Of a DNA stretch of 64,000 nt, positions 1 through 64,000 are shown one piece after another. The stretch's first letter is position 1, and the number at the start of each line of letters is the position of its first letter. Origin of the DNA: Cetorhinus maximus (taxonomy: Eukaryota); the NCBI RefSeq assembly GCF_964194155.1, contig NC_135902.1, forward strand, positions 10,230,001 through 10,294,000. The letters run 5' to 3'. The notes below the pieces were generated by a model. The model had not been told where the DNA came from and did not search any database. It saw only the letters and a program-made list of their open reading frames with translations. The position numbers were made by a program, and so were the translations under genes.

Positions 1-1550
1 AATATAAATTGTCAATCTGTTTATTTTTTAGGGATCATTAGAATCAATTTTCACTCAGTTCAACTATAAATACTCATTTTTTAATGTGACAGATCAATTA
101 ACACTTCTATCTTCAATTTGAGAAAATATTCTAAAATTTCTCATCTTTTGCTTATCAAATAACAAATTCACATACATCAACAGCTACGTTGTGTATTTTA
201 CATACTGTGCCAAGGTCGCTGATGTGATGCACATACACTTTGGTCCCAATTGATGTAAGTCAAGAAATTATTGTGCGATTTCTTTTAATATAAAGTACAG
301 CTGATGTCAAGTTTTATTTCCTAGGCAGGTATGGAGCAAGAGGAGCAGTGTATGGACAGTTACCAAACTAATTGTCCCTTGGAGACCAAGGCCATCAACT
401 CAGGTTACAGAAATCAAGGTTACAACTGCCTTCCTGTTTTTTTATTTTTCCAGTCATAATAGCAGGTAAGCAGTGAAAGCTGGAATAAACATAGATTTCT
501 CTATTTTACTATAAACTTTTTGAAAGAATCATGTGGTTAAGTGGGAGTCTGATGGTGAGACCCATCAGCACTTTGTGAATTGTTATCTAGCTCAAATGCA
601 CTCTTTAATTCCCATACTTGTTTTGAGCTTTAGTCATATTCAAAATACAAATTAAATTTACTCCTTTCTTCAAATTTACTCATTTTTTGGGTCCAATTTT
701 CACCCCCCAAATATTTTCTCCTATGACACTTAAAAATAATTTAATAAAAGCCTTTTTATGCAAATAAAACATGGTTTTAAAGGTTCCTACTTAGCCTTCA
801 AACAAGTAACAAATATAATGAATTTACAATATTTAACACTGTGCAACACAGAAATGACAGAAGATGCCACACTGACCCAACTAATGAGCCAAGTAGAATC
901 TTTCTCATCGATAATTGCTCTGAATTTGATCCACCTTGAGCAGAGAATGTGCCTGACTGCCTTACCTTCCCTATCTACTCTATTCAGACCCCTGATAATA
1001 TTGAATAACTGTATCAAATCATCTCTTCTCCAAGGAAAACAAGGCCAATTTATCTAACTGAAACAAATCTCACTTAAAGCAAGCCAGCTTTGTATTTATA
1101 TTCTCTAGTTCCACTACCTAGCTTAATTGGAATAAGCTGCTTACATCAAAGTATAAAAGACTTGGATTACGTTCCTTCTTAACCATAATTTCTTTAATTG
1201 GAAAATGTTGACTTCTGAGTAGCTCCATATAGTTTTCAGCCTTTTCCCTCTTCTCTGAACTCTCTAAACTGCATCAGAATTCAGTGGAGTGAAAAATATC
1301 CTCACCAAGGAAACAAGTATTCTCAGGCAGCGTCTCATTATTTGATCAACCTTATTAGTAGTCTCACGATGACAAGATATCTTGCAGTATTTGAAAAGCA
1401 TAAAGCTTTACTCTTTCCTACCTCAGCACATGGGCACCTGGCCATTGTGGGGTCTATGGAAAAATGGTCTAAGCCAGGTTTCAAATGGGAGCTTAATTAC
1501 TGACACGTTTTGATGTATATACTTAAGTGAAGCTAATGAAATAACCAAAT

Positions 1551-1987
1551 TGGACATTCATATTTTGGGGGGGGGGGGGGGGGGGGGGGGGGGGTGCAGT
1601 GCACCTCCATCAGAAGCCCCTTTCTGACTGGGGCCAGCCTCCCATTAAGGCCCGGTGACCTGCAGACCTCCCTCCAGCCCTCCCCATCTGATCCCCCGGG
1701 CCTTCTCTACCCTCCTTGCCCATGCGCCCGACACTTACGTTTTTCTCTGGTTGCCTTGACCAAAGTTCAGGAAGGTTCTTGGCAGTGTTTCTTCCAGCCA
1801 CTGCTGTACCCTTTCCTGGAGAGCTGCCGGCCAATCGGGCCGCCAATTCTCCAAGGTGGGACTTCCTCCCAAGTGAGGGGCAGGAATCCTGACTACTGCC
1901 GATCTGCCAATCAATGTTCACTAGAGCATAAAATGGCAGCGAGGCTCTGAGTCGGGCCGAGCCCACGCCATCCTAAAAATTGTGGCC
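1551..1987. mobile_element. GC-rich non-autonomous DNA transposon (Harbinger-type MITE) with a G28 run
   Basis: Shares motifs (GAGAGCTGCCGGCCAATC, terminal AAAATTGTGGCC) with the MITE at 23696 and the Harbinger TIR at 56308. Confidence 0.5.
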
Positions 1988-2034
1988 AATGAGTAAAATA
2001 TGTTCTCATCAGCTGCTCCATTTTTTCCTGATGG

Positions 2035-2870
2035 TTTTAAATCTATGACCTCTGGTTATTGCCCTATTCGCCAGCGGAAGTAGCTTTTCTTTATATACTC
2101 TGTCAAAACATTTTGAAAATCTCTACTAGACCACTTCTTGATCCTCTCTGTTACAAAAATAGCCCTAACTTTTTCAAGCACTCCTCATAGGTGACATCCC
2201 TCATTTCTGATAATATTCTAGTAAATCTCCTTTGTACCTTTTCTAAGACCTTTACATTTCTTCTGAAATTGTCTATAATACTGTGCCTGAGGCATAACTA
2301 GAGATTTATGAAGTCCGGGCATAATCTCTTTGCATTTATATTCTATGCCTCCATTTAGAAACCCAAGTAAACCTTATACTTTTTTAAAACCATCTAATCA
2401 ACTTGCCATATTACCTTCAAGAATGTGTGTATATGGGCACCAAAGTCTCCCTCTGCTCATCTACACTTATCAAAATAATGTGCCATTTATAGTTTACTAT
2501 CTTTCCATATTTGTGCTCCCAAAGTTCATCACTTCACATTTCTCTGCATTAGCTCCATCTGGTATGCTTCTTCCCATTTCACCAACCTGATGTCCATTCC
2601 CTATAAACTTGGAAACAGTAATCCATCAAAATTGACCATTTTGATTCCCAAATTGACCTTGGGAACCCCACAGCAAACCATCTTCCAATCTGAAAAACTT
2701 CTATCCATCACCATCTATTCCTTCCTCTCGCTGAGCAAATTCTGTATCATATTGCTACTTTCCTCTTCACATCTTTGTAACAAGCCTTCTATATGGCACT
2801 TAGCCGAATACCTTCAGAAAGACAATATAAACATCTACTGCATTACCTTACCTCTTACCTGTATTAAGGT
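2035..2870 (-). mobile_element. Old CR1-clade LINE fragment
   Basis: Degenerate similarity to the CR1 RT 3' region seen at 38925 and 44495. Confidence 0.55.
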
Positions 2871-3231
2871 ACAGGATCACATAACTTCAGCAAATTTTCT
2901 ATCACGTGATCAAATCAAGATATTTGTGACTAACAGGGCCCACTGAGTTTATGTATATTAACAGCTAATATAACTTAGTAACAGCTGACTTGAACCTCAT
3001 TACAAGGGCGCTTTAAAATTAAAGGGTTCAGGTGAAATAATACCATGCTTAAGCAGTTTTACAAAATCAAACCTCCAGAAATTTTGAACCATTATCGGAT
3101 TTTGGGGCCAAGTATGAATCTTCAGTTACTGCTGTGGAAATTTGTCAATAAAATTCTTTTTGCATCCCTGGATTCATTCCCTTGAATTAAATTTTCCAAT
3201 ACCACTGCACAGCTCTGTCATTTCAGTTTTT

Positions 3232-3237
3232 TTTATT
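3232..3237 (-). terminator. Candidate ADPRM polyadenylation signal
   Basis: AATAAA on the minus strand about 130 nt after the stop codon. Confidence 0.4.
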
Positions 3238-3363
3238 AAAGTTACAACAGAAAATGCAAGGCAAAATGGGGAAACTGATTGCAACATTTGGTTGGAAAAT
3301 GCACAGCATCATATGATAAACGTCTATATGCCATACCAGATTATAACACAGAAGTCCATTCAC

Positions 3364-3659
3364 TTATGTTTTTCTGTAATGTAGAACTCTCTCAGGAACC
3401 CTGCCCCTTCCCTTTAGGATCATTCTGTCTTCATATACATGAATGGTACCAAATGCATGGCTCTTGGGTGATGTTTCAATCACACCTTCAAAGATAAGAT
3501 GGTGAATTCCATTATCGTCCAAGTAGTAACCACCATCGTGATCATGTCCTGCAATAAAACACACTACACTAGTGTGCGCGTGCAATACCGAGAGGATCTC
3601 ATCATAGTTCCAAGCAATGCATAGTGAATCTGTAGAACGTGGGTGGACAGGAAGATGAC
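3364..3659 (-). CDS. ADPRM: ADPRM last coding exon (Mn-dependent ADP-ribose/CDP-alcohol diphosphatase)
   Basis: Acceptor ttaatgcag|GT CAT CTT CCT. Translates (G)HLPVHPRSTDSLCIAWNYDEILSVLHAHTSVVCFIAGHDHDGGYY...HYRKT* with the metallophosphoesterase GHxH motif. 296 nt; phase matches the preceding exon. Confidence 0.96.
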
Positions 3660-4029
3660 CTGCATTAAGAAAACAGTTTACAATTACATAATCTTTTCCC
3701 CACCTCCTAACAAATACATGTTTTCATGCTTTCAACTGAATTGCTCAATACTGGTCAAAATATAAAGAAACATATCCACTTTTCCACTCTACCCTTCTTT
3801 CAGTACTGTAGTCAAACCAGTTAACACAATAACCTATAAGAAAAGATGCAGCAATATTACAAGTACCAATCTGAGACCAATACATCAATGAAGAGCTGAC
3901 AGAACACTTGTACAGTACTCTACATCACTCTCTAAATATGAGTAACTTAAGAACTCTGCATGTCTTTGCTTCCCATGCACATCATGCAAATCCATGTTTA
4001 ATTTTAATGTCTGTAAGGAACTAATGCAG

Positions 4030-4315
4030 GCGCAGTCGTAGCGTCCCTACCTCTGGGCAGAAGCTCCAGGTTCAAGTCCCACTTCAGGACTTGATGGCCG
4101 TGGAAAGTACGTGCATGATGTGGTCAAATAGGTTGATTACCAGCCTGTAAATCCTTCCAATATGCCTGATGGCAGGTGGTAAGAGTGGGACAGTTTCCTG
4201 GTCAGCCATACTGCAGAAGGCTCCTAAACTACTGCAGCACTTTGCCAAGCATAATCATGGACTAATCCAATGGAAGTCTAAGAGGGTAGGTACCTGAAGG
4301 AGAAGGAAGGAACTA
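4030..4315 (+). mobile_element. tRNA-headed SINE
   Basis: Box-B-like GGTTCAAGTCCC in a head similar to the other SINEs, followed by a different body. Confidence 0.45.
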
Positions 4316-5202
4316 ATAGGAGAGTCAGCTCTTCGCTGACATTAGAGAATCTTAAAACGTGGCTGAAGTTATAAAATAAAGTTGCTAAGGTATCAACTGC
4401 TAAAACTAAGAAACACGCTAATAGTGACTTCATGCTTGACTGTTACGACATATTCTTCATCAATGTGAAGCTCTAGCTGCTTTGCATTGATGTAAGATTT
4501 CGAGTCTGATTACTCTGTTAGATGAATGGCAAATAAAGGTAATAAACTGACTTCAATAGTAAAAAAAAATCAAATTGCAAATTTGCTAGAAGTACTGCAC
4601 AGGAGAATTCACAAACACATTCATATGACACAGTGACTAGAGATGTTTAGTTGCCTTTGCTAGCAGCAGCCATCTTGACTTGGGATCAGATTTGACCAGT
4701 TAATCTGCTCTTTTGCGGTACTGATTGAGGAAGGAACGTTGGCCAGGAAACCGCAAACTCTGCTACTCTTTTAGCAAACAGGAAGTGAGCATGTCATGGG
4801 ATCTTCATCCAGCTGAATTCTCAAACAGCACACATGAATTTTGGATGAGAAGTTACACTGAAGAAGGGAACTACAATGATGCAGCAGCTCTTCAAAACTA
4901 CATGGATTGTCAACCTAGATTAAGAGGGGGTGTCAAACTGATAAACAATCAAGTGGAAGATAAAGTTCATCTGGCATTAAGCTGCAAAGAGATAATGGTA
5001 CTCAGTAATTTTTAGATTTCCTTGGCAAACTCCATTTCTCTGGAAGTGAAAGACCTTTTTCTTAATTGCTGAATGGATAAAATTTTTGTATTTATTCAAA
5101 ATTTAACTCTAAACATAGCTACACACACTGGTCAGAGGACCTGTAATTTTTTGTACAGTCCTTGTACTGTAGTTTTAAATGCTTGTGTATGTGTATTTTT
5201 AG

Positions 5203-5480
5203 TGTCAGCTTGGTTCAGTTGCTCATACTCTTGCCCAAGTCAGAAGACTGTGGGTAGTATTGACATTTAAATAAGATTCTGGGTTCAAACCCCACCATGG
5301 ACATAATTACTTAATATCAACAGGCACTTCAGTGTAGCAGTGAAGAAGAGCTGCAATCAACAGTACCAAAAACAGATTATCTGATCATTCACCTGCTCTT
5401 TATGGAACCGTATTATCTTAAAAAAGTAATCCATTGGTTGTAAAGTACTTTAGGGAATCCTGAGGATATGAAAATAAGTA
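5203..5480 (+). mobile_element. Deu-type tRNA SINE (degenerate)
   Basis: tRNA-like head and AAACAGATTATCTG core shared with the copies at 10530, 19458 and 20965. Confidence 0.55.
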
Positions 5481-6317
5481 TCAGCACATTGGTCAATATA
5501 AGTGAGGTCAAGGCAATGTAGGTTCAGCTTCCACTATTGTAAGTCTGTATAAGAACATGAGTATGATGTCTTCCTGGTCAATATGGTGCACAAGAATGGA
5601 ATGAGGGGGGTTATTTTGATTTCCTATTCTGCTTCAAATTTTCAGAACATATACTGGGTGAAATATTTGTCACAGAATGGAAAACGGTGCTTATTTTGAT
5701 CTACAAGTTTGTCTCTTCATTACTCAAGGTTTAAGGTCTGCTGTACTTTGACCAGGTATGCATTTCCAGCATCTATATTTTTATATTTAAAGAAAACCCA
5801 ACTAGCGATGTCAATGAGTGACACATACAGCCTATGTCAAGGTCGCTCATCATCTATATAGCTGGCAATACCTACACTGTTCTTAGTATAAGTCTCAACA
5901 ATGATCAAAGTATTCAAAATAGAAATTACAGTAGTCCAAGAGGGTGGGTATGTTTTTGCCCAGTCTACACAGAAATGTCAGACGTGTTTGAAGTACCAGA
6001 CTGAAGCCTCGCAACAAAGACTGTACAGCGAGAGATACACATTATTCAGAAAACAATTCAGCTTTTGTGTCAGAGGAACATTTTTAACGTGTCATTATAT
6101 TATTGCTGTACGAGCAATGATTTTGGACACACATCAACCTGCAAATGGTAACGTGACAGAAATAAGTTGGATGATCTGACTACTGAGCAAAGTGAAAACA
6201 AGGAATGTAACCTGCTGCAAGCAGAGGTATGCAGTATAACTTGCACCAGTCACATAAGTACTGGTCAAAGACCATATCTGTAATGTAATGACATCCTTAG
6301 TCCTTTTATCATGAGGT

Positions 6318-6825
6318 AAAAGCAAAATACTGTGGATGCTGGAAATCTGAAACAAAAACAAAAATTGCTGCAGAAACTCAGCAGGTCTGACACCATCTCT
6401 GGAGAGAAAGACAGAGTTAACGTTTTGAGTCTATATAACTCTTTTTCAGAACTAAAGAGAAGTAGAAATGTGGTGAAATGTATACTGTTTAAGGAAGGTG
6501 GGGCAAGTGAAGCTGGATAGAAGGCCAGTGATAGGGGGAGGCAAAGGAGAGATTGCAAAAGATGTCATAAACAAAAGGTCGAAGGGGTGTTGATGGTGGT
6601 GATACTGGCTAAAGGAGGCGCTCATGATGACATTAAGAGTAGAAAGCAGGATAAGCAAGTGACAGATGGACCTAGTGGGGGTGGGGTGGGGGGAGGCGAG
6701 GCGATGGTGTGGGGGAAAAGATCGAAATAGGCTGAAAGATGGTGGGGATAAAACAATGAATGGAAATAAATTTTAAAAATAATAATAGAAATAGGTGGGA
6801 AAAAAAAATATATATAAAAATTTAG
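6318..6825 (-). mobile_element. Penelope-like element 3' fragment with degenerate hammerhead
   Basis: Reverse complement of the 36700-37125 terminal region. Hammerhead core mutated (CUGAAAA; CAAAAC). Confidence 0.8.
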
Positions 6826-7029
6826 GTACATGATTGGTTTTTAATGTTAGCTTTTAATTCATTGACTCTCCTTTTTTTGGTATTCGCACACCAATTCTAT
6901 TCCAAAAGAAACAAGTGTGGTTTATTTAAATCTAGGTTACTAATCAGGCCTTTGTAATTAATGGAATGCATAATAAAGATTAGTTGCTGAAATGAGATCT
7001 TCTATTTTGTTAAACACACCATAACTTAC

Positions 7030-7152
7030 CAATGACTGTGACCTTTTCCTGGTTATTATCAGAGAAAGTGAGTATTTTGTTTAACCATTCCAGTTGCTCT
7101 TGACTGAATCCTCCATTAAATGCCGTAAAGCGAAAATTCAGTCCAACGAGTC
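7030..7152 (-). CDS. ADPRM: ADPRM second coding exon
   Basis: ttgacag|GA ... ATT G|gtaagt. Translates (G)[40 protein letters not shown](G), matching the [15 protein letters not shown] motif. 123 nt, phase 1/1. Confidence 0.96.
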
Positions 7153-8689
7153 CTGTCAATTAAATACATGGAACTAATACATTTTCAACTTGCACTGATT
7201 CACTACAACAATGCCACTAGTATTCATGTGAACATACAAATTAGGAGCAGGAGTAGGCCACTCGGCCCCTCGAGTCTGCTCCGCCATTCAATAAGATCAT
7301 GGCTGATCTGATTGTAACCTTAACTCCACATTCCTACCTAATCCCGGTAGCTTTTTGATAAGCAAGGGGATGAAAGGTTATCTTACAACACTCAGGAAAA
7401 AAATATTCTCATCTCTCTTAAGTGGGTGACCATTGCTAAATATATTTCCTTTCATTTGTCTCAATTTTTACAAGTCTTTTGCTATTTGTGTCCTTTGCAC
7501 TCTCATGTAAAAAAGGCTAATAATTGAATTCTGACAAAATATTTCAAGTGCCATTACTGTTAGGTTTACACATGCAAAACGTATAATTACATGACTATTC
7601 TCCAAACAGTTAATGTTAACACTGAGACTGCTTTTCATTGTTGTCAATGCTACAAATACTGGGCAGGTTGATAAAAGTTGTAGTTCAATCCAGGGTTTTG
7701 AAGTAAATTCTTAGATCATCCAAACGTTGCTTGTGGTTCGAATAGGATCAAAATCCTCCAACCGGGTTTCAATCCTTTCAGGTAGTAACATAACTTTCTT
7801 GAAGTTTCTATCAGGTGGACATTTATGATTATTTTATTAGTGGGCATGTACAATTGTAACGACTTTGAAAATCAAAGAGGCCTACGAGAAACAGAAATTT
7901 AGCCTGCAATGCAAGTTTTCTTCAAAACTAACAGGGGCTTGTCCTGCTGAAAGGATGAAATGAAGGGAAAACTAATGGCCTATATGTCCATAATCCAAAT
8001 AGGATATCTATAGGGAGGCAACCACACACAGTAAGTAGAGATTGGTAAATTGACAGATATTAAGTTTTTTAAAAATATGAAGTCATTATCCTGGCATTCA
8101 CAAACTGATGCCCTGTTGACATTATTTCCCCAGTTCTCATTTTAATTCATTATTGTATTGAGTTATTCTGTACTAACAAGTGGCTTTTGCCTGAGCACCT
8201 GCCTATGCTTTTCTTAAGGTAGAACTAAGGTAACATCTCAAATGGATTCGCCATCATTTTCATTCCCATTCTATGAGGCAACCTAACAATCAGACAATTT
8301 GCAGATAAGGGCACATGTGTAGCATTGAGGGGAAGTAGGGTTAAAGGATTGAGAAAATTAGATCACAAGGTGCAAATAAAAACCAGTTCAAATCTGAAAA
8401 TCATATATATTCAGCTCTAATTTTTATATTTCCGTTGTAGGTTCCTATGCCCACATTTATAATGGGAACAGTCTATATAGACTAGACACAGTGTAATTTG
8501 TCTCCTGTGAATACTGCCAGCAGTGCCAACATGAGGGGAAGTTTATAATTACAACCCAACAGGTTTTACACAGCCTGTTCCATTTTAAATATAGCCATGA
8601 GACTTTTTGAAACGAAAAAGCTTGACAGCAAGTGCACACAAGGTCAAACCGAAACTGCAGTACAAGTAGACAACAAAATAACTGTTTAC

Positions 8690-9311
8690 CTATGGGACTA
8701 TTAAGATTTTCATTTCTGTTGTTTGATTTCAATCTCTGCATAGAATCATGATGTTTCCTGCTGTTCTTTTTCCTTCCCAGAATGCTGAGATCATACGTGT
8801 CAGTTAATATGAAGCGGAATTTAGGAAAAGGGCTAAAATGGTAGCCATAAAACCCCTCAGGATCATCAAGGTCCAAGTCTATCTTTTCGTTGCTGTCCAT
8901 GTTAGCGGAAGGTTTCTCATTTCCCAGGTGCCTGGTGTTGAGAGCTGATTTAAGTAGCAGCTCCCTGTCAAAGTTATAAAACTCGTGGTTTCCCCAGATA
9001 TGGTGCACTGGAGAGCTACACTTTGCAAATTCATTTATTACAGTTTGGAGTGCATCTTCTGAGGACTTTATCTGTGAATTGCAGCCGTCAATGATATCGC
9101 CAAGCTGCAGAATAAACTTGGGGGTGGTAGGTTCTTCATTCCATTCTTTGATAGCACTGCGCAGCAGATGGAGGCTGTTTCTATAGTAACGTTCTCTTGT
9201 CCCCGAATAGTTAAAGCCATTCTCTGTATTAGCATACTGAATGTCTGCAATGACTCCAAAAGTAAAAAACAGGTCGTTTCCGGCTGCCTCAGTCTCCATT
9301 CTTTTAAACAT
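8690..9311 (-). CDS. ADPRM: ADPRM first coding exon
   Basis: MFKRMETE...FGVIADIQYA...LQLGDIIDG...HIWGNHEFYNF...NLNSPI G|gtaaac, with DxQ, GDxxD and GNHE motifs. Exon acceptor ttttttaag| at 9334/9333. The second ATG (9299) has the stronger Kozak context. Joined CDS is 1041 nt = 346 aa. Confidence 0.96.
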
Positions 9312-9904
9312 TTCACTTCCACGTAGCCACCATCTTAAAAAAAAGTAGTAAGTGAAAACAATGACCTGGGTTCAATATAAGACAGGCTACTGACAGTAGT
9401 ACAAGACCAGAGCAAACTGGTTTTATAGCAACACGGTGGTAGGACATAGTTTTATGCTAATTTTGTGGTCTTGGGGCAGACAATTGAGCAATGCTAAGCA
9501 GGTGCAAGTACTGCCCACAGGGAAGGGGAAAACACAGTGAACAACTGCTGTCTAGGCAAGAATAGCTAGCTTTCCAGACCCATTCTAAAATGTAAACCTG
9601 GTTTGGAAAATAGAACTCTCTTTTCTCCCTGTCTACATCTATCTTCCTATGTGAAGGCATTAGCTGTGATTCTTTTCTTTCCCCAAGGCATATATATCAG
9701 CAGCAAAAGATTTCAAGAACAAATGTACAATCCTAGCCCTGCCTGCCCACCCTGCCAGATGATAAAGAACTCGCTATGTGCTGGGAGTTTCCCTGGTGCC
9801 CTGAATGGTAAATCACCCACTCCTACCCCAACCAGAATCATCAAGAATAGATTAACTGTTCAATCATTCCTTTGCCCTCACTTATACCATTGTTACTTCT
9901 AAAC

Positions 9905-10370
9905 TCAACGAGCCTGATCTCCTGGCCATACTTTCATCCCTCACCCTCTCTAAACGTCAGTTCATGCAAAACATGCCAAGCTGTCTTTATCCTATTCTAC
10001 ACCAAGTCCCTGTTTATCAATCAATGTAATTTCTGTTGACTCTATGTTAGCTCACTCCCCCATGCCACAAATTTAATATTCTCATCGTTGTTCTCGCTCC
10101 ACCATTCCTCTGTACCCTCCTTCAGCTGTAGAACAGCTTTCCTCAGATTTTAGACTGACTGTCTTCTGCCACCTGGGCCTAACACGCAAGGAATTCATCC
10201 CTGAACCCCCGTGCCTCTCATTTGCCCCCCTCTCTAAGGGCCCTCTTAAAACCCACCTCTTTGAAAAAGCTTTTGGTTAACCCTCCTAACATCTCCTCCC
10301 TTGTCATCTATATATCCTCTGTGAAGCACCTTAGAAGGTTTTTCTATGTTAAAGGCATCACATAAAGTGT
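9905..10370 (+). mobile_element. L2-like LINE 3' fragment
   Basis: Similar to 58200-58850 and to the reverse complement of 15180-16000. Confidence 0.55.
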
Positions 10371-10529
10371 TGAATTGCTGTGATCTTGCTGTAGCTGCTG
10401 CAAGTACCTACTTAAGCACAGTCATCCAATTCAAAGCTGCTCAATGCATGTAAAATAAAGATGTTTCTAAGAGACCAATAAAGCTCAATATAAATGCAAG
10501 ACTCCCTTCCTCATTATTGGATGTTAATG

Positions 10530-10945
10530 TGTCATCCATGGTTCAGTGGTAGCACATACACCTGAGTAAGAAGGTTGGGGTTCAACTTCCACTCTCCAGA
10601 GACTCAAGTACACAATCCAGGCTGACACCCTGCTGCAGTGCTGAGGGAGTGTTGCAAGGTTGCTGGTGCCGTCTTTCCAATGAAATGTGGCCCCAGCCCT
10701 TCTCTCAGGTGGGCGTAAATGAACCCACGGCACTCAAACAAGAGGTGGGGAATTCGCCCCTGTGTCCTGGCCAATATTTATTCCCCAAGCAACACCATAA
10801 AGCAGATTATGACATTGCTGTTTGTGAGATATTGCTGCAACTTGATCATTGCGTTTCTTGTATTGCATCAGTGACTGCACTTTAAGTTGGTTGTGAAGTG
10901 CTTTGGGACTTTTAAGCTCATGAAAGGGGCTATATAAATACAAGA
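10530..10945 (+). mobile_element. Deu-type tRNA SINE (SacSINE/AmnSINE-like core)
   Basis: tRNA-like head, GTGTCCTGGCCAATATTTAT...CAGATTAT...TTGCTGTTTGTG core, and L2-like tail GCTATATAAATACAAG. Confidence 0.7.
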
Positions 10946-11391
10946 TAGATTTTTTTTAAGTACACCCCTATTCACCATGGAAACCCTCAGGAGTAATAAT
11001 ATCCCAGAGTTGTAGTCAGCAACGAAGGATGGGTGCTCACCGCTGACCTTGATGTAAGTCTTGCTGAGAGATCTAGTGACCTCTCTGGCGAGCAGTGGTA
11101 ATACAATTAATTGCAGCATTTTTTACTGGACATTCAGTGCGGAGCACTAGTACTGTCATCAGGCTGTCCTAGCAGCTAATCATATTAAACAATTTTCACA
11201 GCCTCCCAACCAGGAAACTAAAACAGTAAAATGAAAATCGCTTTTAGAAATGTTTACATAGAAAAAAATGAAGATTGGGAGATACCCATAAGTAGAGGCT
11301 AAAATAGTCTGAAAAAAGTTGAAAAAAATCTATTTAAAATTATTTTTTCAGGACAAGTTCTGTTGTTCAAAACCCCAGTTACATCTGATTG

Positions 11392-12545
11392 AACATAAGA
11401 AATAGAAACAGGAGACGACCATATGGCCCATTGAGTCTGCTCCATCATTCAGCACGATCATGGCTGATCTTGGAATTCAACTCAATTTTCCCAACCATAT
11501 CCCTTAATTGCATGAGACACCAAAAATCTGTCTTTCCCAGCCTTAAATGTATTCAATGGTGGAGCATCCACAACCCTCTGGGGGGTGGCTTAGAGGATTC
11601 TAAAGATTCACAACCCTTTAATTGAAGAAATTTCTCCTCATCTCAGTCCTAAGGCACCCTGATCTTGAGACTATGCCCCCGGTTTTAGATTCCCTGAACA
11701 TTGGAAACAATCTCTCGGCGTCCACCCTATCAAGCACCTTCAGAATTTTGTAGGTTTCAATTAGATCGCCTCTCGTTCTTTTAAACTCCAGAGGACATAA
11801 GCTCAATTTGCTCAGCCTTTATTTTAACAAAGAACAAAGAAAAGTACAGCACAGCAGGCCCTTCAGCCCTCCAAGCCTGCGCCGATCATATTGCCCGTCA
11901 ACCTAAAACATTTTGCACTTCCGGGGTCCGTATCCCTCTATTCCCATCCTATTCATGTATTTGTCAAGCTGCCTCTTAAACACCACTATCGTACCTGCTT
12001 CCACCACCACCTCTGGCAGCGAATTCCAGACACTTTAAGGGGTTTCAATTAAGTTATGAAGGACGTGAGGAGCGAGCGCAGAAGAGATTCAGGAGAATGG
12101 TTCCTGGGATGAGAAACTTCGGTTATGAAGATGGATTGGAGAGGCTAGGGCTACACTCCTTGGAGAGGAGAAGGCTGAGGGAGATTTGATAGAGGTATTA
12201 AAAAAATCATAAGGGATCTGGACAGAGCAGATAGGGAGCAACTGTTCCCCCCGTATGGCAGGATCGAGAATGAGGGCGGCCCAGGTATAAAATAATTGGC
12301 CAAAGAAGCTAAAGTGACACGAGTAGAAACTTCCAGTCAGTGGCTGGTTGGGATCTGGAATGTATTGACAGGATGCGGCGAAGACAGGTTCAGTCAAGAG
12401 GCAATGAGCTGATTATCTGAAGAGGATGTGGAGTGTTGTTACAGGAAGGAAGGCATGAGAGAGGCGCACTGGGTGAATTGCTCATTCAGAGGGTCAGGAC
12501 AGACATGATAGGCCGAATGGCCTCCTGCTGGAACCATTCTGCGGT
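11392..12545. mobile_element. Cluster of three CR1 3' fragments (11392-11820 minus, 11828-12035 minus, 12040-12545 plus)
   Basis: ORF remnant LEFKRTRGDLIETYKILKVLDRVDAERLFP...EMRRNFF plus CR1-type 3' UTRs. Confidence 0.8.
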
Positions 12546-12705
12546 TCCCCATTTGGGAAACCGCATCCATTTTATTTATACCAAAAAAAAGCAAACAAGT
12601 CTGTTTGGGCTCCTGGGCCCTGCTCCCACTGAGCAGCGGGACAGGGAAGGTCCAGCCACCCGGAGCCCCGGTGCCCCGGTGCCCAGCCAGAGCCGCTTCA
12701 CTCAC

Positions 12706-12930
12706 CCGCCGCCCTCACACGGCAGCCGCGTCTCCAGGTATAAAACCAAAGAAACTGCGGATGCTGGAAATCCAAAACAGAAATAGAAATACCTGGAAAA
12801 ACTCAGCAGGTCTGGCAGCATCGGCGGAGGAGAGCAGCACCGTTGACGTTTCGAGTCCTCATGACCCTTCAACAGAACTCGTCCCCCTCCCCGCCTCCAG
12901 CCTAACGCGTCAGCACCACCTGCTCGTCAT
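12706..12930 (-). other. ADPRM: Probable non-coding exon 1 of ADPRM (5' end not determined)
   Basis: Consensus donor GGCGG|GTGAGT on the minus strand at 12706/12705, inside a CpG-rich patch next to promoter motifs. The coding exon has an acceptor upstream of its ATG, so an upstream exon is required. Confidence 0.6.
12740..12879 (-). mobile_element. Penelope-like terminal fragment with hammerhead motif, inside the probable ADPRM exon 1
   Basis: Minus strand reads AGTT CTGTTGA A GGGTC ATGAG GACTC GAAAC GTC AACG, followed by the family tail GATGCTGCCAGACCTGCTGAGTTTTTCCAGG. Confidence 0.85.
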
Positions 12931-13040
12931 TTCCGGCAGCTGGTGATTGGAGAAATCCGTCAGTGACGTTGTTATTTCCCATCCTGTCAAACTGCTGCGA
13001 GGGGAAATAACTGCTTCCGGGTTAGTTCAACACCTGGTGA
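12880..13040 (-). promoter_or_regulatory. ADPRM CpG-rich promoter
   Basis: ETS/GABP-like TTCCGG at about 12930 and 13015, CCAAT box (ATTGG at 12946), CRE-like TGACGT at 12964, GC-box-like CCCCGCC; locally high CpG. Confidence 0.6.
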
Positions 13041-13053
13041 CTGTTCCTGGGGT

Positions 13054-13958
13054 ATAACTGGTTGATGGTTATTTCTGAGAATAACTGGTTAATGGTTATT
13101 TCTGAGAATAACTGGTTAATGGTTATTTCTGAGAATAATTGGTTGATGGTTATCTCTGAATAACTGGTTAATGGTTATTTCTGAGAATAACTGGTTGGTG
13201 GTTATTTCTGAGAATAACTGGTTAATAGTTATTTCTGAGAATAACTGGTTAATGGTTATTTCTGAGAATAATTGGTTGATGGTTATCTCTGAATAACTGG
13301 TTAATGGTTATTTCTGAGAATAACTGGTTGATGGTTATTTCTGAGAATAACTGGTTAATGGTTATTTCTGAGAATAACTGGTTCATGGTTATTTCTGAGA
13401 ATAATTGGTTCATGGTTATTTCTGAGAATAACTGGTTCATGGTTATTTCTGAGAATAATTGGTTAATGGTTATTTCTGAGAATAACTGGTTCATGGTTAT
13501 TTCTGAGAATAACTGGTTAATAGTTATTTCTGAGAATAACTGGTTAATGGTTATTTCTGAGAATAATTGGTTGATGGTTATCTCTGAATAACTGGTTAAT
13601 GGTTATTTCTGAGAATAATTGGTTGATGGTTATTTCTGAGAATAACTGGTTAATAGTTATTTCTGAGAATAATTGGTTGATGGTTATCTCTGAATAACTG
13701 GTTAATGGTTATTTCTGAAAATAATTGGTTGATGGTTATCTCTGAATAACTGGTTAATGGTTATCTCTGAGAATAACTGGTTAATGGTTATTTCTGAGAA
13801 TAATTGGTTAATGGTTATCTTTGAGAATAACTGGTTAATAGTTATTTCTGAGAATAATTGGTTCATGGTTATCTCTGAGAATAATTGGTTAATGGTTATC
13901 TCTGAGAATAACTGATTAATAGTTATCTCTGAGAATAACTGGTTGATGGTTATCTCTG
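13054..13958. repeat. 27-bp minisatellite, 33 full units plus 1 partial
   Basis: Unit ATAACTGGTTAATGGTTATTTCTGAGA. Five units are 25-nt variants (...TATCTCTGA). Counted directly. Confidence 0.98.
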
Positions 13959-14382
13959 GGGTTAGTTGGATTAGGATTATATGGGCTGTTTCTCTGTGTA
14001 TCTGTTACCATTGGCCATCTGGCTATCTCTCTAAGCAGCTGGGTGTGATAATGATGAAATATCACACTAAAAATCAGAAACATCAGAGATTTCACAAAGA
14101 CAGAAAGCCATTTTGCCACTGCAGCATTAGGGTGTCATGGTGGCCATCAGTTTCCCTTTGTTATCAAAGGGGGCCATGTCTTGCCTGTGTATCCATCTGT
14201 TGTATGTTCTAAGGAGGCTGTAGAGCCCGAGTACAGACCTCAATGACTTTTCACAGTGCACAAAAGGATGAACTGTCTGATTTTATTTTTTGTTGTTGGG
14301 ACTGTCCAGTCTTTCTAGCTTGCTTTTTGCTGATTTTCTCCTTTTGTATGGCTGGGGATAGAGAAATAACAATAATTTTACA

Positions 14383-14540
14383 ACAAAGACAGAAAACGCT
14401 GGAAAAACCCAAGGGTCATACGGACTCGAAACATTAACTCTGTTTCTCTCTCCACAGATGCTGTCAGACCTGCTGAGTTTTTCCATCATTTTCTGTTTTT
14501 GTTTCAGATTTCCAGCATCCGCAGTATTTTGTTTTTTACT
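14383..14540 (+). mobile_element. Penelope-like terminal fragment with short inverted 5' piece
   Basis: GGGTCATACGGACTCGAAACATTAACT plus the family tail. Left end ACAGAAAACGCTGGAAAAAC is an inverted copy of the tail. Confidence 0.8.
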
Positions 14541-15174
14541 ATAGTTTTACATAAAGGTCGTCAAGCCAGGACCTTTTCTACCTGTATTCTTTGCTGTTCG
14601 TTAGGTCATTATGTGCTTAATTAGAATTTTTGAATCTTTTTATAAGTATTATTATATGCTTCTCAGTATTTTTGATTTCTCTCTTTCCAATTTTGAAATA
14701 AGTTTTACAAAAACACACATTCCTGATCTCAACCCAGGCAGTTGTTACAATTGACCTCAATGTCATCTGGGCTTGAGGGGAACTTGTAAAAAATAAGCTG
14801 ACATTTAATTGTTATGCAGTGACTCCCGTTATTTAAAAAAAGGCAGTGCATGTTATTGAGGACAGTGTTATGTTGGGCTGTGGTTCCCCTATACTCTGGA
14901 TTCATCAGAAGAATTGCTCTGTAGTTGAAATACTAGAAGCTTGCCAGTGCCTGAATAATGTAGCCGAGGAAAATGTCAGTTCCTTTAGGATAGGGAGGAA
15001 GGAAATTTACATATTTTGTGAATGAAATTAAATAAATTTACTATTGTTTAACTTGCCCTTTTGGTTGTGTGACCTTTTTAAAATCTACATGGTTATCTCA
15101 CTTCTTGTGGAAAGATGTGACATGCTCCTAACATTCTGATGATCATAATCAGCCCTGTTCTGCAACAACAGCAG

Positions 15175-16005
15175 CAACAACATATTTATATAGTGCCTTT
15201 AACATAATAGAACATCCCAAGGCGTTTCACAGGGGCATTATAAAATAATATATGACATTGAATCACACAAGGAGATGTTAGGTCAGATGACCAAAAACTT
15301 GGGCAAAGAGGTAAGTTTTAAGTAATGCCTTAAAGGAGGAAACCAAGATAGAGAGGCAGAGGTGTGTAGGGAAGGTATTCCAGAGCTTAGGGCCTAGGCA
15401 GCTGAAAGCACAGCGACCAATGGTGGACTGATTCAAATCGGGGATGCACAAGAAGCCAGAATTAGAGGAGCACAGAAATCTCTGAGGAAGGAGATTACTG
15501 AAATAGGGAGGGAATGAAGGGATTTGAAAACAAGGATGAGAATTTTAAAATCAAGATGTTGCTTGACTGGAAGCCAATGAAGGTGAGCGGACAGGAATGG
15601 TGGGGAAACAGGACTTGGTGCGAGTTAAGACATTGGAAGGCCTACAGAGAGAGTAGAGTGTGGGAGACCAGCCAGGATTGCATTGGAATAGTTAAGCCTA
15701 GAGGTAACAAAGACATGGGTGAGGGTTTCAGCAACAGATTGCCTGACTTTGCCCCTGTCTCAGGTTATGTTGCAGAGGTGGAAATAGGTGGCCTTAGCAA
15801 TAATTTGAATATGAAGCTGGAAGCTCATCTTTGGATACGAATGGAATAGTGAGGTTGCAAACAAGCTGGCTTAATCTCAGATTGTTGCTAGTGAGATGGA
15901 TAGAGCCGGTAGTTAAGGAATGGTGCTTGGAAATGGGGACCGAAAACAATGATTTCAGTCTTCCCAATACTTAATTGAAGGAAATTTCTGCTTATCCAGA
16001 ACAAG
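15175..16005 (-). mobile_element. L2-like LINE 3' fragment
   Basis: (CAA)n tail followed by TTTATATAGTGCCTTTAAC; homologous to 23550-25340. Confidence 0.75.
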
Positions 16006-16639
16006 GCTACACGTTTTTCCTGTATCTCTTTATTCTCCTGTATGATCAGAATAGTAAAAATAAACTAAGAAAATTATGAATTTTGACTTTTAAAATCACT
16101 TTGGAATTTTCCCTGATGTCCCAGTTGGTAAAGACTTCTGCTGTGTAGATCCCCAAATCTTAGCCATACAGTCCAAAGGCATCCCTCCTCACTTAGGTAA
16201 AAAATAGGTATAATTTAAAATCATTGGAATAGCTGCAGCAGTTTTGTGAACATTTTCTGCATTTGGATTGGATATCAGCCAATGCTCATACTGTTGAATA
16301 TTCCTTATTGTGGTTTGTGGCAAAATCTTAAAAAAAAAACTGATTCATTAAAAATAAATGATAATTTAACCTTATAGTTGCATTACTTTTGGGGGAAAAA
16401 AGAGATTTAGAAAATGTTTAGGCACATGGGTATGCAGTTTGTCTGGTCTCCTAACTGAGAAATGGGGGAAAAACATTAATTATAATAAATATATCTTTTG
16501 CAATAGGGCTTGATTTTTGTAATTTGAGCATATATAGTGGCACATACATTGATTAGTTTATTCAGTAGCAAAATGAGTATATATATTTGGGGATCCCATT
16601 TAGCCATTGTAGCAATGTTGTCACAGATACATGTTTTAA

Positions 16640-17020
16640 GGGATCACGGAATGGTTACAGCACAGGAGGACATTCAGCCCATTGTGCCTGTACTGGCTCT
16701 CTGCAAGAACAATTCACCGAATGCAACTGGTCTTCCTTTTTCCCCATTGCCCTCCAATTTTTTTCCTCTTCAGTTCACTATCCAATTCTCCTCTGAAAGC
16801 CACGATTGAATCTGGCTCGACCACACTCTCAGGCAGTTCATTCCAGAACCTGAACACTTGCTGCATAAGAAAATTTTTTCCTCTGATCACCTTTGAATTC
16901 TTTTGCAAGTCACTTTAAATCTCTGTGCTCTGGGTGCCTGATCCTTCCACCAGTGTGAACAAACAGCGTCTTCCTGTCTACTCTGTCCAGACCCCTCATG
17001 CTTTTGAACACCTCTATCAA
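16640..17020 (-). mobile_element. CR1 3' fragment
   Basis: ORF remnant RGKNFLMQQVFRFWNELPESVVEPDSIVAFRGELD. Confidence 0.75.
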
Positions 17021-17137
17021 AATGCAGCTTTACTTTGGGGTGTTTGTGCTTAACTTCAACTACGGGTGATGACTAAAGCTGCAATGTGGACAATTAAGTA
17101 AAATAACCCAGCTAGCAAATATTAATGTTTGAATAGG

Positions 17138-17560
17138 TTTTTCCAAAAATATACCTTATTCATGAAATTTGTAGAAGTACATTCCAAAACATATCAAATT
17201 AGACTGATAAGAACAGATTTTTTCTCCAAAATATACTTTATAAAAGTTTGTAAAATTATATGCCCAAACATTTCAAATTGAATTGATAAGAACAGATTTC
17301 CCCCAATAATACTTTATTTATAAAAGTTTGTAAAATTATATGCCCAAACATTTCAAATTGAATTGATAAGAACAGATTTTTCCCCCAATAATACTTCATT
17401 TATAAAAGTTTGTAAAATTATATGCTAAAACATTTCAAATTCGACTGATAAGAACAGATTTTCCCCCCAAATATACTTTATTTATAAAATTTGTGAAAGT
17501 GTATTCCAAAACATTTCAAATTGGACATGACAGAGAGTGTAATGGGATACGACTTTTCTC
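17138..17560 (-). mobile_element. Tandem ~80-bp array of LINE-like 3' ends each abutting a U2 snRNA fragment (Keno/Tx1-like)
   Basis: Four copies of ATT(A/G/C)(G/A)A(C/T)TGATAAGAACAGAT, the reverse complement of U2 nt 38-58 (19-20 of 21 matches). On the minus strand these alternate with ...AATAAAGTATATTTTGG(A)n-type ends. Confidence 0.75.
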
Positions 17561-17629
17561 CTTAAGTTGCACTTTGAAGTTTGAACATTGTTGCAGTATG
17601 TGGTCTCTGCTGTTCACTGATGGTTTTAA

Positions 17630-17719
17630 TGATGTAAGGGAGCCTGGCGGTGTTGCTGGTGGGAGGAGGCTCCCAGTCTGTTTCCGGATCTGCTGCACGA
17701 AGGTTATACAGTGTGCACC
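17630..17719 (+). promoter_or_regulatory. SCO1 proximal promoter / 5' UTR
   Basis: GC/CpG-rich stretch with ETS-like TTCCGG (about 17682) just before a Kozak-context ACCATGG. Confidence 0.55.
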
Positions 17720-17881
17720 ATGGCGCTGATGGTGCAGCTGCTGTGCAAACGGACGAGCGCCGTGTCCAGAGCGTTTAATCGGAAAGTTTCCTGCGTAACC
17801 TCTTTTTACTGCAGGGTCAGCGCCAGGCAATGCTGCCGCCCGAATTTACTGGCAGCGAACCCGCTGTGCCCAACGAGACCG
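17720..17881 (+). CDS. SCO1: SCO1 exon 1 (mitochondrial targeting peptide)
   Basis: ACCATGG start. Translates MALMVQLLCKRTSAVSRAFNRKVSCV...PTRP, Arg/Ser-rich with no acidic residues. Donor CCG|GTGAGT; 162 nt, phase 0. Confidence 0.85.
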
Positions 17882-18465
17882 GTGAGTTTCAGACCCAGGA
17901 AATGCTAAACACTCAGCAGATGCATTGCCAATGAATAAAGGTTTCAGAGAAACAAAAATGACCTGAGTTGTACTGAGCAGCATTGTTTGAGCCCATGTGT
18001 AGCTAATACGTCCACAACGCAAGGCACATGAATAAGGAAAGGGCTGATCTCTGGAAACTAATGTTTGATTTGTGAGTTTCCAGTCAGGCATGGGGAAAGG
18101 GCTGAATATCTGGAGTTCAGTCTGTTTCATGTCTGGCTTGTGTCAATTTGCAGGTCACCCAGAGGCTGGAGGATTAACAATCACAAATTCAAAGTTTTGT
18201 CATTGCTAAATACGCTCAGGGTGAGGGTGTGGGCGAGGGTGTGGGCGGTGCCTGTTGCTCCCTGTGAGAATTCACCAATTATCAATGAGGATACAAAGTG
18301 TGACGAGGGGCAGCATAATTGGAGTTGGCAGTGTCAGTGTTTGGCCTTGGTAAAATGTAAATTAGAGCACCATTGTGGTGTGGAGTGATATTTAAAGGGC
18401 GGTTTCTTCATCCACTTAAGCAACCCAAGCACTTACTGCAGTGTTTGTTTAAAAATACGGGAGGT

Positions 18466-18535
18466 GTCAGCTGTGGCTCAGTTCATAGCACCCTCGCCTT
18501 TGAATCAGAGGGTTGTGGGTTCATGTCCCACTCCC
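18466..18535 (+). mobile_element. tRNA-derived SINE head fragment
   Basis: GTCAGCTGTGGCTCAG...GGTTGTGGGTTCATGTCCCACTCC, similar to the heads at 5203, 10530 and 19458. Confidence 0.7.
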
Positions 18536-18592
18536 GGAAAACCAAGAACTGTGATTGTGCTCAAAGAGTTGCAAGCAACAAGATGGTTCTTG

Positions 18593-18665
18593 AACCGGCT
18601 AGCTCAGTCGGTAGAGCATGAGACACTTAATTTCAGGGTCGTGAGTTCGAGTCCCACGCTGGGCG
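18593..18665 (+). pseudogene. tRNA-Lys(CTT) pseudogene in SCO1 intron 1
   Basis: 73 nt matching canonical vertebrate tRNA-Lys-CTT with about 7 substitutions: acceptor positions 1-2 are AA, U33 is A, and the T-stem has a mismatch. No oligo-T terminator follows. Confidence 0.85.
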
Positions 18666-19457
18666 CAATAATATTCTTCAGTATTGGTCAGAAATTGGAG
18701 CTCTTTCTGTAGGCATATGTTTACAAAATTGCCCCTTGCCTGGCAAGAGTATGATTAGCAGCCCCAAAACAACATAAGAGGTGCCAACTGAGCTCTTTGG
18801 GCACTACTCTTCGACAAGTGGGGTAATATTATTACAAACTGGCAAAATGATGCAAAGATGTTATTGAATAGAAAATTGAGACAACAGTAATGCAATGACA
18901 ACTGTTCCGGGAGTAGAGAATTTACCTGAAGCTTCTGTAGTTTCTAATTTATCCTCTTGTACCTTAATTGGTGCAAATTTTAATGCCACAAGTAATATGA
19001 GTGATTCATGACTGCACTATAGGCCTCCGGCTGCTTACAGGTAGAGTATACGGCTACAAGAAGTAAAATCTTTATTTTGTAACTTTGCATTTAAAATAAA
19101 CATTGCAGTTTGTATTAAATCTTTAGTAAGAAGGGCTATTTTACTGAATGCCAGAGATATTAGGACTAAATATTCATTGGATCATTTTGAAGATATCTTG
19201 TATAGATAGTATAAGTGTTAGATTTTGTCAACTTAGTTTCAATGAAATAAACTTCCTTTCAAATAGTATTGTTAAATGAGCTATTCGGTTTATCCAAGAA
19301 CTGGATATCTATATCATGGTGGGTGTACAGCTTTGTTTACAATGGCTTTGCAATGATTTTGGAGCCAAAAGTTCACATGACTGGTCAAGCTACAGTATCT
19401 CGAAGATGTTAGAATTCCTGGTCAGGGCGTTGGCCTACAATGTGTTTTGTTTTCCTA

Positions 19458-19805
19458 GTCAGCCTTGGCTCACTGGCAGCACCCTCACCTCTCACTCGGA
19501 GGTTGTGGGTTCAAGCACTGCTCCAGGACTTGATCACAAAATATAGGCTGAGACTCCAGTGCTCTGCTGAGAGAGTGCTGCGTTGTCAGAAAGGCCATCT
19601 TTTGGATGAGGCAATAGACTGAAGCCCAGTCTGCCTGCTCGGGGGGATGTTTGAGATCCTGTGGCCTATTCGGAGAAGAAGACACTCCTAGTGTCTTGGC
19701 CAATATTTATCCCTCTATGAATATCATTTTAAGCATAGCAGAATATTTAGCTATTATCTCATAACTATTTGTGCGATTTTGTTGAGTGCAAATTGGTTAA
19801 CTGTG
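19458..19805 (+). mobile_element. Deu-type tRNA SINE
   Basis: Same head and core as the copy at 10530. Confidence 0.7.
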
Positions 19806-19809
19806 TTAA

Positions 19810-20455
19810 AGAACATAATGTAAGAAATAGGAGCAGGAGTAGACCAGACAGGTCCTTCAAGCCTGTTCTGCCATTCAGTATGGTTGATCTTCTGCCTCAA
19901 CTCCACTCCCCATGTGCCAAGATTGCCTGAAAGACCAGAAATCTGTCTATCTCAGCCATAAATATGCTTAACGATGGAGCAACAACAACCTCTGTGGTAG
20001 AGAATTCCAAAGATTCACAACCCTTTGGGTGAAGGACTTTCAGGTCACCTCAGTTCTAAATGATCGGTCCCTTATCCTGCGACTGTGTCCCCGTGTTCTA
20101 GATACGCCAGTCAGGGGAAACAACTCCTCAGTGTCGGCCCTGTCAAGCCCCTTCAGAATCTTGTATATTTCAATGAGATCACCTTTACTCAGCCTCCCAT
20201 CATAGGACAACCCTATTACCCTAGGAGCAGATACAGTGAGCCTTCGCTGTACCACCTCCAATGCAAGTACATCCTTCCTTAAATATGGAGACCAAAACTG
20301 CTCAAAAGTACTCCAGGCGTGGCATCACCAAAGCCTTCTACAATTGTAGCAAGACTTCCTTATTCTCGTACTCCAATCCCATTGCAATAATGACCAGGGT
20401 ACCATTTGCTTTGCTAATTGCTTGCTGTATCTGCATGCTAACCTTCTGTGTGTTT
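19810..20455 (-). mobile_element. CR1 3' fragment
   Basis: ORF remnant EVVQRR...GDLIEIYKILKGLDR...RTRGHS. Confidence 0.8.
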
Positions 20456-20566
20456 GCATACAAAACATCAATCACTCCACATTAAAAATAATTCATTGTG
20501 CTTTACAATGTGCTGAGTATGTGAAAGGTGCTTATTAATTGCAAGGTTTTTTTCATGTTTCTACAG

Positions 20567-20692
20567 TTCAGTAAAGATCTTTGTCCAATATGGAAGTCTA
20601 CCAGATACTCCACACACAATCTCCACTCCTTCAGTACAATGCCTCCATCACCACCTCGAAAGAAACCAGACGGTGGCACTAAAAAGGGTGGG
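20567..20692 (+). CDS. SCO1: SCO1 exon 2
   Basis: ttctacag|TTC ... GGG|gtaagt. Translates FSKDLCPIWKSTRYSTHNLHSFSTMPPSPPRKKPDGGTKKGG, resembling the LST..PPPP..K..G segment preceding the SCO1 transmembrane helix. 126 nt, phase 0/0. Confidence 0.85.
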
Positions 20693-20964
20693 GTAAGTGA
20701 GGCTGTGGCTAATTTTGATGAATAAAATAGGAATGTCGATTGAGCCTTCATTGTTAAATAGTTGTATAGACCATGGGGCAGATTTTTCTGTTCCTGCACA
20801 GTTGGACTCCTTTGCAGGCATTTTACCCTCCCTGCCTGGCTTTCCATTATATGCCACCAGGCAATCCAATATGTCCAGGTCCAAAAAGGGTAAATACCCC
20901 AACATTTTTTTGTAAGGATTGAGTATAACTATGGCAAACATTTGAATTAATCAAGTCTTATTCT

Positions 20965-21320
20965 GGAAACTTGAGCACAAAATCTGACGCTCCAATGGGA
21001 GCACCTTGGGAGATGGGGTGTTAAAATGAGGCCCAAACTGCTCTCCAAGATGGCCATAAAAGATCCTATGGCATTCCTTCAAGATGAGCAGCGAAGTTAT
21101 CCTCATGTCCTGGCCAATATATATCTGTCAATCATCATAATTAAAACAGATTTTCTGGTCGTTATCACTTTGCTGTTTGTGGGAGCTTGATGTATGCAAA
21201 TTGGCTCCTGCATTTCCTATGTTATGACAGTGACTGTACTTCAAAAGTACTTAATTGGCTGTAAAACACTTTGAGACACCCAGAGGTTGTGAAAAATGTT
21301 ATATAAATGCAAACCTTTTT
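20965..21320 (+). mobile_element. Deu-type SINE body
   Basis: Core TCCTGGCCAATAT...TTGCTGTTTGTGGGAGCTTG...CAAATTGGCT and L2-like tail. Confidence 0.7.
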
Positions 21321-21684
21321 TAGGGCAATTTAAAAAAAAATAAATATAGTTGGCTAATTGGGAGGACCAGTTTTCCTCTACCAATTGCATAGAATTTATT
21401 GAGCAAGTGTTACTGTGAAGGCGCAGCATTATTGCATTAACATTGTTTTGTTTCACAATGTTACACACTACGGTTGAATAGTAATAGATTAAAACATTGT
21501 ACATGCAGATGGTCTGAGTAATACATTACTAAATATATTTTACTTTCTAAACTATGCTCAGTATTAATGTTTTGTAAATTACATTGTTAAGGTTTGTCAA
21601 TTACATTGTTAATGTTAAGAGAAACAGGTGATGGGTATTAATTGTCTTTGAGCACATATAAGTAGGGGCCTTGCGTGACCGGTG

Positions 21685-22011
21685 CTCTTACTTTTATGCC
21701 ACTATCAGCACTTTCTTTAGTCTTTACCACTACCATTAACACTCCCGTTGTCTTCTGTCCATGACATCTTTGTCAATCTCTCCTTGGCTCCCACCTATCC
21801 CTGACCTTCTATCTTGCTCCACCTGCTCCATCCCCTCTTAAACGTTATGAAATCCATCACATTTCTACTTCTCTTTAGCTCTGAAGAAGAGTCATATGGA
21901 CTCGAAACGTTAACTCTGTTTCTCTCTCCACGGATGCTGCCTGACCTGCTGAGTTTTCCAGCACTTTTGTTTTTATTTAAGATTTCCAGCATCTGTAGTA
22001 TTGTGCTTTCA
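21685..22011 (+). mobile_element. Penelope-like 3' fragment with intact hammerhead core, flanked by 29-bp direct repeats
   Basis: CTGAAGA A GAGTC ATATG GACTC GAAAC GTT AACT at 21881-21915. Flanks 21656-21684 and 22012-22040 match at 26 of 29 positions. Confidence 0.85.
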
Positions 22012-22712
22012 ATATAAATAGGGGCCTTCCGCGACCGGTGGGTGCCGCAGGGGCTGGAGTTCATCATCAGCCCCGGTAACACCATTTTAATTTGATTAGT
22101 TAAGTTTCCTTGTAAAGTTTGATTTGTGTTACAGTGTCCGACCAGGGGCTATCCCTGATCATTAGTTTATTTTATTGATTATTTGTTTTATTTTTAAGGA
22201 GCATATAATAGGGAACTAATGATCCACAGATGTAAATTCAAATCCCATGGTAGCAACTGGGGAACTTAGGCAGCAGGTTAGCTCAGTTGGCTAGACAGCT
22301 AGTGTATGGATTAGGTTAATGTCAACAGCACAACGTTCGGTCTACAATTCAGCTGAGGTATACTCAGGGCCTGCCTGCTCTCTGTACCCATAGAAAAAAA
22401 ATCACAGCACTTAGCTGTGGTTCAGTAAATAATTGCCAAGGACCTGCTTCCAGGCAGGGAACAGAAGAAGAAATAAAAATAGGGGATAGCTGGGACACTG
22501 GGTTGTGTGGGAGGAGAGCTGTGAGACTGAATAAGTCAATAAACTCCCTTGATAAAGAAAAGTTCTGTGTCTTGTTTTCAGCTGGATTGGATCCTATTAA
22601 CACTAAGGTCCCCGGTGTTCAAAGTCACTGAAATTATTTTAAAGCTGGCAATCTGTTTACTGTTTGGTTTATACTGTTTTTTATCTGAGACATGTTTTCT
22701 CTTTCTTAGTAG

Positions 22713-22803
22713 CCTGTAACGTGGAAATCTTTAGCAATCACTTTTGCTGTAGGAGGAACACTGTTGGTTGTCATGAAGTACTTTAAGAAAGAAAAAGAAG
22801 AAA
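22713..22803 (+). CDS. SCO1: SCO1 exon 3 (transmembrane helix)
   Basis: ttagtag|CCT. Translates [30 protein letters not shown], then A|gtaagt. 91 nt. Confidence 0.96.
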
Positions 22804-23139
22804 GTAAGTCTTGGTTACAGCATACTTTTATCACTTTGGACCTACAAAGGAAAGATCAAAATGGTGAAAATCTAGAAACAGTGGAAGTCCAGAGAGATTG
22901 GGGTCCATGTGAATTCACCATTTAATTGTCAAAGGCTGGCACAGAAATTAATCAAAATTGCTAATGGAACACAAAATGTTATACCTGAAGGACTAGAATA
23001 GCATGGAGCACAAGTCTAAATTACTGTAATGACTACGCTTCAAAAGCATTTAATTGGCTGCTTTGCGATGTCCTGTCGTTGTAAAAGTCGCTGTGTAAAT
23101 GCAAGTCTTTCTTTGAAGAGAAACATCGTCTCTTTAACA

Positions 23140-23370
23140 AAAACATAAAACGCTGTAAATGCTCAACAGGTCTGGCAACATCTGCGGAGAGAGAAAGAGA
23201 GTTAACCTTTCAAGTTGATGGTCTTTCATCTGTTCTGATAAAAGCTCAAGGGATTGAAACGTTTAGCCTGTTTCTCTATCCACAGATGCTGCCAGGCATG
23301 CTGAGCATTTCCACCACTTTCTCTTTTTTATTTCAGATTTCTACTATCCACAGTATTTATCTTTTGCATT
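23140..23370. mobile_element. Inverted pair of Penelope-like terminal fragments (degenerate)
   Basis: Left half CAGGTCTGGCAACATCTGCGGAGAGAG is the reverse complement of right half CTCTATCCACAGATGCTGCCAGGCATG. Confidence 0.7.
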
Positions 23371-23601
23371 AATCTTCAGGTTGTTGTAAAGACTTACCAT
23401 TGTTTGAGCTGGAGGATTAATGGAGCCCTATCTGCTTGGATGAAGCATTCAATTTTGATTGAGTCAATATGCATCCCAGTGAGATAAAGGAATGGATATT
23501 GTATTTACATGTTAATATACAACTTTAAAATTACCTCTGATTATTATCAACAACAACAACAACAAGCATTTATATAGTCCCTTCAACATAGTAGTCCCAA
23601 G

Positions 23602-24463
23602 CAATGTTCCCTTTAAAATTTAGTTGTTGTCTGCGGCCTGTTTTTTTCAGTGTGCAGTCCCTTTAAATTTATTTGCACAGCTGTTCCTACAGGTTGGGCT
23701 TGATTTTACGCTCCCCTGCCTATGAGTTTGAAGGCGGGGGCACGGTAAGTCCACTGGGGGCCCTGCCCGTTGCCTGCCCACCACAATTTTACCTGCGGTA
23801 GGGGTAGTGTCAGATGGCTGCCTGCCAGTTGGCCAATTGAGGCACTTAACTGGGAAATTAATGCCCGCTCTCGTCACTGCCAGCATTCAACTGGCAGAGA
23901 GGAAGGCCTATGCCATGTGCCCAGCCGTTTTCCCTGCATGGGCTGGTGGCGGGCAGGGTTGTGGACCCCTACTTAACAGGGCCCCTGGACCCAATGGAGG
24001 GCCTCCCGGAAAGATGTTACACCCCCAGCTTCCAACCCCCACCCACCCCACTTCACCCAGCCACCAGCCTCTCAAACCCAAGCCACTCCACCCACTTCAC
24101 AGTGCACCCCCAAAACACTTACCAAAGTACCGATCCGTTGCTGAATACCTCCTCAAGCACCGAGTGCAATACCGACAGTGCCCACCCCTCCCGGTAGCGC
24201 TGTAAGTACAGGAGAGCAGCTGGCCTCTGATTGGCCGGCAGCTCTCTAAGATGGGACCTCCTGCTCCTGAGGGGCGGAAATCCCGCCTCAATTCACTTAA
24301 TGGCCAACTGGCGGTTTAGTTGATGTGGGGCAGTGCACCAAGGTTCAGCGGGCTGCCCCCCAACATTTTAGTCAGGGGGTTTTGGGGGAAAATCCAGCCC
24401 GTTATTTCTCATGGAACAAGGTCTGCAAGCTACCTTTCAAGCTACTGCGGCTAGGGAACATTG
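23602..24463. mobile_element. hAT-like MITE
   Basis: TIRs CAATGTTCCCT / AGGGAACATTG. Degenerate 8-bp TSD (GTCCCAAG / ATCCCTAA). Confidence 0.65.
23696..24400. mobile_element. Harbinger-type MITE
   Basis: TIRs GGGCTTGATTTT / AAAATCCAGCCC with a 3-bp TSD GTT on both sides. Confidence 0.8.
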
Positions 24464-25762
24464 ATCCCTAAGGAGCATTATCAAGCAATACTTGACACCA
24501 GGCCATTGGAGCTATTAGTTCAAATGACCAAAAGCTTGGTCAAAGAGGTAGGTTTTAAGGAGCCTCTTAAAGATGAGAGGTAGAGAGGCAGCAAGCTTTA
24601 TGGAGGGAATTCCAGAGCTTAGGGGCCTCAGCAACTGAAGACACACTGCCAATGTTGGAGCAATTAAAATTGGGAGTGCACAAGAGACCAGAATTACAGA
24701 TGTACTGATGTCTTAGTGTGTTGTAGCACTAGTCATGATTACAGAGATAGGGAGAGTCAAGTTGGAGTGATTTGAAAATAAGGATGAAAACTTTAAAATC
24801 AAGGCTTTGCTTAACCAGGAAGCAGTGTAGGCCAGGGAGCAGGGGCTGATTGGGGAATGGGACCTGGTGCGAGTTAGGCCATGGGCAGCAGAGTTTGGCT
24901 GAGTTTGGGTTTATAGAGGGTGGAAGATGTGAGGCTGATGTGGACTGTGTTGAAACAGTCAAGTCCAGATGTAACAAAGGCATGAATGAGGGCTTCAGTA
25001 GTAGATGAGCTGAAGCAGGAACAGAGTTGGACAATGTTAGGGAGGTGAAAATAGGCAGTCTTAGTGATGTTGCAGAAATGTGGTTGCTTGCTGATCCTGA
25101 TTTCAAATATGACACTAAGGTTGCCAACAGTCAGGTCCTGCCTCAGACAGTTGCCAGGGAGAGGGATAGAGTCGGTGGCTAGGGAACGGAGTTTGTGGTG
25201 GGTATGGAAGACAACGGCTTTGGACTTCCCAAGTTTAGCTGGAGGAAAGTTCTGCTCATCGAGTACAGGATTGTCAGACGAGCATAATTCAGCAACAGTG
25301 AATGGGTTGAGAGAGGTTCTGATCAAGCAGAGCTGGTTATCTTCAGGGTGCATTTCGAACCTGGCATTTACAGAAAGTATCGTCGAGGGGCAGCACCGCC
25401 TTGTGGTTTCTCTACACCATACCTCTGGGACTGAGATCGTGGGAAGCCATCTGATCTCAAGTCTGCACCGAAACCATTCCTAATTGAATGCTAAGAGGAG
25501 GGTGATATTGGGATGGGGCCTCCTTTGTCCTTGCAGGGAAATGCCTTCTGGTCTACAGAAACCCTGTCTGTGGCAATGTGGGATCCTAAGCACACACAAG
25601 TTTTAAAGCATCATTTTGTTTTCTACAAGTTTAAGAGTATCACATTGCCTGTGTGAGTGCTCTTGCTAATGTTTTTATTGGCATTGCTTTTAAATCGCAG
25701 TCATTTTCTAAGTTTTGTGTTATGCACATTTGTCAAAAGATAGTTAATTATTTTAAATTTAT

Positions 25763-26128
25763 TCTTTCATGGGATGTGGGCATCACTGGTAAGGTCAGTA
25801 TTTATTGCTCATCCCTAATTGCTCTTGAACTGACTGGCTTGCTAAACCATTTCAGAAGGCAGTTAAGAGTCCACCACATTGCCGTGGGCCTGGACATGTA
25901 GGCCAGATCAGATAAGGATGGCAGATTTCCCTCCCTAAAAGGCATGATTGAACCATGTTGGTTTTCGCAACAATCAATGACACTTGACATAGTCACCATT
26001 ACTGAGACTAGCTTTCAATTCCAGATTTGTTAATTGAATTTAAATTGCACCATGGTGAGATTTGAACCCATGTCCCTAGGGCCTTGGGATTACTAATCCA
26101 GTGACATTACCGCTACGCCACTATCTCT
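25763..26128 (-). mobile_element. tRNA-headed SINE with LINE-derived tail
   Basis: Minus-strand head TGGCGTAGCGGTAATGTCACTGGA...GGTTCAAATC. A second copy lies at 31955-32278; the tail is shared with 34660 and 59700. Confidence 0.7.
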
Positions 26129-26347
26129 GTATCTGTGGACTGAAGATCATGTACAATGTCAGTGTTTTATTTTCTAATACGTGCATTTGCACCCAACATA
26201 CCCTGAGGGATACTGTTTTGAGATCTATAATGAAGATATAACAGCATAGAAAACTGCTCCTGATTTTCATATAAAGCTGTAGTATATGCAAATGGTGTGC
26301 TTACCTGAAATGGTGTCAACCTTTTTATTAAAGTTGTCTTTGTTTAG

Positions 26348-26545
26348 AGCTTGAGAAGGAGAGAACCCGAAGTATTGGAAAGGCAGCACTCGGAGGACCG
26401 TTTGCACTCATCAATCATACAGGGCAGCCCAAGACGGACAAAGACTATCTTGGCCAGTGGGTCTTGATTTACTTTGGATTCACACACTGTCCGGACATCT
26501 GTCCTGAAGAACTGGAGAAAATGATTGCCGTTGTGGATGAAATAG
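26348..26545 (+). CDS. SCO1: SCO1 exon 4 (copper-binding CxxxC)
   Basis: tttag|AG ... ATA G|gtaaaa. Translates [18 protein letters not shown]...[26 protein letters not shown]. 198 nt. Confidence 0.98.
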
Positions 26546-27029
26546 GTAAAAATTTTAGTAAAGATTGCAGCGTATGGCGATTAAAATATATACCAGAGAG
26601 CAAACGAAAGATTTTGTTGTTCAAACTGCTATCGTTTTAAATATAACTGATTTGTAATGTAACAATGAGATATATTTAAAACGTCTTTCATGTGTGAACT
26701 AACATTGAAGTGTCACTTAAGGCTAATATAGCCATAGTGTAGGTCCATAGATAGTGTAGTTCCCAGGAATTTATACAGAGTGATGTCCTAGTGCGTTTCC
26801 CTCTGTCTTGAAGTGCAGGAATCTTCATAATTTTTTCTTGAAGGCCACATTTTGTCACTCCCTCTGTCTGTCTCTGTTGGGGAGATATGAACTGAGGGAT
26901 AGGGCAACATTGAGCAGCAGGACTCCTTGATTGGGAGATCAATTTCACTGCCATTTACTTGTCTCTCGTGACCAATGAGCACCACAGTGGATGTCCAGAA
27001 CCACATTTCCTTTCTCCCAAGTGCTAGGC

Positions 27030-27775
27030 CGCATCTGTGGAGAAAGAAACAGAGATAATGTTTCAGGTCTGTGACCATTCATCAGAACTGGGAAAAGTTA
27101 GAGATGTAATCGATTTTGAGCATGGGGTGGGTGGGACAAAGGAAGGTCTGTGATAGGGTGGAAGATGGAAGAGATTGACTGACAGAAGAGTTAGTCTTCC
27201 ATGGCCAAAGGGAATGGTGATGAGGCAAGAAAAGAAACAAAGAAACAAAAAATGTACCTAGAACAGAAAGGAAAAAAAAAGACAAAAAGTGAAACATGCC
27301 AAGAAAAGGAAACAAAATGGGGCAGAGATTATGATCTGAAGTTGTTGAACTCGATGTTGAATCCGGAAGACCGTAAAGTGCCTAATCAAATGATGAGGCG
27401 CTGTTCCTTGAGTTTACATTAGCCTCACTGGAACAGTGCAGCAGGGCAAGGACAGAGATGTCAGCGAGCGAGCAGGGTGGAGAATTAGAATGACAGGCTA
27501 CTGGAAGCCCAAGGTCATGTTTATGGACTGAACGGAGGTGTTCCGCAAAGTGGTCAATCAGCCTATGTTTGATCTTCCTCAATGTAGAGCAGACCACATT
27601 GTGAGCAGCGAATACAGTAGGCTAGATTGAAAGTAGTATACGTAAATTGCTGCTTCACCTGAAAGGAGTATTTGGAGCCTAGGACGGGGTGGGGGGGGGC
27701 GTTTAAAAGAGATGTTACAGCTCCTGTGTTTGCATGGAAAGGTGCCATGGGAAGGGGACAGGGTGTTGGGGGTGA
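27030..27775 (-). mobile_element. Penelope-like element with decayed GIY-YIG endonuclease and hammerhead core
   Basis: Remnants FQVKQQFTYTTFNLAYCIRCSQCGLLYI / KHRLIDHFAEHLRSV. Minus strand CTGATGA A TGGTC ACA GACCT GAAAC. Confidence 0.85.
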
Positions 27776-28480
27776 TTCAACATTGAGTTCATCAAATTTC
27801 AGACCACGATCTCTGCCCCACTTTGTCAGTGGCACAGCTGCTCAAAGCACATTTTTTGCTTCTTTTCTTGCCCCTTCACCATTCCCTTTGGCTATTTTAG
27901 CTCCTGAGTGGGGTGTGGGGGGTGAGTTCCTGAGCAGGGGGAGGAAGTTCAGCATGGTGGGAATTGTATAAACTGCAGGGTTTTAAAACAAACACCCAAC
28001 TTTTCACTTCTTGCGCAGCAGCAATCAGGCCTCAAAAACCTGTCCTTTAGGCCACGCCCAGCAATAGAAATAAATCGCAAGGATTTAAAGGGGCCTCACA
28101 GCTGTTAGCATTCAGTCCGAGCTCCACAACAGCCATTGCTGCCACAGAACTCACGGCCCCAAAATCTCATCATGTGACCCCACGGGAGGTTGCGACCCAC
28201 ATTTTGGGAAGCCCTGATATCATCTAATCTTCTATCATTATACAAGATAGATTTAATTGGAACGGGATCTATATTTTTGCATAAAGATGTTTTGAGTATA
28301 GGAGCTGGCCTAGGGGATGTTTAATTATTTAATTCTGCACACGTGTAGAGGGACTGTAGAGAGCCATTGTAACTTGTCTAGTGCAGTCACACATGTGAAA
28401 TACACAATGTTGTGCAATGACTAGATCTCTCTATTTTGTTTGGAGTGACCTTACATCTCTCTTATACTTTCCTGTTACAG

Positions 28481-28573
28481 ACAAAGTCCCCTCTTTGCCA
28501 AACCTGACACCACTTTTGATCACAATAGATCCAGACCGAGATAATGTTGCGGCCATGGCAAGATACGTCCAAG
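28481..28573 (+). CDS. SCO1: SCO1 exon 5
   Basis: ttacag|AC ... CAA G|gtaggt. Translates (D)[30 protein letters not shown]. 93 nt. Confidence 0.96.
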
Positions 28574-28823
28574 GTAGGTTGGCTAATCTTTTGAAGAAAT
28601 AGAAAATTCTGCAGTTACGTAGCAGATCAGTTAGCATCTACAAGTAGAAAGAAAGTTAATGTTTCTGGTTTAATCCTTACTCTTTGCAGAGGCAGCTTGG
28701 TCTGTGTACCTGTACCATTTTCTGCTGTTGCTTCATGATTTGAAAAATTTGCATTTTCTTTTTTCTTTTCATCTAATTAATGTCTTTGAAAAATGCTTTC
28801 TGGAGGCCTGCTGTTGCATCCAT

Positions 28824-30160
28824 GAGCAGAATTTTGCCCTTGTCGGGCGGGTTTGGCAGGAGCGGTTGGGAAGCCGACCACTGCCCGCGATCGGGGCCAG
28901 ACTGCGATTTCACGCTTGCAGGCCAATTAAGGCCTGCCCGGTGTGAATTGTGCCTGGCAGTGCTCAGCACTGCCTGTGCGAGCGGGGGGAGGAGGATGAA
29001 CGGGAAACTTCCCATATGGGCGTGAGTGAGCGCTTGAAAACCTCCTGGAGGCACAGAGCTGCCTCAGGGAGATGAAGAGTTTTAAAAATTGCAAATAAAG
29101 ATTTAAAAAATTTAATAAAACATGTCCCCTCATGTGACTCTGTCACATGAGTAGGGACATGTTACAAATGAAATTTTAAAAGTTTTATTTTACTTTTATT
29201 TGGAGCAGGATATTGAAGTCGGCAAGTGGGGGCGGGGCCCGCTCGCCGACGCGTAAAATGACGGAATGATGTCGAGCGGAACTCCCGATGTCACCCTGTA
29301 TCATTTCAATTTTCAGGTCGGCGGGGGCGCAGCCGAATCAGCTGTGCGCCCGCTGAACTGTCAACGGCTAATTGAGGCCATTTAAAAAGTAATTGAACTC
29401 GTTAAAGGACCTGCCCGTCCAACCTTAAGGTTGGCGGGCAGGCCAGGAGCCCTGACGGGCTTCAGAAAAAGCACGAAACCTCATCCACGGGAGAGGTGAG
29501 GTTCCATGTAGGTTTTTAAAAGTTTAATAAAAGTTTAATTAAAAGTGATGGACATGTCCCAACTCATGTGACAGTGTCACATGAGGGGACATGTCAGGGA
29601 AATTTATTTTTCTATATTTAACATTTTTAAATTTGGCGCCGATCTCCCTGAGGCAGCACTTAGCCTCGGGGAGATGTGCGCTCTTTCGTGCTTAGGGAAT
29701 TCCCCCCCATCTGCACAGGGAGCGTATAGCTGGGCAGGCCTTAATTGGCCCTTCCATGTAAAATGGTGGCGTGGCCCCAATCAGGGGTGCCAATCGGAGG
29801 CGTGCCTGCATGCGCCCAATCCTGAACATCCCCGCCCCCCCCCCCCGGACGGGGAAAAATTCTGCCCTTGACGTTGGAAATCTCATTGACGGGTAAATGC
29901 AGAGGCCACTTAGCCTTTTCGCCTGCCCGCCAACCGTAAGGTTCGAAGGGCAGCAAAAAATTTAGGTTAATTATCTTTTTAATGGCCTTAATAGGCCTTT
30001 TAATTGTCGGCGTGCGCTGCCAATTGTCCCACGCGCCTGCCAACTGAAATATCGCGCGACTGCACATTGACGTCGGGATGCTCACCCGATGTCAACGTGC
30101 GTCATTTTACGCTCGAGCGGGTTGGGCGCGCGCCCGCCCACCGAGGTAAAATTTCTGCTC
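28824..30160. mobile_element. Harbinger-type MITE (outer copy)
   Basis: TIRs GAGCAGAATTTT / AAATTTCTGCTC with 3-bp TSD CAT. Confidence 0.85.
29203..29867. mobile_element. Same-family MITE nested in opposite orientation (inner copy)
   Basis: TIRs GAGCAGGATATT / AAAATTCTGCCC with 3-bp TSD TTG. Confidence 0.85.
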
Positions 30161-30442
30161 CATGAGAAAGGGAGATGGCATTAGATTAAGTACTTAATCA
30201 GCATTGTAGCATTAAAGTCTTCATTGCCTGTTTGGGTCTAGTGCCCAAGGCTTCAGCCACTCGATCTTTCATTTGGCATGTGTTATTTTTACAGCTCTTA
30301 CTACAATTTACTCTGGGACATCCTGAGGTTGTGAAAGGCACTATACAAATGCAGTCCTTTGTTTTATTACGTAGGTCTCTTTTTTAAAAAAGAAAGTACA
30401 AAATACAATGCAATACAAAGAAATCTTTGATTCTTTCCCTAG

Positions 30443-30558
30443 AATTTTCTCCAAAGTTAATTGGCTTAACAGGGTCGCGAGAGCAAATTGAAGACGTATC
30501 AAGAGCCTACAGAGTCTATTATAGCCAAGGACCTAAAGATGACGACAATGATTATATT
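30443..30558 (+). CDS. SCO1: SCO1 exon 6
   Basis: ccctag|AA ... ATT|gtaagt. Translates (E)[38 protein letters not shown]. 116 nt. Confidence 0.97.
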
Positions 30559-30619
30559 GTAAGTGAATTTATTTCCATGCCACAGTGTTTGATTGTTTTC
30601 ATTTTAAAATATTGTAGAT

Positions 30620-31920
30620 GGTAACCATTTCAGACAGGAGGAATCCTTCCATCAATCTGGTCCACATATCCACACCTCTTTGTGTATTTCTAATTAACCC
30701 TGAATCCCATTTGTTGTCACTGACTGGTCTGGTTTCTTCCTGAAACACATTAAGATTTCTTGTTCCAGCACCTTTGTGAGTAATCTTTTCCATATACTTA
30801 CTACCCTTTTAGTAAATAGGGTTTCCTCCTGCATCTCCTATTGTCTTTCATTCATAAATAGGATTCCTTGCACTTAAATGCTCTACACACAGAAAAGCTA
30901 ACTTGAATCCAATTTGTCCAAACCTGTAATAATTTTAAACATTTCTGTTGTGCCCCTTCAGAATATTCTCTTTTCAGGAAAGAAAAGACCCAGGGCAGTG
31001 AATCTTTCCTCATACGTCATTCCATCATGTTCTGGGATTAACAGTGTTCTTCTCTGTAACTTCTTCACTAACTGAATATCCTTTTTGAAACAGGAAGACA
31101 AAAAAATTGCATGCAGAACTCCTGACGTGGCCTTATCAGAGCCCAGTACAGTTTTAAAATGACTTCTCTGGATTTACATATGTATACCTCTTGCTAAACA
31201 TTCCAGCATTCTTTTTTTAAACAGTTTGGGAACATTGTGTTGATGGTTTCAGTGACCTGTTCATTAAAACTCCAAGATCTCTGCCCAGTTACAACATCTT
31301 AAATACAATCCCATTTAGCACATATTCCAGATTATCATTCTCTCTGCCAGAAACTCATAATGTTACATTTTCCCATATTGAATTGTCTCCACCCACTCAT
31401 CAAGCTTGTCAAGATCCTTTTAAGTTGGTGCACATTGATATTCATCATTTGCCACTGCTCCCTATTTAGTGTTGTCTGTAAATTTGAACACTGTGGGCAC
31501 AATTATTTCCTCTCAATCCATTATAAGAGATATAAACAGCAGCCTTACTGCTGAACCTTGTGCCATTCCACTGGTAACCGACCAGATATCTGAACACGCG
31601 CTACTGTTGTCTACAAATTAACCATTTATCAATCCATTTTCATCCATTCCCATTTATCCCAGGGGTTTAGACCATATGCAGTAGCCTATTGTGTGGGACA
31701 GTGTCAGATGTCTTCCTGGAGTCCAAGTAGTTAACATCCACTGTCTCACAACATCGGTGTCTCCCTTATCTATTAGGTCTGTTGTCTGCTCAAAGAAATC
31801 CAGTAAGTTAGTCTAGCATTCCCTCCTACTCATGATACCTTCCTTTAGCAGATTATCTTATGCCTTTCAAGATGATCCCTCATAATACTTTCAGACATTT
31901 TCCCCAAAGTGTCTTTCCGA
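30620..31920 (-). mobile_element. Old CR1-clade LINE fragment
   Basis: Degenerate RT-region similarity (TGTTGTCTGTAAATTTG = KFADN on the minus strand; GPVL-like segment). Confidence 0.55.
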
Positions 31921-31954
31921 GAAAGGCTACAAGTAGCTAGTTTTTTTTCTAATA

Positions 31955-32278
31955 CAGGATGGGATTTGGCCAGCATTTATTACCCATCCCTAATTGCCCT
32001 TGTTCAGAGGGCATTTAAGAGTCAATCACAATGCTGTGGGTCTGGAGTCACACGTAGGCCCGACTAGGTAAGGATGGTAGTGAACCAGATGGGTTTTTAC
32101 AACAATTGACAACGGTTTCATGGTCATCATTAGACTTCTAATTCCAGTTTTTTTTATTGAATTCAAATTCAATTTCCACCATCTACCGTGGTGGGATTTG
32201 AACCCAGGTCCCCAGAGCATTACCCTGGGTCTCTAGATTTCTAGTCCAGCGACAATATCTGTACGCCACTGCCTCCCC
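31955..32278 (-). mobile_element. tRNA-headed SINE (family of 25763)
   Basis: Homologous to 25763-26128. Confidence 0.7.
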
Positions 32279-33827
32279 ATTGATCCCTATTGCTTTTTTT
32301 TTGAAGATAGGAGTCACATTGTTTATTTTCCAATCTTTGGGAATGCTGTGAGTTCTGAAACATATCCGTAAGAGAACTTGCAGTCAATTCGGAATACTGG
32401 AATGAAAGTTATCAGAGCCCAAGAGTCTTATTTACCTTCAGTTTCAACAATTTCCCAAATATATCCTGTTTTGAGGTTGAAAAAGATTTCGGTCTACATT
32501 CACTTTTGAACTGTACCCCACTTTGACATTTCTCCCCCATTACTTTGGTGAACAGAATTGAAAAATAACAGCTAGATACTTAAAGCAGTTTCTCTGTCTT
32601 GGGACACCATTTCTCCCTTGTCCTTTTTCAAACTTGATGGCAAATTTGATTTTTTTTTTCCCCGTCTCAGATGAATGTTGGCTAAAAGAGAACAAGTGTG
32701 ACAACAGGAAGAAGAAAGGCCTCATGATAGCCCACAAACTCTGCATCCTTGATACTGTGAAGCAGATACAACAGGGCAACCTCTTTGCAGTTTCATTCTC
32801 ACACCTCCTAAAATAGATGCAGTGGGGAACTTTTACAATGCTAATTTAGAACCAATAAATATAGTGCGATCTGGACAGTAGTATAGATCATGGAAAACGT
32901 ATTTGTATATTTATTGCACTTTTCCCTATTAATAGAAGAGCACCATGTCATCCATTTCTTATTTACCTTGACTTAGGTTATGAATTATAGACTACTTTGT
33001 TTTTCTGAATTGCCCCTATTAGTTTAGGATTGTCACTAAGAACTTACATACAGTGAGCAAAGAGAGAATTTTGTTCCTTAGTTGGATGCAGATATGATCC
33101 TGGATCCCAGAAATTGAGTGTTTAGTTACAGATTGGTCCCAATCCGTAACTAAACTTCAGCATCGGCTGTTCCTCCAGAGGATGAGACGCTTTTGAAAAT
33201 AAAGCCTGTGTTGTCAAGTGTCGCCGCTGATTGTTTTGTAGTTTCCTTGTACTTTCAAGGCGCTGTTGGATTCCTTTGCTTTTAAACATGTTGCATTATC
33301 ATGCATAATGGGTGTATTATATGCATCCTATCTGGAAGGCACTCAGTCAATTGATGGAGCTTCATGCAAGTGCCTTAAACAATAAGCTGGGGGTTTTGCC
33401 TTGGATCTTTGTAGTCTGTAGTGTTCTGTTCCACAATAGGCAGTGCATTTAACCACCTGGGGACTTTTAATTTGTTCTTAACCCTTTAGATTACTATTAC
33501 GATGCATCTCAATTCCAGCCTCAACAAATTACTGTACAGATGCTCCATTTAATGCACCAATATTTTGGGTCTTCTAGAACTGAATTACATAATTTTGTGC
33601 AAATGAACAAGATCAGAAAGCCTTTTTGTTGATGATATTTAAAAAGCAAACCTCCTTAAAACTCTTGAAGGGGAGCATGAAGGCCAGATACAAAATCCAA
33701 AGCCAGTTTAGCTTAAAAAAAAATGAGGATTGCTTGAGTTGAAGTATTTTTCAGTTCTAATATAGAGATATGGTCAAGGATTCTGTTGCAAAAAATTAAC
33801 TGCCTTTATGTTGTCAATTTGTTTCAG

Positions 33828-33959
33828 GTTGACCATACAATAATCATGTATCTTGTTGGACCCAATGGAGAGTTTCTGGAGTATTATGGTCAGAACAAGA
33901 ATAGTGCTGAGATTTCTAGTTCTATAGCTTCACACATGAGAAGTTTCAAACGCAAGTAA
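33828..33959 (+). CDS. SCO1: SCO1 exon 7 (copper-ligand His, stop)
   Basis: tttcag|GTT. Translates [43 protein letters not shown]. Joined CDS is 918 nt = 305 aa. Confidence 0.97.
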
Positions 33960-34021
33960 TATGAATACTTGATTGCACATCAGAAAGAAAACTGGTGAAA
34001 TCAAGCTGGCTGTTTCTGGGA

Positions 34022-34048
34022 AATAAAGGATGCAATGTTTCAAATAAA
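34022..34048 (+). terminator. Candidate SCO1 polyadenylation signals
   Basis: AATAAA at 34022 and 34043, with another near 34167. Confidence 0.5.
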
Positions 34049-34659
34049 ATAATAGTTCAAAGTTCTTTTGCGAAAGGTACAAGTTTGTACATAACATATC
34101 TGCTGCTTTTGAAAAGGTCGGCATGCGTCAAAACTGAGTAAATCCATGAACAAAGTCTGAATCATAAATAAAAATGGGAAATGCAAATGTTGGTCAGCAT
34201 CTGTGAAGACAAAGGGCTTTATTATGCTGCTTCAGGTGTGTATCCTTGATCAGAACTCTCAAAATTACAAAAATTGCCCTGTTAAGACTACGTCAATGCT
34301 TTTCTCTGCATGAGCCACCTCATCTAGTTCCACTCTCCTGCTCACTGTCCGTAGCCCATGATATTCCACCTCTTCAAGCAACTGTCTCATTCAATTTTAA
34401 AGGAATTCTTAGAATCTGCTGTAGCTACAGTTTGAGAGAGAGGACTCTCCAGCTCCCACTTGCTTTCCAATCTACCCTTTAATTAGTTTAAATTTGTGCC
34501 CTCCTGTTCCAGTCTAGCCAGCCAGCAAAATGAATCTATTGCTATTCACCTCATCCTAACCCTTTATAACCTTGAAGACCCCTGTCAGGTTATCCCTTAA
34601 CCTTTTCAGCGCTAGTGACAAAAGCCTCGACTTCTCAAGTGTCTCCATTTTTTAAAATT

Positions 34660-35000
34660 CTTCCATGAAATGTGGGAGTCACAGGCTAGGCCAGCCTTTA
34701 TTGCCTATCCCGAATTGCCCTTGGGAAGGTGGTGCCGAGCCACCTTTTTTGAACTGTTGCAGTCCATCTGGTGTAGGTACACCCACAGTGCTGTTAGGGA
34801 GGGAGTTCCAGGATTTTGACCCGGCAACAGTAAAGGAACGGCGATCTAGTTCCAAGTCAGGATGGCGTGTGGCTTGGACAGGAACATGCAAGCCGTGGTG
34901 TTCCCATGCACCTACCACCCTTGTCCTAGATGGTAGAGGCTGAGGTTTGGAAGGTGCTGTTGATGGAGGGCTGGTAACTTGTTGCAGTAAATCTTGTATT
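34660..35000 (-). mobile_element. CR1/L2-group LINE 3' end
   Basis: Remnant RSFTVAGSKSWNSLPNSTVGVPTPDGLQQFKK. Homologous to 59700-59797 plus 61557-61905. Confidence 0.7.
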
Positions 35001-35843
35001 TGATATCTTAGCACTTAAGGTGCATTTTTCTCAATGGGTTTCTTCAAAGTTATCAACAGTACACACCACACAGGCTGCGTAACTAACAGCCAGCGGCACT
35101 GTCTGCCCTTGGAGATTTAACATAGTCTACATAGAGGCACTTCAAAGTAGTGTCATGTGAACAAAGTTTCCCCTGGATGTTTAGTACAGCCCCGTCCATA
35201 TAAACCATTGGAATAGACGGGCAGCACATTGTTTAAATGGTAAACCAATGACGTCTCTGACAGTGAGGGATTCTTGGCCTAGCTTATTAGGTCAACCATG
35301 ATATGGAGCTCAAACCCAAAGTCTTTTGGCCCAGAAGCTTAGGTGCTATCCATTGAGCTAAGGTGATGCATGATGACAAGTTTAATATTTGCTTCTCTTT
35401 AGCCTCTTCTTCTGAAGACAGATCGCCATGTTAGGCTGTCATTCCACGAAAACAGTCAGTTATCTTAGGTGCTAAGGCAGGTGACCATTCTTCATTTGTG
35501 ACCCTAGATAATATTAGCAGCTCTCTGAACTGGGGTAGGGGTGGTGCTGGAATGGGGGGTGGGGTCACAGGAACACGGAAAACAGAAGAGAATTATAGTT
35601 GAACTTGATTGGCCCTTACTGGCCATCCATGTAACTACATTTTCCAGATGGTCTTGCTGTGTGGTGCAGCTAATATTTACCTTCCCCATTGCTTGGGTAC
35701 TATTGCACACAATCATATCTAAAATCTGTTAATTTGATTCTTGTATTATCCAACATCTTTTCAAGGTATAATAAGTCAACTTGGTCGAACTGAATTTAAA
35801 TTCCTGTATCTTTGAGATCTCGCAGCCAGACTTGATTATATAT

Positions 35844-37130
35844 GTAAAACAAAAATACCTGGAAAAACTCAGCAGGTCTGACAGCATCTGCGTAGAGGAA
35901 CATAGTTAACGTTTCGAGTCCGTATGACTGTACATCAGAACCAACCATGTCCGGCCCATCTCCCGCGCATCCGCCCTCACACCTTCCTCTCCCTCCCAGA
36001 ACCATGATAGGGTCCCCCTTGTCCTCACTTATCATCCCACCTGCCTCCGCATTCAAAGGATCATCCTCAGCCATTTCCGCCAACTCCAGCATGATGCCAC
36101 CACCAAACACATCTTCCCTTCACCCCCCCCCAGCGGCATTCCGCAGGCATCGTTCCCTCCGGGACACCCTGGTCCACTCCTCAATCACCCTCTACACCTC
36201 AACCCCCTCCTACGGCACCTTGCCATGCAACCGCAGAAGGTGCAACACCTTCCCCTTTACTTCCCCTCTCACCGTCCAAGGGCCCAAACACTCCTTTCAA
36301 GTGAAGCAGCATTTCACTTGCACTTTCCTCAATTTACTCTACTGCATTTGCTGCTCCCAATGCGGTTTCCTCTACATTGGAGAGACCAAACACAGACTGG
36401 GTGACCGCTTTGCGGAACACCTTCGGTCTGTCTGCAAGCATGACCCAGACCTCCCTGTCGCTTGCCATTTCAACACTCCACCCTGCTCTCATGCCCACAT
36501 GTTCATCCTTGGCCTGCTGCATCGTTCCAGTGAAGCTCAACGCAAACTGGAGGAACAGCACCTCATCTTCCGACTAGGCACTTTACAGCCTTCCGGACTG
36601 AATACTGAGTTCAACAATTTTAGATCATGAACTCTCTCCTCCATCCCCACCCCCTTTCCAATCCCCCTTTTTTCCAATAATTTATATAGATTTTTCTTTT
36701 CCCACCTATTTCCATTATTTTTAAATGTATTTCCATCCATTGTTTTATCTTTGCCTTTTAGCCTATTTTGATCCCTTCCCCCCACCCCACCCCCACTAGG
36801 GCTATCTGTGCCTTTATTATCACATTCCTTAGATAATATCACCAGCTTCAACACCTCTTTGTCCTTTTGTGTATGACATCTTTTGGTTATCTCCACCTAT
36901 CACTGGCCCTCTATCCAGCTCTACCTGTCCCACCCCCCCCCCCCCGCCCCTTAAACCAGCTTATATTTCACCTCTTTTCTATTTTTCCTTAGTTCTGATG
37001 AAGAGTCATACGGACTCGAAACGTTAACTGTGTTCCTCTCCGCAGATGCTGTCAGTCCTGCTGAGTTTTTCCAGGTATTTTTGTTTTTGTTTTGGATTTC
37101 CAGCATCTGGAGTTTTTTGCTTTTATCCTA
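35844..37130 (+). mobile_element. Young 5'-truncated Penelope-like element: GIY-YIG ORF, inverted terminal repeat, hammerhead
   Basis: ORF 35947-36630 contains FTCTFLNLLYCICCSQCGFLYIGETKHRLGDRFAEHLRSV...EEQHLIFRLGTLQPSGLN. 35846-35929 is an inverted copy of 37004-37087. Flanking 12-bp direct repeat TTGATTATATAT. Confidence 0.92.
36991..37029 (+). ncRNA. Minimal type I hammerhead ribozyme
   Basis: AGUU CUGAUGA A GAGUC AUACG GACUC GAAAC GUU AACU: helix I AGUU/AACU, perfect core, 5-bp helix II, palindromic ACGU helix III. Confidence 0.85.
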
Positions 37131-38444
37131 TTGATTATATATATTCTTGTATATCTAATACAAAGATGTGTACACAGAGCATCTGTTTAAACAGTACTTC
37201 TGGAAACATTCAATTTGTATTGTGGCTTTTCAACAGTTACAAGAATTAACCTGTGAATGTAATTTGTTAATTTAACTAAGCAGAGGTAAATATTGGAGAC
37301 TTATATTGAAGAATATAAAATATTCTAATGCAAAACTAAACTACCAGGAAGGTATCTTTGGGAAATGGATCTGTCTGGCACAGTGAGCTAAGGTCTAGGA
37401 TAGTTACCATTTGAGATGATGTACGGAGGTCAGTCATACAGGCAAATTTCTAAGAAGTGATCTTAATTGTACAGAAGTAAGTGAAAGTAAATGTCATGTA
37501 AATTAAGCAGGACACTTGGCATCTCTCTATAATCTTTAACTATTTGTTTGGCTGGGATCAATTTTCTTTTAAGACTATTAAAAGGACGTGAATCGGTTTT
37601 TGGTAAAATAAGTTCACGACATTGTCCATGTTCCTTCGAACATTCCACACACTTTAGTACCTTTATCTTTGATGATGATTAAAGCACAATAAAATGAAAT
37701 GCTGTCTAGAATGTTTTCACGATATATCGGTCACCATATTTGAATGACATGGGCAGCAGTTTACAGTAACAAAACGTTCATAGCATTGACTGTCTAGCAA
37801 TGGTACATGAATAATAAGGGAACTATTACAGACATTTGATATGTAGAATAATTCTTCTATAGTCAAACTTGTATAGATTGGTGTTTTCTCAAAGTTTTGT
37901 ATTTCCCATAGAGCTTCTCAATTTAAATGGTCAATTTGACTGAAAATGAACAATCTAATTTGAAGATTAAAAATTTGACTTTTATATGTGAACATTTACA
38001 GAAATAAAAATTACAAATGTTCAAGGTCAGAAAAAAAACTATGACTCAGATATGTTGAGAATAACAGGGAGACTATAAGCACACCGTTATTATGGAGTAA
38101 ATTGGATAGTAACTTCCAGACTCCGCACATGCATGGTTAAATGGGAAAATTGATAAGTTGCGATCTGAGTTTTCCTGCTACTTTGCAGCCTGTACTATAA
38201 CAGCATCTCGCTGCGAGACTCAAATGAAGAATATGAGATTATTTTACTTACCCACTAATTACTCACGAAACGAGACAGAAAAAGATGGACGGTTGAGTTC
38301 AGGTGTAAGTGATTCTTTTAATGGCTTAATAATTAGTCATGATTATTGCCATGGTACTCTGGCAACGGAAATTTAATTTTAGAAGTGTGCAATCTCATTC
38401 CTTCAGAGTTTAATATGTGTTGGAAATTTAAAAATCAAATTAGT

Positions 38445-40395
38445 GGCCCAGATCTTCCAGACACGCAACCCAAGTTGCCCGTCGGGATTCGCACAAGTCC
38501 CAACGTGCTGACCTCCCTGAGAATTGCCTGGGAAGTTTGAACTTCGACAGGTAATTCCCCTGCTCCCCAGGACCCTCCACGAATGTCTCTGATTCAATTT
38601 CAGACAGTGCCTTGGGACTTAACTGGATAGTTGCCCATTTTAGACTGAAGAATCCTAGTCTAACTCTTGGGTAACTACAGAACTGACTCCCCGCCCCCCG
38701 ATCACTCACACAGACCCCCCAACCCAACCTGACTACTCCGACTATCCTATAAACAAATCTGACTAGCCCCTGACCTGACTACCCCTCCTGTCCTGACTAC
38801 CCTGACCCATCTGCCACTCTACCCACTTACCTCACTCACCCAATCCACTTACCCCACCCACCTACCACCCTACCCATTCACTAAATCATCCACTCACCCA
38901 TTCATGAACATTCACCAATGTTCTCACAGGAAGTTATAGATGGGATGGTTAAAAGGGCAGATAAGTGGCAGATGGAATTTAACCCTGAAAAGTGTGAGGT
39001 GATACACTTTGGAAGAAGTAATTTGACAAGGAAGTATTCAATGAACGGCATGACACTAGGAAGTTCTGAGGAACAAAGGGACCTTGGTGTGTCTGTCCAT
39101 AGATCTCTGAAGGCAGAGGGGCATGTTAGTGGGGTGGTGAAAAATGCATATGGGACACTTGCCTTTATCAGTCAAGGCATAGATTACAAAAGTAGGGAGG
39201 TCATGTTGGAGTTGTATAGAACCTTAGTGAGGCCACAGCTGGAGTACTGTGTGCAGTTCTGGGATTATAGGAAGGATGTGATTGCACTGGAGGGGGTGCA
39301 GAGGAGATTCACCAGGATGTTGCCTGGGATGAAACATTTAAGTTATGAAGAGAGGTTGTTTAGACTTGGGTTGTTTTTGTTGGAGCAGAGAAGACCAAGA
39401 GGCGACCTGATCGAGGTGTACAACAATATGAGGGGCATGGACAGGGTGGATAGGGAGCTGCTGTTCCCCTTAGCTGAAGGGTCAGTCACGAGGGGACATA
39501 ATTTCAAGGTGAGGGGCAGGAGGTTTAGGGGTCCTATGCTTTTATCAATTGAGGCATAGATTACAAAAGTAGGGAAGTCATGATGGAGTTGTATAGAACC
39601 TTGGTGAGGCCACAGCTGGAGTACTGTGTGCTGTTCCAGTTGCCACATTATAGGAAGGATGTGATTGCACTGGAGGGGGTGCAGAGGAGATTCACCAGGA
39701 TGTTGCCTGGGATGAAACATTTAAGTTATGAAGAAAGGTTGGATAGACTTGGGTTGTTTTCGTTGGAGCAGAGAAGACTGAGGGGGTGACCCAATCGAGG
39801 TGTACAGGATTATGAGGGACATGGACAGGGTGGATAGGGAGCAGCTGTTCCCCTTAGTTGAAGGATCAGTCACAAGGGGACATAAGTTCAAAGTGAGGGG
39901 CAGGAGGTTTAGGGGAGATGTGAGGAAAAACTTTTTACCCAGAGGGTGGTGACGGTCTGGAATGTGCTGCCTGGGAGGGTGGTGGAGGTGGGTTGCTTCA
40001 CATCCTTTAAAAAGTACCTGGATGAGCACTTGGCACGTCATAACATTCAAGGCTATGGGCCAAGCGCTGGTAAATGGGATTAGGTAGGTAGGTCAGGTGT
40101 TTCTCACGTGTTGGTGCAGACTCGATGGGCCGAAGGGCCTCTTCTGCACTGTGTGATTCTGTGATATTTAAATTTATCATACAGCAGCTAGTGCTGTAAA
40201 AAGTGAGCATGTCTTGTCTTGCACCTGATGCTACAGCACTGTGATGGAGCTCTCTAATCGATCTGTGCTCAGCATTTCTGGAGAAGCTGGGTTTGGAAGA
40301 CCCAGCAAGAAATGTGGAGCAGTAATCTAGGCGTGGAAAAATTCGAGCGGAGTGGTAATCTGGCAATGATTGCCGCTTTGTGGAAGATCTAGTTC
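38445..40395. mobile_element. Non-autonomous DNA transposon (TIR GGCCCAGATCTTCCA) interrupted by CR1
   Basis: Ends GGCCCAGATCTTCCA / TGGAAGATCTAGTTC. Internal sequence is homologous in inverted orientation to 62650-63817. Confidence 0.7.
38925..40166 (+). mobile_element. CR1 LINE 3' region with ~375-bp internal tandem duplication
   Basis: ADKWQMEFNPEKCEVIHFG...LYRTLVRPQLEYCVQFW. The segment GIDYKS...RGRRFRG occurs twice. Confidence 0.93.
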
Positions 40396-40829
40396 AATAG
40401 TTTTTTTTTACTTTCTGCCTCTTATCTCTCTCTTAACCCCATCTTTCCTTGCCTCTTTTTATTTAGCTTTCTGTACATGATTTAAATCTAATTAATACTT
40501 CCTGGTTTATATTTTTAGTTTAGGCTCTGCGTGTCCCAATGTGGGGATTCTTAAATCTGATTGGTTGAAGAGCCTCAGTATTGCTTCCTCCATTCATACT
40601 GGTCCCAGATCCCCTGTCGGGAGCACCACGCTGGATCAGATGTTGAGTGACAGTGTGTTGTTCACTAGTCCGCAAAATCTCTGTGGGCAGCTGTCAATAT
40701 AGGGAATGGTGAGCACTGTTCCTTCACTGCTGAAAGCAAAGTCTGGGCCCTTAAGTTTTTAATGTACATTAATGCAGACAAGGCCATGATACCCACCATT
40801 TTATTATTAGTCAAATGGTTAGTGGGGAC

Positions 40830-42340
40830 CAAGCAGACTGAAGTATCACAATCTATAACCAACTCAGAAGGCTGCCATGCCCAAAGTGTAGCTCCAAGAG
40901 CACAAATGCAGGGCAGAAAAAAGTTCAACAATCTGATGCGAGTTATCAAATGTGAGTATATTCATCTTCAGATGGCATATCCCACCAAATGCACTAGCCT
41001 CATGCACTGCTTAATTCACTACACTTCCATCACTCACCAGCAACCTCTATAAGTGCACAATCCTAGAATTCACACACCCTACTGCACCTTCACTTAGCAC
41101 TCTTTCAAGCCTCACATAAAAGCTCAGACTAACTGGCAGCTATTTCACCATGAATGCCACAATAACCAAACATACTGTGTATCATTCACTGTCACACTTT
41201 ACCTTTTCTTGCAGGACAATCGCACAACAAAAACTTAAATTGTAAGCAAGTAATTTGAAGTAACCAGCCATTTAAAAGATGCAGCTGAAAATGTAAGGTG
41301 GTTTAATTAAAAGTGAACATTTAAAAATTTAAGTTCTAATCAAAATTGTAACAGAGACCAAGACGTCTCCAACTGACCCATGGCTGTGATAGGACCGGAT
41401 TCATAAGCAAAACCTTGTAATTCTTCCAGGTTAATGAAGTCTACATTTATTGTGTGATTAGATTGTTACAGAGTTAGAGGTGGGAACTGCTGAGCCCTAC
41501 TCAATCCTGCAGCTTTAAATTTTAAATCTGCCAATGAGCAATGCCGCTTTCAAGTTTGGACTTCATTACCATTTTATTGGTGAGCTACGGGTGGCAAACA
41601 GGTGCCCCACTGAAGCTTGGCAGTTTCTCAAGTTAGAAATCAGACAACTTCAACATGCAGCCAGTCAGTGGGTAAGGCTTATATGGGGGATGGAAGCAAT
41701 TGAAGTAGAATTGCAAAAATGAGCCACCAGCCAGCTAGGTTTACGTGGGAACCAGAGGAGCATGCTTGCTTTTCTACAGAAAGCTCTTTAAAAAACACTT
41801 ACCTTTGGAGAGACCGCCATCAGCATCTTTCAGGTTTGTCGATTAGGTTCCTTAATGGTTAAAGAAATTGTACTGCCATTTGATATGCTTATTCCAACCA
41901 CTTCTCTTTGAAAATTGTAATTTGGGTTCTTAAACAAGTGTGAGATACTGATTTGCACATCTAAACAGCCTCCTGTCTTTTTCACGACGGAGCACCCATT
42001 TAAAGGCTTAAAGTTGATTCAGGTGGACAAATGGGTGCACAAAGTTCTCTGATAATGCGCCGGAGGCTTTGGAGGACAAAGTGGAATGGAGACATGTTCA
42101 TATTTGTAGGGGGCAGGAGGCCCTCCAGACATATTCTCAGGAGGTAGTGGGAAGAAGTAGTGGCAAGTGTCAATGCTCGGAATGTTTCCCCTCAAACATG
42201 GATTCAGCGCAGGAAGACATTTAATGACCTTACACAAGTTGTCAAGGTGAGTGACTGCACCTTCAAATGCAATATCCTACCAACTGCACCAATAGGCCTC
42301 ATCCATTGCTCAATTGACTACACCCAATCATTCATTTACC
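40830..42340 (+). pseudogene. Fragments of Harbinger Myb/SANT-like gene
   Basis: AQSVAPRAQMQGRKKFNNLMRVIK (about 40880-40950) and ASVNARNVSPQTWIQRRKTFNDLTQVVK|gtgagt (42160-42246). Confidence 0.7.
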
Positions 42341-44494
42341 AATAATTAGTCATTCTTTTCAGTGATTGCTGCCAGCAGCTCCCTGCACTGTTCAATAGCT
42401 GCAGACGTCAGCAGGGTGTGCCCAGTATCACAAGAAGCTAATAGTACTTTAAGGCAACCTGAACCCATTAAAGGGGAGGTGCATTGTTGCTGCAAGAACT
42501 GGTGAGTGGTCAATCTGGATTGTGATACTTGCAGCAATTGCAGCCAAAGTTTCAGGCAATGCATTGTAGGCTTTAGGGGAGGCAGAAGGTGAAAATATGG
42601 AGAGTCATGCTGTGTCGACTGGGGAGCTTGGGGTCCTGCAGGCATATATTCAGGAGGCTGTAAGAACAAATAGTGGTGAAAGTTAATGCCAAAAGTGTAG
42701 CTCCAAGAACAATGTGCAGGGCAGGAAAAAGTTCAAAAACTTGACATGAATTGTCAAAATGAGTGAGTTTATCTGCAAATGGTGAATCCCATTAAATGCA
42801 CTGCTAACCTTCACTGCTCAATTCGCTACACTTCGATCTGTTACCTACCAGCAAATTCTATCAAACAGTACTCAGCCCTAACATTCATATACTTTACTTC
42901 ACCCTCACACATGCAGCACTGTTGCAAGCCTCATACTAACAGCTCAAACAAACTGGAACTATTGCACCAAGACAGTCACATTGCTCAAACATATTGTGTA
43001 ACATTCACTTGACACTCCCTTTCCTTCAGGAGAAGGTGGTGTATAAGAGGAGGTGGCAGAAAAGGACAGGAAGAGGGAAAGTGTGCCTGCACGTTTTACC
43101 ACCCATGGAAGAAACAGTGCTGGCCATCATGGGAAACCATGGCCCCAGATACATACCTATCTGCCTATCTAATCCCCCTTCTCTCATCCCACTTCTCCAT
43201 GGTTCCTCTGTGTGAGAAGCTACATAGGCTGTAAACACACACTCCTTACTTTCTCCTCCCCCTTTACAACAACTCAACAGTTGGGCGGAGTTTAATTGAT
43301 GCAGGTTCAGCCCACTGGTTCCCTTACCAGTGGGAAACCTGCATCACTTCTGAGGGGGAGGCCCGACCAGTGCCTGTCAGGCACGTAACTGGCTAGTGCC
43401 CCAAGACTTATGACCCTGGGGTCAGAAATTCCAGCCTCCCCCAGGAGAAATGCCGATCAATCAGAGGCTGATAGCTCTCTGGCACTGATAGCTGCCGCCA
43501 GTAATGTGTCAAGGAGAGGCCTAGGATTGCCAAGGGACCCAGGCCACTGGCGAGTGAGGGTGGGATGAAGGGACACGGAGGGCGGGGTGGTTGAGGAAGG
43601 AATCAGAGGCAAGGGCAGGGGGAAAGTTTTCAGTGGCCACGCACCTGCCTGATGCTGAGTCCCTCAAAAGAGGGACTCGCCAAGAAGCCATGCCCCTGCA
43701 TGTAATTCCATGAGCCACCAATAAATTCTGGCAGGCTCAGGGATAATTGATGTCGATTGGTTCAGTAATGAATCTTAATTGACAACCTGCTGTAAAAGGC
43801 AAATTTCCCCCATTGGCAATTCTGCCTCCAACTTAATCATGAGAGGCTTTCCTGTCGTTGGGAGACAGGAGTTTAGCCTCTTCTGTGAATTAGTGAGACC
43901 AGCTGCCATGTTTTCTGCCATGACAGGTTGCATTAAATCCAGCTCCTTGTCTCTTTTTAATTTCAGATACCCAAGAACTAAGCTTCTCACTTAGAGGAGG
44001 AAGAAGGGGAAAACCGTGAAGAAGAGAAATTCTTTTCGATCCCTTCCTCCCCACCATCAGCTAAGAGATTGACGCCGTGGGTATTCTAGAGGGACGGATA
44101 GAGGAGGGGACTGCACGTGATGGGACATTGGGCACAAGTTCCCGGGAGCCAGAGTGAGGTGAAAGGATAACTCAGTGGTCAGCTCACCGGAGGGGCAAGG
44201 TCACACACTGGCGAAGCAGCAGGAGGCTCAGAGGAGGACTTTGATGGCACAGGTTGCAGAAGAACAAATGCTTGGTACATTTTTTTTCAGCTTTTTGGCA
44301 GGCTTTCCAATGGCAAGGTGCATGGAGGAGTTCAACTTGGCGCAGGGCCTTGCCTGGAGCTTGGGCACCATCCTTCTCAAATGTCATACCTGTGGAACCC
44401 ACCAATGATGCATAGTCTGCTGACTGATGGCTCAGCTTCCATTGCAGCATAAGCAGCTTCCAGCAAAGCTTTGGGTGTGTAGTGTCAGGTCCGA

Positions 44495-45745
44495 CTGTCA
44501 GAGTTCTTTGAGGAAGTAACATGTGCTGTGGATAAAGGGGAACCAGTGGCTGAACTATTCTTAGATTTCCAGAAAGTATTTGAGAAAGTGTCACATCAAA
44601 GGTTATTGCAAAAAATAAAAGCTCATGATGTAAAGGGTAACATATTGGCACGGATAGAAGATTGGCTGGCCAACAGGAAGCAGAGAGTAGGCATAAATGG
44701 ATCTTTTTGAGGTTGGCAAGGTGTAACAAGTGCTGCCTCACAGGGATCAGTGCTGGGACCTCAACTGTTTACAATTTATATAAATGACTTGGATGAAGGG
44801 ATGGATGGGATGGTTGCCAAATTTGCTAATGACACAAAGACAGGTAGGAAAATAAATTATGAAGAGGACATAAGGAGGTGACAAATAGATATAAAATAGG
44901 TTAAGTGAGTGGGCAAAGATCTGGCAAATGGAGTATAATGTGAGCAAACTTGAAATTGCCCATTTTGACAGGAAGAATAAAAGAGAAGCTTATTATCTAA
45001 ATGGTGAGAGATTGCAGAGCTCTGAGGCACAGAGAGATCTGGTGTCTTAGTGCATGAATTGCAAAAGGTTAGGATGCAGGTACAGCAGGTAATTAGGAAA
45101 GCTAATAGAATGTTATCATTTATTGCGAGGGGAATTAAATACAAAAGTAGGGAGGTTATGCTTCAGTTATACAAGGCACCGGTGAGACCACATCTGGAGT
45201 ACTCTGTACAGTATTGGTCACCTTTAAGGAAGGATGTAAATGCTTTGGAAGCAGTTCAGAGAAGGTTTACCAGACTAATACCTGGAATGGGCGGATTATC
45301 TTATGAGGAAAGGTTGGACAGGTTAGGCTTGCGTCCGCTGGAGTTTAGAAGATTAAGAGGCGATTTGATTCAAAGATTTAAGATCCTGAGAGGTCTTGAT
45401 AGCGTGGATGTGGAGAGGATGTTTCCTCTTGTGGGAGAATCTATAACTAGGGGTCACTGTTTGAAAATAAGGGGTCGCCCATTTAAAACGGAGATGAGGC
45501 GAAATGGTTTCTCTCAGAGGGTTGTGTGTCTTTGGAACTCTTTTCCTTAAAAGGCGGTGGAAGCAGAGTCTTTGAATATTTTTAAGGCAGAAATGGATAA
45601 ATCCTTGGTAAGCAAGGGGGTGATAAGTTATCGGGGGTAGGTGGGATGCAGGTTTTGAGGTTACTATCAGATCAGCCATGATCTTATTAAATGGCAGAGC
45701 AGGCTCGAGGGGCCGAATGGTCACTGCTCCCTGTCATATGTTTGT
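44495..45745 (+). mobile_element. CR1 LINE RT/3' fragment nested in Harbinger 1
   Basis: LDFQKVFEKVSHQRLLQK, QGSVLGPQLFTIYINDL, KFANDTK, LYKAPVRPHLEYSVQYWSP. Confidence 0.93.
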
Positions 45746-46499
45746 AATACTTCTGCCATCATGGCTCATGGACACCAAGGCTTCACAACAGTCCAGAAAT
45801 CTGTTCTCCAGTAGATTAACAGGATTGCTGACTGCCATCCTGTGAACGTGACAGCAGTTCCAAGGAGCACAAGCCTACTGTCCTCTCTCAGGATGACAGC
45901 ATTCATGCTCCCACCCCTGAGACACAACCATTGCCTCTGCTGTTGCCTGTCATCCAGCCAGGCCAGACTACTGCAAACCACATCAACATAATGCAGTTCT
46001 GAAGCTGGACCTTCTAGGCCTAGAGCTGCTCAAGGTCATCCTCCAAGGCCATCTGGAGTTTCCTCAATTGAAGATCACCCATTCCACAGCCACTGGGGTA
46101 GCACCTTGTAGGAACATTATGAAAGAGAAAGGCACGTGGAAGAGGCATTAAGGGAATACACGGGTGATTATTTTCATATGCATTATGTCATATTGAATTT
46201 ATAAAATCGGATTAGATTGTGCATTTTCTGTTGCTTTCCACTTTTCTGCTGTTGGAAAGAGGAAAATGTAATGGTCAGCGATAGAGGAAACGTAAGGAAT
46301 GTTGGGACTGTTGCTGAATGGGGCGATGTGGTGGAGGTTACCAGTAGGGACCATAAATTATTTGGTCACATAAAGCCTGTGCAGAAAGGGGCTGTCTACA
46401 TTGTATCTCCTTGTTTCTCCATTTCCTGTTGCACTTCCTCCTTCACTCTTTCCTCCTGTTCCCACTCCTCAGATTCTTGCCTAATAGGTGGCACTGATG

Positions 46500-47330
46500 G
46501 TGTGCTCTAGAATGTCCCTTGTTGCAGCCCGGTGTGCGCATGTGTGTGGGTTCGGGACCAGAATCATGAGTCATGTCATGAGTAAATAACACTCGTCATT
46601 CAGTAACCAGCTTTTGACCTACCATGGTGGGTCAAATGCAACTGGCACAGGTGACTGCTGCAGAATGAAGGAATCATGACTACTGCCAAGTTCATAGGAA
46701 TTCACCTGCATGATGCACTGCCTGTGTTCACAAACAAGCTGCACGTTGAGGGAGTGGAATACTTTCGCTTCAGGAAAATGGCAAAGATCACATGAGGGGC
46801 ACACAAAACAACGTACATGCAAACTGTGTACCCTGCACTACGGGGAAGCCTGCAACCTAAGCAAACCCTTAAGCTCACTCAGCCAGCTTGTATTTGGCAA
46901 GAGGGAATGAGATGAAACTGTCTTAGCACAGAGAGTCTCAGTGACCATCCTTATGCAGCAGCGCACTACAAATTGCAAGATGTAACTTATATCTACAGCA
47001 GCAGCCTGGAAGGAGTCAGGCGCATAGAAGTTCAAAGCCAGCCTCACCTTGACAGGCACTGGCTCTGCTGTCCTTGTCCTGCTTTGAGATTGCAGATGTG
47101 GCTGCAGCAGTTGGCAGATTTTAGCCATGACCTCTTGAGTGAAACAAAGATATCTTAAGTGAGGTGTTGCTAAAGTTGAGGTAAGAAAACTGCTCTCTAA
47201 AAACCCTCTGCAGAAAAGACCTCTTACATAGAGCCCTTCTCCTCTTCCTCCTCCTCCCTCTTCTACCAGCATGCCCTGCTCTGTGTGACCTCTTTTGATT
47301 CTTGGTGTCAATTCCAAGGGAAGTCAGCTC
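46500..47330 (-). pseudogene. HARBI1-like DDE transposase remnant
   Basis: YLCFTQEVMAKICQLLQPHLQSQSRTRTAEPVPVKVRLALNFYAPDSFQAAAVDISYILQFVVRCCIRMVT and FHSLNVQLVCEHRQCIMQVN..LGSSHDSFILQQS, with frameshifts and deletions. Confidence 0.85.
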
Positions 47331-50285
47331 AGCTATCCATGCCCCAAAGCAACTTCTTTCAGCACAAGCCTTTAAACACCAAAAAGATACTTCAGCAACA
47401 ATCAGACCATTTACTGTAGACTATTGAAACTTTAGAAAAATATAGGAAAGCTCCAAAAATGCATACAATTGAACCAGCAGCCAGAATAAATAATCCAGCC
47501 ACTAGCCTGTATGATGTTGATGTTGTTGTAGCATGTAGTATGATCCCTTTATAAAGCCTTGGTGGGGTGTCCTTCAAACCACTTAAAGCCATCTTCAACT
47601 GTGCGAGGGTAAGAGAAGGTATAGGCTGGACTGTGGCATTTGAAAATGACAGCGTTGGCATCAAATCAGTATTGTACACTGATTGATATCATAATCTGTC
47701 TTCTCTGCTGGCAGTTGTTAGCTGTACAAGCATAAGCCCATTAACAAGATGGCATATGGCCCATTTCATGTCAGAAGCGTTTGCATGTACCACAGACGCT
47801 ATTTTGGAATCTTAAGGGACTTTGTAGTGTCCAAAAATGGGTGCTGCTAAGATCAATTTTTCCCCCTGTGTGTCTCAGTGAGAATTCTTCAATCTGATTG
47901 GTTGCTGACATGTATCACAGATGACCTGCAGGGGGGATGGTGGGGGAGGCATGCTAAAAAAAAAGGATATTTGAATGCTGTAAGTTACTGCTCAAAAGCT
48001 CATGAAACCTGATGGGCAGCTATCAGCAGAATGTATGGTGAGCATTGTCCGTGGCCGCTGGCTGCAAAATCCTGGTCAATGTTGTTTGATCTCATCAAAA
48101 CAGCAGGACTAAAGCATGGAGTCCCATTGGGTTTGATATCCATCTTCACCCGTACATCTAATTCTTCATTAGTAGCATGTAACCTTCCAGAAAGTCCTAA
48201 GGAACCTCCATGCCCCTTGCTGCCCTTTATGTAGAGGGAATTGTAACTGTGCTTTCAACAACCAGAATTGTTGCCATGGGTTTTTTGGGAACCTCAGTGC
48301 TGCTCCAGCAGACCGAGTCGCCTAACAGGTGGCCTGTAGTTCTTGGCGTGCTGGGAGATGTCAGTTCCTTCAATGCAGCTGCTGTCCTGAGAGGAGATGG
48401 GGAACAAGGGGAGGGTCATTTCATCCCCTTGCAATTCTCTGGCCTCAGCACATTCCAGTGTCGAGAGAGAGAGGACTGACACTGCTTGCACTGAGACAGG
48501 GGGTGTGTGATACATCCTTGATGGAAAGATCACTCTCCTTGGCAATGAGGGAATATCTCAATAAAAACTGCCACAAATAAACTGTGGTGTCAGAATTAAA
48601 AGCAGCAGTTTGCTTGTTGCTTGGACCATGACTCACAGTCTTGGGATGGGGAAAGGACGTTTTCTAAACACAACTTATCGCCTTTTCAGCCACAAGGAGG
48701 CTCGTGAGAAACAATAGAAAAATGTTTAAATGTGAAGTTTGACCATATGTTTAATTCGGATGGGTAAGATTGTTAAATGGGAACCAATTGTCTTTCTATT
48801 TCGCTTTATTTATTGAGAACCTCATTGACAATCAACCTGGGTCTAGAAGGTTTTAATGAACTGGAATATTCTGTTATCTGTTGTACATTGAACTAGTGGA
48901 GTATCAAGAAGTAGTTGACGACCTGGAATAGCCCTTTAGCTTAATGTTTCAGTGATTTTAATACAGCAAGTAAATAATTATGTTTTATTTATAATTACAT
49001 TAAAATGGACAAGGTGTGATTGGAATTCTCAATGGACGTGTTACATTTATATCTAATAGAAAATGTACAAAAAACCCAGAAGGTACAACTGGGAGACAGT
49101 AAAGCAGAGTGAATTTCTAAAATAAATTCCTTTACAAATAACTGTCATCAAGCAATATGTTCTTAACTGTATTTGTGTCTTTTATGAAGTTAACTTTATC
49201 CTGTCTACAGATCTACTGTGAGTGGACTTCAGAACTTATCTGTTGGGTGTGAAATGGTTTGCAATTCTCCGAGTGGGTGATCTGGCATTATTTAAATACA
49301 AGTTCTTACCAATTTTTGTCGTTTGCACCACTGGTGAACTTTGAGATGATGGGGTATAGCCAGTGTTTAAAGGACACTTACTGACCAGTAAGTTTCCGCT
49401 ATCTACTTAGGTGAAAACTCACATTTAGTTTTCTGCCCCCTTCACATTGATAATGAGACTGGTCCACTACATTTGTCAGGTTTAAAGGACAATTGATTAA
49501 CAGCCTCTTGTTAGACCACCTTATTGACACAAACTAAGGATTGCAAATTTGAGCTGATAACTAAGAGTAAGTACATAGGTTATATTTTTCTCTTATTAAC
49601 GGCATTTTCCATGCCATTTTCTAGAACACCAATAATATCATTGATATTTATGAGATTGAAATCTCATTGGTGATAATAAAAACTGAACAGGAACCATGAA
49701 CTTTAATAGTTCTCAAGAAGCCAACAAACAAGTTCAAATGCGTAACTGTTTGGAAATCTGGTGTGCAGCACACAATTTTTGTGATGGGGGCATAATTCCA
49801 AAAAAAAATCCTAACAAGTTCATAAATATATCTCTAGTTCCTAATGACGGAAATCTGACTTTTGTCCACAACAGTGGTTTAAACCGTTAAAGAAATGCTG
49901 TTCCAGAAACACCCAAACCATTGACATAAAAAGTGGACATTATAACTGAGAATCATTTTTTAAAATTCTGTCCTGGAATGCACTGCCTGAATAAGTGGTA
50001 GAAGTCGATTCTACAATAACTTTCAAAATGGAATTGGACAATATTTGAAAGGCAAAATTTTACAGTACTTGGTGAAAGGAAAGTTGGCCTGATTGGATAG
50101 CACTTTCAAAAAGCTGGTAGAAACATAATGCACTAACTAGCCTCCTCCTGTGCTGCATCATTCTATGACTGTATGGCCACAAAATTTATATGACCCAAAA
50201 ACAGACACAGGGAGCAAGTTGTGCAATTATTCTATGCCTGTTCTTTTCGATGCAAGCAGCACGCAAACCTGGTGCTGCCAGCTTA

Positions 50286-51208
50286 GGACATAAAAATATA
50301 AGAAATAGCAGCAGGAGTAGAGCATATGGCCCCTCGAGCCTGTTTCACCACTCAGTATGATCTTGGCTGATCTGCATCAACTCGACTTTCCTACTCCCTC
50401 TCCATATCCCTTGATTCCCTGATGGATCAAAAACCTATTTATCCCAGTCTTGAATATTTTCAAAGATGGAGCTTCCACAACCCTCTGGGGTAGAGAATTC
50501 AAAGGTTCACAACCCTCTGAGTGAATAACTTTCTCAGCTAAGTCCTAAATAATTGAAGCCTTATCTGCAACTGTGCCCTTGTGTTCTAGGTTCCCCATCA
50601 TGGGGAAACACCCTCCCGGTATCTACTCTATCAAGCCTTTTCAGAACCTTGTATGTTCCAGTGAGATCCTCTAAACTGCAGAGAGTATAGGAACATAGGA
50701 AAAAGGAGAAGGAGTAGACCATTTGGCTTCTCGAGTCTGCTCTCTCATTCAGTTAGATCATGGCTGATCTTCCACCTCAACACCATTTTCCCGCACTAAT
50801 CCTATATCGCTTGATATCTGTAATATATCTAGACCTTCATGACATAGATGTCTAGAAATCTATGGGTCGTTGTCTTGAACATACTCAATGACTGAGCCTC
50901 CACAGCTCTCTGAGTGGAGAATTCCAAAGATTTACAACCTTCTGAGTGAAGAAATTCCTCGTCATTTCAGTCCTAAATGGCCTACCTCTTATTCTGAGGC
51001 TGTGCCCCATGGTTCTAGACACCCCCAGCCAGGGGAAACATCCCTCCTGCATCTACATTGTTGAGCTCTGTAAGGATTTTGTATGTTTCAGTGGGGTCAC
51101 CTTTCATTCTTCTAAACTGTAGAGAATACAAGCCCAGTCTCCTCACTTTCTCCTCATTGGACAATCCCACCATCCCAGGAATCAGTCTGGTGAACCTTCG
51201 TTGCACCA
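50286..51208 (-). mobile_element. Two tandem CR1 3' fragments nested in Harbinger 2
   Basis: VQRRFTRLIPGMVGLS...ETYKILTEL, with two separate 3' UTRs at about 50290 and 50690. Confidence 0.85.
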
Positions 51209-51399
51209 TTTGAATGATTGTAGCATGCAGACAGTGCTAAGATGCTGTAGACTGGCTGCACACCTGAGCGGGGGCCACAAAACTGTGAGAGGCTGGCATG
51301 AGTTTGAGCTAAGCTACACTACTTAAAATCAGCCTGCACCTTGTAAAGGGGAGAGGTGCATTTTGGCTCGAGCGGGTGCTGGAATGCATTATAAAAGTG

Positions 51400-53923
51400 A
51401 GTTTGACCTGGCAAGGATACCAGAAATGCACAACAAGGCAGAGATTTTCTGATGCTGCATTGAAGGCCTGTGTCAAAGTGCAGAAGAGAAGACATGTCAT
51501 CTGTTCACACGAGGGCAGGAAGTCCTCTAGACAAACTCTCAGAAGGCAGAGGAAGCTGATAGCCATGGCAGTCAATGACAGGAATCTAGTCCTGAAGACC
51601 TGGATGCACTGCTGAAACAAGTTCAATGACCTCACATGAGTGGTTAAGGTCAATGAATGCATCTCCAATACAGCATCCTAGGCTTTATTAATGGGGCCTT
51701 AGAGTACAAGAGCGAGGAGGTTATGTTGAATTTGTATAAGGCACTACTTTAGCCTCAGCTGGAGTATTGTATCCAGTTCTGGGCATTGAAATTTAGGAAG
51801 GATGCGAAGGCGTTGGAGAGAGCGCAGAAAAGATTCACAGGAATGGTTCCAGGGATGAGGAACTTTAATTACAAAGATAGATTGGAAGCAGGTAGGGCTG
51901 TTTTCCTGAAGAAGAGAAGGCTGAGAGGAAATTTGATAAGGGTGTTCAAGTTAATGAGGGGTCTGGGCAGAGTAGATAGAGAGAAACGGTTCCCACTCAT
52001 GAAAGGATCAAGAACGAGAGGCCACAGATTTAAAGTAACTGACAAAAGAAGCAAAAGCAACATAAGGTAAATTTTTCTTGCAGCGAGTGGTTAAGGTCTG
52101 GAATACACTGCCTGTGAGTGTGGTAGCAGCAGGTTCAATAGAAGCATTCAAAAGGGAATTAGATTGTTATCTGAAAAGGAAAAACGTGCAGGGTTACAGG
52201 GAGAAGGCAGGGGAATGGCACTAAGGGAAGTGTTCATTTGGAGAGCCAGTACAGACATGATGGACTGAATGGCCTCCTTCTGTGCGGCAACAATTCTGTG
52301 ATTCAAATACATGTCCCACCAGCTGAATCACAAACCTCACAGGCTGCTTAATGCACAACACCCCCATCACTCACCTATCAATCACAACTCATAACTCAGA
52401 TTCATAGCTTCACTTCACTCACACACTTAGCACTGCTGCAAGTGTCACACCCACATCTCAATTTGCAAACACTACCAGCTATTCAATCATGATAACTACA
52501 CCATCCAAACACATTTCAATACACTCAATGAATCATTTCTTTCTCTCTTGCAGGACAGCGTTGCATATAACAGGAGGTAGCATCACCTAACCAACAGGGC
52601 AGAGGCATGGCTACATGTACTTAACCACACGGAGGAGGCAGTGGTTGCAATCATTGGAATGGCCTTGGCTAGCGGCAGGTCTGATATCATTGAAGATGAT
52701 TATATACTCAACCCTAATCCTCCTTTTCACATCCCACTTCCCCCTCATCCCACAATCTCTTCTGATTTACAAGTTGCAGATGGTCCAAGCATACATCTGT
52801 TGCTTCCTTTCCATTCTTCATGTAGGGTACATAGAATTGATGTCTGACCTTTGTATGCATGCTGAAATGGAAGCCGCATGTGATTAAACTTACCACTTTT
52901 AATTGAGTATTATTAATTTGAACAACTATATTCTTGTGTCTTTCTTCTTTCAGATTGCCAAAATGTAACCTGGCCAGGTGAGAAAGAGCTGGAAATTAGT
53001 GAAGATGAAGGAACACCATCATTGGCTCTCACACCCGTAGCCATCAGCTCAGAGACTGAAACTGGATATACTTTAGAGGATAGCTTTGAGGCAGGATCTG
53101 CATGTGATGAAGCAGGAGTAGGCTGCAGCCATGGCAAGGGATATGTACTTAACTGCTTAAAAGGACTCAGATGAAAACTTTGATGCACCACGTATGGAAG
53201 AAGGCTAATTAACTGCTTGATGCATTGTGAAACCTAGCAGAAAGCTTGCAGTCAACGATAAGGGGGATGGAGGATCCCGGCACCAACTTATCACAAAGTT
53301 TTGCATTGAGCTTGGAGCCCATCCTTTCTAGCATTGAGGTGGTGGCCAACACCATGAGTACACTCGCAGACCCATCCATAATGCAGTGTCTGATGGCTGA
53401 CGTCTCAGCCACCATTGCAGCACCAGCAGGAGACTGGGTACTTCTTTGGAAGCTCATTCTGAAGTCATGCAAGCTCAGTGTGCTGCCAATGCAGGATCAG
53501 CCTACTGCCTTCACAGTTGTGGATACGAGTGTTCACTGGATGTCACAGGAGTTCAGCGATCTGTCCGCCAACACATTGCTAGGATTGTTGAGATGCCACC
53601 TTGTGGGAGTGGCAGCGATTCCATGGAGCATGAACCTGCTGTCCTCTCTCAGGTTGATGGCTTTCATTCTCTCAGAACTGCCATTTCGCCGGTGCCTGTC
53701 AACCAACCAGCCCAGGCTGCTGCTGCCCATGCTGAGGCGGTGCAGTTTGAAGCCAGGCCTTCTAGACCCAGAGCTTATCAAGGTTGTCCTACAATCTCCC
53801 CCCATTGAAAGTTGGCAGCCTACAGCCAGTTATGGCGTAAGTTCCGGGGTCGCCCTGTGCAGGAGCACAGGAACAGGCAAAGGCACATGGAAGTCAGGCA
53901 CTAAAGGGAGAGTACAAGAGTGA
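51400..53923 (+). pseudogene. Harbinger Myb/SANT-like gene remnant (3 exons)
   Basis: RFSDAALKACVK...AMAVNDRNLVLKTWMHC*NKFNDL. Acceptors cttgcag| (52553) and tttcag| (52953). C-terminal ORF remnant at 53246-53923. Confidence 0.7.
51680..52305 (+). mobile_element. CR1 3' fragment
   Basis: RKDAKALERAQKRFTGMVPGM...SRTRGHRFK, ending in an ATTCTGTGATTC tail. Confidence 0.88.
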
Positions 53924-54094
53924 TTATTGACTTTTGAATGCAGTATGGGAATATTTGATTTTTACATTTGGTTGGAATGTTTGTTTTGTGGTGGCTTTTA
54001 TTTTTGCATTGTGGCTAAAAGGACAAAATGGTCAGTGACAGAGAGAAGGTAGGGTATGGGACTGTTGGTGAATGGGGAACTCTGGGTGCGTTTA

Positions 54095-55810
54095 CTGATA
54101 TTTCATTTGGATGAATGGATCATGGAAAATCCAGTTGAAAATGAGCTGTGATGATTTCATTTTCCATTCCTCTTGCTCTTTCTACTCTTCCTGTTCCTCC
54201 TTCACCTCAGCTGATCAGCATATAGCTGGTGGTAAGGACTTCCCCTTCATGATGGGGAGGTTGTTCAGCATGCAGCAGACCACAATGTGTTTCGACACTT
54301 GCTCTGCCGAGTATTGCAGGTCTCCTCCAGAATGGCAAAGGAAGCATTGCTTGAATACCCAGAGGGCTCTTTGATCGTATTTCACATGGCAGGGCTTTCA
54401 TTATATACATGCTGCCCATTCACGTGAGATTTGTGCACTGGTTGTCATGAACCATGTGGCCAGTGGATAGCCCTGTTGCTCAGCGGCCACCCTCTGGTAT
54501 GCCATGTGGCTCAAATGCAGATGCCACAATGGACAACAGCACAATGACTGCTACCAAGATACCGGGCATTGACTTGCATCATATGCTGCGTATCGTTGCA
54601 CACATGCTGGACGTTGAGAATTGGCATGCAATGCCTACAATGTGACATGCAGGCGGTCAATGGAGAAGACTTCAACCCTCACAAAGCTCTGTTCTTGCTC
54701 CACCTGATTGTCCCTGGCAGGAGAGAATGAAATATATTCAGTTCTCTTAGGATACAGAGCATCAGTGCCCTTCCTTGTCCAACAATGGATGATGAACTGA
54801 GATGTTGCAGACATCGCCTGCTTCAGCCAGATGTCCAGGGCCACCTTCACAGCCACAGTCAATGCCGCCTTGACCCTCTTCTGAGACTGCTGTTTTGGTT
54901 GCAGCAGGTGGTGATTTCAGTGAAGATCTCCTTAGTGATGCAGAGATGTCTGATGCACTGTTTCTTTCTGAGGTTCAGGAAGGGGAATTGTTCCATGAAG
55001 ACCCTAGGTGAATATGTCTCCTGCTAGAGCCCTTCCCCTACATAGAAACATAGAAAATAGGAGCAAGAGTAGGCCATTTGGCCCCTCAAGCCTGCTCTAC
55101 CATTCAGTATGATCATGGCTGATCCTCTATCTCAACGCCATACTTCCGCTCTCTCCCCATACCTCTTGACGCCTTTAGAATCTAGAAATCTATTTCCTTC
55201 TTAAATTTATTCAGTGACTTGGCCTCCACAGCCTTCTGCAGTAGAGAATTACACAGGTTCACCACCCTCTGAGTGAAGAAATTTCTCCTCATCTCAGTCC
55301 TAAATGGCCTACTCCGTATCCTGAGACTGTGACCCTTTGTTCTAAATCCCCCAGCCAGGGGAAACATCATCCCTGCATCCAGTCTGTCCAATCCTATCAG
55401 AATTGTATACATTTCAATGAGATTGCCTCTGATTCTTCTAAACTCCAGCGAATACAGGTCTAGTTAACCCAATCTCTCTTCAGACGACAATCCTGCCATC
55501 CCAGGAATCAGTCTGGTGAGCCTTTGCTGCACTCCTAGTATGGCAAGTATATCCTTTCTTAGGTATTGACCAAAACTGCACACAATCCCGCAGGTGTGGT
55601 CTCACCAAGGCCCTGTACAGCTGCAGTCAGACATCCTTGCTCCTGTATTCAAGTCTTCTTGCAATGAAGGTCAGTATACCATTTGCCTTCCTAACTGTTT
55701 CCCCTTTCTCCTCCTCCCTCTTCCAGCAATTTGTCCTGTTCTGTGTCACCACTGCTCATTTTCCCAATCACGCTGTAGGCCAAGGGGTTGCATTCTACTG
55801 CACCCATGTC
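54095..55810 (-). pseudogene. HARBI1-like transposase remnant (split by CR1)
   Basis: TVAVKVAL...SQFIIHCW.RKGTDALY and VFKQCFLCHSGGDLQYSAEQVSKHIVVCCMLNNL, with frameshifts. Confidence 0.82.
55040..55698 (-). mobile_element. CR1 3' fragment with 7-bp TSD
   Basis: RTEMRRNFFTQRVVNLCNSL. TTCCCCT at 55033-55039 and 55699-55705. Confidence 0.88.
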
Positions 55811-56469
55811 TGAAAGCAAATGGTTTATGAGGAATCCTTGAAATCAGGACAAAGTCCTACAGCAATGTGCTGCACCATTCCCTGTAGATTTCAGTAACTT
55901 CAAACAACTCTGGAAATCATGAAACATTTCTACCATTGCAGCATGAACCAATAGAAATCAATCAGCAATTAACCTGAAAGTAGTTGGTAGTCCCTTTAAA
56001 TAACACTGCTGGGGACTCCTGCCTGCTGCTGACCATGTGCTTACCTGTGTAAGGTTAAGAGAGAATGTTAGCTGGAGTGTTAAGCTCCAAAAATGACAAT
56101 GCTGGCATCAATTCAGTTTGGAGGTTGATTGACCTCACAGGCATTCTACTCTGCGTGCTGCAGATGTCTGCACCCTGCACATATCCTGATGCTCTGACCA
56201 AAATGTCATCCACATGACTCACATCAGAAGTGTGCGCATATATTGCAGATGCCATTTTGGAGGTAACATGACATCTACAACTGTGAAAAATGGGCACTGC
56301 ACATATTAATTTTGTGGCCTATGATTCTATATCAATGATGAATTGCTTGTGGTAAGAAGTACCAATTACTTATACATGCGTTTGACATTTTGTTATTGAA
56401 AGTGCTTTGTACCCATTATAGATTTTGGTGGATTGCCATTTGAACCCTTGTCCTTCCATCCTTGCAAAC

Positions 56470-58850
56470 TACCACCCCATCTCTAACCTCCCTTTGTTAC
56501 TAAAGCCTTTGAACATGCTGTTGCCTCCCAAACTGCATATTTGAATCACTCTAATTAGGCTTTTATCCCTGCCACAGTACTAAAATAACTCTTATCAATG
56601 TCACAAGTGATATCCTATGTGACTGTGACAAAGCTAAACTTTCCCTTCTTGTCCTTCTTGACCATGACATCTTCCTTCAAATGCATCCACCTGCAATGGC
56701 TTCTCTTCCCACTCCCACACCATTACCCCTGGTGTCCCCCATGAATCTATCCTTGACCCTCTCCTATTTTTCATCTGCGTGCTGCCCCATGGTGACATCA
56801 TCTGAAAACACAGTGTCAGTTTTCACGTGTATGCTAACAACACCCAGCTCTCCCTCACCACCAAGCCTTTTGTCTCCTCTACTGTTGCTAAATTATCAGG
56901 CTGCTTATCTGATATCCAGTACTGGGTGAACAGGAATTCCCTCCAATTAAGTGTTAGGAAGACCGAAGCTGTCATCTTCAGTCTCCGCCACAAACTCCAT
57001 TTCCTAACCACTTACTCCATCCCTCTCCCTAGCAACTGACTGAGGCTGACTGATATGTCAGTAAGACATGAAAGAAATCATAAGCTATGTAAACAAAACT
57101 TTATTCTTTTTGCTTATTTAGAAATGAACTTTGCTGAGCCAAAAGATGGCCACCACAAGTCACCTGATGTCTTGAATTGTAAGGTGACCACTAAGACATT
57201 ATATGGATTGCATTAGAAACATGCCCTGACATGTTGCTCGTGGAATCTCAAACCTGGGATTGTCAAGATAAATTTCAAATAGGAACTATTGAAAGGAAAT
57301 GGATATCATTTGCAACTTTATAAGCTTACCCCTCTGGCAGACTCTGAATGTCTACCAAGACAACAGCCACCCAGAACAGGGCCATTAATACTCTTTTAGA
57401 GGCTAATGACTGGGACATTATAAGCCATAAAGCAAGAGCCAGGTCCAGACACCAGATAAACATCCCTTCATGAAATCATTGTGGAGTAACAAGGTCACAT
57501 GATTCAAGTGCCCATTTTGAAATCTCTTTGTACAATTGAGAACTCAGAGGCAGGCCAGTCTGCTGATGTATCACCAACCTGCCAGCATTCAACAGCAGGA
57601 AGCCAGGCTGACCAAGCAGCCTGCAACAAGCCCTCCTTGAAGCCTGTTTATCTGAAAGCCACTGGCCACTGCCTGTCAAGCAGACCAAATCTCTGAATAT
57701 CGATTTCATTTCACTGTGGCACCATAGTCTTAAAGGTATTCTGCACTTCTGCCTTCAGCCAGGAACCCGCCTGAATTGAGACTTGCCTGCAATGGAATCC
57801 CCTCTGAATTTGAACTCTCTGGACTTTGGAAATAATGTGAGCTGATAGCTGTTTCTGTGGTTCTTTTTTTTCCCCGTTAATTTATTCATTGTGGTAAAAC
57901 CCTCTTTTTTTCTATCTCCCTTACTTTATACGTGTGTGTGTGTGTGTATGTGAAGTTGCGATCATCCCCCAGGTTTGAATGTGTGAATAAACTAAACTTC
58001 CGATTTGATCCTAACAGAGTTTTCTGTGAGTTACTTTAAATATTGACTACATAAACCAAGGGTTTTTGGAATAAGTGCCACAGCCTATTTTAAAACAAAA
58101 AAGACCTCTGCTTACGGACAGATGGTGAAAGAACAAAGTTCAGTTTTGCTCCTCTTCCCTGTACGTAACACTGAACCAAATTGTTCCTTCATGCCATATT
58201 TAACTGCAAGATGAGCCTCCGACCACATATCCACAGCATCAGTAAGAACGCCTATTTCTACCTCTATGATATCAGCTGACTCAGTTCATCTGCTGATGAA
58301 ACCCTCATCTGTTGCCTTTGTTACCTCTAGACTTGGCTATTCCAGTACACTCCAGGCTGGTCTCCCACATTTTGCTCTCCATAAATCTGAGGTCATCCAA
58401 AATTCTGTTGCCCCATGTCCTTACACCAAATCCTGTTCACCTATCATCCCTGTGCTCACTGATCTACATTGGCTCCTGGTTAAGCAATGACTCGATTTTA
58501 AAATTCTCATCCTTGTTTTCAAATCCCTCCATGGTCTCAGTCCTTCCTATCTCTGTAACCTCCTCTCCTCACAACTGTCAGATATATCTGTTCATCACAT
58601 TCTGGCCTCTTGAACATCCTTAATTTTAATCACTCCACCATGAGCAGCCGTGCCTTCAGTTGCCAAGACACTAAACACTGAAGTTTTCTCCCTATGCCTC
58701 TCTGCATCTTTTTGCCTCTTTCCTCCTTTAAGATGCTTTTTAAAACACAGCAATTCGATTAAGCTTTAGTTCATCTGCCCTTATTATCTCCTTCAGTAAT
58801 TTGATGTCAACTATTGCTTTACAATGCTCCTGTGAAGCACCCTGGGACTT
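56470..58850 (+). mobile_element. L2-like LINE interrupted by a solo LTR
   Basis: YANNTQL...CLSDIQYWVNRNSLQLSVRKTEAVIF (56827) resumes as AFVTSRLGYSSTLQAGLP...LTDLHWL (58266). Confidence 0.82.
57051..58170 (+). mobile_element. Solo LTR (1120 bp)
   Basis: TG...CA termini with imperfect inverted ends TGATATG / CGTAACA. 5-bp TSD CTGAC / CTGAA. AATAAA at 57986. The host L2 resumes across it. Confidence 0.72.
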
Positions 58851-59799
58851 GAACTTGTTAATCAGGCCATGCATTGCTGTGGTCTCAGTATTGGGACCAA
58901 CTCATGATTTACCAAGCCGCTCTTTTCTCAAAAGATATTTCTCTCCTTATTGGATTTCACAAGTTTGTACCAAGTCTGCAGAAAATGAGTCACCACAGCC
59001 AAAACCAATTTGTGGGCTGCCTTAATCTAGCCATCAGACTGGAACAGTATCTTCTTTCAGACAATCCTGGCACATTGCTGGAGCATTCTGAAAGCGTGAC
59101 AAATTTATCTTCTCCGGGGAAGGAAGAATGAAACAAAGATTGTGTCCCTGAGGGCATGAATGGATTCTTCCTAATTTAGTTATTCATTCTACACTGAAAA
59201 CCCAGCATATTACCCCTTTTTGGAGTAATTTGCAATTCTAATTTTGTTCATTCTGCATTGAACTGAGTATATTATTTGGAATTCACTAACCATTAATACA
59301 TGTTAGCGGTGAAAATTGTTTTTATTTACGATGTGAGTGAAACCTATTTTCATGAGACATAAATGGATCAGCTGCCAGAAATGCAGACGTGCACAATTTT
59401 GTGATGCTTATAAGAAACTTTTGCTAATGATATCCTCAAATATCAGCCAATGATCAGTTGCCTCTAATAATGATTTGGCGTTTCTCAAATAGGTGAATCT
59501 TGATTAATGCCCTAAACGTAATCTAGTTTTGCTACTACACAGCTTTTCATATTAAATAACTCGATGGCCTAGAATTTGAGTGAAAAGTGCACATACAGCT
59601 GCTGAATACTTTTAGCAGGTTTTTGTGTGACAAGTTTCAGCAACTAGAGATCCACTTCAGTGTGGATTTGGGACCTGTGTGAATAAGGCAATTTTAAAAA
59701 ATTCTTTCACAGGATGTGGGAGTTGCTGGCCAGGACAGCATTTGTTCCCCATCCTTAATTGCCCTTAAGAAAGTGGTGGTGAGCCGCCATCTTCAACCT

Positions 59800-61556
59800 T
59801 CAATGATGGTATTAGCGCAATAGAGAGAGATGACCGAAGTTCAGGAAACCAGGACGTAGAAGCGGTTTGGGTAGAGATTAGAAATAGAGTCAAGAAGTCA
59901 CTTGTGGGAGTGGTGTACAGGCCCCTTAATAGTAACCATATGGTAGGACGGGGTATAAAGGAAGAAATAATGGGAGCTTGTCAGAAAGGTATGGAGATAA
60001 TCATCAGGGATTTTAATCTACATATAGACTGGAAAAATCAGATGGGCAAAGGTAGCCTAGATAAAGAAGTCATAGAATGTTTTGGGATAGTTTCTTAGAA
60101 CAGTGTTTTCTGGTGCTAACCAGGGAGTAGGCTATACTAGACCTGACATTATGCAATGAGATAGTATTAATTAATGACCTAATAGTGAAGGCACCCCAGG
60201 CTGCATTTGAGCCACATTGCATATGATTGAATTTTACATTCGTTTTAAGAGAGAGAAGAGTGGGTCCAAGAGTAGCATTTTAAACTTAAATAAGGGTAAT
60301 TAGGAGGGCATGAAAGCAGAGCTAGCAAAAGTGAACTGGCAAATTAGGTTAAGGGATAGGTCAATAGAGATGCAGTGGCAGACATTTAAAGGGATGTTTC
60401 AGAACACACAGAACAGATACATTCTAATGAGAAAGAAAATTTCCAAGGGGAGGACCCACCATCCATGGTTAACTAAAAAAGTTAAAGGTAGTATCAAAAT
60501 AAAGAAAAAGCATATAATTGCACAAAAATGGGTGGCAGGTCAGAAGATTAGACAGAATATAAAAAATAGCAAAGAATGACAGAAAGATTAATAAGGAGGG
60601 AAAAATTTGAGTATGAGAGAAAGCTAGCTAGAAATATAAAGACAGATAGTAAGAGTTTCTATAGATATTTAAGAATGAAAAGAGTTAATAAAGTGAGCTT
60701 TGGACCTATACAAAGTGAGTCTGGGGAATTAATAATGGAAAATAAGGAGATGGCAGATTAATTCGATGGTATTTTGCATTGGTCTTCACTCTGAAGGAAA
60801 CAAGTAACATCCAATAAATAGCTATAAATCAGGAAATGCAAGGGAAGAGGAACTCAAGAAAATTACAATCACCAGGGAAGTGGTATTGAGCAAATTGTTG
60901 GAGTTGCAAACTGACAAGTCCCTGGGTCCTGATGGACAAGGGAAATTGAATACAAAAAATAGGGAGGTTATGTTTTGGTTGCACAGGTCATTGGTGAGAT
61001 CACATCTGGAGTAGTGTGTACAGTATTGGTCTCCTTATTTAAGGAAGGATGTAAATGCATTGGGAGCACTTCAGACAAAGTTTACTAAACCAATACCTGG
61101 AATGAGTGGGTTGTCTTATGAGGAAAGGTTGGACAGGCAAGGCTAGAATCCTCCGGAGTTTAGAATAATGAGGTGACTCGATTGAAACATATAAGATCCT
61201 GAACTGTCTTGATAGTTGGATGTGGAGAGGATGTTTCCTCTTATGAGTGAATCTAGAACGAGGAGTCACTGTTTAAAAATAAGGAGTTGCCCATTTAAGA
61301 CAGAGATGAGGAGCATTTCTTTTCTTTCAGAGGGTTGTGAGTCTTTGGAACTCTTGCTCAAAAGGTGGTGGAAACAGAGTCTTTGAATATTTTTAAGGCA
61401 GAGCTGGTTATATTCAAAAATAAGCAAGGGATGAAAGGTTATCGGGGCAGGTGGGAATGTGGAATTGAGGTTACAGTGCGATCTGCCATGATCTTATTGA
61501 ATGGCGGAGCAGGGTTGAGGGACCGAGTGGCCTACTCCTGCTCCCTGTTCATATGT
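59800..61556 (+). mobile_element. CR1 LINE with endonuclease remnant and internal deletion of most of the RT
   Basis: VGVVYRPLNS...IIIRDFNLHIDW endonuclease motifs. KSLGPDG (about 60935) joins directly to the post-RT IEYK region. Inserted in another LINE 3' end (59700-59797 / 61557-61905). Confidence 0.88.
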
Positions 61557-62649
61557 AACTACTGCAATCCATGTTGTGTAGATGCACCCACAGTTCTGTT
61601 AGGAAGGGAGTTCCAGGGTTTTGTTCCAGCAACAGTGAAGGAACGAGTCAGAATGGTGTGTGGCTTGGAGGGGAATTTCCAGATGGCGGTGTTCCCATCC
61701 ATCTGCTGCTCTTGTCCTTCTAGATAGCAGGGGTAGCGGGTTTGAAAGGTGCTGTCGTAGGAGATTTGGGCATGTTGCTGCAGTGCATCTTTTGTATGGT
61801 ACACACTGCTGCTACTGTGCGTCAGTGGTGGAAGGAGTGAATGTTTAAGGTGGTGGATAGGGTGCCAATCAAACGGGCTGCTTTGCATTGGATAGTGACA
61901 AGCTTCTAGTCACTTTGTATTGACCTCTGCATTCTCACTAGTTGTTTTTGCCTGTTTCTGTTCCCATTCCTGCCTGCTCTACTTTAAAATGTCGTTCCAA
62001 ACTCCTATCACCAACCTCCAAGTCCTTATTAATCTCACCATTGTCAAGTGTGACATAGCATTAAATGATCATTTTTCAGAGTACCTCCAATACTCTAATG
62101 TTTCAAGAATTGTCCTCATTTGCTTTTTAATAAAGGCGACAAAACGGAACTCTTTGTTAAAACATCAGTTTTTTAAGAACATCTAATGTTTTTCAATAAA
62201 AGCATGAGAAAGTTCAAATCTGATCTATTAATGACTAAATGCCTAGCATCAAAATTTTATTGATATCCCTTGTGCAAGGCATTAGATCCAGACAACTATC
62301 TAAATACTGTATAAGCATTGTTTCAAGAAATAGAGAACCTCCACTTGTATAGCACCCTTGCATCCTCAATCTGAAAATACAATGCAGTTTATTCACTGTT
62401 ATAATGTAGGGAAAGGTGGTCTCAAATTGATGCACAGCATGTCTTCACACCTAGCAAGAGATATTTGACCAGATGATCTGTTTTTACTGTGTGATGTAGG
62501 GATAAATGTTGGACATGACACTGGAAAAATTCTTGTTTTTCTTGCAATGGTACCTGAGATCTTTTACATGCACCTAAGTTAGCAAACAGGGACTCCACTG
62601 AATGATGACACTTGCAACAGTTCTGCACTGAAGTTCCCATCAAGATATT

Positions 62650-63817
62650 GGCCCAGTCTTCCAATCAGGGTCGGAACCCCTTCTTCTGACCCGGATCAGA
62701 CAAAAAAATACACACTTACCTTCCTCCGATTTTTCTGGTCAATCTTCTGATCGAGGATCCTTCACAAATGGCTCAGTGCAGCAAACTTTGGAGGGAGCAA
62801 CGCCAAGATACCGTGCAGAAGGCACACCCCCTTCTTACGGTACTAGCTGTCATGTTCCGATAAGTAAAGAGTTTAAATGTGACTAAGCTTCTTTGAAAAG
62901 TTACGGAGCGAAGGGAAGTGGGAAGGGGGTAGGGTGGGTAAGATAAGTGGGTTGTGATGTTTGTGTTTAATGTTTGTGCTTTTTTGTAAAAGGACTTTTA
63001 GTTAAAAAGGAGTCCAATATAAAAAACCTGACAGTAGGGTGTGCAATAGGAAGTATTGCCGTCTGGTGTAGAATGAGGAATAAAGGAACCTTTGGTTTTT
63101 TTACACAGGAAACTGGGGTTCAGAAGCAGATAGCTGTGTGTGTGTGTATTCTTAATTGTTAAGAACTGACAAAACACTTCAGGGGTAGGGCGGTTAAGGA
63201 AATAGGATGGATGATGGGGCTGTGTGGATAAGATAAGTGGGTAAGAAATTAGGGTGGGCAAGGTAAAGGGGTAGGGTGGGCAAGGGAAGGGGGTAGGGTA
63301 GGTGAGGGAAGTGGGTAAGGGGTAGGTGGCAGGTGGACAGGGTGGCAGGGTGGCCAGTGGGTAGGGTGGTAGGTAGGTAGGGTAGCAGGGTGGTAGGGTG
63401 TCAACTGTGTAGGGCAGTAGGATGGCAGTTGGGTGAGTAGGTAGGTGGGTCGGGAGGTGGTCAAGTCAGTTTGTGAGGGGTTGTCAGGTTGCGTCGGGGG
63501 GAGTGGCGGGCTCCGGAGATAGTGGGGGGTTAGTGTGAGTGACTGGAGTCAGTTTTGTAGTTACCAGGGGTTAGGCTAGGATTTATCTGTCTAACATTTC
63601 CTGGGTAGCTCCAGGTAAGTAAGTTGGAACCGTCTGAAGTCTCTGACTCTAACACAGAGTCGGGAAAGGTCCCGGGCACCAGGGAAATTGTCCATCGGAA
63701 GTTCAAACTTCCTGGGCAACTCCCACAGAGTCGTTGTGTTGGGACTTTGGAGGGTTGCCATAGAACATCTTCCAGGGTTAGCTGGTTTCCAACCATCCGG
63801 AGATAGAAGATCTGTAT
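62650..63817. mobile_element. Second copy of the 38445 DNA transposon family, with G-rich internal repeats
   Basis: Ends GGCCCAGTCTTCCA / TAGAAGATCTG. Shares GGAAGTTTGAACTTC and ATCCTAGYCTAAC motifs in inverted orientation. Confidence 0.7.
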
Positions 63818-64000
63818 ATTTATTTGGTAAATTCAGTGCTTTAAGTGGCAGACTATAGGTTATGCATTAACTTTGACAGCTGTTATTGTGGTATTTAGCT
63901 GATTTGTCAAAGGCAGTCATTTTGTTATCATAGGAGGTTCCCAGTTAGAATTACTGTTTAATGCAGGAAATTGTGCAAACAAGAATTTGGATGGACAATA

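Follow-up and report, generated by a model that had tools for sequence, protein, structure and literature searches.

The window, by which we mean the whole 64-kb stretch of Cetorhinus maximus DNA analysed here, contains the gene SCO1 in seven coding blocks between positions 17720 and 33956. The first coding exon (17720-17881, plus strand) encodes 54 amino acids that are 100% identical to the SCO1 homolog of Cetorhinus maximus, and lies outside the relic that is the subject of this analysis. A metallophosphatase exon, probably of an ADPRM-like gene, is found on the strand opposite to SCO1 at 8460-9371. Between this gene and SCO1, which are arranged head to head, there are two CpG-rich stretches 4.5 kb apart (12500-13050 and 17500-18000), and, beside the first of them (12500-13000), a 27-bp minisatellite of about 34 copies (13054-13958). 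The first SCO1 intron (17882-20566) contains a single tRNA-like match that exceeds the gathering score of Rfam and is probably the head of a SINE.

A tandem array without any ORF is located 120-580 bp 5' of the SCO1 ATG (17720). An earlier note on this DNA had described it as a tandem array of U2 snRNA fragments and retrotransposon ends with a unit length of about 80 bp, and TRF bore this out (array from 17147 or 17168 to 17523, period 82, 4.4 copies, 86% matches). The note had counted about 4.7 units. Read on the minus strand, the array consists of five LINE 3' ends, the first of them longer than the others, which alternate with four scraps of U2 nt 38-53. The whole compound relic, i.e. a long LINE 3' piece followed by four repeats of a U2 spacer and a short LINE 3' end, occupies 17138-17598 of the minus strand, with a 5' limit between 17564 and 17598. 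It measures about 460 bp, and its element units are 63-nt ends. An assembly artefact was considered and rejected, because the units differ from each other by 4-16 substitutions.

All pieces of the relic are on the minus strand and are described in this orientation. The first, E1 (17460-17564), is a longer 5'-truncated 3' end of an old Keno-like subfamily, with an AATAAA signal and a G/A tail. BLAST aligned it as far as 17564 with a majority sequence built from the 3' ends of 29 dispersed copies (84% identity, E = 3e-25). A possible extension to about 17583-17598, taken from a local alignment that reaches 17598, is weak, and the part of E1 upstream of the tail scored 33, equal to the best of 200 shuffles (33). 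U2 spacer 1 (17444-17459) is a 16-nt unbroken match to genomic U2, with the A of nt 38 common to the spacer and the LINE tail. It is followed by E2 (17378-17443), a short LINE 3' end of the E1 type with changes that are also present in E3 and E4, and by U2 spacer 2 (17362-17377), which has one change that recurs in spacer 3. Next come the short LINE 3' end E3 (17298-17361), U2 spacer 3 (17282-17297, placed by comparison with U2), the short LINE 3' end E4 (17219-17281) with a small deletion, U2 spacer 4 (17203-17218), again with a 16-nt unbroken match, and the last short LINE 3' end, E5 (17138-17202). The source copy of E5 differs from that of E1-E4: E5 is 75-82% identical to these units and 94% identical to the subfamily majority sequence. 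The DNA that follows this fifth and last LINE end is not U2.

For comparisons with U2 we used a U2 gene of the same genome (L062, 190.5 bits with Rfam RF00004), in which TCTGTTCTTATC begins at nt 39. Against U2 nt 38-58, the stretch named in the earlier note, the four scraps match at 19, 19, 19 and 20 of 21 positions (17459-17439, 17377-17357, 17297-17277 and 17218-17198, respectively). These counts stand, but the unbroken match from nt 38 is just 16, 14, 14 and 16 nt long, and the closing AAT of each scrap also fits the LINE piece (CAATTTG). The spacer therefore corresponds to about U2 nt 38-53 plus microhomology, and not to the full nt 38-58. It starts at the U2 insertion site, and its 14-16 unbroken nucleotides are within the range of the target duplications of the LINE family, which a script determined as 14-18 nt at 6 loci. 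By these features the spacer appears to be a duplication of the element's target, as in tandems of transposable elements that arise by double insertion. Rfam searches of the window gave no U2 (RF00004) match at gathering or E-value thresholds, probably because the pieces in the array are too short. A U2 snRNA gene or pseudogene was rejected on the same result.

The four junctions of the array all restart at one LINE base, whereas 12 other junctions of the family use 11 different points. The array junction is unique to the SCO1 locus in the genome; a fifth match to the pattern is unrelated. In a tree of 43 rows and 65 columns, for which the old copies had been chosen by their likeness to the array, E1-E4 form a group (94/82), and E2-E4 form a group within it (95/86). 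E5 stands apart, and most other forks are open. A tree of the units with genomic copies had been proposed in the earlier note, and this outcome is the one that tandem duplication predicts for E1-E4. The units E1-E4 share two changes, one of which recurs in 2 and the other in 3 of the 29 other copies, and E2-E4 share two more, present in none of the 29. Two units, E3 and E4, have 61 identical bases in common. Most pairs of units differ by 6-16 substitutions, and the closest pair differs by 4. The common restart, the grouping of the units and the shared changes fit the expansion of one dimer in place, which was one of the two origins offered in the earlier note, and are what one junction repeated by unequal exchange would leave. 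A dimer of the form E1-spacer-E5 would give the observed pattern of units if it misaligned close to where the 60 nt common to both ends begin.

The non-U2 part of the array was used as a query against the 4-Gb genome. All 40 matches scored among 1039 candidates were further matches of the same kind, and the 29 that were read proved to be the 3' ends of an old LINE subfamily with dispersed copies. U2-like DNA follows just one of them (L002), which represents a decayed U2 junction in the old subfamily. At 17 of the 29 old-copy loci, tblastn found matches to ORF2 of a young sister subfamily, one of them on the opposite strand. The young element is about 5.26 kb long, and its copies are 99% identical. 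Its ORF1, scored on L092, has two ZCCHC3-like RNA-binding domains, and its ORF2 (L100) has Exo_endo_phos (1.7e-16), RVT_1 (1e-37) and zf-RVT domains, the APE domain being at residues 27-234. The nearest solved relative of ORF2 is L1 ORF2p (E = 6e-88); R2 proteins were found with E = 5e-20. The CX2CX4HX4C knuckle was not found in the single ORF1 examined, which looks frameshifted, and no hit named Keno or Tx1 was found among 90 homologues or in the Atlas clusters.

The array is linked to this APE/RT element by homology of the 3' ends. Placed by its likeness to the L1 group, the LINE of the array can be classed as an L1-group, APE-type, Keno-like element. Identity with Utopia was ruled out, because the endonuclease is of the APE type, and L1 is closer than R2. 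The view of the earlier note that the non-U2 part is a retrotransposon 3' end is supported: it belongs to a family of LINEs that encode an APE endonuclease and an RT. Relatives in this family join U2 at nt 38/39, where both of the elements named in the note, Keno and Utopia, insert; the type of enzyme excludes Utopia.

A pattern of LINE tail plus U2 nt 39 matched 159 times in the genome and 0 times as a reversed control, so that the junction is not a chance occurrence. Among the 100 junctions listed of these 159, 85 continue as U2, and 15 have 13-20 nt of U2 followed by another piece of the element. The junctions that continue as U2 are almost all (83 of 85) on C29, C30 and small contigs, and clusters of U2 genes are found there too. 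Compared to 3270 young tails in the genome, however, there are at most 159 junctions of all subfamilies. U2 followed none of 30 sampled young tails, all on C1, and 8 of the 30 begin TCT. In the old subfamily, the U2 core followed 1 of 351 exact tails. Decayed junctions are underrepresented in all these counts, because exact patterns miss them. The U2 junctions of the old subfamily are those of the window, of L114 and of the decayed L002. Of the patterns for an old-subfamily tail plus U2, one found the window alone, another added two junctions of young copies and what seems to be a chance match, and a looser one found L114. A family has been treated as target-specific if more than 20% of its flanks are the target (PMC4494074). 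The family described here is Keno-like at the U2 junction, yet it stays below this share and is mostly dispersed. The earlier note had missed that the array's own subfamily is almost wholly dispersed.

Three of the 15 junctions with a short U2 piece (again among the 100 listed) are in the window, and 12 are elsewhere. At three of the 12 (L032, L102, L173), U2 continues beyond the last copy, as expected if the junction of one copy is hit by another whose insertion duplicates the target. At six others (L033, L034, L035, L037, L038, L045), the last copy is followed by unrelated non-U2 DNA, and at the remaining three (L031, L036, L041) there is no second tail in view. Further dimers with non-U2 DNA after the last copy were found at L148 and at the old-subfamily locus L114. 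Dimers with a U2 spacer are thus located both in U2 clusters and far from U2. Six loci of the latter, exported type were tested for flanking duplications. At L033 and L153 (the same locus as L038), the whole dimer is inside a non-U2 duplication of 16 and 17 nt, respectively. No long flanking duplication was found at L151, L155 and L114, and L039 has just 7 nt.

Two of these loci, L033 on C6 and L034 on C8, share one junction, which was found at those two places alone. The first copy is full-length at L034, and about 95 nt of it are present at L033. A source dimer with this junction at a U2 gene was not found. At L039 (C24), a dimer is followed by U2 38-187, a trailer and poly(A), with the 7-nt repeat on both sides, i.e. 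the locus has the appearance of an exported read-through RNA. The presence of dimers at and away from U2, the shared junction and the structure of L039 show that a dimer formed at U2 can travel within a single RNA. Read-through at LINE 3' ends is established. Dimers have also formed by local double insertion at five loci (L123, L134/135, L147, L149, L150), where the spacer, read by eye, equals the downstream flank. In the array of the window, the flank after the last copy does not equal the spacer.

The survey of loci also revealed other arrangements of elements and snRNA sequences. The spacer between the two copies at L147 (C1:65663000-65664500) contains a putative U6-like sequence, which we presume to be U6 snRNA, and the locus may thus be a U6-LINE chimera. 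In a full-length copy at L098 (C24:35325000-35334000), within a chain of copies, the U2 head is doubled: nt 3-34 and nt 4-37 are separated by about 56 other bases. On C29 (e.g. L093, C29:272000-281900; L046-L060), a second subfamily together with a diverged U2 3' half is repeated many times, in units spaced about 4.28 kb apart. Tandem runs of a truncated element, U2 38-191 and a trailer, about 3.5 kb apart, are found at L092, L095 and L101-L103 (C29, C424). With their one common restart point, they represent an array like that of the window, but larger and situated within clusters of U2; some of their units have long open frames that extend from the U2 flank into ORF2. At L075 (C12) and L081 (C10), a full U2 sequence has an A-rich tail and repeats on both sides; these dispersed copies are processed U2 pseudogenes.

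The sequences around the relic in the window were compared with each other and with U2. A candidate target-site duplication, decayed if real, has its upstream half at 17574-17587 and its downstream half, which is also faintly U2-like, at 17122-17135 (both on the minus strand). The two halves match at 11 of 14 positions, which is weak: 170 of 5000 random pieces of the window equalled the score (p ~0.03). The 3' flank of the array gave a weak, gapped alignment to U2 39-63, with a score that was reached by 3.25% of 2000 random pieces of the window. Upstream of E1 no U2 5' part was found, the best match being 6 nt long.

We consider it rather probable that the spacer is a target duplication that originated in a U2 gene and left it within a read-through RNA, and that the dimer then expanded near SCO1. 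In the U2 gene, a Keno-like copy would already have been present, and a second one, heavily 5'-truncated, would have inserted at its 3' junction. Because the cut was staggered, U2 nt 39 to about 53 would have been duplicated, resulting in the order copy, tail, U2 spacer and short copy. An RNA would then have ignored the poly(A) signal of the first copy and terminated at that of the second, and would have been reverse-transcribed, with 5' truncation, into a non-U2 site near SCO1. Import as a 5'-truncated read-through RNA would explain why the spacer is present without the rest of U2. Finally, LINE ends about 80 bp apart would have misaligned, and slippage or unequal exchange would have added three units with E1-type sequence. 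Two broken copies and a 16-letter U2 scrap most likely arrived as one piece, which was then duplicated in place.

The expansion is evident from the array units themselves. The two earlier steps are documented for relatives, and by analogy we infer them for the SCO1 copy. The source form, in which the last copy precedes full U2, exists at L032, L102 and L173, and the exported form at 8 loci including L114. In the window, import is suggested by the flank that is not the spacer, by the lack of a U2 5' part upstream and by the candidate 14-nt duplication. Against import, the flank is faintly U2-like, the candidate duplication is weak, four of the six exported-type loci tested have no long duplication either, and U2 junctions are rare in the old subfamily. 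A source dimer with the array's own junction was not found in the genome.

The array could also have originated on the spot, if a U2-like site near SCO1 had been hit twice, the flank had since decayed and the dimer had then expanded. The weak alignment of the 3' flank to U2 would fit such a site, double insertions of this kind are common in the family, and L031 and L002 are insertions into dispersed U2-like DNA. However, 14-16 nt in each spacer are still identical to U2, the flank can be aligned only with gaps and several changes, the region upstream of E1 has no U2 5' part, unlike L031, and the candidate duplication around the relic differs from the spacer in sequence. We therefore regard a local origin as unlikely. 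A template switch seems somewhat less probable still. In this case, the reverse transcriptase would have copied about 63 nt of one RNA, moved to another element RNA that extended into U2, and acquired the spacer from it, with expansion at a later time. The AAT microhomology at the junction is compatible with a jump, and the family does contain odd chimeras, such as L036, which restarts internally, and L098 with its doubled head; template jumping is given as a mechanism in PMC4494074. On the other hand, the spacer lengths of 13-20 nt match target duplications, the same structure is found before full U2 at L032, L102 and L173, and the occurrence of one junction on two chromosomes requires the dimer as the template. 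Four or five independent insertions with regeneration of the target each time, the other origin offered in the earlier note, would suit the age of the units, as judged from the differences between them, and E5 is indeed an independent copy, but this origin is very improbable and largely refuted by the identical restart of all four junctions, the derived changes common to E1-E4 and to E2-E4, the 61 bases that two units have in common, and the lack of a U2 5' part upstream.

Of the GATA motifs that the earlier note had pointed out, four WGATAA sites are indeed present 274, 356, 436 and 515 bp before the SCO1 ATG, but the motif is the reverse complement of the U2 scrap, and WGATAA occurs 112 times (40 + 72) in the 64-kb window. 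The motifs in the array are a by-product of the U2 scrap, and the product of the expansion is probably an inert minisatellite. Human ADPRM and SCO1 have one short promoter in common. In the shark, with its two CpG-rich stretches, this shared promoter may be split, or SCO1 may have a 5' non-coding exon. The array may be part of the SCO1 promoter, but it may also belong to a 5' intron or separate two promoters. It is hardly credible that a role of the GATA sites in regulating SCO1 or ADPRM led to the retention or expansion of the array: all four sites have survived even though two spacers carry a change beside the motif, but the motif came with the scrap and is frequent in the window, the units are decaying, and the array may lie outside the promoter.

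Full-length copies of the young subfamily begin with U2 nt 1-34/37. A U2 promoter before this head was found in 0 of the 7 U2-headed copies examined first. A pattern search identified seven more copies. Four of these, on C1, C10 and C22, start at U2 +1 without the U2 upstream region, and the other three (L222-L224, at C424:235241, C713:113885 and C877:96265) are located directly behind an intact U2 upstream region (100/100 match). Their position suggests that L222-L224 are candidate master copies driven by U2 promoters. U2 genes might then act as launch pads and not just as the target, an idea for and against which we see the case as evenly balanced. A few masters behind U2 promoters would be transcribed from the U2 start, and with read-through into adjacent copies and remnants of U2 they would give rise to thousands of scattered progeny that export U2 heads, spacers and 3' halves. 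Exported dimers would seed distant minisatellites, one of them at the 5' end of SCO1, where it would have added a cluster of GATA motifs.

Keno, a member of the Tx1 clade, is an APE-type element that targets U2 (Kojima and Fujiwara, 2004, cited in PMC4640811, PMC4494074 and PMC6136364). Keno and Utopia join U2 at nt 38/39, followed by TCTGTTCTTATCAGTTTAAT (PMC4640811, PMC6136364). The shark element resembles Keno in having APE and RT, and in a 3' end that abuts U2 nt 38/39 and is followed by TCTGTTCTTATCAGTTTAAT. Unlike Keno, it is mostly dispersed, it has in its full-length copies a mobile head of U2 nt 1-34/37, and it exports scraps of U2 in the form of spacers. Utopia is of the RLE type, with a restriction-like (PD..D/ExK) endonuclease, and uses the same U2 site, has 20-bp duplications in reptiles, is occasionally tandem in U2 genes in the case of Utopia-1_NVit, and includes some weakly specific families (PMC4640811). 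The U2 3' junction of the shark element is the same, but its N-terminal APE domain and its closeness to L1 ORF2p rather than R2 set it apart. Copies of R1 in Drosophila are separated by a 33-nt rDNA duplication and have been expanded by unequal exchange; both the origin of the R1 dimer and its expansion are presumed to have taken place in an rDNA unit (PMC5932611). Like R1, the shark array is made of tandem, often 5'-truncated non-LTR copies with a target-duplication spacer from a multicopy RNA gene. Unlike R1, it is small, consists of 63-nt element ends and lies on a chromosome arm without a surrounding U2 gene. Tx1-11_Crp, a crocodilian Tx1-type element close to Keno, has a U2-derived 5' head (PMC4494074), as does the young shark family. 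The array itself, unlike SINEU and Tx1-Mar, has no U2 head; its U2 pieces are found between element ends. Membership in SINEU, which consists of dispersed non-autonomous elements whose 5' head derives from U1 or U2, was rejected, the U2 pieces of the array being internal (nt 38-53) and the junction unique to the SCO1 locus.

Keno insertion at U2, dimers with target duplications and the expansion of dimers are all known already. Each step of the proposed path has a precedent, and the combination was not found in print. The literature searched contained neither a shark Keno nor exported U2 spacers; shark Keno families may be filed in Repbase. The array carries a lesson about spacers that runs contrary to the usual reading of transposable-element dimers. 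A target-site duplication can leave its target inside a read-through transcript, and since the duplication can travel in this RNA, a scrap of an RNA gene between tandem retroelements need not mark the place of insertion. Beyond the array, a LINE that aims at U2 may keep its masters at U2 promoters while most of its progeny scatter, which bears on the survival of elements at low-copy targets, and the young family bears on how snRNA-headed SINEs arise.
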